A stretch of 60,287 nt of DNA, filler included, from Hausera hauseri (lineage: Eukaryota): the NCBI GenBank assembly GCA_046269625.1. It is 10 parts of 10 records of this genome, joined end to end, with 100 filler letters (N's around TTAATTAATTAA, not from the genome) between each part and the next. Parts side by side here need not be neighbours in the genome. Positions count along the whole stretch, not along the records: positions 1 to 8,002 come from JBJURY010828749.1; 9 more parts are not named here. One strand, given 5' to 3'. Made by a program: the position numbers and the translations under genes. Positions 1 to 60,287 of this stretch are shown in pieces. The notes below the pieces were generated by a model. That model saw nothing but the letters and a program-made list of their open reading frames with translations, did not search any database and was not told where the DNA came from. The first letter of the stretch is position 1. Every line of letters starts with the position of its first letter.

Positions 1-1703
1 AAGATATGCTAAATTTTAAAGGTTCAATCCAGTGTAATCATTGCAAAAAATTTGGATATATCGCCAAGTCCTGTCCAGAAGTTAAAATAGTGCAGGCGTC
101 AATGCCACCCTATGCCAAATCGCCAAAGCGATGCAATACTAGCTCGAAACTGTTCAACTCAAACAAACATGATGAATGTAAATAAATTTTGTTACAACTG
201 TAAACAAAGTAGTCACACTTGGAAAGATTGCCCCCTGCTAATCAATTGGGTAGATTGAAAATATTATACGAAAACAGAAGTGCTGTATTTGGAAGTAAGA
301 ATAACCAATTAAAGAGAAAACATAAAACCGATGGTTATTGATGCATTATATAGTTGTACAGAATGAGAAATTAATCAGGACGACTATGATGACGAAGTAG
401 TTAAATTTTTTGATAGTGATGAAGAGAAACTTATTGATAATAATTACGACGGATCACAAGCAGCTGGCTGTAGGCACTAGTACCCTCAAGATAAAAATGA
501 ATCCAATAATGAATTGAGTTCTGTTGAAATAGATTTGTTAGAAGTGTCAAAAATATGTCGAAATTCTGTTGGAAAGTGAAGCTGTAAGTTTTATAGATGA
601 CTTAAACATAAATTGTTTAAGGGCACCGACCCTTGATACTAGTGATTATAGTGATGAAGATGTAACCACTGAACCTGACTTTGATTCCCTCTTAATTTTG
701 AATAATGAAAATAATGATGGAAGCATTTCAATAAATATAGAGTTTAGTACGAATTTCGATGTTGTATGCAATGAAAAGTTGAATTTTGCAAATCGTGACA
801 TTCTGAATAAAACTCTGCATTGCAATAATTCTATGGAAGAATCAAATGTTGAAACCGTTTAATACATTAGACGAAGTTCGACAATTTGGGAATTTTGAAA
901 CTGAACTGGAAAAATAATTGATGAATTAGATGAAAAAATCAAATCGTATTAATTATGTATAAAATGATAATCGATGTTTAAGAATTGATGACATACTTGA
1001 TATGGATAAGTTCGAAAAGCATACCAGATGATTCTGAAATAAAATTACATGGAAAAGTAAAGGAAGTAAGTACTGTTTTTTAAAACGTTGGCGAAATATG
1101 TCGATAATGACTGAAAATCAGTACTCGATGATTAAAAAAGAAAATGAGGTAGATTCGGAAGAATTCGAAGGCGGAATGAAAACCGATTTACGAAAAAGAA
1201 TGGAGAAGTTAAAACTCCTGGAAGGATTACACTATTTATCAAAGAAAGATGCTATAGACTTGAAGAACTATGAAAATTTCAAGAACAAGAAATTAACTAA
1301 AGAAAAGACAGATATTCAAACATTTACAACCGTTACAGAAATAAACCAAATAAATTTAGAAAAATTCTTAATGCATATCCTAGGAAAAAGCTGTTTTGGT
1401 TTAAATGAGGGCGTATATAAAATGTTTTAGAATTAAATAGAAAAGTATGCTGAAGTAGAAACACGTTTGAAACCCCAATGGTTCGATGACTATTTTTTAA
1501 AGTGTCAATGTAAACACTGTTTTAACGAAATAACCAACACAATAAATGAATTTCGAAAAATAACACTGGACAACAAGAAAACTTCTCTTCTTTTAAACAG
1601 TGTTTTATAACAAATCGATCTTGCTGAGTCCAAAACTGTCATCCACTTTTGTGTATCAGGAACAGTTTCGGGAGACGTGAGAATTTAGATTATCATTGAC
1701 ACG
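1..1703 (+). mobile_element. Decayed LTR-retrotransposon gag/protease remnant
   Basis: Two zinc knuckles in the first 240 bp (CNHCKKFGYIAKSC, CYNCKQSSHTWKDC), acidic ORF fragments at 569-862 and 1098-1430, and a protease-like stretch VIHFCVSGTVSGDVRI*IIIDT that breaks off at about 1703. Confidence 0.55.
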
Positions 1704-1859
1704 TGATGTGTATACACATAATTACAAGCCACACAAAGTGTAAATTTAGTGTATATGCGTTAAAGTATGGTACAATTTAACGTATAATATAATATAGTTT
1801 GACGTATAATATATTTTAATGTCATACAGTAATCGTAGGAATCAAGTGTCTCAATACAA

Positions 1860-3490
1860 GTACTTTGCATGTGCCTTTCTTTTATAACATGTAGTTGGTT
1901 TATCCCACTTCAGTGTCCAGCAGACGTCTGCGAGCATGTTGGGAGTCCATTTATCCTGGTAGCGCGATTACATTGTAGCTATTTGCTGATGGAAATGTTT
2001 CCCCTATTCGTCGCTGACATCGCCAAGATTGGGATGGAAGAATTCCAAATGTGAGTGGGGAATATAAATTTTTAGGGACATGTTGCAACCAAGTTGTCGA
2101 TATGCATAGTGAAGATTGTCAACAAGTTGAACATAGTTTTCCTCGCTATGGTTTCCCGGAAAATCTCTCGTAATGACTTTGAATGCATCCCATGCAGCAA
2201 ACTCTGTAGGGTTGAAGGTGGTAATAAACTGTTCACCTTTGATTAATTCCCTGATCTGAGGTCCCACAAAAACCAATTCTTTAATCTTGGCATCATTAAT
2301 TCTAGGAAACCTTGACTTCAGGTACTTAAAGCCATCACCCTCCTTGTTCATCCGTTTAACAAAATTCTTCATCTGGTCAAGTTTCACATGAAAAAATGGC
2401 AGGTATATTTTCTGTGGATCAACCCGTGGCAGATTAGCAATACTTTTCATACCAGGAACTAGTACCTGACTAGGATGCCAATCACTCTTTGTGTAATGGT
2501 ATTTCTTATCACGGCTGTCCAATTCATACAGGAATCAACAGTACTTGGTGTATCCGGATTGAATGTCGATCAGAAGTCCGATGACTTTAAAGTTTGCGCA
2601 GATATGTTAACTGTGCTTTAAGTAGTCAATGAAGTGTAAGTGTCTTCATATTCTCATTTGTTTCCTTCATATGAACAGCATGACTAATTGGAACAGAAAG
2701 ATAGAGGTTACCATTGTGGAGCAAGACTGCTTTGAGACTTAGAGTGGAGGAATCGATAAAAAGGTTCCACTCTGATGGTTTATATTCTACGCCAAGAATC
2801 CTTATCAATCCATTAATATCACTGCAGTAGCATACAGAGTCATGAGAGCTGAAGAACGGTAACAAATCCTGTGACTGTTGTCGGAAGATTGACACTTTGG
2901 TCCCCGTAGCAAGTAAATTCCAGACCTGAAGTCTGGAAGTTAACAATTTTCCTTGATTTTTGGACAAGCATAAGTCCCTCACTAAGTCACTTAGATCTGC
3001 CTGAGTTAATATATGTGGCACTGACGATGTCGATTTAGTGAACTCTTCGTCATGCTCCATTTCGACATCATCACTACATGTAGATTCACTGCTACTCAGC
3101 TCGTACGACTGAGGAGGGTAGGGAACTGGGAGGTCATCCGAGTGAGAAATAGGCCGCATTCCTGAAGAAAAATTAGGATAGGTGATGTGTTTCTTGCTTT
3201 TATCAGAGAAGCCCTAAATGTTTGTCATGCAAAGGTAGCGGTCTGTGACATGATCCGTTGAGTCCCTCCAATTCATGGGATGTGAAAACGGCATGGGTTT
3301 CCACGAACTTTTCAACAATGATCGGAGAGCCATTGTACATCGTGCGCAGCTATAGTGCGGTGCCCATACCTTCTCTTGATCGCCGACATTGCACTGGAAA
3401 TACAATTCATATGCTTTTGCTACAAGTGAGTTCATATTTGGCGATGAATAATTAATGTAACTTCACAACATATATAACAGAAGGAATCCG
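1860..3490 (-). mobile_element. Chapaev3-type (CMC superfamily) DNA transposase pseudogene
   Basis: Frameshifted ORFs 3214-3435, 2626-3159 and 2004-2522 carry DSFCYIC, KAYELYF..GDQEKVWAPH..C..C, LFIDSSTLSLKAVLLHNGN, ICADFKV, HSHLEFFHPNLGDVSDE and RYQDKWTPNMLAD, which I recognise as Chapaev3 transposase motifs. Confidence 0.75.
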
Positions 3491-3935
3491 TCTCTTTTTA
3501 ACTATGTCGAGATATAGCACCAACGTTCCCTCTAATTTTTGTTCATGATGCGCGGAAAAATAAGGGTGTGCGCAAAAAAAGCGTGATGTAAAATTTTAGT
3601 GCGCGGCATTTATGAAAATTTTACATTAAAGAATGTTAGAAACTGCATTATATTGCAGTCTTCTGCATAGGAAATTAGACATTTTGTATACTGTTACAGT
3701 GCATGTGCGAAGTTTTACAGAATCATTTTTATGCACACAATTTTACAGTTCACAAACGCACTGACACATTGCAAATTGGGAATTGCGATATTTAAGTGGG
3801 AAATATTTTAAAAAAATTAAATAAAGGTAAAAAATAATCAAGTAGTTTTATTTAAAAAAGTCACAATCGTTTAATCAAGGCTATAGTTATTTGAATTATT
3901 TCTATTATTTATCCCCGTCAGGAAACAAATTGGCG

Positions 3936-5957
3936 CTAGTCATTTCTGGAAGTATTCAGACGTCTGTCTTTTAATGACATCCATCTTTTAAGCACATCGT
4001 CAAGATTGATCTGATGTCCATCATTCTGGTAAGATTTAATTCTCATAAGCATGTCTAAATGTAACTCTTCCAGTCTATTTCTAGATTTTGTTTTTATAGT
4101 GTTCATTAGACTAAATCCACGTTCACAATCTGCGCTTGATGCTAGAAATGTAGTACAAATATCCAATAGAATGGCAATGTTGCTGAATTGTTCCTCGCTG
4201 AATACAAACAGAACCATCTCGACGAAAGTCTGCAGCAACCCACATTTCTTTTTTTCAGCAAGCACAAACCTTAAGTTACGATACTCATTCATAAGTTTTG
4301 GCAGAATGTCATCATGATTTTCCAGGAAGGCTGCATATTTAGAAGCCAGTGCTGCAAGTTCTTCTTGACCGAAATTGAAATCTGAAGTATTAACTAACGC
4401 TGATATCTCAAAGATTCGCCACAGCATCAACTCATTTTCAGGGAAACGAGAGTCTAGGTGTAAACACAGACATTCGACAAATCTTAGGATAGAACTCATG
4501 TTTAAATCCTCGTCGTTTTCAAGTATTTTAGTTACCTCTTCGGTCCAGTGCACATTTTCACCAAGGTACTGGACATGGAGCTTTGTGATCCTTGCTTTTA
4601 CAAACTGGTGTGCCTCGATGGTCGTAAGATTTTTTCTCTGCAGCAGCTTGCATAATTCAGCAAGTTCACCAATAACTTCATCAAAGACAATCAGAGCAAT
4701 ACGAAACTGAGGATCCCTTAGTTTCTTCATACAGTACTTATGAACTGGATCATTAAGAAGGCGCACCTGCTCCTCACAGTATTCAGTCAACGCTTTTATG
4801 TTTCTCAGTACAGCTCGTAATGCAAAGTGCCGAGAAAGCCACCTGACCTCACTCAATGGTCTAAAGGCAAGAGAATCACATTCCACTACGTTAGCTAGTT
4901 CGATGAACTGTGCTTTTCGTACTGAAGACCTGCTGAATAACGTGTATACTGTTCTAAGAAATGTTTCAATGTCTCCCATTAAAGGTACTTGTTTGCAAGC
5001 ATCTTCTATGCCTAAATCCTCACGATGAGCAACACAGTGTTGTTCCATTAGATGTGGAATACGTCGGCGAAGAATTGCTGCAACTCCATTGTTTTTGCCT
5101 AACATAACCGATGCACCGTCTGAGGTAAACATAACCATTTTCTGCATGTCCAGTGAATTCTCTTTATAAAACTCTGTTATTGCTGATTCAACAGATTTAC
5201 TGTCACATGTCGTCACAGGCAAAATTCCAACGAATGTTGTCTTATAAACATTACCGTCATGTGGTCGAAATTTTGCATATAAAATCAACATTTTTGTCGT
5301 TGATATATCTGTGCTTTCATCTACTGTTAATGTGTGAAACTTTGCATTGCGAATTTCGCTAATTATAGCATTCTTTACTACAGAATTGATGGAAGCAACA
5401 AACTCAAAAGCGTAATTCTTACTACGCCAGTTATCAGGGATTGAGAGATACTTGGCCATATGGTTGTGTATGTCTTGAACTGCATTCATAGATGTGTTCA
5501 TGTTGATAGCCAAGAGAACGTTGTCAATCAGAATTTTGACCTTGTCATATTCAGCACTTTTACGTTGTGCTGCTTCTTGTCTCATGCTTCGATCAGCAAC
5601 ACTTTCTGTAAGCATTCGCACTAGATGTCCTGATTGTACAGAACGAAGTATCTGTACAGCATCTATGTGTACTTTTTGAGTGATATGTCGTTTAAGATAA
5701 TCTAGCTTCCAAGCCTCCCACCTCTTCCCTGTGGAGAATTCACCTACAATTTTTGCTTTCAAGCAAATTTCACAAATAACAGCGTCATTAGTTTCACAAT
5801 ATTTAAAAATATCACCCAGTTTGACGGTCTGTTCTGATGACGAATCTGGTAGCGCTGCATGCACAAGTTCATTGAGCCATCCCGTTTTAAACGTCGATCT
5901 GCATTTCTTCTTAGCAGGCGATGAAGCTGACGGTTTCTGTAACTGACGTTTCGACAT
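3936..5957 (-). CDS. hAT transposase (ZNF862/KIAA1586-like), 673 aa, uninterrupted
   Basis: N-terminal CEIC...H zinc finger, catalytic motifs LTVDESTD and FTSDGASVMLG, CxxH (HCVAHR), EVRWLSR, and C-terminal dimerisation motif SSADCERGFSLMNTIKTKSRNRL. Confidence 0.93.
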   Translation of the reverse strand: MSKRQLQKPSASSPAKKKCRSTFKTGWLNELVHAALPDSSSEQTVKLGDIFKYCETNDAVICEICLKAKIVGEFSTGKRWEAWKLDYLKRHITQKVHIDAVQILRSVQSGHLVRMLTESVADRSMRQEAAQRKSAEYDKVKILIDNVLLAINMNTSMNAVQDIHNHMAKYLSIPDNWRSKNYAFEFVASINSVVKNAIISEIRNAKFHTLTVDESTDISTTKMLILYAKFRPHDGNVYKTTFVGILPVTTCDSKSVESAITEFYKENSLDMQKMVMFTSDGASVMLGKNNGVAAILRRRIPHLMEQHCVAHREDLGIEDACKQVPLMGDIETFLRTVYTLFSRSSVRKAQFIELANVVECDSLAFRPLSEVRWLSRHFALRAVLRNIKALTEYCEEQVRLLNDPVHKYCMKKLRDPQFRIALIVFDEVIGELAELCKLLQRKNLTTIEAHQFVKARITKLHVQYLGENVHWTEEVTKILENDEDLNMSSILRFVECLCLHLDSRFPENELMLWRIFEISALVNTSDFNFGQEELAALASKYAAFLENHDDILPKLMNEYRNLRFVLAEKKKCGLLQTFVEMVLFVFSEEQFSNIAILLDICTTFLASSADCERGFSLMNTIKTKSRNRLEELHLDMLMRIKSYQNDGHQINLDDVLKRWMSLKDRRLNTSRND

Positions 5958-6004
5958 AACGGTTTAATGATGATTAAATAATTAGCCGTAACACTTATAA
6001 TAAA

Positions 6005-6105
6005 CTAGATGTTAGTAGATTTAATTACTATATACTATAGATTTAATTATATAGATTTAATTACTATATGCTGTAGATTTAATTATATAGATTTAATTAC
6101 TAATT
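6005..6105. repeat. AT-rich tandem repeat (about 36-bp unit with TAGATTTAATTA core) upstream of the hAT ORF
   Basis: TAGATTTAATTA recurs five times; translation of ORF 6009-6323 shows the RFNYIDLIT repeat. Confidence 0.8.
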
Positions 6106-7059
6106 ACTTGTGTACAACTTTATTTGAATGGCGTCCTAGCGGGTTATGGCGCCGGAGGATGAGAACGAGGCTGGCCTATTTAAAAGAACAAATGTTGTGT
6201 CATTCGTTTTGCCATGCGTACACAATTCGGACAAATAGTCTGTTACCTGCGGTAAATACTATCAGGATTTTAGGCCAGAACATGGAATGTAATATTGATG
6301 ACAGCAATGACATTTCAGTTTAAAACCTTTTATTAAATAAATTACCATGATTATTGCACATGACGATTTACACACGTGTATTACAGTGGCTGATCAAGAG
6401 GTTATCCAGGAGGTTGGAGAGGGGACAGAGGTCCCCACCCCTCCAGAGCCCAACAGCACATGTAACAAAGTCTAATTTTACAATCCGGTACTTTACGTGG
6501 AAGCAGTCTATACTCTGGTGGAAAGCTCAGTATAGCGCTAGAAGCAAAAAGGAAATGGCCTCGTGCCTCGCGGACATTCTTCCTCGGCTCTGCGTACACG
6601 CAACCTTTTTGTTTTCAAACAGTCCATTTTCATAAACAATACAGCAATTATGACTGCGCGGTGACTCACAGCTGTTGCGCGGCCCCAGATAAATAGATGC
6701 GCGGCCGCGCAACCGCGCAGCTTAAAGGGAACAGTGCTCGGTACATTGGATACATCTATACGGTGCGGAAAATATTTTCCTCTGATATTGGAAGTTCCAT
6801 ATACCGAGGAGTTGACGGGGTTATCATGGCTAGTCATTATATTCGTCGGCAAAATTTAACTTTGTTAATTGTGAGAATAGCGTTTTCTTATATTTTTTGT
6901 TCCATGATGTCCAAGAAACTCATTTTAGTCTTTTAATATATTTATTCGTGGGTTTACTAGTATTTGGGTAATCATTATCATCATCGTTTTAACCGTTGAG
7001 TGCACTATATTGTGAATTATTCTCAATGTCTTCTCTTTTTAAGTATTCGTCTTTTCCAT

Positions 7060-8002
7060 TTTGCATTTTGATTTTCTAGAAAACAATTAGCTAGTGCAGG
7101 TATTACGACTACTAAAATCTTCCATGAGCATCCTATTTCTGGATGAATTCCTTATGCTTTACCAAGAGCGGTAAATATCGTTCGTATTGTACTAATTATG
7201 TAGTATATCGCTAAGAATCCCGAAGCTGCTTGTCCAAAGTATAAAAATTTTCCCCATATCTTTTCGATAACACTTCTCATCACTGTTTAAAGATAATCTC
7301 TTTCCACTGTGGCGAACCTTCTCTGTCCCATATCATTCTTATTGTCACTTCGATAATTACTCGTTGTCTGTTGTGGGAATAGTAACATTCGTCTGTAGTC
7401 TTCTAGATTCTGCGCCGTATAAATTCCTCCTTGAGGGATGCCCGTGAGCGGTTCAAATTTATGACCCTTGTTGGTTTATTAAACTAAGTTTTTCAGGTTT
7501 TTACATTTGTTCTCTTTTGGGCATTGGTATCCCCTGTTTGTTATTTATTTGGAACATGGGTGACATTAAAAGTGCAATTGTCAAGCAAAGTTGGTTTAAA
7601 ATTTGCTTCTAACAGAATTCTTGTTATTGGCATCACATATCTAAGTTCCCTTTTATAAACTATTGGTAGTTCAGANNNNNNNNNNTATCATTGCCAATTA
7701 CCCCATCTCCGAAAGGCATTACTGGTGCAACCATATCGAGATTGTTATTATCAAAGTAATATTATTTCGTACTATTTCATAGTTTAGTTTATATTCGTTC
7801 ATTCTTATCCATTCTTACATAATTCATTAGAAAATACTGTGTTCGTTTTACATCCCTTTTTGTCTAGTTTCGTTTTCACCACACGACTTTTGATTACAGG
7901 TATATTCCTTTGCAATTGGTTTCAGACATGTTTTCATTGAATTTACTTACTTATCGCACCGGTAAGTTTAAATCGCATCATATCTTCAGGATTCGTTGAG
8001 TA
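7060..8002 (-). pseudogene. Envelope/fusion glycoprotein pseudogene, chuvirus (Jingchuvirales) G-like, C-terminal half
   Basis: Manual translation across frameshifts gives ELPIVYKRELRYVMPITRILL..C..SPMFQINNK, GIPQGGIYTAQNLEDYRRMLLFPQ and KIWGKFLYFGQAASGFLAIYYIISTIRTIF..GCSWKIL. Order and spacing match chuvirus-like glycoproteins captured as env by LTR retrotransposons. Confidence 0.7.
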
Positions 8003-8102
8003 NNNNNNNNNNNNNNNNNNNNNNNNNNNNNNNNNNNNNNNNNNNNTTAATTAATTAANNNNNNNNNNNNNNNNNNNNNNNNNNNNNNNNNNNNNNNNNN
8101 NN
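8003..8102. other. Artificial contig linker
   Basis: 44 N + TTAATTAATTAA (stops in all six frames) + 44 N. Confidence 0.98.
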
Positions 8103-8203
8103 AGCCAACAGAAAGTCAGGAAATTCAAAAAAGAAGGAAAATAAGACTCATTTCCCGAATGAAGGAGATAAATGTTATATAAAACTTTTATAATAAATAT
8201 CTT

Positions 8204-10330
8204 ATGGATAAATCAATCTTACAATCATTAAATGATGTTGAGGTCGGGATGGTAGAGACGCGATCTACTTACATGGCGGCCAACGCTTCAAGAGACTTCT
8301 TCAAGAAGAAATTGATGCCAAAAGAATTCCAGAAAGGTGACAATGTGGAAATTTTATTGGAAAATACGAGATATACTTCGACTTCATAAAGATGTCGGAG
8401 GCGAATCGGGAAACGGCGGTCCTGTGCCTATTGGCGGACGAAGCACAGGAAAAATACAATTTGGTGAACCAAGAGGTGAAAGGGTACTAAACCGGTTGCG
8501 AAAAGCATTTTCAAAACCCACATCGCTGTGCGGGTTATGCATGAGGCCTTGAACTACAGAATGAGGAGGGCAGAACCGGACGCCTACTTCAACAAAATTG
8601 AACAAGTGGCGACGAGCACTCTTAGCCACAAAGTAACACTGGAAGCTCTAACAGAGGAATTGATAAGTTAGTGTTTGGACAATCCAGAGATAAGAAAGGA
8701 AATTTACCGCTGTGACGAAAAAAGCGTCGAACAAATCAAGGAGAAAATACGGAAAGTCCACGAAGTGGCAACAAAGACGAAAGAGATAAACACAGTCAAA
8801 AAATACACTAGAGAGGGTCGACGTAGTTACCGGGATGTGGTGGTGCACAAATTTGACAAACCAAAACAGGAAAGGAATGATTTCAAACTGCACAATACGC
8901 AAGGAAAGAGCACGATGAAATGCTGATTGTGCCAAAAAAACGGGAATACAAGCAAGACATGCAAACTCCAACATGCACCAAGATGTTTTGGTTGGGGAAA
9001 AAAGGACACATTAACAGGAATTGTCCGGAAAGGAAACCCATAATATGCTGTGGGTGTGGTCAGCAAGGACACATAATGCGAAATTGCATAAACATAAAAT
9101 GCAATAGATGTCACAAGAGAGGGCACAGGGAAGAAGAGTGCTATACAAAATTGGACAAGAACAGAAGCAGACAAAATACGTATACCGACAATTTTAAACG
9201 TGCGGGATATGGTCAGAAAAGATATGGAGAGAGGGTGAACAGAAGGCACGCATACGTTGCAGATATTGACGAGGACTATGAAGAGTCCATCACAGAGTCG
9301 ACAAACCCAAAAGGCAGAGCCTCGAAAGAAGTGGAGCTAGTCGGGGAATTACATTAAATAACTCCAGAGGTTCCCAAAATATTGAAAGGAACGGACAAGG
9401 TATTGAAGAAATGAAGGAAAGAACAGAGGAAACGGTACGGATGTTAATGAAAAAGTAAATGTTTTGGGACCGAAAGAAAGAAGTACGATTTACGGAAAGT
9501 CAAAATGAGAACCTACATAAAGAGAGGATATTTTCCATGGAAGGATTGACGGAAAAGAGTATCACGTACGATAAAATACAAGGACGTCCAGGTATAAAAA
9601 TAAAGGTACAAGATAGATGGGAAGACTGCCTATTGGATACAGGGGCACGAGTGAACGTAATGAGTAGGAAGTTTTTGAAAGATGTATAGATGTCCAGCTG
9701 GAGAAATCAGATATCACGCTCCGTTGTGCAAATGGTAGCGTCCTAGACTGCATCGGCAAACTGGCCGTAAATGTGTAACTCATGGGTGTACAAAAGCGCG
9801 TAACATTCATAGTAGTGATATGCATATCACAGAAATAATAGGAGGAATGGAACTGCAAAAGACTTTTGGAATTGAATAAAGTTGGAAACAGAAAGACGGA
9901 GAGGAACAAAGGTATAAGATATGCAACTTAGAAGCAAAATTCGGTCGAAAAGTGACGAATGAAGAACGATTCAAAAGAGCGAAGGAGATTCTGCGGATAA
10001 ACAAAAACTCAGCGGTATGGAACATAGTGCGGAAGAACCAAGAAGTCTTCATGGCTGACAAGTGGGATACCGGCTGTACAACATTGATCAGGCATAGAAT
10101 AAACACAAAAAGCGCACCAATTAACATTAAACCGCATAGACAGCCAGTGAATCTAGAAAGCAAAATAGATAAGAACATTCAAAACCAGTGGGGAAACAAT
10201 ATCATCAAGAAATGTAATTCACCTGGAATACTCCTATGATCTGCGTCTGGAAGAAAGAAAAATGATGTCAGAAAATGCCTAGACTTTAGACAGTTGAACC
10301 TCGTCACAGAAAGACAAGCGTACCCCATAT
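8204..10330 (+). mobile_element. Ty3/gypsy gag-protease-RT(5') remnant
   Basis: Three CCHC knuckles in ORF 8920-9357 (first degenerate; CCGCGQQGHIMRNC; CNRCHKRGHREEEC), protease CLLDTGARVNVM in 9459-9689, and RT start (IRHRINT..PINIKPHRQP, CNSPWNTP, CLDFRQLNLVTERQAYP) truncated near 10330. Confidence 0.9.
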
Positions 10331-10581
10331 TGTATGTGCGAAGTTCAATAATATGAGTAGATATCGATTAGTTCGTATCGAAATATCTGCCCGACTGATG
10401 GTCTCTGAAGAAGATCTTAGTAAGATCAAAATATTAGAATGTCCAAATCCTTAAATATTATTGGCCTCTAAAAGACATGTATGTATAGTTTATAACCTTA
10501 TCTGTTGCTCCTAAAGAAATCTACTGATAACTTATAGTAACTGGTTTGGACAAGTTTTACCAAATAATAGCATCCAATATG

Positions 10582-10787
10582 AGTTTCAAGGGTAAACTAT
10601 AAACAAAAATACTAATAAAGGCATAAACAAATTGTGCGTATGCGTTGAGAAAAACTTATATGGAATAGCGAATTTTTCAAAACTATACTTAAGACCCCAA
10701 AACAACTCATATGGAAATCTCTTCATATACTAACATCTTATGTAATTGCTGATTATACTCATATTATGGATAACATCATATTTGGTA
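10582..10787. repeat. 206-bp direct repeat, copy 1 (copy 2 at 14143-14348)
   Basis: Near-identical sequence (about 6 mismatches by eye) 3561 bp apart. Confidence 0.92.
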
Positions 10788-11589
10788 ACATAAATGTTAA
10801 TGCCGACAAAATCCAAAGTATAAAAATGTATTGATAAAAGTGTCACATGTCAAATCAAACCCAATAATGAAAGACGTTTTACTAAAACATTTTTTGACTT
10901 CTTGGGAAACACACGACAAAATTTGTGTGTTAAGATGGAAATAAATTTACTTGGCCAACCATAAAACTAATAAGCTTATCAAGTATATGAAATTTGTGGA
11001 AAATTGTCATACAAAATGTATATTTATGCTAATTTGCCTTTAAAATACCAATGTTTATATTCCATGTTTCGTTTTATGTGAAGAAATGAAACATCCAACC
11101 AAATATTTTATTTTCAATAAAATCGATTGCACACTTACAATCAGGATAATACACTCTGTTTCGTTTAGTCAAAACCATGTTTCATTGTGTAAAATTTTAG
11201 TAGTAAATTTGCATCCAAATTAAGGTCACGAACACGAATAAGATAGCAGTGGTAAACTTTTTTGTAACGACAAAATTTTTGATTTGTTTTTGATATATTT
11301 ATATAGTCTGCGAGACACCTTTTGCATAATGAGTAAATTTATGTACAAATATTACTTATTTCAAATATTTTAGTTTAATTATTTCTATAAAGTTAAATTC
11401 ATAAAAATGAGAAATTAGAAAAGGTAAAATCTTTTGAAACTACACATATATTTGACGATACATGGAACGACTTTGTATAAGTACTGTTTCTGTTAAATGG
11501 CATCGATAGTTCTCGAACATCTTCGGCATTTTATCTTTGTACTGAAATGAGTCGTTGTTAGGTTTCAAAGATTCTCAGCCGAATTTTTG

Positions 11590-11945
11590 TAATATTTGAT
11601 ATTTGTCGTGTTCACAGATAATACTCTTTTAATAATTTCCATACATTCGCCGTGATGTTCAGATCGGCAGACAATGCTGACCATTGAAGTACATTAACTT
11701 AGTTTTGTGATTTAAAAGTTCCATTAATTTCTTCCAAGTAAATGAATTCATTTGGCAATACTGTGTCCCAAATCATAACTTTTCATCCACCCTTCTGTTG
11801 CCTTTTTTATTTTCACATCATTCAGTTTATATGTATATCTGAAAATGTATTAAAGCATCATAAGAATTACTTTTAATATTACCATTTGTATGGACCGTCT
11901 AATGAAAATGCTTTTTCGTCAGTAAAAACGGTGTTTACTAAATGA
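11590..11945 (-). mobile_element. Tc1/mariner (Tc3-like) transposase remnant
   Basis: Manual translation gives VFTDEKAFSLDGP, KRQQKGG*KVMIW and LQWSALSADLNITANVWKLLK (cf. FSDEKKFNLDGP, GGGSVMVW, WPALSPDLNPIENLW), with an internal deletion and a possible 44-nt intron at 11839-11882. Confidence 0.7.
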
Positions 11946-12324
11946 AAATGTACATATCAAAATTGCTCTTCAAAAGTATAAAAACAAAAGAACAATTAAA
12001 TTTTATCTAAACAATTACTATAAATGTCAATTTTATGTACTAAATTGATAAAAAACTGTTTGATATGGTGATAAAATATCCTCAAATTTCGTATTCATTC
12101 GTATTTCATATTCACGCGTTATGGTGTCGGTGGGAGGATCTTACTGTGTATCAAAATCTTAATAAATACTTGTTAGTATTTACTTTCCAATAGCACATTC
12201 GTTTCGCTGTCTATTGGACTTTATATTACAATTTATTTCAGAAATATGTACGAAATGAAAAACACAATAATTAAACATACAAAACATATATTTTAAAAAT
12301 ATAAAAATAAAAAACAAATTTCAC

Positions 12325-12810
12325 TTATTTCTTTTTTCTCCATGATAAATCGTTTCCATTCTTAAACTTTCCTTTGTTTTCCCAACGTCTGCGTTGTGTA
12401 AACTTCTTACAGCTGTATGATGATTTAGTTCTTTGCATCAAATTGTAGCATGATCGAGATGTTTCTTCCATATCGAAATGAAACGCAAGAACATAATCAC
12501 TGTCATTCTCAACTGTAATGAATTGGCCTTGGGTTTCAATTTGACTTTGTGAAATATTGCTCACTAAATAAAACTCAAGATCCACTAAAAGTGAAGTATT
12601 CATGAGTAGGAGAGAAATGTCGTTAGACTCTGTATGATAGGCGTACAAAGAACCACACAACTTATCTTGAATCCACTCCCCGGTGGACTTTTCGCAAAAA
12701 TATAAGGAAACATCCTTCGCATCAAATACTATTTCTTTAGCATCATGATCGTATCTCGTTTTTAAGTGATTTAAGAACAAATTTCGCATAAAAGTATTTC
12801 TTGAATCCAT
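12325..12810 (-). CDS. DCP1: Dcp1-like EVH1-domain protein (mRNA decapping cofactor), divergent and intronless
   Basis: LKTRYDHDAKEIVFDAKDVSLY...GEWIQDKLCGSLYAY...LLLMN...QGQFITVEN...VLAFHF...SCYNLM aligns by eye along the whole Dcp1 EVH1 consensus. The 161-aa ORF is intact. Confidence 0.7.
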   Translation of the reverse strand: MDSRNTFMRNLFLNHLKTRYDHDAKEIVFDAKDVSLYFCEKSTGEWIQDKLCGSLYAYHTESNDISLLLMNTSLLVDLEFYLVSNISQSQIETQGQFITVENDSDYVLAFHFDMEETSRSCYNLMQRTKSSYSCKKFTQRRRWENKGKFKNGNDLSWRKKK

Positions 12811-14142
12811 ATTTCAAAATTATTATTCATCCAATGATGTTGATGTCAAATGAGATCGAAATATACCAATGAAAGTTTTTACTTCAATTATATTGGTGTA
12901 ATTATTCATTGGAGCAGATTCTAGTAGAGCGAGAATTAGATCATTAGATTCCTTATTGTTCAGAACAATAATATATAATGGTATCGGCATATATCAACAT
13001 CCACTGAATGCTTATTCAACATACAAAGCCCACTTATTTAGTTCAAATTACCTTTTAAAACTGTTCTTCAATTAAACAAAAACAGTATGGTTTTATCATG
13101 ATTATCTGAGTAATATTTTACCTGTTTTATATGAGTATGTTTAAAACTACAATTAATTAAACACAATATGTCCGATTTCAGGACATATTTGAACTGGTAA
13201 TTATGAGAAAAATCGACTATTTCCAAGGAGTTTTATATAAATTTTATTCATTTCAAATAAACTTCACTTCGCTCAGTCCAAAATGGTTTGAATAAAAATA
13301 AGTTATCCAATAATGAATGATGCATCACAAAAATGCCATTTCAAAAATGTCCAAAAGTCGGACATATTTTATTCGGATAATAAAATTGACAATAAAATTG
13401 AAACAAAAATTATTTATAAAGATAATAAAATAAAAAGGCTGAAAGTTGGTTGTGAAAAAATTTTAATAGATTCGGAAAAGAATTTTGAAGTTACTGAATT
13501 AAATAAACGTAGTGTTTTGAGATTCTAGAAACATAATTAATTATAAAGTGAAGATGCCAATTGTAGCAGGTCAAACTTTCAGAAAACGAATTTTCAAATA
13601 ATGAATCAGACAAATATAATATTCAAATTTCTCCAAAATATCAAACAGAATAGAACTCATACATGTTTTCCAATAATTACTACAAAATGCATCATATATG
13701 TAGTGCAACAAATCAAATAATTCTCGACAGTAGGAAATCGTTAAATAAAAAAATTAATAGGTGTTTGTGCAAATAGAACTAATATTGATACACCAAATCT
13801 ATAGTATAAAAAATGAGAACAATATATATATTTGGGTCGATCAAATATTATATCTCTTCTAATTGAATAGAATCCCTATAAGAAAGTCTCAACAGAAAAT
13901 CAAGAATATTGTATCAAAAATGAACGATAATTACAAAAATATTTATTAAAACATCTTTACTAAATCCTAATAACCGTTTTAATCAATAACGTGACATTAT
14001 CTACTAACACATTTAAACTTATTCATTTTTTCTATATAACTTGACTATTCTCATCTAATATATACCTTGACTTATTGATTGATCGGATGTACGCTATTGA
14101 TTGGCATCATAGACCCTCTAACAATATATCATAGATTATATC

Positions 14143-14348
14143 AGTTTCAAGGGTTAAATATAAACAAAAATACTAATCAAGGCATAAACAAATTGTACGT
14201 ATGCGTTGAGAAAATCTTATATGGAATAGCGAATTTTTCAAAACTATACTTAAGACCCCAAAACAACTCACATGGAAATCTCTTCATATACTAACATCTT
14301 ATGTAATTGCTGATTATACTCATATTATGGATAACATCATATTTGGTA
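14143..14348. repeat. 206-bp direct repeat, copy 2, running into the contig end
   Basis: Matches 10582-10787. Confidence 0.92.
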
Positions 14349-14448
14349 NNNNNNNNNNNNNNNNNNNNNNNNNNNNNNNNNNNNNNNNNNNNTTAATTAA
14401 TTAANNNNNNNNNNNNNNNNNNNNNNNNNNNNNNNNNNNNNNNNNNNN
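14349..14448. other. Artificial contig linker
   Basis: 44 N + TTAATTAATTAA + 44 N. Confidence 0.98.
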
Positions 14449-14879
14449 TTGATGCAGCAACAAAACTGGGTTATCAGTTTTATGTTTGCCCATTACATTA
14501 TTTTCATAGAGGAATTATATGTTACCTTGGGATTAATTTCTATATATTACAATTGGTGTCAGAGGAAGTATGGGTCAATTTTGGTCGTGCTAAATGGATG
14601 GGCTTGTTGGATTTTCGAATATTAAGGAATACTGGTGAGTTCGGTTGATGTCCTTGGAACACACCGCAGTTACTTTTTATTTTACACTTTCACGAATGTG
14701 TTAAACTATCAAGTGTTCATTTATTTAAAGTTTTTCTTTAATTATTTTACATTTTTACAAACTGATTGTTGTTCCTGTGATATGTGCCATTCTACTATAA
14801 ATACTACAGTTATTACTCAAATCCTTACCACTGATTTAAGTACTGTTAATTATTCTCAAATTTTTAAAGATAATTTCAT

Positions 14880-15750
14880 ATCTATCGTCAAAGCTGGCAA
14901 TAATATTTTACACCATTTAAGAATATTTCTACGTGTAAAGACGGCAAAATCTATTAAGTCACTGGGATGTCCTCTTCTCAAAAGTGTTATTTCATACAAG
15001 TTTGCAAATGAAAGTAAACTTACTATCAAATTACCACATAGTTTACTAGACGTTTCTATTCATGAACGTTCATCGGAAAACCCAAAATTACCCATCAAAT
15101 CTCTGAAAGTTAAAATTAACGACAGAACCACAGAAGTGAAGGATCTCAAGAAATACAATATAAAAAATATATACATTCCTTCGTTCGTCACACATACAGA
15201 TTCACATAGTCCAATATCAAAAAGTTATGCTATTAAACTTAAAGAAAAATGCCTGAAAGAACATTCCAAGCGTTTAGATCGATTGTCTCCTTTCATAAAC
15301 GACGCTAGCGATATAGAATTTTCCAGTGTACTGGATAAAAAATTGGAAATGGGTCATTTGACATCAACTTATAATCAAAATATAAATGGTGGTATAGACG
15401 TATTTCACATAAATCCGTTTTCCCTGCAATTTGTTCTACGTCTCAGACTGTGTGGATACTGGATTTATTCGTTTCAGTCAAAGAGGTACCATGATTTTTC
15501 ATTGGAACAGGTTCACGTTTTGAATAAAGTTAAGCCCGGTCGAAATGTTTTCTTTATGAGCTTGGGTGGAACAGGAAAAATATTTTTACTGCAGAAAATT
15601 ACTGGAATTGCTTCTGGTTCTATGTATGGATATACAGTACATCGTTCCGGAAGCATAGACCCAACTATGTCATCCGTCCACACAAGTGTAAATATCATTT
15701 CTAGAAAACCCGTTCTTATTCAACAATGGCGATATCCGGAAATTTTGAAT
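14880..15750 (+). pseudogene. PIF1: Degenerate, truncated PIF1 helicase copy within ORF 14635-16032
   Basis: N-terminal PH-like segment (YKFANESKLTIKLP...IKSLKVKI), then FSLEQVHVLNKVKPGRNVFFMSLGGTGKIFLLQKI (degenerate Walker A), TGIASGSMYGYTVH and QQWR. Similarity stops before Walker B (IIDEISM). Confidence 0.7.
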
Positions 15751-16330
15751 ATAATGAAACAGATATTCAGTAAACAGGATAAATCGAGAACTGCGAAAGC
15801 AGCTGGAAATTATCAAAAGAGAAATGCGTCAAATCTATTCAACTTGAGAATAATAAACAGTTCATATATCAACATACTACTCAAGCCCTTCCCCGTTCTA
15901 AAAAACCAATATAGAATATTTGGTTGGCCATGTGTNNNNNNNNNNATGTGTGCTCAGCCAATCTGCTCCTCAAACTCATCACCGAAAGAAATTCTCTATA
16001 TTTTGCAGATTATATGTTGGAGCTTTCCGTGATAGATTTTCCATAAAATCATATGTGATGTACAAATAGATTTCCCTTGTCCTTACTTTGGCGAATTTAA
16101 AGTTTTTAGTAAAACATTTGACGATAGTCTTTCTAAAACGCAGGTAACGTATGTTACGTTTCTTAAAAATTCGAATAAAATTTATGAAAAGCTGCTGATT
16201 CAACCATTATTTACAAAACATGACCCACGTCAGCAAACAGTTTCTGTTTTACTATACCGAAATAAATTGAGTTGTACGCTTCCACCATTGTATTGCTCAA
16301 TTTAAAGAATTTGGTGCTACAACCTTTAAT

Positions 16331-16930
16331 TTGTTAAACCCCATAGGGATACTGTATACAATAAACGGTGCCCCTATTACCGATGACCGTTCATTTGAAA
16401 ATGTCTCCCTTACCCCTAAGGTGGAAAGCAAAGTGTCAACTACTAGTCTATTTAAATACGAGGAACCTAGATCTTCATTTTCAAAACAGGATAATCAAAA
16501 GAAATTTACCTATCAGTTGGCGAATGGTGAACGTTTCATAACTATCGACGTTGGCGTAAACTCGGAAGTAACGTTTTATACATTAAGAACATTAATATTC
16601 AGTATTTCTCGTATGTATCAATTTTCCAAGACTCAGTACTTTATACGTCTAAAATTTCAGTGTTTATACAGTTGTACGCTATTCGGCTACTCAGTAAACA
16701 CAGGTTTATTTCCCGATGATAATTTTCTCCCGGAAGAAACCAATTTAACATTGAAAATTACAATTAAATCCTCTCTCACAGATCTTCGATTTTTATCCTC
16801 CAACAACCTGTACCGTTCTCGACTGCACCTAACCGTCGTTAACAGTATTTCTTATGTAATCGACAATGTGACGCAAACTCAAAGTACCGCTCTAATACAA
16901 AAGGATAATAATTTCCATATAAAAACGTGA
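16331..16930 (+). CDS. Hypothetical 199-aa ORF, unassigned
   Basis: Open frame in AT-rich DNA with a non-ATG predicted start and no recognisable motif. Confidence 0.25.
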   Translation: MLNPIGILYTINGAPITDDRSFENVSLTPKVESKVSTTSLFKYEEPRSSFSKQDNQKKFTYQLANGERFITIDVGVNSEVTFYTLRTLIFSISRMYQFSKTQYFIRLKFQCLYSCTLFGYSVNTGLFPDDNFLPEETNLTLKITIKSSLTDLRFLSSNNLYRSRLHLTVVNSISYVIDNVTQTQSTALIQKDNNFHIKT

Positions 16931-18440
16931 AAGCAATAGAATTGATCTCAAAAGGAAACGGCTTGCGGTCTCACTACACCTGCGGTCGGGTTCACCGATG
17001 GAGATAACCTTGTATGGACAATTTGGTGCCGTCGTGGCGGAGCCACATATTCGGCGGCCCACCAAACGGCTGTAGGGCACGGAACGCAATATGTGGGAAT
17101 ACCACACTACTTATCCAGTTGCTTATTACTGTCATTTTTCATTTAACTTTTTGTAAATAATAAATTAATACATATTGCACACATAACACAATATATCGAC
17201 ACAATACAATTATATGATGTCATCCACGCAACCACTCTTCGCAATGCCTTTTACCTGACTCACAAAGGATTCATTTTAACTAGCCTCCCACACATCACTT
17301 ATTCACAATAGTACCTTTGTATAAACAATCACCCCAGAATCCGCAGCGACTTGATATCTTCACCAACCAGTGACAACACAGAAAAGGTCACCACAAAACC
17401 AAAATACATTGTCTATTATCCAAAATCAACCAATCAAACTTCTTCAACTGATCATAGCTTTTTACCTAAAACCACTCTTACTGCATCCTCACATTGCACC
17501 GAATATTTTACTGACAATGAAAACTCTAGTAAGACTTGGATTCACTTCCATCAACCTTGGCTACAGTCCAACGGCATTATCGAATTGTTAACCAAAGCCC
17601 ATAATCTACTTTACCTTCTACCAAACTCAATAAAGACATTAAATCATAACTTACTGGACATCTTTTAACATCCTGACCACTATACGCAATTGTTCAATGC
17701 TGTATTAAAACTAACAGAACCACCAATTGACTCGATAATACAACAATTCTTTAATGAAAACGCGATCGGCATGCAGAAACTTACTGATTTCTTACGCACC
17801 TCTTTGGCCCACTTATGTACCCTTGGCGTTACCAAGGAACACAATCCGGATCTACTTCGCCGCTATTTTCTTAATGCTTTACCCATTCAAATTAGGGCTC
17901 TACTTACTGTCGTTGAGAATTCGACAGCTTTAGATAAACTAGTCGAATTGGCCAATAAAGCACATAAAGTTTTACAATTATAAGCACAGCCAATCATATC
18001 ACTCGCAATCACAACTAGCGACAATCAACTACATCCATCTATAGAACAACAAATGAGCCAATTACGCACCGAAAATTCAGCACTGCAATATACAATCCAT
18101 AACATTAATAATAAGCCGAATGACCTGTCCTTGCAGCGACGGAGTGCTCCTGTTTTTCGTTACACGCGTTCAGCCTCAAGAAATCGATTACCGTCGCCGG
18201 CGCGATCGTTTGTACGTTATTATCATAACAAATTTAATAACAAAGCTAATAAATGCTGTTTAGGGTGTAGATATTACTCTTCGAAGCTACACTCAGATAA
18301 CATTGTTTGCATCTATCATGCAAAATTTAGATCTAATGCTCGGAAATGTATTACAGGTTGTAATTATAAAATAAACGCTAACTACACCAACGACAGACGG
18401 TCTAGTTTCTCTAATAATAACCGCCCAAACCCACCAATCC

Positions 18441-18488
18441 AAAAAAATGATTTCGCCGCCAGTACTCACGGTAGAGTCTGGCAAAGGC
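18441..18488 (+). promoter_or_regulatory. Putative -1 ribosomal frameshift site (gag to pro-pol), copy 1
   Basis: A_AAA_AAA heptamer, then TGA, then stem GCC..CCAG(T)ACTC / GAGTCTGG..GGC. The protease is in the -1 frame. Confidence 0.7.
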
Positions 18489-21377
18489 AACGTACCTAAT
18501 CCTTCTTGCCGACACACTTCTTTTGCAGTCTTTACACTAAAATCTGCAATCTCTACCCCGAACATTCAATCCATAGATTTTCTCATCGATACCAGTGCAG
18601 CGATCTTATTACTATCACTTTCTTCTCCGGTTTAGCATTCTTCACTTAAAACAAAACCTTTATACACCGCTTCCGGTCAACCCCTTCATATTTCCAGGTC
18701 ATGCAAATTGTCTTTCAATCTTCCACAATTTTCCTCAACATTTTACTGGACGTTTACAGTCGTTAGCGTTCAGACAGCAATACTTGGCTCCGATTTCCTG
18801 TCGCACTATAACTTGCTAGTTGATTGTAAACAACGATGTCTGAAAATAAATGCAATTGGAGACTGTAACGCACGAACAAACAGCATGCCGACGACAGCAC
18901 AGCCGGTGGTCAGGAGAAAATCTATCCTAAAAAAGTCAGTATCTCATTCTAATTCTCTTAACTATCATATTGTACTTCTTAAGTTTTTAAACGAGAACGC
19001 TGATAGTCAGTCGAAGTTTAATATTGGTAACAACGATCTTGTCGCTTCTGCAAAATCAATACACAAAATCACTTCCTCAAATACCGTCCTTAACACGACT
19101 ATTTTACATCAGATTCCACTAGATTTCCCACCAGAAATTAACTTACATTTATCAAGTACTGCTAACAACATCGGTTCATCGCCACCTCTAATGTTATGGC
19201 AATTACCTATAAGTTTGCAACAATTCATCAATACCTCTTATCCTCGTATACTTCAGAAAGATCGAAAATTCATTCCTGAAAAAGGCATCTGCCATCATAT
19301 CATTAAACAACACAAAATACTCATTCGTCAAAAGGTTCGTCTATTATCACCTCACATCAAGAAAACTGTAGTTACCACACCTTTCGGTCTTTACGAATAC
19401 TTATACATGCCTTTTGGTTTTCAGAATGCTGCTCAGACCTTTCAGCGACATGCCGATTCAATCCTTCAGACTTTCCTTTTGCGCATCCATATATTGATGA
19501 TATTTTAGTTGCTTCTTCTTTTATTAAACAACACGAAGAACATCTACGCTCTATCTTCAAACGACTTAATCAGCACAATCTATAGATCAATTTTGCAAAA
19601 TGTAACTTCTTCCAAAAACGCTTTAATTTTCTTGGACATATTGTCTCATCAAACGGCCATTCATCTCAGCCTGATCGAGTTGAGTCTGTTAAAAACGTCC
19701 AACTACCTAGGGCAACCACAAAAATACGCAGTTTCCTCGGTACCTTACATTTCGCCCACAAATATGTTCCATATTTTTTGGAACTCACGGCACATTTTGT
19801 CCACTTAAGCGGAGAAAAAACACCAGAAAATCCAGTGGACACCACAATTGGTCGATAGGTTTTATAGACTGCGCGAAGGACTAAAGATTGTTGAAATACT
19901 AGCATTTCCTAAGCCTGATGCCGAGCTCATCTTAACCACAGATGCATCAACCATCGTAGTAGGCGCCGTATTACATCAATTGTATAAAGGCGAAAATCAG
20001 CCTCTAGAATTCTTTTCCAGAAAATTAACACCACCATAAACAAAATATTCAACTTCCGATCGAAAACTACTGGCAATAGTTCTTGCCTTAAAGCATTTTT
20101 CCCACTCACTTACAGCTCGTCATTTCGTTATACAGACTGATCACAAACCTTTGATTAATATACTGACAATGAAACACCCTTCCACTCGATAAGAACGACA
20201 AATTTCATATTTGTCCACATTTAACTTCGACATTAAACACATTAACGGTGTTAACAATATAGTTGCCGATTTTTTATCAAGGTCAGTTGGTTCAATCAAT
20301 TTTATGCCGATTTTTACTCACTCACAACTTCAACAAAACCAACAATCTCAAGACATTATTGATTCTTTCAAATCTTGCAATATTGTAGACGGTGTGGCCT
20401 TAAACACGTACAAACCAGGTCAGTCTAAAATAATACTATCACCTGCCTTGAAAAAACAAGCATCCAACAGCGTATATTCACTACATCACCCTGGTGCTAA
20501 AACCACTTTTCGCTTACTCCAGCGACACTTAGTTTGGCCGTCAATGCGTTCTGATGTGCAGGAATGGGTTAAGGAATGCATGACTTGCCAAAAATATAAA
20601 ATCATTTAAAGCCACCACTAAATCATTTTCCCTGCACATCCCGTTTTGAATCCGTGCATATAGACCTCGCCGGCCCTCTCCCTTTAGACAACGGCCATCA
20701 ATTCATACTGACCATGATGGACCGTTCCTCGCGATGGCCAGAAGCCATCCCTCTACGGAGCAAAAGTATTGAAACTGTAGCTGACGTTTTCATCCTCACT
20801 TGGATTAGCAGGTTTGGATCACCTCGTTTATTCATCTTGGAGGCCCTCAATTTGAATCCAGTTTGTTTAAATCCCTTGTTAACCAGTTAGGAATCAATTA
20901 TTTATATACCACACCTTATCACCCTCAATCGAACGGCCTTCTCGGACGTTTCCACCGCACAGTGAAAACATCGCTTAGAATTTTCGCACAGTCCAACATC
21001 ATTTGGACTACTCCTCTTCCGTTCGTTCTGCTTGGCTGGCGGAACACTCCGTCCACTTCCACAGGATGTTCACCAACTGAAGCCTTATTCGGAACCCCTG
21101 TACGGTCATTGTTTGAACTAACTGCTGTAGAAGAGACTCCCGCAGATGAAATGATACGAGCAGCACAGGATCACTTCGCTACAATCAGCAAGGATTTGTT
21201 TTACAGGATACTACACAACAACAAAACATACATACCCGAAAACTTATACTCGTCAAAATTCGTATGGTTAAAAAATCAAAAACCGCGTGGTTTTCAGCCA
21301 CAGTATTTAGAACCCTATAAAGCAGTACAGCTGCATTTACATAATGCTATTATCCTTAAAGACGAAAAGAATTTGTA

Positions 21378-21905
21378 GTGCATATTAATAATATAAAACC
21401 AGCCTTCTTCGTAGACGATATTTGCCCAATTGAAATGTCAACCTCGTTTCTCACCCCTGTACCCTCGTTTGTCTCCACTTCCATTTCCACATCTACCTTT
21501 CCCCATACTTCTTTTCACTTTTCTGTTCCTACATCTTCACCTCCTAATTCCGTTCCTGTCCCTGTTTCTGCATTTTCCTCTCCTTCTATTCTTATTCTTA
21601 CTTCTACTCCAAACCCTATTCCTACTACTTCGCCTATTTCTAGTTCCCCTCTCCACTTATTGTCCTCCGAAACTTTTTTAAACAATTGGAATCATTCACC
21701 TTCAGTCACTCCTTTTCCTTCTTCTGTCTTACCTTCGCAAGACACAACACCCAATCATACAAAATCTGATATTCTTTTTCCAAAACCACTCCAGCAGTCA
21801 GACACAAAAGCAAAGCAACATCGCAAGTCAGTGACATTCAGTACCTATAGTAGACAACTAAGTAATGAGGGATTACAACGTCTTGTACGCACACAAACTT
21901 CTTAG
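21378..21905 (+). other. Ser/Pro/Thr-rich low-complexity tail of the gypsy Pol
   Basis: Continues from the integrase GPY/F-like region (VHINNIKPAF), is pyrimidine-rich DNA, and ends with KSVTF before the polypurine tract. Confidence 0.6.
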
Positions 21906-22166
21906 GCAAATTACACTGTTCTCACGATTTTCTTTTCAATTTTTTCTTTATAGTTTTTAATTCAGTCACGGGGGAGGATACTGTGGTGCCCACCGTGCGT
22001 TAATTTCTTGTTAATGTAATTTTTTTGCATTTTGATGAAAAGTTAATGTATACAATTTTATGATTTAAAATAGACGTAAGTCCTTTCAAATTATACAGTT
22101 TGTAATATTTTTATGGTGTTATTTTGGGTCAGAAATTAATTATTGAAATATGATTACTTACTTTAA

Positions 22167-22266
22167 NNNNNNNNNNNNNNNNNNNNNNNNNNNNNNNNNN
22201 NNNNNNNNNNTTAATTAATTAANNNNNNNNNNNNNNNNNNNNNNNNNNNNNNNNNNNNNNNNNNNN
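22167..22266. other. Artificial contig linker
   Basis: 44 N + TTAATTAATTAA + 44 N. Confidence 0.98.
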
Positions 22267-22760
22267 AAATATAACGATAAACGCTTAATCATTACGTTAG
22301 TTGCTAATCCAGCGCCTTCCGCGTGCAACTTATATGTCCTTAAAAATTCATTGAGTCCGTCTGGGTCTCCGTCATATGCGGGCAAGTTTAACGAGTCAAA
22401 TGTAAAAATATCCAATTTTTGGGCTACTGCCTGGTTTTCTGCCATATTCTCGGCGTTTATTAGATTCTGCTTTACTGCTTTACGTATTCTAGTTTTCTTA
22501 TCGGGAACCTTAAATTCAATAGGCTGCTTAACAGCGTCTAGATCAATAAGTTTGACTTTTGCTAAATTTGTTTCAGATAACGTACGTTTAATCAACGTTT
22601 CACCTTCTCTATAGACTCTATTACGTGTTTCACGAAAATTTGTGTTCTCCTTACCGTTAGGAATAAAATTTAGATTATCGTTAGACTTATGTCTATCAAT
22701 ATTCGTTCTTATCTCCGAATATGTCGTAAATATCACTGAGGGTTTCTTTATAAATCCCAA
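22267..22760 (-). CDS. 5' part of an LTR-retrotransposon gag, cut by the contig end
   Basis: LPAYDGDPDGLNEFLRTYKLHAEGAG is a typical gag capsid N-terminus, and the ORF lies directly downstream of an LTR and PBS. Confidence 0.75.
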
Positions 22761-22863
22761 ATTTTAATATCACAATATCTACAATCAATTACTTGATGTG
22801 ATAGCGCTGATCGCTAATATGTCGTTACTTTTTCACTAAAAGTCAAGTCTAGCAAGTGCAACT

Positions 22864-22881
22864 GTCCTGCTAGGGTCGCCA
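22864..22881 (-). promoter_or_regulatory. Primer-binding site (tRNA-Arg-like)
   Basis: TGGCGACCCTAGCAGGAC begins 2 nt after the LTR end ...CTAACA. Confidence 0.75.
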
Positions 22882-22883
22882 AA

Positions 22884-23677
22884 TGTTAGTAGTTGAAGGT
22901 GGGCCCTATCCAACACCCAACTATAACAATGAAATCAAATTAAATAAATTTCGAATTAAGCAGGTAAGTTCTAACGTTCTCGTTAGAAGTTTGCACTTAG
23001 TTTATCTTGCAGGTACTGCGTGTGATGAATGCCTCAAATTACAACCTCTAGTCTTAACTATGAATTTTATAAGAATTTAAACCTTAATGTAGTCCAAGTC
23101 CCTCTTAAAGAGCGACGGAAAAACTATAAGAATTTTACAACACAAATATATTAAACAACAAGAAAATATACCACAAATTAATATCAGAATCGTCCAACAA
23201 GAATAATCGAATCACGAATCAATTCAATAATAACGTCAGTACTGAATAACTTCAATTCTGCAATTCTTCTGACTTCTGTTATCGATCTGCGACTTTTCAA
23301 CTTCACAATTGTTTCAATTTCAACTTCTAAATTGTTCCTCAAAATCGCTCTCAAAATTGTTCGGTTCTGTCATTCTGATCACTGGTTTATATATTAACCA
23401 GTTTTTGTTTATCTCTTTTCATTTGAATTTTTCTGATTATTATTTCAATTTTAAGATAATATTTACAATCAAGATTCCAATATTTACAATTATTATTCCA
23501 CTGTTTACAATTGCTTTTCAACTAAAATCGTTTAAATTCTAATATTTACAATTCTTATCTAGTGTTTATTCACCGAAATTCAATTTAATCAGTCTATTTA
23601 CAATCGGTTTGTTTACAACCGATTTACTACAATTTTGACTTAGTCACAATTTGACTAGTCATTGTTAACTCTCGACA
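22884..23677 (-). repeat. 5' LTR (about 794 bp) inserted into a pPolB gene
   Basis: TG...CA termini (TGTCGAGAG...CTAACA on the minus strand). The PBS is on one side, and pPolB coding sequence resumes abruptly at 23678 on the other. Confidence 0.75.
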
Positions 23678-25680
23678 TAGAGTCGCAGCATACAATTCGT
23701 GCCATTTACGCTTCAGAATTTTTACATTTGTGCACGTAATCTTCCACAATTTTAGTGGGTTTTACTCCAATTTCATAGTCAGAGAACTAGTAATCATCGA
23801 CGGTAATATTGGTGTGATCCCAAACAATGGGGATAAATATGTCACATTTACCAAGCATGTATGGCACATTAAACTCCGATTGATAGGCAATTTCTTCTTC
23901 ATGAGTTCATCACTTGACAGCTTTGTCAAGAATCTTCCATCAGATGAACTAAAGGAAACAGAGACGTTTTTTCCGACAATGCTTGATTTAATCAAGAGGA
24001 AAGGAGTTTTCCCTATGATTGTAGAGCATTATGGGGGATAACTGGACGAAACATTATTTCCAGTCAAGAAGGACTTTTATAGTTAGCTGTAAGTCTCGGA
24101 TATTAGTGATATTGATTACGAGCATGCACAAAAGTTATGGAAAGCAGTCAGATGTAGAACAATCAGAGAATGTAGTGACATATGTCTCAAAACGGATGCG
24201 TTGCTGTTTGAAGATGTCTTCCAGAGCTTCAGGGGGTGACACTCGAGCGACATAAGTTGGATCCAGTTATGGTTTACCGTCTGAGGAATGAGTTGGTAGC
24301 AATGATGCAATATGAGGTATCCGGTTTCAGATCCTGAAGGACCAAAATATGTTCCCGATGATCGAAAAACGAATTTGGATAGGAAACTTCCATGTGATTC
24401 ACCGATAATGTGAAGCCAACAATGTGTACATAGCAGATTATAATTCAACCAAGCCATCCGCATATGTAACATACTTGGATGCAAACAACTTGTATGGCTG
24501 GGAAATAAGCGCCACATTGCCGAATGATAACTTCCAATCGGTGAAACATCTTGAAGATATCACAATAGAAGATCTGAATCGTAATGAGAAATGGATAACA
24601 AGTTGGAAGTGGATGTGGAATATCACCATTCAATGCACACAAAACATGAACAGCTACCTTTTCTTCCAGAGAGCAAACAGCCATCGAATGGTGAATTCAA
24701 GAAGTTCCTATATCACCTAGAAAATCGAAAAAGATATTTGGCCCATTATATTAATCTCCAACAAGCTATGAAAAATGGACTCCGAATCACCAAGATCCAT
24801 GGGGCCTACAGTTCAGTCAATCCACGTGACTGCAACCATATATTGACTTCAACACGCAATTGAGGGACAGTGCCAAAAACGACTTTGAGAAAGATTAATT
24901 TAAGTTGTATAACAACAGTGTTTTTGGAAAAATGATGGAGAATATCCAGAACTGAATAAAAATCGAATTAGTGTATGATCGGAAATAAGCAAACAACAAA
25001 CGTTCGAACGTCCGAACGTCCGTAGCAGAACAATCTACCTAGAAAACCTGACCAGTATCCATATCCTGAAAACATCATTGGAATTTAATAAGTCAATTTG
25101 TTGGCATGTCGATACTGGATCGATCTAAGACTTTAATGTTCGAAATCCACTATAACATCATGGTTCCAACGTTCAAGCAGCTACAATTAATATATATGTA
25201 TTGTATCCATTGAATACTGGTTCTTTCATGTATCAGATCCTTACTGAAGATATATTTTAAGATTTTGCAAAAATGGTCAGCGTATATGGATACATCAGAC
25301 TATTCTAAACATCATAGACATTATTCAGTAGAAAATAAGAAGGTCTTCGGAAAGTTCAAAGACGAAGTGAAAAAAAAATCACCGTGCAATTTGTGGCACT
25401 TCGATCAAAAATGTACGCTATTGATGTAAGTGTACATGTCAAGAAGAGGGCAAAAGGAATCCAAAGGACCACATTAGCCAAAAAGATCACCTTCGAAGAC
25501 TGTGTTACAGTTCCGTTGGAGCAGATTCATATTATATCAGAGATGATACTCATCCAATCTCGAAATCATGAGATTCAAACAGTCACGCTCCCGAAAAAGA
25601 GCCTCGATTGGATGATAAAAGGCACATATTAGACGACTATGTTGCCGCATTATCGCATGGACATGTTTCTCTTTTATGAT
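23678..25680 (+). pseudogene. Protein-primed family B DNA polymerase (Polinton/Maverick type), decayed
   Basis: AAYNSCHL, VIFHNFSG, IPNNGDKYVTF, FMSSSLDSFVKNL, RKGVFP, YLDANNLYGW, LEVDVEY, KLYNNSVFGKMMEN, FVALRSKMYA and KKRAKGI, with many stops and frameshifts. Confidence 0.92.
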
Positions 25681-26809
25681 TTGTTGTTCTTTACATGTTA
25701 TACATTTTATTTGTTCTTACACTTGCCATTATTGTTACAATAAATCTTTGTTTGAAAATCATGTTGCGTTATTCCTCGGGTTATGTAGGATATAGTATAA
25801 GTCCAAATAATTAATTATAGATCAAATATTTTATATTACGCAGGCGGTCCTAAATAATTACTATATCGGTGAATATAACATACACTATAATCAATAAATT
25901 AATACAGTGCGCCAATACTTGTATAAATTTGTCATTATTTCAAACTCAATGTTAACAGTACGTGCACAATTTCTCTTTAGGAGATAAAAGGGACGAATAT
26001 GCAACTAGTATCATGAGAGAAACATAGGTTCTCTGAGAGGTGCCTCAGAGAGTTCCTTACCAATCTGCAGGACGAAATGTAAATATGTTATTGTGCAAGA
26101 TTCCCAAAACCAATTTTAGTACGTTACGTTGGTGCGGTGCATAACAAAAATGCTGAAGGACCTTTGGTACGAAAATGATAGTGAGGATACAGATAATGAC
26201 ATTGCAATTATATGACTGTTGTAATAATGATATTATGATATTAGTACAAATATAAACAACTATTTATATATAAATAACTATTTATATATATAAACAACTA
26301 TTTCATAATACAAACATTTATTTTGTAGAAGTATAACTTTGACACAATGCTAAACACTTTTTATAAACATAATTTGAATCATGCTCGAAATAGATTCACA
26401 TAATCTTGTTGGCATAGCTTCTAATTTGCTACATTCATATATGTACATTAGTAAGTCCAGAGAAGCAACGTTCAGTACCTTCTTCTTTCGCCACTCAACA
26501 CGATTCTGGACATAAAACAAGGCTTTACGTGTATCACAATGTAACCCTATGTCTCGCAATAGACAGTCTGAAAAATTTTGTATTACATTCTTTTCACATT
26601 AATTTATGATGATGTTGCATTAGATGAGCATTTGTCATTTGTGTCTTTTTTGAGAAACAATGTACGAGCGGTCTAAATTGCATGCGCATTACATATAAAA
26701 TACTAAATTCACTTACTCAAATACATAATGCAGTGGATTAAGCATATTATTCATAGGTATTATAAACAACTCCTTAATTACGTATACTTAGTATTATTCA
26801 CAAATCCCT

Positions 26810-27090
26810 CAAAGTCAATGAAGAAGATGGACATTTCTAGCAAATAATTTCCGCATAGACAAGTTAATGGATGTTGATACATAATGTCATTGTATGTGAC
26901 AGGCTTCCGCATACGTTCCACTTTCGTCACCAACACTGATGGGTAATTTCAAGTGGATCAAACACTTGAATAAGATTCGGTGAAACACGTGTTGCAATTC
27001 AGTGTTCCCCTTGTAAATTATTATAATGTGTATTAATCACATCCTCCATTTGGTAGATAATCTGGAACTTTATCCAGTGGATACACTCCA
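26810..27090 (-). pseudogene. Adenain-like cysteine protease of Polinton/Maverick
   Basis: Manual translation VINTHYNNLQGEH*IA...VFDPL ... YNDIMYQHPLTCLCGNYLL shows the H, D, Q and C catalytic motifs. Confidence 0.8.
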
Positions 27091-27212
27091 TGGACATTTG
27101 GAATTCCGCTCAATGCTTTTTCAATCTGAAACGTACTACATACATAAATTATATATAATTCCATACAACTTACTTCATATCCAACAAATTACTGCACTTA
27201 TACCGTTTATGC

Positions 27213-27935
27213 TACAATCAATCCATCTTTTCGGATTTATATTTCACTATCGAATAATCCATATACATACATAGTAACAGCATTATCTAATGTTTTGTGG
27301 AATCTCAGATCCAAGTTCAAATTGCCTGTTTGTGGCTTTGTAGTTGATAAACATCAAAGTCTGGTGTCAAAATAAATGTGAAGAAGGAATAATTTTCTTT
27401 TTATATTCCATTTTTCATATTTTTATGCATAAGTTCCATGTTCAGTATTGTGGATCGATAGTACGTTTCAGTATAGTCATTCTTTTCAAAGTGTACTCTA
27501 TATCTATCTCTATAGTCAATTTCTCGAGACAATGTTAGGGAACTAATACTGCAGTGATAAAATGCTAAACAGTATGAGGTGTATTCACTACTGATTTTAC
27601 TACTATTCTGAAACGTTACCAATACAAATTTTGGTAGACGTTCATCACTAAATAAATTTTCCTTGTATTTACCATGTGATGCCTTTGGAATTGAAAACTG
27701 AACTATTTTAGCCTTTCGTATGGAATATATGGCATTTTGATTATCAGGGCCCATTGTATCGGTCATTCTCACAGTTTCTGGGTACGGACACGTCGTATCA
27801 ATAATTTTGCTTCCATGACATATGTGTGGCTTAATGCCTGCTTCAACACCCGTCTTCGAATAATGAAATACAGTTAAACTATCATTCCGCTGCATCTTGA
27901 TTGTTAGATTGACACTGGGTATCAGTGTAAAAATT
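27213..27935 (-). pseudogene. Polinton major capsid protein (double jelly-roll), C-terminal part
   Basis: LIPSVNLTIKMQRND, AIYSIRKAKIVQFSIP, NLFSDERLPKFVLVTF, FTFILTPDF and NLNLDLRFHKTLDNAVTMYVYGLFDSEI. Confidence 0.8.
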
Positions 27936-27939
27936 TGCC

Positions 27940-28140
27940 TTACAAAAATATAATTCACAAACAGTGAATTTAATAAATTCATTAACATTGTATTTAATTT
28001 ACAAAATATTAATTTACGAACAGTGAATTTAGGTAAAAAAATTATTTCATGAAAAGTGAATTTAATTAATTCATGAGCAGTGAATTTAATCCACGAAAAA
28101 CTGGTTCACGAATAGTAAATTCAATTAACAGGGATTCGTG
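27940..28140. repeat. Cluster of short degenerate repeats (AACAGTGAATTTA core)
   Basis: About five copies of the core at the edge of the insertion that splits the major capsid gene; they resemble transposon subterminal repeats. Confidence 0.6.
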
Positions 28141-28559
28141 AAACGCAAAATATATGGCACAAGAAATATAATTTTGCGAAAATATTTTGTTTGTATAAGC
28201 AGATTACAAAGAAAAGTGTTTTTCAAAAAGAAACCCGAGATATAATATAGATGCTCACAGAACGTGGTACTTTCAAGTACGACATGATAGAGTTAAAAGA
28301 CATGAAGATACGAACACCAGAAATAGAGGAACCGATTCTTATGCCAGACAGGAATATATGAACAATACAAACTGAGAAACCGATGGCTGCAAGGAAAAGG
28401 AAAACGTTGAAGGAGGGGGAAAAACGTCGGGAATCGAGCCAACGATACGGGGGACAAAAGATTACCATCGCGGCAAACAGAAAGACATACTCCTGCATGT
28501 AGCAGAGAACTAGCGTTGAGAATAGACGGTCCGGATGTAACGAACAGAAGAATAATCCT

Positions 28560-29210
28560 ACGAAGAAGGACACATGGTGGAAGCCCCGATCAACGGACAT
28601 AATGATACCATGGATGTTACAACCTCTGATGACAAGGCAGTGCTCACGAGGTGCACCGGTGCAGACCAGATGTACCTGGACTACGATGACAGTTGAAGGG
28701 CGCTCTCAAGCGAAACATTAGACCGATACAAGATGACACGATGTCTGAGTCCTCAGCATCCGAAGCTAGGACCACGGTATAAACTTTCCTACATAATGAA
28801 GGAACGAACTGATAGGGTGTAAAGATCAGGGGTCCGCCAACGGAAATCATTTGCGTCACCGAAAGGATGTATGTGGCTTCGGGGTACTGAATTCCTCGGA
28901 TAAGTTAACCCACTCGTGCTGGAGTGGATTGCGAGTACCTCGGTAGCGTTCCGCACGACGGGCCTGTTTCACAGGAAAGTCACCAATTGAATCAACAAAT
29001 GCTCGATTCGCACAGGAGGCGTCGGAAATTGACTCGACTGCAGATCGACTCTTCGAATCCCTGGTACGGTCAGAGAGTCTGCTGATCCCAGGTAGCCGTT
29101 TCTGTGGAAGGCTGTACCTGAGAAAGCTTAGTTGCTGCATGGAACCGATACCAATCCTTCCTTGCTGGAGTTGTAGGATGGACTCTGTCCCAACTTTAAC
29201 AGAGGAGTCA
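28560..29210 (-). mobile_element. GC-richer insertion inside the capsid gene, possibly a BEL/Pao RNase H-region remnant
   Basis: Weak motifs only (TVPGI, LQHEWVNLSEEF, CRKVYTVVL...FRLRAP), and composition differs from the flanks. Confidence 0.3.
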
Positions 29211-29369
29211 TGCAATGATTGAGTTAAGTAAACGTGTCTCATGTTTATTGTCGATATTTTTGCTTTTCTCATTCCCGTCTTTTCATTTGAAAGCTTACAT
29301 AAATCAACACACCAAATCGCACAAATTTCTTTTAGGAGCCTAAGCAAGGCTTCTAAAATCGGATATATT

Positions 29370-29930
29370 CGCTGCTCAAAAAAGTCCAGGTTTAATAGTC
29401 CACATTGTACCACTGAAGCTGATTTCTGTAACCACTTAGTTCTGTCTGGTGCTTCACCATATCTCTTATATTTAAGAAGTGCCTATCGTACTCATACTTA
29501 ATACAATCTCAATGATGGTCTTTTGATAATATGCATATCTCTAATTTATTTTGTTTGCAATAAAAACGCAGTTTATCCGTTATAGCCTTTAACTATAATT
29601 TGTGTTTTTCGCCTTTGTATTATTGAGGAAAAAGGTCACATCTTTGAACAGGGAAAAGAGTGTATAATTGCTTTGTGTCAAGGCTGCAATATCAGCTGTT
29701 ATGTCCTTTTTATCTGCATTAACTGCCTTTATTTTGATTGTAAGCATTGTATCACTTAGATCAAGGTATTTATACTTTGTACCAATAATATCAAACTCTA
29801 TATTGGATTTAGCATATCCACTAATACTATGCTTTGGGTAGGTCTCTTAAAAAGCGTATTATGCTACGGCAACCTGTGAGAGAACCAGTGTTAATATATC
29901 CAATTCAGGTTTGGCAACAATATTTATTAT
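29370..29930 (-). pseudogene. Polinton major capsid protein, N-terminal part
   Basis: VAKPELDIL...SQVAV, NIEFDIIGTKYKYLDLSDTMLTIKIKAVNAD, NYTLFSLFKDVTFFLN and GLLNLDFFEQ match the Polinton MCP N-terminal motifs. Confidence 0.8.
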
Positions 29931-30077
29931 AAAAATATTGTTTTTATCCGCTTCGCTCCATTTCTTATATTTGAATGCTTCTTTATCTTCCTCCACCACT
30001 CTGATCCATTAATGAAACATGAACTGCACGTTTGGTATGGGACTTGACTGCTGGTAATATATGCATTTCAGCTTCCT

Positions 30078-30293
30078 TTAATGCCTCAGCTGGTTTATAG
30101 ATTTTTCACCGTCACCTAAAAATGCATTTCCTGCAACCTTGTCCATCGGTGAACCAAATTTTTTCATTATTGTAATGGCATATCTTCCCAGTGTTATCTT
30201 CCAATTATGTCCATACTTTTTACCTCTAAGATATGGAAGATCACCAATCTTCTGAGGACGACTGTACAATGGTGCAGTATTTCTATCAATCAT
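30078..30293 (-). CDS. Small basic Polinton ORF between minor and major capsid genes (core-protein-like)
   Basis: Assigned from position and G/K/R-rich composition (LPYLRGKKYGHNWKITLGRYAITIMKK). Confidence 0.5.
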   Translation of the reverse strand: MIDRNTAPLYSRPQKIGDLPYLRGKKYGHNWKITLGRYAITIMKKFGSPMDKVAGNAFLGDGEKSINQLRH

Positions 30294-30299
30294 GTATTT

Positions 30300-31220
30300 G
30301 CTTAAAATGTAAAGTCAATATTGTCTTTGCTCGAAAACTACACTCAATCAGACTTACACTATCATCACGCAAATTAACTTAGATTTTGTTTATACATGTT
30401 GATGAAACAGGTCAATACATAGGATTATTTGGTGAAATATATACTAGATCGCCATACTTAATTTTTGATCCATCTATCCAAACACATCTTAAAAGACGGG
30501 TTCGATCTGATTCTCAACAATACTCAGATTTGGCGAAACCTAATACCATTGCCAGATGTTTATCAAAGACAACTTCCTTTACATCATAATTGCATGTGTA
30601 TAATAAAACATTATGTAGCACTGCAATATTCTTAAATAATGGTCCACATTTAGAACTAAGATGATTCACAACTAGATCACTATTGTTCAATAATACATCA
30701 TCGGTAAATATATGTCTGAACCATTTCATACCATTTGCAACTTTAACTTTGATTTGCAGTTATGTATTTAGAATGTCTGCATAGGTAATTTTCTTATCCG
30801 ATTGTATTTCATAATATCCGTTTATTTTTACTGCACCTTTACTTAGTTTTATAAAACCCCATTCAGTAGCAACTTCTTTAGATTGGAGTAAAATGATATG
30901 CTGACATTTTGAATTAATAACCACTTTTTATCAGACCAACTAAAGTTTACCCAGTGTTGAATGGCGTCATAACCAACTTCAAATCTCTGAAAAACGTGAC
31001 ATGGTAACTGTTTCATTTACGTCTTCACTAATCGTTTTGAGATAATTTATGAATGAATCTTTTCGGATAGTTGCAGGACTGTAATATGACATCTGTCATT
31101 GACATTTGCCACAACCCACACAGATCAATACCATTTTCATAGTCTACAATAAATTTGCTTGTGCTATTATTCGGCTTATATTCGTAGCTGGTTCTTCTAA
31201 ACTCAGATTTTCATGAAATT
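30300..31220 (-). pseudogene. Polinton minor capsid (penton-like) protein
   Basis: N-terminal TSYEYKPNNSTSKFIVDYENGIDLCGLWQMSMTDV, central LAMVLGF, and C-terminal NPMY*PV..I*VNLRDD...TILTLHFK. Confidence 0.8.
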
Positions 31221-31680
31221 CTGTACAGTGTTGCGTACTCTCATTTGTGATTCCAATCTATGATGGTTAGCTGATTATCCATCGTGAGGACCAAAAATAT
31301 ATAACTAAATATTCATTTATTTAAGTGAGTTAGACTGAAGGTGTAAGATTTCAGAGGCGGTCCGACAATCATGTTGTCTGCGCCTGCTATCTGATCCAAA
31401 TCTTGATCTTCTTCGTATAATTAGAGGAATTTACTACTATTGATGAGAGTAGGGTTAGATTAACAATCTCACTCCGGTGATAACTTGTGAATGACGGTTT
31501 AGGTATGGATATTATTACCGTCCAACATGTATCCTAATACCTTTGCATTGGGCGTAGTTTCTTTTAAAATTTTGTATAATTGTATTTACCAAGTAATTAA
31601 TAATCGAGTAAATATTTTAATGTTTTGAAATTTAACAAAATATACTTTCTGTTCATACGGTTTGAGCATTATTGTATTTA

Positions 31681-31780
31681 NNNNNNNNNNNNNNNNNNNN
31701 NNNNNNNNNNNNNNNNNNNNNNNNTTAATTAATTAANNNNNNNNNNNNNNNNNNNNNNNNNNNNNNNNNNNNNNNNNNNN
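31681..31780. other. Artificial contig linker
   Basis: 44 N + TTAATTAATTAA + 44 N. Confidence 0.98.
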
Positions 31781-31949
31781 TGATTTGAATGTGCATGTCA
31801 AGGTCATTTGTCACGCTGATTTCATATGTATAAATTATTTCTGCTCTCATGCAGAAATTTATTATTGACCATAAAGTTGTAGTAGTAATACAGTATGTTC
31901 CTGAGTAGAAGAACCATACGAATGATTGGTCAACCCGTTATAAAAACTA

Positions 31950-32412
31950 AGTTTGTATTATACATATATTTTCCTTTAAATTCTCATGCATGTATCTGAT
32001 TTATGCATTGTTTCTTGTTTGAAAGATATACCACTGTTTGAAGGAATGAAACTATAGGGTGATGATTAATGCGTTGCACGTTGAACTATTACATGTATGA
32101 GGTGTATGATGTCAATATGTAAATGTGTATAAATATAAACAAGAAATAAAATTAATGTGGTGCTTACCCTTTCAAATCGTAACTCGGAGTGAAATGATTT
32201 CATTTGTATCAAATTCCGAAATTTGTAATAAATTAACAAACTCAAAAACAGTTTGAAATTTTGGAGATTACTCTCTTAATCCAAATAATTGAATACTGTT
32301 GCAGTCTCAAATTTATATTAACACGTTGACATACAATGATGTCTCTCAGATGTCAGTAATACATTACTTACAATGCAGTTATTTTAATTATATTTGCATG
32401 TCAAAGGGTTAA
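31950..32412 (+). mobile_element. Possible piggyBac 3' end remnant
   Basis: LCIVSC(F)ERY-like end of a cysteine-rich domain near 32000-32034, and a terminus GCATGTCAAAGGG followed by the TTAA target at 32409-32412. Confidence 0.45.
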
Positions 32413-33111
32413 AACGAACAACATATTAAATTTTATTGATTATCCTTTAAACAGGGTGTACGTATATATACATTTATTTATATAAATAGATATTAATGTC
32501 AAAGAAAATCTATAATTATTGAACCAAGAGTCAAAATCAAAATTGCTATATTCTGCATGTGCCTAAAATTAATTGAATTTCGGGCATAATTTTTTATTAA
32601 CATGGGATTTACGAAATTTCCCAAATTCGTAATGGCATGCAATATTTATATATTCAGTAATTTCTTATTTATATTTTAAATCTATTTCTAATGGCGAACA
32701 CGAGTAATAGGTGGGAAAAACAGAATATTTACCATGACGGATATTGCTAAGCAACAGCAAAACGGAAAAATTATTTTTATTTTGTTTATATACGAAATAT
32801 AACTTTTTAAATTTTTTAAACAATATCAAACGCCAATATGAGCGGTAATGAATTGAATCTCATAAACATTTCCCAGGTGCATTACATGAATATCTAACAA
32901 AGCCAAGACAAGAATACAAAATTAAACTTAACCGTAAGGTATCTCCATATTATATTTTTCCAAGCAGACTTTTGTATAAGGACAACAGACATCCTCAAGG
33001 AGAAATAACATGTAACACCACCCTGATTCCAGAAGTAAAATTACAACGTCTGGACATAAATACAACTCAAAACTGGGATAAAATATTTACTAACAAAAGT
33101 CTAGCCGAATA

Positions 33112-34425
33112 GAGTTCGAAGATATTGCTGAACAAAGATTGATTTGTATAGAAGGTATCGATAAGGCATACTTAAAGAATACCGATATTCAGATTAAAAG
33201 GAATGATCCACCATGTGCTATAATTACCAATCAAGGAGAAGCCCGATTACAAGTTGGTAATGAAACAGTAATCATTTTCAAAGGCACTATGATACTTCCC
33301 AATTATCCCTACGAAGGAGATTGTAAGTTCTAACCACTAGATAACTGCTCGTTATACTTAATACAATTGCTTAAAGAAACACCCATATTATCTGTGGATG
33401 AACCTATAATACAAGATAGAGAAATAGTACTCACAGGTAGATGCATCAGCAAAGGAGATCAAAAAGGACTTACTCAAGTCACTGCCAAAAGCTTAGAAGG
33501 AAAGACTATTTTCAATATTTATGTGTATTTGAGTATACTAGACACCACAAAATATACCGAATACAGTAGACGGTCTAACCCTCAACGATAAGAGTTGGTA
33601 AGTGAATTTGTGAATAAATATTTGCCAGGAAAAGTAATCATCGGACGCTAATTGCCAGAACCATTAAATACATTGAAAATAAATCCAATAAATTTAACCG
33701 CCATTTACGATATGGAACAAACAAACCAAACATATAAATGCTTAGACCTATATCATGGTCATAACTCAGAAATTGTGGAACAAAGACATCTAGACGAATA
33801 CTTAAAAACTGTGCGAATGGAATACAATATATCATGGATAATAGAAAGTCGAAAACACCACAAATAGCCTTCCCAGCGATACGGAAACTCAAAAACCACC
33901 GAAGCAAGAGCAATTCCAGTCATTGAACCTATTGCTCAAAGGCACCCAGATATGGACTCAGACAAATATACGCACGAACTTGTCAGAACAAGACCAACTG
34001 GAGGATGGATAGAATCTTATAACGACAAATTAGTCATACCACTACCCCAATCTAAGGTTCCACCACAACGACTGACACTACTTGAAACTATATGGGATTC
34101 AATACAACCAGGTACATCCAAAAAGGAACCACAAGTAATAAACGTGACAAGAGACATAGACGAAGATGAAGTGTTTGAAATTCTTGAAAACGATGAACTC
34201 AACCCTACACCAGATGGGACCCAATATGCTGAAACTACATTATCACCAGTTGAAAACCCAAGAAATATTCAGGAAATGAATATTCCACCAGGTTCCATAG
34301 TGTACTACGAAATCCCAGAATTAACAAGGGAAATAATTAAAATTAAATTACTAATGACTGAATCAGCACCTAACGAGGTATGGAACGCCTTACGACTTCA
34401 CTCGCTACCAATTGGTATGGGTTAA
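33112..34425 (+). pseudogene. Unassigned A-rich reading frame of about 435 codons broken only by in-frame stops
   Basis: ORFs starting at 33139, 33367, 33652 and 33952 are all in one frame, separated by single TAA/TAG codons. Confidence 0.55.
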
Positions 34426-35812
34426 AGCAATACTCGAAATATTCTTTGAATAACGGATATTCAAACCCTACTCTCTTTATATAGTATTATACTTTCTATT
34501 TAAATCCATTTTTCAAATATTGTGAAAGATTATTTGCAATTGTTCTTTCCTCGATTATCTATTCTGTGTAGTCTTTACATATGAATGAGTCAATGTTTAA
34601 CTTCCCAAGAATTATCCACATAAAATGATTCCTACATGCTTCTTTAGGGTATTTGGTATGTTCATATATATTTAGAAACATACTTTCTAGGCTTTCTGGT
34701 GAATATTTCAACTATTTATATAATCATAACTTTGATGAGAACTACTGCACCAACTCATGTTAAAACCCATTTCGTTTTCTTTTATCACATTGCAACTTTT
34801 CTTTTTCTTTTTATCATCCAATCGTAGGGATAAGGAATAAGTACAAATTCTAAGTACCAATAGTCAAATTGCATCAATTTAATTAAAGGGGATATGATAG
34901 TAGATTTGCGCTTGAACTCTCATTTTTTCACTACTGGCTATCGCTTGCTTCTTATCAATGCTGTATCCACCAAAAACGAATACTTAGACAGATTATGCCT
35001 CTTACTGTCAAAAACCAAAAAACTGAAAGCAGAATATAAGGAGCAATTAAAAGATTTTCTGGTTGATATGGAACTATGTTTGAATCAATCACATGAATCA
35101 GAAACAAAAATGGAATTAAAGAAAATTAACAAAATTGGAGCAAAATTTTAACGAAAAAGAAGTCATTCTGGACTGAACAAAGAGAATAACGGAAATAACA
35201 ATGCAGTCAGCAATTAACCAAAAAATAAGTCATTACGCAGAAAGTTGCTGCAATATTCAGTCCTAAATCAATCAACTAGAGTTAAAAAAATTAAAGTACT
35301 TATCGATAACCAAAAAGCTTTAGGTATCGAAAGCCTTCATGATTCAGTTATTTTAGCAATAAATTCTGCATCGAAAATTTTAAGATCATGTTTTAATGTT
35401 ATACACATTTTAGGTCATCCAAAAGTGAAAAAAGTAATCAAAATTTTTATTTAAAACTAATTAAAATACAGCAGTGATTATTCATTGTATAGGCTGATCA
35501 TCAAAAAATCGATATTAATATCTGATATCCAATATTTTTCTGATAATCCTGTATAAATGACTTCTAAAACCCAGTGATAACAGCTGATAAGAAACCTAAA
35601 AACAAATTGACGCCATTTTTGCAACTTGGTGAATTCAACTCATTCACTCCTTCATGAATAAGACTATAAATACCATATTTGTCGAATTCTTCATTCAACT
35701 TATTAAGATCTTTGGATTCAAACTCCAATAGCATATCAGTGGTTGTTATATGTGAGGTCGCTATACTTGCACTTATAATTGATTCAATTTGAATGACTAG
35801 ATTCAACCACTG

Positions 35813-35912
35813 NNNNNNNNNNNNNNNNNNNNNNNNNNNNNNNNNNNNNNNNNNNNTTAATTAATTAANNNNNNNNNNNNNNNNNNNNNNNNNNNNNNNN
35901 NNNNNNNNNNNN
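35813..35912. other. Artificial contig linker
   Basis: 44 N + TTAATTAATTAA + 44 N. Confidence 0.98.
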
Positions 35913-38900
35913 TGTTTTTGAGGTTGAAGAGCAGCTTATTATGCTTGCCATTCTGCGGCCTCTTGCTCTTGTGCAGAAAAGGCAGCTGCTCAAGCCTTGT
36001 GTGGATACTATGTGGGTATTCCACGTCCACATCTAGTATGTAGCCCGTATCTCCATTGTGATCCATACCTTCAATATCCAGTACTTGCGGCTGCTCCATC
36101 CATTGAAAGTTATCATAGGGCAATGGGTTTCTCATTGCCCATCCATGCAGGTTGTTGGCATCCAGGTATGATATATATGAGGATTCCTTGGATAGGTCAT
36201 AATTTGCAATGTATTTGTTGTTGGTCTCACTGTATATGTGAATGACCTGGCAGATTCCGCCCTGATGCCTCTCTCAACCATGAGGACCATATTGTAATCC
36301 TTCAAGATATGGAGTCTTATGCTGGTATAGCGCAGCATCGCCGCCCAGATGATTCCTGAAGCTGTACAGAAATGAGCTGGGTCTAACTTTTGGCTCTTAA
36401 GGGTCACATCCCGGAAACTTTCGAAGACATATGTAAACAACAGCACATCTGTGAGGAGATAGATATCACTGCATTGGAAGGTTTGCCATACTCTTTGGAC
36501 ATGCTCATAGTCAGCATCGCTAATATGACTGTATGACAACTGACTATAAAAGTCCTCCTTGGCCGGTAATGCTTCTTCATCCAGTGCTTTCCATGACGTT
36601 ATATAGTTATAGGGGAACGCTCTTTTCCGCTTCGTCAGATTAAATATATCCAGGAAGAACCAGTTCGTCTTCTTGAGCTCATCAGCTGGAAGGTTCTTCA
36701 CAGGCTGTCCAGTGACCAGCTCATGAAGAAGAAGCTATCGATGAAGCGAAGTCTGATGCGGCCCACATGCTTCGTGAAGGTGATGTACTTCTCCTCACTA
36801 TTTGGAATCACATTAATGATCCCTTTAATATTACCCAATTCTTAAACAATGAAGTGGGAAACGTATCCATTAAGATTGTGGAATACGACGGGAACATATG
36901 TACATGTCTTGCACCGTAAGTTGCAATTGTTGCACGCTGCACCTCGGTATATGTCTGCAAAATGGTAGTGATCCCTGACTTTGTGATTGTCCCATGTGAA
37001 TGACTATTTGTATAGGTAGCATGTTGCTGCTTTGCGCCATTCACATTTTTCTTGCTGCAACATCACCATGTAGTCATTATGCTGCTGCAACATGTCTTCA
37101 AGTTGTGGCTATACTGTTCCAGACGCTGCATAAAATGTGCTGCTGCGTTTAGACCCCTGTATAGGTAGGGTTCATTGTGAAGTCCTTTGACATACATGCA
37201 GTATGATAATAACTCATGGTACTGGTATGCTGTAATACTGCTTTGCTGCAAATTGGGGCTGCTGCTGTAAACTGGGCTCAGGATGGCCTCAAAGTCGCAA
37301 TATATGACAATTGGCACCTTCTGCATCTTCTCGAACTCCTTGAATTCCAAGTATTCCTCCTTGGGGAATTCTTCCCGGATGCAGTAGTTTGTATTACAAT
37401 AGGTCTTTTGCTCCACCAGCCTTTCTGCTGCTGTCTCCCCATTAAAATGGGTAAAGCATCTCTTGCATATTTTCAGCCTTGATTCATGCTTGGATATTTG
37501 GGATCCTACGAGGCGCTCAAAATTCTTGATCCAGATAAAATGCCTCTTTTTTCCATCATCTAGCAGAAGATCCCTATGATCCAATTCCTTCTTACACACA
37601 TGTAAGGGATGAAAATTGTCATCCTCGAATCCGAAGATGTTTATGGAGATTTTCACGCTTTCAAACTTCGCGACCTTATCTAGGCTCGGTGGGAATGAAA
37701 TACAGCTGAAGTCGCATGCGTGCTGCACTTTGTCCTATATCTAAACTCGGGATGCATTGTGTTAATCTCGGAGTAGTTTTGACAAAATAGAATACATGAA
37801 ACACATGCTGTCCTCATTATGGACATTGATGCGTGCCTTTTTCTTAACTATCCATTCAGGAAGCGGTATGTAGGAGCTGCCTCTCATGGGAGAATACTTA
37901 TGCGCATGCACAAGTAATCCCTTTATTGTTGCTAAAGTCCAACCATTCTTCTTGTCCTAGCTTTCTTCGGCTTCGCGGATGAGCCTTGCACAGTCCTAAG
38001 TAATGAAATCATTAATGTTAGAGGATTTCAATAGTGGTCTGTTTTTTGTCTTGAAGGCTCTACTAGACAGTTGTCCTTCGATATTGGTGAAGGTGGCCTC
38101 CAATTTGAAGTTCACCTTAAGGGCCTTCAGCTCTAACAAGTTGCCCTGGAGAATTCCTGCTGCCTCCTTTGAATATTCCAGGAATTCATGGAGCGATGTT
38201 TGCCCACTGCTGCTATGAAGTATCGCCGCACTTTGCTCTTCAGTTCAGCTACATTAACTGGTCACTGCCGTTCACTTTTTGCGATACATCATTCGCTGCC
38301 ACTGCGCCTAGTTTACGCTTCTCTGAAAATCCATTAGATTGCGCCAGGGATCCATGGCGCTGTGTTGAGGTTGATGCTACAGGCGCTGCAGATGTACAAG
38401 GCATAACCCAAACAATGCCTCCCGTCTGTGCAGATTGGGTTGGTATAACTGGAACAATACCTCCTATCTATGTAGATGTTAAAGGCATAACAAGAACAAT
38501 GTCTGTTTTAAATATGGCCTTTTTGGACTTAGCCGTAAAATCGCGCAACTGGGTTTTATGAAATTCATAAAACTTACAGCATTCACCTGTGCTGACAGTT
38601 TCACATTCGGGGCATATAAAGTATTCTTCACTGTTCCAGACCCAACCATAATATTTTCTCATATTTTGATGTCATTTTTGGACATCGTGTGAATCATTTG
38701 ATATACAATATGTGAATATTTGACATTTTCAATGTTCTGTTTTGGAGCATTTGATAAAGTTGACATCTAAATATATAATTAATTTGGTAAATTAGAATTA
38801 ATAAAATTACCATTTGTGGTAGAAGTCCTTGGAATATTCCTTTCTTGAATGCTTTGAACATATTGATATGATCTCTCTGGCCATCATAGAAATCATATTA

Positions 38901-39092
38901 ACTTCCTATACTCACCTGCTCACATGTTGGGCATATGTAGAATTGAAAGCCATTAAACGACCATTTGTAATATTTTCCATGATACTGTGGTATGTCTAAC
39001 CATCATGGATGCTGGATTGGTAATAGGGATAAAATGTGCATATCTAAAAACATCGTTGATAATAATAGCAATGAAGAGCAAAAACTTACCAT
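35913..39092 (-). pseudogene. Second Polinton-type pPolB gene, N-terminal two-thirds, decayed
   Basis: KNGWTL, RGSSYIPLP..INVHNEDSMCFMY (terminal protein/OTU-like region), HFIWIKNFERL, CKRC, VIYCDFEAIL, YRGAACNNC, LRFIDSFFFM, LDPAHF, YLDANNL and GYILDVDVEYP. Probable spliced 5' exons extend to an ATG at 39090-39092. Confidence 0.9.
38385..38500 (-). repeat. 42-bp (14-aa) tandem repeat, about 2.7 copies
   Basis: IVLVMPLTST*IGG / IVPVIPTQSAQTGG / IVWVMPCTSA. Confidence 0.8.
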
Positions 39093-40410
39093 TCTGGAAA
39101 CAACGTATATTATTTTATTGATTATTCAAATTCAAATTTTTTATTTATAATTTTGATGCAGTTAAATAAACTGACTTGGATACCTATTGTTTATATACTG
39201 AAAATCCTATGCTTTCAATGCTTCTGTTTTACTATAGTAATTAATTATAGTCGCACATTTAAAAATAAACTCTAAATAATCTTTGTTTTAATACATTACT
39301 TTGACCTATTACGTAAATTGCGGGTTATTTAAGGATATCAAAAGTAGGGAATCTGATGTGCAATCATGATGGTGTAAGGAAAAATAAATATATATAGCAG
39401 GGTAAATAAGGGAACATATATCATATTTTCTAACATTCTAAAACATTTTGTTTTAATGCATCAATTGAATACATTTCACATCACCATATTTAAAATTTGA
39501 ACAAGGTTTTCACACATGGGCAATCAAATGGAGTGATCAGACTGTTCCGTTAATTTATTCTTGACCGAATATTATCTAAGTATTTAATGTTTTATTCATT
39601 TCGAGACTTCCAAACACTTGTCACACCCTGTTTTTGGTCAACAAAGGTTTTCGGACATGGGTAGTCAGATGGTACTATTCGAATTCAATCAAAAAATCAG
39701 ATTTTTATTTAAACCCATTTTCGAATATCTGATGTGATATTTGGATTATCCATACCTGGATTTCTACCCCTCTACGCTTTTAGATTTTTTGATTTTTGCT
39801 TCTATTCTAATAGAAAATCAATTATTCGAAAAGTTCGACTAGTATTCGAGTTTTTGAATAGCTGATGTCATAATCGGATACAGCAGTTGTTAGTTTCTAT
39901 GTGTGTACGCTTTTACATTTTTCGATTTCCACTTGTTTGTGTGCTAAAATCAACTTCAAAAGTTTTATCGTAAAACCGTTATTATTGATTAAAGCACACT
40001 TGCACATGTGCGACACATCTGCAAAGTGTTACATAGATGAATTAAGACATAGGGAATCGACTGGCGCTCTCAGATTTCTCAGAAACGTTATTGGTGTCAA
40101 GATATTCGATACTATTCGGTGAAAATCGATATTTATTCGAGTTGTACACCGAATTTCGGAAATCTGACATAGAAGATCCAGCTTATAATGTGGCACTTCC
40201 TATCTGTTCCCGCTTAAATATTTGTCGAATTTTGCTTCCTTAGGGCCTAAAAAACCTATGCGGATTCTCCCTCAGTTGAATTTGGCATGCATACTAATCA
40301 AAAACTATTCGATCGATTTAAATTCCAAGTGCAGTGTTGTAGCCAACCAAAAGCTCGTTTGAACTGCGCTCTCCAAATGTGCTAACCATCAATATTGGAA
40401 TTATCGGAAA

Positions 40411-40510
40411 NNNNNNNNNNNNNNNNNNNNNNNNNNNNNNNNNNNNNNNNNNNNTTAATTAATTAANNNNNNNNNNNNNNNNNNNNNNNNNNNNNNNNNN
40501 NNNNNNNNNN
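40411..40510. other. Artificial contig linker
   Basis: 44 N + TTAATTAATTAA + 44 N. Confidence 0.98.
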
Positions 40511-43385
40511 GAGTAAGTGTGAGAAATGTTTGAGAGCGAGAACGATTGCCAATAGTTCTCGGTCAAACGTGGAATATCGAGTTTCAGGTGCGGTTAGTTT
40601 GCGAAAGAAAAATTCCAATGGTTGGTTTTCTCCCTTGTAGATTTGGTGGAGTACAGCGCCTACAACAGTGGTTGACGCGTCAGTGGTGAGGAAGAGCTCT
40701 GCATCAGGTTTGGGAAAAACAAGGATATCAACGGTTTTGATGCCTTCACGTAGTTTGTCGAATTTTTCAACAAATTCAGGTGTTCATTGGATTGGTTGAT
40801 GTTTTTTGCCGCCGCTTAGGTGTGCGAAAGAAGCTGTTAATTCCGAGCAATATGGCACATATTTATGCATAAAGTGGAATGTGCCAAGGAAGCTACGCAT
40901 TTCGGTGGTCGTACGTGGCAATTGGATGTTTTTAAGGGCTTCGACTCGGTCTGACTGCAGGGAATATCCGTCTGGTGTGATAACGTGGCCTAAAAAGTTA
41001 ATGCGTTTTTTGAGAAGTGGCATTTGTCGAAGTTAATCTGTAAATTATGTTGATGAAGACGTTGGAATATTGCGCAAATGTGTTCGTCGTTCTGTTTGGC
41101 CGAAAATAAAACGACATAATGTCGTCGATATAAGGGTGTGCAAACGAGAAATCGGAAAGAATTGAGTCGATGTGTCGCTGGAAAGTTTGTGCGGCATTCC
41201 ACAAACCGAATGGCATGAATAGATATTCGTAGAAGCCAAACGGAGTAGTTACTGCGGTTTTTTCGATGTCTTCAGGTGCTGATGATAGGTGATGATAGGC
41301 TTTAATTAGGTCAATGGTGGAATAGATGGTGGTTAAATTAAGGCAATACAGGATATCCTTGATGAGTGGTAAAGGATGCGCATCCATGATGGTCAAGTTA
41401 TTCAGCTGCCGGTAGTCACCACATGGTCTAAAAGTACCATCCTTTTTTGTACCACGTGCAAAGGTGATGACCAAGGAGATTTAGAACGGCGTATTATGCC
41501 GGAACGTTCGAGCTCAAGAAATTCGGCTTCTACGGCCTGCCTACGGCGAGGTGACAGAGGCCGTACTTTTTGGCGTATTGGACGTTGGTGGTGTGTGACT
41601 GTGGTATAAGGTGCTGTTTGCGGGAGTAAAGGAACGGTCTTTTTAAAGTACACGTGGGCATGATTTGTTGAATTTCTGTAACGTTGTAGGTAGCTGTGAG
41701 AGATTCGGTGAAAGTGGTGGAACGGTTTGAGTGGTAGCGGATGCTATATGTGAGTTGTTACGTGATGTGCAGTCAAGTGGAATTTGGTGCAAGATGGTTG
41801 AGTTGAAAATGGTGTTGGCTGAGGTATTTTCGTCGAATGAGTTAGTGTTGGTGGCAGTACCACACCTATCGACATCAAATCTCAATTATATATCGGTGTT
41901 ATTGTTTAAGAATTTCCAAATTGAGTTATTATTATGAAAATTCGAATTATTGTTATAAAAAATCGAATTATTTGCGGACTTTTTAAGATTGACTTCCGCA
42001 TTACGGTCGACTGCGCGGTAGTCGAAACGCTATTTACATGTCCAGAAATGTCGCCAACGGTGCCTTTCCTCAAACATCGCTGGCTGCAGTCAACCAGTAG
42101 ATTGTAGTGAGATAGAAAGTCAGATCCAAGGATTGCCAATTGGACGTTAGCGACTGTGAACGTCCAGCGGAAAGATATAGAAAAATTTGGTAGCGTGAAA
42201 GACAGTGTAGCCGTGCCCGAGATGTGCAACGGCTGGCCTGAAGCAGTAAATAAAGGCTTAAGTTTGAATGGAGAGTTTTGTGCAGGAAAGGTTTGCGGTA
42301 ATAGAGAAATGACTGCCCCTGTATCAATGAGGAAGTCAAAAGATTGAGTTGTAGGGGCAGTAATTGCGGCTTTTAGCGTGAAGACTACAAAAGAGGCATG
42401 TCGGCGTTTAGATTGTGAAAGAGTGCCTTGGCCAGAGGTTACAGTGACTTCTGGTGGCAAAGTTAGTTTTTTGGAAAAGGAGAAGTGGGGCAACTGTTTG
42501 AAGTGAAGGCAGTACGTTCGTCGTTCGTATTGGATTCGAAGGTGCGTCCGGGAATACATTTACGTGGTTGATTTTTGAATCCTGCATGGTAAATGCAAAC
42601 AACGGTGCCCGAGGAAAATTTTTGTAAAATTGGCAACCCAGGCAGCATTTCTGTTGAATCGACGAACGCGCAGGCGACGGTGAGCGGTTTCGTGAAGTAG
42701 AACGGGCACGGGAAGCGGCAAAACCTTCTCGTATGGACAAGGACAATTCATTTAGTTTATTATTTATGTTGTTGATAGTTGCCTGCAATGCAATATTTTC
42801 AGCACGTAGCTGATTTAGCTGCTGTTGTATGGGCGTGTTAAGTGTTTGTGTGTCGTTAGTAGCAACTGCTGCTGAAACTACGGGTTGCGAATTTATGTTT
42901 AGGACGTTGTATATCCTATCGGCCACTTCGGCCAATTTTTCAAGCGGCGTGGAGTCTCCCACCACGGTAAGAAGGGCCCGGATTTGGATAGGTAGGGCGT
43001 TCATAAAATAATGGCGTATAAGATCCGGGTTATGTTTCCTAGTGACGCCAAGAGTACGCAAGTGTGCTAATGAAGTACGTAAGAAGTCACTGCGTTTTTG
43101 CGTGCCCAGTGCATTTTCGTTAAAGAAACGCTGCATTATGGAGTCAATGGAGGGTTCGGTCTGTTTTAAGACAGCGTCGAAGAGTTGGGTATAGGGATCA
43201 GGGTGCTGAAAGATCTCTAACAAGTTATGAATTGATGCTTTTATTGAGCTGGGTAGAAGATAAAGTAAGCTGTGGGCTTTAGATAAGGATTCTGTGATGC
43301 CATTAGACTGTAGCCAGAGTTGGTGGAAATAAAGCCACGTCTTACTGGACTTTTCGTTATCGATGAAGTATTCAGTGCAGAATAC
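40511..43385 (-). mobile_element. CsRn1-clade Ty3/gypsy retrotransposon, copy 2 (gag to RNase H)
   Basis: Gag is homologous to copy 1 (CTEYFIDNEKSSKTW...NALPIQIRALL). Protease FLIDTGA, RT SKSPWSSPLHVV, FRPCGDYRQLN, PYIDDI, RNase H LTTDAS. Frameshift heptamer AAAAAAC at 42466-42472. Confidence 0.93.
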
Positions 43386-44546
43386 AAATTCCTCGAAGAA
43401 AACACCACCATGGTGACCATTTATACAACGCATTGGAAATATGTCCTGTGGTATGATGACAAATCGACGACAAACTACAGATGAATTCTGAGCAAGTTTC
43501 ACTCCACCAAACACAGCAGTTCCATATTCTGTTTCTGAAAGCACAAAACAACAAATGCAATTTTCCCCATTGAATTTACCTTTCCATACGACAGACAGGA
43601 TCTTCGTGGTATCATGTCATAATTTCGTTGTATGTATTTGCCATCATTGATTGTCTGTATGTCGAATGGATTGACGAAAGTGAGATTATTCGAGTTACAG
43701 TAGATAATGCCGAATGCCACAACCACATGTTGACTACTCATACTGTCGAAAAAATACCATTCATTTTCTTTATCATCTTGTTTGACAAAAGTGACAAAAT
43801 GACATTTACTTATGCAAATTTTCTTTTAATTTTAAAAAGATTTTCTATTTGGATAAAACAGCAGACATTGAAAGTTGGTCGACAGAATGGTAAATGCACT
43901 TGTGTTTGTCACAGAAATAAGCATCCATTTTACTATCCATTTCTAGACAATGTCGACATACGAAATTCGATTCATTTCGACATTCGGCATAGTTACATTG
44001 TTTGAAATAATTGTGGCACAATAACGAAATTTCAATGGTATTTGATGGAATGACGTAATCATAGCATCGGTATTGTTTTGCATCACGTGATGCTTGAAAT
44101 ATTAGACATGAAGGGCATATTGGAATAACACTTTATTTTGACACATTGATAAATTTAATATTTCTTGACTGGTTATGGATTTCCTCTTGTTTTTCATATT
44201 GACAAAAAGTTGAATGAACATTTGACAATACTGACGATACGAGTACGTTGAGGTTGTTTTGAATATGTTGGAATTCGATGAGATTTGGAAAACACTAAAA
44301 TGTTTTTAGATGAATTCGGTAATAATGGATGAAAACAAACCGATCCAATTGGATAAATGTATAAAAAGAATTCCTGTTCGATATGGAGAGTTTTTGTGAA
44401 ATAATGTTTCATCCAATGTTTTGCAACTTTGACAATAGAATTAATACCGTCTTTGGGTTTGACACTTAAATTGAGATTTTCTTCGCGTTCGAATGAACAT
44501 TCCGATTTAGGGGCTGTGGAGAACATTTTCTTTTGAATTTGTGATA

Positions 44547-44646
44547 NNNNNNNNNNNNNNNNNNNNNNNNNNNNNNNNNNNNNNNNNNNNTTAATTAATT
44601 AANNNNNNNNNNNNNNNNNNNNNNNNNNNNNNNNNNNNNNNNNNNN
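44547..44646. other. Artificial contig linker
   Basis: 44 N + TTAATTAATTAA + 44 N. Confidence 0.98.
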
Positions 44647-45290
44647 CAATTCTACTTTTGATTTCCGTGTCACATCTGCCATCTGATGTTACAAGAGTTC
44701 CAAGGTATTTGAATTTCTGCACTCATTTTACTTTTGTTGATTTTATCATTACATTGCATACTGGTGGCTGTTTTTTCTTTGAGCAGTCATTGTTACTGTT
44801 TTTTTTTTGGTGTTTAAGCCGAGTCCATTCTTTTCACTTTCAGTTATTACAGACATTGAGTAAAAAATTAGAAAATTCTTTAAAAGCAGCGGAGATGTGG
44901 TTTCTCAGAAGGCTGTTGAAAATCCTGTGGACAGCAAAGAGAACAAATGAAGAGGTTTTGCACAAAGCAGACACAGAAAGAATGCTTATCACCACAGGCA
45001 AAACACCAGGAAATAGAAGTAGTAGATGGCAGAGAATGGAGTGTCTGGATGGTATGTGTGAATGGCTCAGAAGTATGTCAACAGCAGAGATGATTGGGGG
45101 CCCAGGAATCGTGAGAGATGGAGATCCATGACGGCCTACATTTCACAGCGTGTCATCTCATGTCTAGGCTGAGAAGAAGAGTGGCTCTGGTTTCATCAAG
45201 TGCTGGTAATGGTTTACAATTTCTTTTTCATGGACAGGAAGGAGAACAAATGAAGATGTATTGCATGAAGCAGCTAAAAAAATAGATGTA
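44647..45290. mobile_element. Short RTE-clade LINE fragments in both orientations
   Basis: Minus strand 44647-44750: QKFKYLGTLVTSDGRCDTEIKSRI. Plus strand 44850-45130: LKAAEMWFLRRLLKILWTAKRTNEEVL. Confidence 0.8.
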
Positions 45291-45435
45291 TCATTAAGAT
45301 CATATTAAGATATCCTGCTTACTAAATTCAGGTTAACAACTAAATACAGACTAACAACCTGTCCAGATGAAATATGAACACTTCTTGATAAAAATCTAGA
45401 CAAAAATGATGAGTTGACCTCACCCTGAATGTTTT

Positions 45436-45505
45436 CTGATAGTTCAGTAGTTAGGACACTGACTTGGAATATGAAAGGAGGGGGTTCAAAACCATGCTGG
45501 ATCCC
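45436..45505 (+). repeat. tRNA-derived repeat (SINE-head-like)
   Basis: A-box-like TAGTTCAGTAGTTAGG and B-box-like GGTTCAAAACC at tRNA spacing, but no intact cloverleaf. Confidence 0.5.
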
Positions 45506-45789
45506 ACTCACAATGGACTTGCCATCTGTCGTGATTTTTTTAGTGGGTTCATGAAATGTTGGTGGCTCTTGCTCTTAAGTACTGTAAGGTGTATGGGTCA
45601 ATTTTTTAATTATATTTATGCACCACTAAGAATTTTATACCCGGGGCAATGACCTCTGCTGCTCCCTCCCACTTCTCTATAAAACTTGTGACAGTGTATG
45701 ATTTTACTCTTTTGCTGTAATTACACGCATTGAAAAATATACTTCTAGTATTATAGTTTTTACAGTGTTGACTCTGTGGTGTTTTGCAG

Positions 45790-45899
45790 GTGAGAAGTAC
45801 ATGGGGTTGTGGGCACAGGACCAGAGACATGGGCCTGGGGTATTGGTCACCCTGGATGGCATGTACTTTGAGGGAAAGTTTGTGCAAAATAAGCTGACA
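45790..45899 (+). CDS. ALS2: Internal coding exon of alsin (MORN repeats)
   Basis: TTTTGCAG acceptor and GTAAGT donor flank GEKYMGLWAQDQRHGPGVLVTLDGMYFEGKFVQNKLT, closely resembling the alsin MORN segment GEKYMGMWQDD..QGNGVVVTQFGLYYEGNF. Confidence 0.8.
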
Positions 45900-46789
45900 G
45901 TAAGTATTCTTGTCATTATTTCATATAGTCTTCTGTTACCAGTTTTCTGTGTTCCTTCATTAGAAAATTAAGATGAAGCATTTGTCGGTAACCTACCATC
46001 ACACACTGGGGTAAATAGTTCCTCATTGGGTCAGAGCACCTATGGACCAGTCCCGTGCGCTGTGATGATGATCCAGCTCATAACTCATTTCTCGGCAAAG
46101 AAGCATGTGTAAAAACCAAGATGGCTACCTATGTAGTAACATGGTCAAGCGCGAGGTACATTTCGAGTGATAGCTCGCATATGTAAAAGAAACTGTAGCA
46201 AACAAGGAAAATAATAGTGGCGTGATGACGGCTTCATGGTGCACAGCACTGAAAAAAGCAAAGAAAGAGCCAAAAGTCACAACATTTACGAAGAAAGTCA
46301 AATGAAGCAAATTGCTACAGACTACATCACTTAGACAGTCACCCTTTGCCCTTAGTCAGCGTAGAATCTAGCTGTTTGGACTAAATAAATGTACACTAGA
46401 ACATGGCCAGTGAGCCAGAAACAAGAAGTTCGGACAAGATACAGTCGTCATCCCAGTGTACATCAAGGCTTGATAGAGCTGCGAGAATGTTACACCATCA
46501 AATTATCCCCAGAACTGACTTTGTTGTCAAATGTTAATGTTGAACAGCACATGAATAACCAGTCCAAGGACAAAAACAATCGAACAAGACCATTCAACAT
46601 TGAACCCACAACATGTGAACTGAAGTATACGCTAAACCTGAGTCATCATCACCACACAAACCCACAGAACAAGATGTGTCGGCGAGAAAGACCACCGCAA
46701 ATGTCATCCATGGCAATGAGAACGTGTACACCATGAAGAACACCAGTCCATGGCGTATTCTATTATTTGGAGTTGTGAGGAAGGAATCA

Positions 46790-48620
46790 TCATCGACATC
46801 GCCCTATGGTGGTTGTTGGGCCACATTCAGTGACCCCCGAACAACCCTTCTCCATTCATCTCGGTTCTTGTTATGTGTTCTGTGATGCACTGAAACGTCA
46901 GGTATGTCCATTCCTTGACATTATCCTCCCATCTTTTCTTCTGTCGACCCTGTTTTCTCCCGCAGTGCCTTGCAGGATAATTTTTGCAAGACAGTTTGAT
47001 CTTTTGATGTAGCCAAACGATTTCAGCTTCCATTCTTTCAGCATTGCAAGGAGATCTTTATGTGGACTGATTGCTTTTTTTTATTCATTGTCGTATTTCA
47101 TCATTTGTGATGTGATCTTTGTATGATAGTTGTAGGATTGGTTGATAGTGCCACCTTTCACTTGCATACAGTAGTATGGATATTACTAGTGAGTGCATCA
47201 GTCTGATTTTGATCTGAGTGAAATTTTTGCATCCTTCCAGATGATTTTCAACCTTGCAATTGCTGCTGTTGCATGCACGATTATAGAAGTTATCTCCATT
47301 TTGGATCCTTCATATATGATAACTGATAATAGGTACTTGAAATTCGTGACTGTCTCAAGACTTTTCTCTTTATATTTCAGTGTTATTGTTTGTTACTTGA
47401 TTGTTGCTGGTCTAAGTTTAGCTTTTTCAGCATTTATTTCCATTCCGTATGCTTTTGATATTTGGTCGAGGCTTGTAATCAATCTTTTTAGTTCTTCTTC
47501 ATTGCCAGCTAAGCCAGCAATGCCATCTGCATAACATAAGTTGGTTTGGTTATTGTTCTGCTTTCTATGGTAACTGTTCCTAAGTGGTCGTCTAGTGCAT
47601 CAGACATGATTTTTTCTAAGAAGATGTTAAATAGTATTGGAGATAGTATGTGTCCTTGTCTAACGTGTGTGAGTGTGTGGAATCATTCACCTATCTTGTC
47701 GTTAGTGAAAACTGCACTAGCTGCTTTGGTATACAGTTGTTCTATAACTTGAATGAGATGCTCATCAATGTTATAACTTCTCATAGTTGCCCTTAAGGCA
47801 GCATGTCAGACTCTGCCAAATGTTTTCTCGTAGTCTATGAAGATGTAAGCAGGTCTTGTTGGTGTTCTCACTCAATATCCTTAGATTAAATATTTGTTCA
47901 GTGGTGCTCTAAAACCAGCCTGTTCTTCGGCAGTGATGGTTTCTGCAACAAGTTGCTGTCTGTTTAGTATTATTTTAAGCATGACAAAGCTTAGGTAGCT
48001 GATGAGACTAATGGTGCGATAGTTTTGGCACAGCTGGAGGTTTCCCTTTTTTGGTAGCGGGATGATTAAGCATTGAGTCCAAGGTGTGGGCCACTCTTTA
48101 GTTTTCCTTATTTTATTACAAACCTGTGTCAGGATTTCAATCATTGACTCTCCTCCATCCTGGATAAGCTCAGCTGGTATGTTGTCAGCTCCAGCAGTCT
48201 TTCCTTTTTTAAGTTATCTTACCGCCTTCTCTACTTCTTCTTTCAGAATGGAAAAATCCCATCATCTTTGGGAATTTAGTACTGTATAGTTCACCAGAGG
48301 TTTTATGCTTGTAGAGTTCAGTGCAGTATTCTGTCCATCCGTTGATGATGTCTCTTTCCTCTGTGAGGCATATCTTGTATGGCAATGGTTCGGCCCCGAT
48401 TTACAGTTGTTAATTTGTTAACTGTTAGGTGTGCAGTTTTGCTATCATTTCTCTTTAGGCTGTCCTCAATGCTTTCACACTGTTCTTCTATCCATGATTC
48501 CTTAGCTAACTTCATTTTCTTTTTAATTAGATTCCTTATTTCTTTATATTGTTTGTTGTCTATGGTGTCTCTTTTCTAATTTTTCAGCTGTCTTCATTTA
48601 TCACATAGTGTTAATATCTT
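46790..48620 (-). mobile_element. RTE/BovB-like LINE RT remnant
   Basis: AKESWIEEQCESIE, KTAGADNIPAEL, WPTPWTQCLIIPLPKKGNLQLCQNYRTISLIS, EEQAGFR, LFNIFLEKIM, LCYAD and GRQKKRWEDNVKEWT. Confidence 0.9.
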
Positions 48621-48850
48621 GGTCCACGGTGGCCGAGTGGATGCTGAGTCTAGTGGTGCGGGTTTAATTCTGGCCACTAGACCTCAGGTTCACCCAGCCT
48701 AAAATGGGTACCAGGGTAAAACCTGGGAAACAAATGCGGCGAGAAAGATGGTGGCATCCCTACTCACAAAGCCGAAGCTTAGAAAAATGAAGGCACTAAC
48801 ACTTCATTCCCCTACGGCATTCACCAATGCTATGGGAGTGTTTTTTTTTT
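48621..48850 (+). mobile_element. tRNA-derived SINE with Nin/Deu-type central domain
   Basis: A-box GGTGGCCGAGTGG, degenerate B-box GGGTTTAATTC, core CACCCAGCCTAAAATGGGTACC, and a CTATGGGA..poly-T tail. Confidence 0.75.
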
Positions 48851-49023
48851 AATTGTTATAGATTTCCTTATTCTACGGATATCCTAACTTGTTCCGCCAG
48901 CTAGTGTAACTATGCTACAAAGAACGTGAACGTGTTGGTCTGTGTGTTATTCTGGCGTTCTGTAGCATCTTGTGCTGTGTTTTCAACATTCAGAATCATA
49001 TAACTTTTTGTCTTTCTGAGACT

Positions 49024-49123
49024 NNNNNNNNNNNNNNNNNNNNNNNNNNNNNNNNNNNNNNNNNNNNTTAATTAATTAANNNNNNNNNNNNNNNNNNNNN
49101 NNNNNNNNNNNNNNNNNNNNNNN
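49024..49123. other. Artificial contig linker
   Basis: 44 N + TTAATTAATTAA + 44 N. Confidence 0.98.
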
Positions 49124-49793
49124 CAGTGAATCGAACAAAAATTAAATGGAAGATATAATCTGGATTAAAAATATAAAATTTGGTAGAAATGTTGCGGAAG
49201 AACAACATCCACAAAATCAACAAAATTTGACAAAAATGTTGATGACTAAGCAACAATTTGTACATGACGAACACCGGATAATTCGTCAGTACGGATAATT
49301 TATAATTCGTCGCGTCATTTTTCCTCCGCAACATAACTTCCCTTGGTTAATTCGACAATTCTACACGTCAATCGCTGTAATAAGCTTTGCAGCATTGAAA
49401 CGTCTGCGTGAGCTATTCATATCTGAGGCATACTGTATAGCAGTTTTACCATAATTGACGCCCATCAACCCTCGCGCCAAACACACCCGTCACCGCCGCC
49501 CTGCCTAAGCCATAAGATTTGTCCTGATGTTAACATTACTGGCGGTTGTGGAGCGTTAAGTTGCGATAAGAGACTATCTTGTCTGCATGATGGCAATCTG
49601 TGAATAGCACCCTGGATATACAGCATCCTTGCGCAAATGATTAAATTATTCATACATTATGAATAAAAGAAAAACATCATTATTATTCAGTGCTATAAAA
49701 GAGCACAATTATTTATTAATAAAGGAGTCATTTTGAAGATACGTAATACTGTTCATCTTGCTCACTTACAATCATCTAACCAAATAAGCTACC

Positions 49794-51125
49794 TTGTCAC
49801 ATTTTGTCAGCATTAGACGACACCGATCTTTCTCGCTAAATAGAAAATCTGAGATCATTCAGGATTATGAGAGAAGTAATCACTCAAAATGTGGCGTTGA
49901 GAAGAAGTATCAAGTGAATCGGCAACAACAAGATGAAATCCTAAAGGCCACTGAGAAGTACAATTTCAGTCAGAAACGCAAGAGAATGAAGACTGCAGCC
50001 CATTCAGATGTCGAAGAATGATTACTGAAGTGATTCAGGTAGATGCAATTCCAATGTATTCCGCTCAACGACCGTCCCTAGTTGCCAAAGCAGCCAACTT
50101 TACCAAGCCGTTAGGCATCAACGATTTCAGCTGCAACGACGTTTGGTTGGAGCGCTTCAACGTTATACACGATATCGGTCTTCGATTGATTAGTGGTGAG
50201 GATATCACTCACAATGTTTACAATGCAAACAAAACTGCCTCTTATGGCAAATGCTCCCTAACAGGACATTGCCAGAGAAGGTGAATGATTTCCGTGGCGG
50301 AAAATTCAGTAAACACGTCACGCTAATGGTTGCAGCCAATATGTATGGCTCTAAAAAGTGTCGATCCGTGAGTATTGGTCGGTTCGCAAAGCCACTTTGC
50401 ATGTACGGAATTGCGAAACTACCCATCGACTACCAAACCAACAAGAAATCTCGGGTGACGGGCACCTTGTTCAAAGACTACGTCATAAAATTTGACGATA
50501 TGAACAGGCAGAAAAGAAAGGTTTTGATGTTCATCGGCAATTGTCCAGCCCATCCAGCTATCGAACATGTCCTCGCCGTTCATCTCATCTTCCTACCGTC
50601 AAACACAGCGTAACACACGCATTCAGTGGATACCAGTGTCATTCTCTTTCTAAAGACCCATTACCGTCGCAGCCTTTTGCAGATAAATAAGTCCTTCGAT
50701 GTCGGAATGGAGTATAGCCCCATTCTGTGCACGGCAGTCCTGAGATGTTGTGACATCCGTAACTATTAGCAACTGCTTTTTACACCGTCTCCATCGACTC
50801 CGCCCTGTAAGAATTCGGAACTGGATAACATTTTCGACACAGTTCGAAATCCATTTTGGCTGTCGACTACTGCCACGACTACCAACTATGTCAGCGTGGA
50901 TGACACCATTAGAACCTGCGCATATCCGATGGTGACATTGAGAACGTGGCTGAGAGGTAACCGATGCAACAGAGGACGAAGAGATAGACAAAAACGTGGC
51001 TATTGACCGATATTTAACTGATGCCATCAAGAGTCTAGACATGCTAAATCGAGGACTACAAATTCAGCAAGCTTTCTTTTGTTCTCTCTAACAGGCGAAG
51101 ATTACGTACTTCTTTAACATTAGAG
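49794..51125 (+). mobile_element. pogo/Tigger (CENP-B-like) transposase pseudogene
   Basis: RSFSLNRKSEII (psq HTH), RKRMKTAAHSDVEE, FSCNDVWLERF, VYNAN, KHVTLMVAANMYGSKK, RKVLMFIGNCPAHP and IFLPSNTA. Confidence 0.88.
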
Positions 51126-53559
51126 TAGGGTGAAAAAACTTTGTTTTGTAATTAAACTCCAGATTTTTTACTGACACACATGTTCGGTGACTTATGGGCC
51201 ATCCTGTATGTATGAGAATTCATCATTCAATTATATAAATAGAAAGTCATTTATTATATGTATTTACATTAGTAATGTTGACAGGTCAATTATTTTAATG
51301 ATCACGGGAATTTTGGGATGTTTTCCCTGGGTAATTACGGGGTATAAATACCAAGCACATTTTAGACAAAATCAGTATTGTGTATTGATACGCATAATTT
51401 TTCATTGACTTCTACGTGCTCGTTCTCTCTGTTCACAGATGTCTAATTGTGAGATAATTGTTATCATATTTTTTGACTGATAACTTTGCCTTATTTACTT
51501 GATCATGTCAATAAAAAGTAATAAAGCCTATATAACTGGTTAGTGATCCCGACATACGGTCAGAGTGCGTCCGCAGTAAGTAATCAACAAATAATAAATA
51601 GTAATATACTAATTGATATCGGTACCCGTTGACAAGTCTTTACACATTACCTATATAATGGGACAAGTAAAGATATAAGTTAAGGAATCTGTCCACCTTT
51701 ACCCTTGTTCATCCGCCAATTTAATAAGTAGTAATTATAGCTCTCTCATAAATTGACGAGATTGAACAATGTATTTCGTAAAAGCCATAATTTTAATATT
51801 TGTTTCAATACAATTGAATTGATGGATTTCAGATATATCAAAAGCCGTTTCGCTCATAATTCCGCACAAACGAAGTTTGAACGTGTAAAACAGTTGACGC
51901 TGTAGTGCTTCGGTTGCAGGCACAACTCCACTTTGGGTGCGGGGCAACTGACGTTGGACGTTTTTTTAAAATCGGAATAGAATTCGAGCTCGATTGATGT
52001 TTTCTGGTTTTGCCCACCGGCAATCAAGAAATTAAACTTCAAAATACCAATGCAACATCCTATACAACGAGCCAATCAAACATCAATCCAACGAAATTAT
52101 GGAAAAGCACCTAAACGTGATCAAATTCAACCAGTAAAAATTCCACCACCAATCTCCCACAATTCGTAAAGCAGCCTTCATCACAAAGTATAGAAGAGAA
52201 AACTTTCTAACAAATTGTAAATACAGTAATTCCTATTTTTATTTTATTCTCCTTTCATCACAAAGTAACGGACAGACATAAATATAATGTATATAATGAA
52301 TGTGTCATGTCTTTGCACAATCAGTTCACCCATCCTTTATTTCCAGAACTTTCCGACATCCAAAACAGCATGTTAGGCACCTTGTTTAAATGAATTCAGT
52401 GAAAGTGAAAGGTGCACAATTTTGAAATCAATTTTCGGTGACAAATTGCTCTTTGCCATACACTACATAATTTTCAAACCGTCAGACCTTGTGTTTCTAT
52501 TTTTCTATACCGCACAACCGAAAGAACATTTGATACATACATTGTTACCAGATTTACGACTCAGTTTTCAGCCAAATACTCCATTCTTTTAACTCGAATT
52601 TTGGCTCACATTTGACATTTATCAGGATAATTCGAATTGCCCAAATTACCCAAAATCAGTGCAAAATTACCAGAGTTTTTAGAACACTACAAAGCTGCCC
52701 GAGTTACCAAAAGTAATGCAGAATAACCAGAATTTTTGGAACATTCCTACTTCTAACATTTGTTTATTTTTGCAAGCATCTTTTTGAACTGAAACAATTT
52801 GTAATCATTGCGAGAGATATTTCGTTTCTCTAATCGTTTCGTTTGTAGATTGTTGCAAATTTAATGTTGGTGATGTTTCGTTGAAGTTGCTGTTCTCTTT
52901 CGTTAATCAACGTTAATACTAGCAATTACGTTTTATCTAAAAGATGGAATTCCGGGATTATTTGGATCAGAAAGAGATTTTAGCAATCGACATTGGTACT
53001 AAAAATTGCGTGTTACTTTCGTTGGATCGGCAACATTGCCAACTCTGCTGCACTGAAAGTCAAATCCCCTTGTTACCAGATGATTTCATATGTGAAGTAC
53101 GGTAACTTCGATGTGCAGGGATGAGTTGCTGTGCTCCGGAAGATCGTCACGTACTCTTTTGGAGCATATTTATAAATTTTATTCTAAGAAATTGTTTGGA
53201 GAGTTGGGAACACTGAAGAAAAAAGCCAACAGACGCCTATGATGATCGCAATGAAAGAATTTTGTTTGTTAATTAAAAAGTGTTTCTTATAGTAATTGAG
53301 CAGTAAAAATAAATAATAATTAAAATTATTATTTATTTTTAATTTATTTGAATATTGGATTTAAAATAAATATATTTTAAAAACTTTAATTCGAATTCAA
53401 TTTTAGAGTTAGGGTTAGCCAAGTGCGATAATAAGCCAAGTGATACTCCGGATTTCGATCCGCCGATTCTGTTGAGCAAAGCTGTCTTTACTGGCGATCC
53501 AGCCAGGACCGTGGGACCGGACAATGCCAGTCCTCCGGACTATAACGAACACATCTGGA

Positions 53560-54855
53560 AATATTATGATGCCTCACTTCGGCAATTTGATGGTTCATTT
53601 ACGGATGAAACAAAACGATGGCTGATAGATATGATTCATGCATACAAATTTTTTCGATGGCCATTTGTGCAGCTGTGAATTCTTGTTAACAAAACAAGCC
53701 AGAATTCTGTGGACAGATTTTTAAACAAAAAAGGGAACCAACCGTCGGACGAAGAGACGATAGTATGGTTTAAAACGTTTATGAGAAAAGTGAACCCTTT
53801 CGATGAGGTAGTCGAATTGGCCAACGTGCGTCAAAAAGAAGGGGAAAAGTTTTGGAAGGTAATACTGAAGAATTTTTGAAAGAATTGGAGAAAGCGGATA
53901 TTATTCGGAAATGAAAGTGAATGGAATTCGCCTTTAATGGTCGCTCAAAAGATGGAGTAATCCGAATTTGTTTGGATTTTAGAAAGTTAAATGAAATATC
54001 AAAGAAAATTTCTTTTCCAATGCCGGAAAGTCTGATCTTATTTGATGCGTTATGCGGTTCAAAAATTTTTTCAAGTATAGACCTCGGTAAGGCATATCAT
54101 CAAGTCGCGTTGGATAAAGACTCCCAACAAAAAACAGCCTTTTAACGCAATCACAACAACATTGTTTCAACCGCGTACCATTTGGCCTTTCAACTGCCCC
54201 TGGAACTTTTCAACGACTGATGAATACACTGTTCGAAGACTTACTGTTTGCGGGTGTCATATACTTAGATGACGTGCTGATTTTCTCAAAGATTATTTCT
54301 GAACATTGCAAACTATTAGAAGAGGTGATGAAAAGATTAAAAAATGTATATCTAAGAATGAATCCCAAAAAATGTTGATTTGGTGTTTCGGAGTTGACAT
54401 TTCTCGGACATACCATTAATGATCAAGGAGTGTCAACAAATCAACTAAAAGTAAAAGAGATCCCGATTTTCACAGTCCCAGTGTACGCGGTCGATGAGAA
54501 TTTTTAGGTCTGGCCAACTATTACAAAAGGTTTATCAAGCATTACACGTTCATTGCGGCGCCGTTACATCAGGCTTGCTAGAGTACACGTAGAGTTGTTT
54601 TGGTCAAAGGAGAGTGAAGAAAGTTTCAAGCTGTTGAAATTGAACCTGTGAGGCGCCAATATTAACCTTCATGGATCCAACAAAGGATTTTATTTTGGAT
54701 ACAGACGCATCATTTGGTGCAATAGGAGCGGTACTTAACCAAAAAATAGGAAATGAAAAGGCAGTAGAAAACGCGTCTAGAACACTCATCTTTTGAGAAA
54801 GGCTACTGTGTGACAAGAAAGGAACTGTTGGCATTACAAGAGTTTATGCTGCATT
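53560..54855 (+). mobile_element. Ty3/gypsy remnant from another family: gag fragment, RT, RNase H
   Basis: SEWNSPL, IRICLDFRKLN, FSSIDLGKAYHQV, RVPFGLSTAPGTFQRLM, IYLDDVLIFS and FILDTDASFGAIGAVL. Confidence 0.9.
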
Positions 54856-54955
54856 NNNNNNNNNNNNNNNNNNNNNNNNNNNNNNNNNNNNNNNNNNNNT
54901 TAATTAATTAANNNNNNNNNNNNNNNNNNNNNNNNNNNNNNNNNNNNNNNNNNNN
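54856..54955. other. Artificial contig linker
   Basis: 44 N + TTAATTAATTAA + 44 N. Confidence 0.98.
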
Positions 54956-57900
54956 AGACTCCACGGCACTGGAAAAGTTAGCCGAACTGGCGGACAAAGC
55001 CTATGAAGTGTTGCACTCACACACAGCACCAATTGTCTCTGCGGTATTAACAACACACCACCAACAATAAAATGCAATGCTGCAGCAACTAATTTCGCAA
55101 TTACGCACAGAAAACGAAATGTTGCAAAAAAAACTTAATAATATAAATGAGAAATTAAATGAATGAACTCTGCCTCGATGAAGATTTTCTAGGGCTGCTT
55201 CCCCTGATGCATTTCGTTAACGACAAACACAGTAGCTTTCGCCCACGCGGTCATCTATCTGCTAATATCACGGAAAATTTGGCTACAATGTTCAGAAATG
55301 CTGCATCGGTTGTAAATTTTACACCGCCGATTTTAACACAAGTAACATCGTTTGCATCTATCACGCAAAACTTGAAACAACAGCACAAAAATGCCTATCC
55401 GGCTGTAACTGCAACACGCACAATAAAATCAACACTACTAAACTCACACAAAATAGTAGGCCAAACTCACCAGCTACAAAAAACTGATTTCGCCACTAGG
55501 ACACACGGCAAGTTCTAGCAAAGGCAACAACCTACAACAAAAAGATAGCCGACACATTTCTTTTGCTGTATTCACGTTGGAAGTAGCAGTCGTCATTCCA
55601 ACAAAGCAAAACATTAATTTTCTTATAGACGCCTGTGCAGTAATCTCTTTGCTACTACCAATACAGCACATCCAAAACAATTTCACTTAAAAAGCAACTG
55701 TTCACTGCGTTCGGTGAACCTTTACAAATTTTTAATATTACTAAATTACCTTTTACCCTACCAAATTTCCTGAACACATTCAAGTGGAAATTCACAGTAG
55801 CCAATGTACGCACACCTATATTAGGTTCAGGCTTTCTGTCCCACTATAATTTACTTATGGACTGCAAACGATGTTCCTTAAAGAACGGAAATAATATTAA
55901 TCCAATTAACAGCATTTCGGTAACCGCCCGGGCGATCGCTGCCAGGAAGTCAATACTGAAAAAAAGCGACTCCCGATTTGAATTATTTTTATACTTACTT
56001 ATTATTTGGAAATTTTTTGACGGCAACAAATACTATATTGCCTATTGCGTAGCACCAATTATTGATAGTACATCTGCCAACACTATCTTCAACACAAACA
56101 TACTGCACTTAATACTACCTAGTCACAACACCTCGTCTACAACTCATACTTCAACTGCATCCAGTCACGATGCATTGCCACTATCCGAAAACTTTTCATC
56201 GTTGCCCTCTGACTTACAGCAATATGTTTCGTCTTCCTGTACTCGTTTGTCACAAAAGGACAAATCATGCGTACCACCTAAATCCACCTTCCATCACATA
56301 GTAACAGCACATCAAAGACCAATACATCAAAAGGTCCGCATATTGTCACCTCGCCACAGATAGGCAGTGGAGGCTGAGTTTCTCGAACTGGAAAAATGAG
56401 GAATAATTAGAAGATCCAAATCCCCTTGGTCTTCACCACTACATGTGGTTCCAAAAAATATTGTACCTTTCGCCCATGCGGTGATTACCGCCAACTCAAC
56501 ACTATAACAATAATGGAAATCCTTCACAGGCTCCATGGTTACACTATTTTTTCTTGCATTGATTTGCACAAAGCATACCACCAAATTCAGTTGGTTCCAG
56601 CAGACATTCCGAAAACGGCTGTCATTACACCTTTCGGCCTTTTCGAATACCTTTTTATGCCTTTTGGACTCCGTAGCGCCTCCCAGAACTTCCAAAGGCA
56701 TATTGATACAGTTCTCTCAGGTTTAGATTTTGCTTATCCCTATATCGATGATATACTAATCGCATCATCTTCCTCGAAACAACACTCCGAACACTTGCGT
56801 GTAATCTTCCACCGCTTGCACCAAAACAACTTGCAAATTAATTTCTCCAAATGCTCATTTTTTCAACATAAAGTCAACTTCCTAGGACATATTATCAGCT
56901 ACTCCGGACATTCATCTCATCCAGAGCGCATCACACAGCTCAAAAACATACAGCTACCACGTACATCAACAGAAATGCGTTCTTTCCTCGGAACCTTGCA
57001 CTTTAATCACAAATGTATTCCACACTGTTCCACTCTAACCGCTCCTTTTGCGTCACTAAGCTCTGGCAAGAAAAACAGCCTATTCAATGGACCGCAGGGC
57101 TAGTCAACGCTTTCCATCATATCAAAAACAATCTAAAACCCGTGGAAATCCTGGCCTACCGCGACTCCCATGAAGAACTTTTCTTAAAGACGGATGCATC
57201 TAAAAGAGCTACAGGTGCTGTCCTACATCAATTTAAAAATGGATCCAATGAGCCATTAGAATTCCTTTCTCGAAAATTCAAGACACAAGAGCAAAGATAT
57301 TCCACCTTTGACAGAGAGTTTCTTGCAATGGTTCTTGCCGTAAAACACTTTAAGCATCTGTTAACCGCACGAACCTTTACAATACAAATGGACCACAAGC
57401 CCTTTCTTCAAATTCTCACTATTAAATCACCTTCTCCGCATCAGAAGAGGCAAATATCATATTTATCCACATTTAGTTTTGAAATTAAGCACTTAAACGG
57501 AGTCAAAAATTTAGTAGCTGTCCTTCTGTCCCGATCGGTCAACTCGATTGATTTTACACTAATTTTCCCCCAAACCAAACTTCAACAAAACCAACCACCT
57601 CCTGACGTCCTTAAATCTTTTAAATCGTGCAAAACCATCAAGGGTGTGGCCTTTGACACCTCAAATCCTAATAATCCTAAAGTCATCCTTTCTGAATCGC
57701 TTCAAAAAGAAGCATTCAACAACATCCATTCGTTGCATCATCCTGGTGCCAAGGCCACTTTTCAACTCTTACAACGCCAAGTAGTATAGCCGTAGATGCG
57801 CTCTAATGTGCAGGCATGGATTAGGCAATGTGTGGCATGCCAAAAATACAAAGTTACTAAGCACTTAAAGCCACCAGTATATCATTTTCTCTGCATGTCT

Positions 57901-58270
57901 CGATTTGAATCTGTTCACATTGACCTTGTAGGCCAACTACCCTTAGACAACGGCCATCAGTTCATCCTCACAATGACGGACGGTTTCTCGCGATAGCCAG
58001 AGGCCGTCCTGCTTCGAAGCACTAATAAAACCAATCGCACGTTTTCATACGCACTTGGATCAGCAGGTTTGGATGACCTCGCCACATCATTTCGGTCCAA
58101 GGCCCACAGTTCGAATCCAACCTGTTTAAAGCTTTTGAAAATCGATTGGGAATTAACCACATTTACACGTCACCATACGGTGCCCACGGCGGCCGGTGCC
58201 CTTTGGCCTACTTGGTCGGGCGCGGCCGGGCGTCCGTTGCCGCCGCGTCGGATCCATAGCCGGCCCGATC
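54956..58270 (+). mobile_element. CsRn1-clade Ty3/gypsy retrotransposon, copy 3 (gag C-terminus to partial integrase)
   Basis: DSTALEKLAELADK, heptamer AAAAAAC at 55478-55484, RT FRPCGDYRQLN...PYIDDILIAS, RNase H LKTDAS, integrase HHPGAK and HIDLVGQLP. Coding sequence breaks at about 58178 into GGTGCCCAC, which matches the copy 1 LTR start. Confidence 0.93.
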
Positions 58271-58329
58271 TTTATCCTCGAGAAGTTCACCCGCTGTCAG
58301 AAGAATTAATCAGGGTTTCAATTTAGGAT

Positions 58330-59750
58330 ACGTTTAAAAGTAAACCAATTACCCGTTGTTGTGTTTGTGCCAATGAAAAATTTGAGGAAATCGAAAAGCG
58401 ATTTGACGAATATCATGACATGACCGCTACGTGCGGCCAATGTTTCTATAGCATGTCGATATTCCTGGCACAATATATCGCCTACCCAATTACAGCTACA
58501 GATTTACAACATGGCAGCGTTTGTGACGACCAGTTTCATTCGAATCTTCAAGCGGTCAAGAAATCGACAAGTCTTTACCCGAACCAACGTGCTACATTAA
58601 TAGACCAAATACTCAGTCACCAAACGATGTTGCGTTTAATACTGAAGATTCAAATGATCAACCTATCAGCTCCCGCATGACGTTGTCGTCATTTTTAACA
58701 ATCCATTTTAATCCACGCATACATCGTTAAAATGCCCTATTGACAAAAAGAGAAATCTTGGTTTGTAATTTTGTGTGTACAACGATTTGTGCGCCGATCA
58801 GTATTCAATCAGAACAAATCCTCAAATTTCCCATTGATTCTGGATGTCTGGAACTGTTTCAATTTACGAAAATGTTTTCGAGTGCTCAAATTCAACTGTT
58901 ACTGAATATAATTTGGCATGGAACCACCGTTTCAACCCAATGTAGATTCAGCAAGTCATACATTGTCATTTATTGTATCGGTTTACATTGTTGTTATATT
59001 CCTGTGCGTAATAATCAAATTAGCAGTTACATATGGTTTAAAACTTTGGTTACTCCACAATTCAGGAAATACCAAACTTAAAAAACGACCTGAAGTGATG
59101 GTGATCATGTATTCAACCCTCATGGCAGTACTCGCAAGATCGACTTACAAAGATTAGTTTAAGCGAGACATAAATATCGGATACAAATGGGGATCTTGTC
59201 AGACGGTTTTATTTCTGACATCTTTACTCGCACCGCTGCACTCTACCATATGGTCTATTGTACTTTATCGAAACATGTTAACCGAATGCTCTACAAACTA
59301 TACGTATTCATTTTGAGTCTACAGGGTTTGGAATCTAAGCGCCAACAGAAAATCAATTTTAAAATACATCACAAACATCAAATTCCATGGGCTATTTACT
59401 TCGTGTCGTTTTTCATTGCTCTACTTATAATATTAACTAAAAAAGCTGAAGACTTAACTAAAGAAAATTTAAAACTTCTCGTTCGTAAAAAATCTGGGCA
59501 TACGATTTCTATCATTACTACGACTTAACAATGTTGATTTACATACCACTTGCAGTGATGATCGTGCGATTTTGTATATCCGCTTTGAATAAAGACAAAG
59601 CCAAAAAAACGAAATACGGTTTATAATGCTATCATGTCGCTTTTATTTTCTTAACTGTTCCGATTTTAATTCTGAACATTCTTTATGAAATATTCAAAGT
59701 TGTACATCATCCGGATTTATCGACCCATTTGTATATATGTCATATTCTGT
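58330..59750 (+). pseudogene. Possible decayed membrane-protein gene: Cys-rich N-terminal domain plus several hydrophobic segments
   Basis: TRCC...CGQCFYSMSIFLAQYIAYP, then CAPI..SGC..KMFS, then hydrophobic stretches in ORFs 58918-59157 and 59187-59528. Family is not established. Confidence 0.3.
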
Positions 59751-60287
59751 AACCTTGTAAGATAAAAAGAAAAAGTTTGTTTTAATAATACACCATTTTC
59801 TTTTTCGAATTTGTAGTTGCCATATTGTTTTTGATGAATTTATTTGAATTTGAAATTTTCAACAATTTTGCATTTGATTTTAAAAAACTCCAAATCACTA
59901 TTTTGATTTTCATTGCAATTTTCAGAAGTATTCTTTTACGATTTTGGATTCGAATTTTTTTCGAGAGTTTTGGAATTCGTTCTCGCCATTTTGGGGAATT
60001 TGTTGTTCCGCGTTTTAAATTTGAATCTGTATATCGTAAATCTCGTGATTATTATTGGGATTGTATTCTGATTGTTATTGAGGTCCGGCGTGCCCAAAGG
60101 GATTCTTACGTGTCATCTTATACAATGTCGAAAATTTCAGATTATCCATTCTACTTTACGATTCGATTTGATCAACTGTTTTCGACCGGCTAATTTAAGG
60201 CCAGAAAAAGGATTTTGCTCACAGAAAATTCATTCAGAATAGGGAAATATGTATTTGTTATACCTTTGACAACGAAAACAACAAAAC

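What the first reader, a model, noticed from the sequence alone, without database searches (positions are those of the whole stretch)
7060..8002. Hidden chuvirus-like fusion glycoprotein (env) pseudogene missed by the ORF track
No ORF is called here, but stitched minus-strand frames give ELPIVYK..YVMPITRIL, GGIYTAQNLEDYRRMLLFP and IWGKFLYFGQAASGFLAI followed by a transmembrane region. From established knowledge, these motifs typify Jingchuvirales glycoproteins and their copies captured as env by invertebrate LTR retrotransposons. Inference: this is either an endogenous negative-strand RNA virus gene or the env of an infectious retroelement. A gag/protease remnant sits on the same contig but on the opposite strand, so the carrier element is not demonstrated.
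Basis: partly seen in the sequence, partly recalled or inferred. Interest (0 to 1): 0.7.

Follow-up and report, generated by a model that had tools for sequence, protein, structure and literature searches.

The report
Dead envelope gene of Burro-like retrotransposon
This is a broken piece of the predicted membrane-fusion (envelope) gene of an abundant virus-like jumping gene, whose better-preserved copies carry that gene between capsid and enzymes in one long protein, a layout already published for flatworm elements.

Summary
The motifs are real. The X-read frame hits Pfam Monjiviricetes_fusion (E 5e-17). The remnant runs 6733-8002(-), is cut by the contig end and is broken by at least ten frameshifts and several stops.

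The carrier is shown from other copies: 40 of 40 scored places match (1,336 candidates). It is a 13-kb Ty3/gypsy element with LTRs and a tRNA-His primer site. One frame of about 3,270 codons reads capsid, zinc knuckle, ubiquitin-like, Bcl-2-fold, envelope, protease, RT, RNase H, integrase, membrane protein. The envelope sits before pol, not after integrase (0 of 20 contigs). It groups with other internal-envelope polyproteins, apart from a named chuvirus G (25% identity).

So it is neither a direct viral insertion nor a BEL/Pao Anakin. The layout is published for planarian Burro (PMC6431247) and GAG-ENV-POL errantiviruses (PMC13524379). This scan found it before in other genomes. A new, compact member; this copy is dead.

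The parts
6733..8002 (-). Remnant of one copy of the GAG-ENV-POL Ty3/gypsy family; matches residues of about 1148-1610 of the family polyprotein; cut by the contig end at 8002
   Evidence: blastn homology to a sibling down to 6733 and tblastn E 2.7e-72; 72-76% nucleotide identity to four natural copies
7248..8002 (-). C-terminal half of the env ectodomain, broken by frameshifts and stops
7678..7687 (.). 10-N assembly gap inside env; siblings have about 60 more bases here, so this need not be a deletion
7613..7672 (-). ELPIVYK..YVMPITRIL motif
7374..7430 (-). GGIYTAQNLEDYRRMLLFP motif
7185..7247 (-). Predicted transmembrane helix of env
   Evidence: sequence; hydropathy of the matching residues 1445-1467 in a family copy
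7077..7136 (-). Second hydrophobic stretch, inferred membrane-associated or re-entrant
   Evidence: residues 1472-1496 in a family copy; role inferred from topology
6733..7076 (-). Basic and acidic cytoplasmic tail and linker towards the protease; the protease itself is absent from this contig
   Evidence: tblastn 7039-6836 at 43% identity; no protease, RT or integrase hit in 1-8002
3521..6736 (-). Neighbour that cuts the remnant: hAT DNA transposon with a 675-aa transposase frame (3936-5963) and imperfect terminal inverted repeats; no target-site duplication
   Evidence: Pfam DUF4371 and Dimer_Tnp_hAT; ends read; contigs of two other runs leave the window at 6736-6743

Best explanation
The stretch is a dead, truncated fragment of the env region of an abundant Ty3/gypsy LTR retrotransposon whose better-preserved copies encode Gag, a predicted class III fusion glycoprotein and Pol in one reading frame, and which likely used that glycoprotein to move between cells as an enveloped particle. 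Shown: the fragment, its breaks, the copy family, LTRs, primer site, domain order and purifying selection. Inferred mechanism: one polyprotein is threaded into the ER like a flavivirus polyprotein. Gag, the ubiquitin-like and the Bcl-2-fold domains stay cytosolic. An internal signal (residues 878-906) sends the ectodomain into the lumen, a transmembrane helix returns protease-RT-RNase H-integrase to the cytosol, and a second signal after integrase makes an accessory membrane protein. Signal peptidase and the element's protease would release the parts. This copy inserted, decayed, and lost its pol side at a hAT transposon end.
For: PF24664 hit of the window frame. 40 of 40 scored places in the genome match at 70-79% (1,336 candidates). 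Three contigs hold open frames of 3,270-3,279 aa and one of 3,031 aa among 150 scored. Pfam order capsid-CCHC-Bcl-2-PF24664-protease-RT-RNase H-integrase in four contigs, one of them ending before integrase. Of 20 contigs taken from the hits, 14 have protease downstream of env, 7 the Bcl-2-like stretch upstream, 0 RT or integrase upstream. LTR pair of 802-815 bp, 93.6% identical, K2P 0.052. Primer site complementary to the genome's tRNA-His in 11 contigs. RT closest to Ty3 among solved structures (E 1.6e-88; next 1e-56). Median pN/pS among stop-free copies: env 0.084, RT 0.056, Bcl-2-like 0.118, ubiquitin-like 0.155. Same layout in distant relatives (L096, 3,703 aa; 10 of 14 scanned top hits have a protease or pol after env). 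Hydrophobic segments at the predicted places.
Against: The window copy itself has no LTR, gag or pol, so its carrier is assigned by homology. The env ectodomain was not folded, and a profile search of solved structures gave no fusion protein, so class III rests on Pfam and on an atlas lead of 0.90 with low recognition. No purine-rich tract precedes the 3' LTR in five copies, and the target-site duplication of the one LTR pair is imperfect. Particles, processing and infectivity are untested. pN/pS used stop-free copies only, pairs are not independent and pS (0.75-0.84) is saturated.
Confidence: 0.93

Rival explanations
1. A direct endogenous insertion of a chuvirus (Jingchuvirales) glycoprotein gene, independent of any retroelement.
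For: Same Pfam family as chuvirus G; a named chuvirus glycoprotein matches the family env at 25% identity, E 2e-49 pairwise; one Mononegavirales-type L fragment exists elsewhere in the genome, on a 642-base contig.
Against: The window frame is 58-64% identical to retroelement env against 27% to the chuvirus G. Homology continues past the transmembrane helix into the linker before the protease. The 17 internal-env sequences form one group (SH 100) apart from 26 stand-alone, chuvirus and BEL/Pao glycoproteins.
Confidence: 0.02
2. The env of a BEL/Pao element of the Anakin type, lying after integrase.
For: BEL/Pao polyproteins with a C-terminal PF24664 domain are among the relatives (P0008, P0009); published for mosquitoes (PMC7642597, passages).
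Against: Those are 22-26% identical and fall outside the family's group. Family copies show no Peptidase_A17, DUF1759 or DUF5641, RT is Ty3-like, and 0 of 20 contigs have RT or integrase before env.
Confidence: 0.01
3. Same element, but env no longer serves cell entry: the family spreads inside cells and keeps the glycoprotein as a membrane anchor or assembly scaffold.
For: No particle or infectivity data; one frame forces env to be made one-to-one with Gag and Pol, which is unlike retroviruses (established knowledge).
Against: The whole ectodomain, with 14 cysteines in the copy counted, is kept under purifying selection close to RT's (pN/pS 0.084 against 0.056) and over its full length in relatives at 35-40% identity. 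This rival concerns function only, not identity.
Confidence: 0.15
4. This copy is a host-domesticated fusogen or restriction factor.
For: None found.
Against: At least ten frameshifts seen in all four comparisons and 5-8 in-frame stops in three; contigs of run X1 match parts of the broken sequence letter for letter (X1 may be the source sample).
Confidence: 0.01

Closest known systems
Burro / GYPSM1 gypsy-like LTR retrotransposons of planarians (Arkhipova and Yushenova 2019, PMC6431247; section 7 read whole; the primary papers it cites were not read)
   Same: One polyprotein with Gag and CCHC knuckle, ubiquitin-like domain, BCL2-like domain, env related to mononegavirus fusion glycoproteins in frame between BCL2 and protease, then PR-RT-RH-IN; accessory ORFs.
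   Different: About 13 kb and 3,270-3,279 aa against more than 30 kb and 4,873-5,140 aa; no MATH, BIR or ankyrin hit; one knuckle; a membrane protein fused after integrase and a DEDDh-like second ORF, neither mentioned in that section. No Burro sequence was available for direct comparison.
GAG-ENV-POL 'ancient errantiviruses' with HSV/gB-type env of Platyhelminthes, Bryozoa and Nematoda (Chary and Hayashi 2026, PMC13524379; abstract, section 5 part 1 of 2, section 6, passages, and rows of supplement 1 found by two words)
   Same: Ty3/gypsy pol, env between gag and pol, ectodomain between hydrophobic segments, multicopy.
   Different: Its main text does not mention Bcl-2 or a polyprotein. Its nine flatworm rows list no tRNA-His primer. 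Placement in its POL tree was not possible; five further supplements and the figures were not seen.
Anakin BEL/Pao elements and Jingchuvirales glycoprotein EVEs of arthropods (PMC7642597, passages; PMC10084718, abstract and Results)
   Same: Same glycoprotein family (PF24664) associated with LTR elements.
   Different: Different superfamily and position; glycoproteins only 20-26% identical and in a separate group of the tree.

Membership tests
Ty3/gypsy LTR retrotransposons (Metaviridae) | pol order protease-RT-RNase H-integrase, with Ty3-type capsid and CCHC gag | tested here: met
   (family copies; the window copy lacks these parts)
Ty3/gypsy LTR retrotransposons (Metaviridae) | RT nearest to Ty3/gypsy RT | tested here: met
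   best solved-structure hit Ty3 RT E 1.6e-88; next 9.6e-57; retroviral 1e-40 and weaker. No tree with named gypsy clades.
Ty3/gypsy LTR retrotransposons (Metaviridae) | LTR pair with TG...CA ends and tRNA primer site | tested here: met
   one pair, 93.6%; primer site in 11 contigs matching tRNA-His genes found by ARAGORN in 2 of 6 loci
Ty3/gypsy LTR retrotransposons (Metaviridae) | polypurine tract and target-site duplication | tested here: inconclusive
   a conserved pyrimidine-rich motif, not a purine run, precedes the 3' LTR in five copies; LTR start known from one pair only; 4-bp duplication with one mismatch
GAG-ENV-POL errantiviruses (PMC13524379) | env between gag and pol | tested here: met
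GAG-ENV-POL errantiviruses (PMC13524379) | gB-type five-domain ectodomain with fusion loops and cysteine bridges | tested here: inconclusive
   PF24664 E 1e-88 over 620 positions; atlas lead 0.90; ectodomain not folded; no solved fusion protein by sequence
GAG-ENV-POL errantiviruses (PMC13524379) | [quoted passage not shown] | not tested
   no named sequences at hand
Burro / GYPSM1 | ubiquitin-like, BCL2-like and env domains in frame between Gag and protease | tested here: met
   Bcl-2: Pfam E 1.6e-5 to 8e-3, always under the curated cut-off; model pLDDT 68.7; VIA ranks 1-29 all Bcl-2-like, best Z 9.8, rmsd 3.1, 115 aligned. Ubiquitin-like: weak, Pfam E 0.14 here, 0.005-0.03 in relatives, ubiquilin E 0.01.
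Burro / GYPSM1 | giant size (over 30 kb, about 4,900-aa ORF1) with MATH, BIR and ankyrin domains | tested here: not met
   13 kb LTR to LTR, 3,279 aa; no such Pfam hits. Filed as Burro-like, not as Burro.
Anakin (BEL/Pao with chuvirus glycoprotein) | Pao peptidase A17, DUF1759 gag, env after integrase | tested here: not met
   present in P0008 and P0009 as positive cases
Jingchuvirales endogenous viral element | glycoprotein of the Monjiviricetes fusion family | tested here: met
Jingchuvirales endogenous viral element | nearer to viral G than to retroelement env, or flanked by N or L | tested here: not met
   58-64% to family env against 27% to a named chuvirus G; flank is retroelement linker and a hAT

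The most novel reading that the evidence does not exclude
All internal-env gypsy polyproteins sampled here descend from one capture of a chuvirus-related fusogen, and the capture worked because the membrane anchor behind a Bcl-2-fold domain doubles as the env signal: cleavage would leave a membrane-tethered Gag-ubiquitin-like-Bcl-2 protein that both brings capsids to the budding membrane and blunts host cell death. For: the signal lies about 30 residues behind the W-x3-GGW motif; 17 of 17 internal-env sequences group together; the Bcl-2-like domain is under purifying selection. Against: only 5 of 22 proteins scanned match the Bcl-2-like profile at E under 1e-4 (several are cut at the N-terminus, two are BEL/Pao controls); one relative has a stop between the domain and the signal; the canonical NWGR motif (recalled) is absent; the tree rows were chosen by likeness to the family and are unrooted. 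Not seen in the passages read or in the listings of searches.
Probability: 0.15. Interest if true: 0.6.

Novelty: new member of a known kind. Interest (0 to 1): 0.2.

Why it matters
The locus itself does not matter: it is one dead fragment among many. The family is a compact (13-kb) version of the Burro layout, so it shows which parts of those giants are the core: Gag, ubiquitin-like, Bcl-2-fold, internal env and pol. It adds fold-level support for the BCL2-like domain, which the review read here reports as a motif. If the family makes enveloped particles it would be an example of an infectious gypsy element that uses a negative-strand-virus-type fusogen and carries its own cell-death regulator; that open question is not settled by this stretch.

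Tried and rejected
Solved-structure searches by sequence with the window frame and with the env profile found no fusion protein. Two of three window frame pieces gave no Pfam hit on their own. A single-sequence fold of the Bcl-2-like region failed (pLDDT 38.9). Foldseek gave no hit at E under 0.001 for the alignment-based model, although all 36 listed PDB rows are Bcl-2-family and most top viral rows are viral Bcl-2; the VIA tool warns that Z under about 13 can be common for helical bundles. The atlas gave nothing useful for that domain (best 0.81). The profile of alignment A1 was swamped by overhangs of two whole proteins (ankyrin hits), so the Bcl-2-like domain was never searched against the protein representatives. 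Viral contigs held no relative (0 of 16 pattern hits). Sequencing runs: no RNA holder listed; all runs were contigs, so expression and copy number could not be judged. The accessory membrane proteins after integrase in this family and in L096 do not align (best E 0.06). The stop count against L030 is void (frame not set) and was dropped; raw indel counts (19-23 non-triplet per comparison) are inflated by alignment wobble. Earlier-findings look-ups by sequence were blank. The host taxon was not determined; earlier notes guess a flatworm. The window copy cannot be dated: its nearest sibling may be among the unscored candidates.

Full report
1. Observation. The window is a pack of ten stretches; stretch 1 (1-8002) is contig G000:C828749. 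The 164-residue frame read with X at its stops matches Pfam PF24664 Monjiviricetes_fusion, profile positions 449-605 of 653, at E 5.3e-17. No frame of 70 aa or more overlaps the finding.

2. Extent and state of this copy. Against a natural copy of the family, the window matches polyprotein residues of about 1148-1610 (tblastn E 2.7e-72), and DNA homology to a sibling runs down to 6733. That is the C-terminal half of the ectodomain, the membrane segments, the tail and the linker before the protease. The 5' side is cut by the contig end. The 3' side stops at the end of a hAT transposon at 6736, and no protease, RT or integrase is found in 1-8002. Four pairwise alignments give 72-76% identity. 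At least ten frame-shifting indels recur in all four, spread over about 7030-7960, and three of them give 5-8 in-frame stops; the fourth stop count was void. The copy is a pseudogene. Its age is not known, because only 40 of 1,336 candidate places were scored.

3. The carrier. All 40 scored places match at 70-79%. I fetched 20 of their contigs, chosen mostly for long flanks. 14 of 20 have a protease downstream of env, 7 of 20 a Bcl-2-like stretch upstream, 2 of 20 env alone, and none has RT or integrase upstream. A search with the upstream domain gave 3,291 candidates, 150 scored, among them open frames of 3,279, 3,270, 3,270 and 3,031 aa. Pfam reads these frames as Ty3 capsid, CCHC knuckle, Bcl-2 (weak), PF24664 (E about 1e-88 to 1e-91), aspartic protease, RT, RNase H, integrase. 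One contig has an LTR pair of 802-815 bp, 93.6% identical, K2P 0.052, enclosing about 13 kb. The LTR ends in CA and is followed, in 11 contigs, by a primer site complementary to the 3' end of the genome's tRNA-His. RT is nearest to Ty3 among solved structures. A second ORF resembles a DEDDh exonuclease without its first acidic motif. Among stop-free copies synonymous sites are saturated while pN/pS is 0.056-0.155 for six regions (9-29 copies each): many old sub-lineages, all under purifying selection, env included. The 5% LTR divergence shows that at least one lineage inserted much more recently than that split.

4. The glycoprotein. A profile of six env sequences finds 2,381 proteins at E up to 0.001 among 1.84 billion; the top rows are mostly long proteins with an internal env. 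Of 14 of these scanned, 10 have a protease or pol after it. Below them lie stand-alone proteins of 640-700 aa; of 10 looked up, one is named 'putative glycoprotein, Wufeng shrew chuvirus 2' and two fall in clusters with insect proteins. The family env is 25% identical to that chuvirus G. In a FastTree tree of 43 rows, the 17 internal-env sequences form one group (SH 100) apart from 26 stand-alone, chuvirus and BEL/Pao sequences; a 17-row IQ-TREE run agrees (100/100). Rows were picked by likeness to the family and the root is arbitrary, so neither donor nor direction follows. 'Chuvirus-like' is therefore fair as a family label, but this is a long-diverged retroelement env. The ectodomain was not folded.

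5. The domains between gag and env. The Bcl-2 Pfam hit is always under the curated cut-off (E 1.6e-5 to 8e-3; missed in L025 and L077). An alignment-based model (17 rows, pLDDT 68.7, pTM 0.67) returns Bcl-2-family or viral Bcl-2-like chains at ranks 1-29 of 48,161 (Z 9.8, rmsd 3.1, 115 aligned, down to Z 5.7; first unrelated Z 5.6). All 36 listed Foldseek PDB rows are Bcl-2-family, though none reaches E 0.001. I take the fold as likely (about 0.85) and the function as unknown; the BH1 NWGR motif (recalled) is not in the sequence. The ubiquitin-like unit is supported only weakly. Five of 22 proteins scanned carry a Bcl-2-like stretch at E under 1e-4; P0006 and L096 do not score.

6. How it most likely works. 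Hydropathy places a signal-like segment at 878-906, two segments at 1445-1496 and another after integrase. Inference: co-translational insertion at the ER, with Gag-side domains and Pol in the cytosol and env in the lumen; host signal peptidase and the element's protease release the parts; env trimers on budding particles let the element enter other cells; the Bcl-2-fold, ubiquitin-like and dead-nuclease cargo act on the host. None of these steps was tested. The rival that env now serves only as an anchor stays open (0.15).

7. What is known. Arkhipova and Yushenova 2019 (PMC6431247, section 7 read whole) describe planarian Burro elements with Gag, Ubi/SUMO-like, BCL-2 and an env hitting mononegavirus fusion glycoproteins, in frame before the protease, and call it the first such case. 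Chary and Hayashi 2026 (PMC13524379; abstract, section 5 part 1, section 6, passages, 19 rows of supplement 1) report GAG-ENV-POL elements with gB-type env in Nematoda, Bryozoa and Platyhelminthes; their other supplements and figures may hold close relatives and were not seen. Dezordi et al. (PMC7642597 passages; PMC10084718 abstract and Results) cover chuvirus glycoproteins in BEL/Pao elements and arthropod EVEs. Four earlier notes of this scan describe the same layout in other genomes; the wording 'compact Burro-like' is taken from one of them. The family works like Burro in layout but fails its size and MATH/BIR/ankyrin features, so I file it as a Burro-like GAG-ENV-POL Ty3/gypsy element, not as Burro. 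The host was not identified.

8. Verdict. Observation partly confirmed; interpretation partly supported. A dead env fragment of a new, compact member of a published kind. Interest 0.2. The boldest reading not excluded, one env capture for the sampled internal-env elements with the anchor behind the Bcl-2 fold serving as env signal, has probability 0.15 and would merit 0.6.

Noticed in passing
window 3521-6736: hAT transposon with a 675-aa frame. Parts of its 5900-6740 end are present at 97-100% identity in contigs of runs X2, X3 and X6, which carry other organism or habitat labels. Related hosts or horizontal transfer; not resolved. Its two flanks differ, with no target-site duplication.
   Followed up: partly
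window 2004-3462 (-): Three frames that look like pieces of another DNA-transposon transposase with a cysteine-rich start (resemblance recalled); no Pfam hit.
   Followed up: no
   Followed up: partly
L072:3-2414: After integrase the polyprotein continues into a signal-like stretch, an ectodomain of about 390 aa without Pfam hit, a transmembrane helix and a short tail; L096 has an unrelated protein of the same plan there.
   Followed up: partly
L072:3815-3860; L021, L073, L075, L077: A conserved pyrimidine-rich motif ending in a C run stands where the polypurine tract is expected, in 5 of 5 copies looked at.
   Followed up: no
G000:C33336 ends; G000:C44443: C33336 begins and ends with a 43-bp inverted repeat of Tc1/mariner look (recalled). 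In both contigs the second ORF precedes the LTR and the polyprotein: tandem elements or an assembly permutation.
   Followed up: no
L094:3058-3060: A distant relative has an in-frame stop between the Bcl-2-like domain and the env signal: mutation or read-through site.
   Followed up: no
P0177, P0020, P0005, L096: Relatives carry several protease-like domains in a row (up to 7 stretches in P0177), ankyrin and C2H2 domains, or doubled ubiquitin-like units.
   Followed up: no
P0021: An env-pol polyprotein of this kind is filed under a Flavobacteriaceae genome bin; probably animal DNA in the bin.
   Followed up: no
L097 = G000:C536822: One Mononegavirales-type L polymerase fragment with a stop, on a 642-base contig (E 3.6e-24): a separate viral insertion or contaminant.
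   Followed up: no
window 9961-10329, 19359-20979, 40520-41590, 53942-54787, 56453-57993: Other, unrelated gypsy pol remnants in other stretches of the pack (25-55% identity to this family).
   Followed up: no
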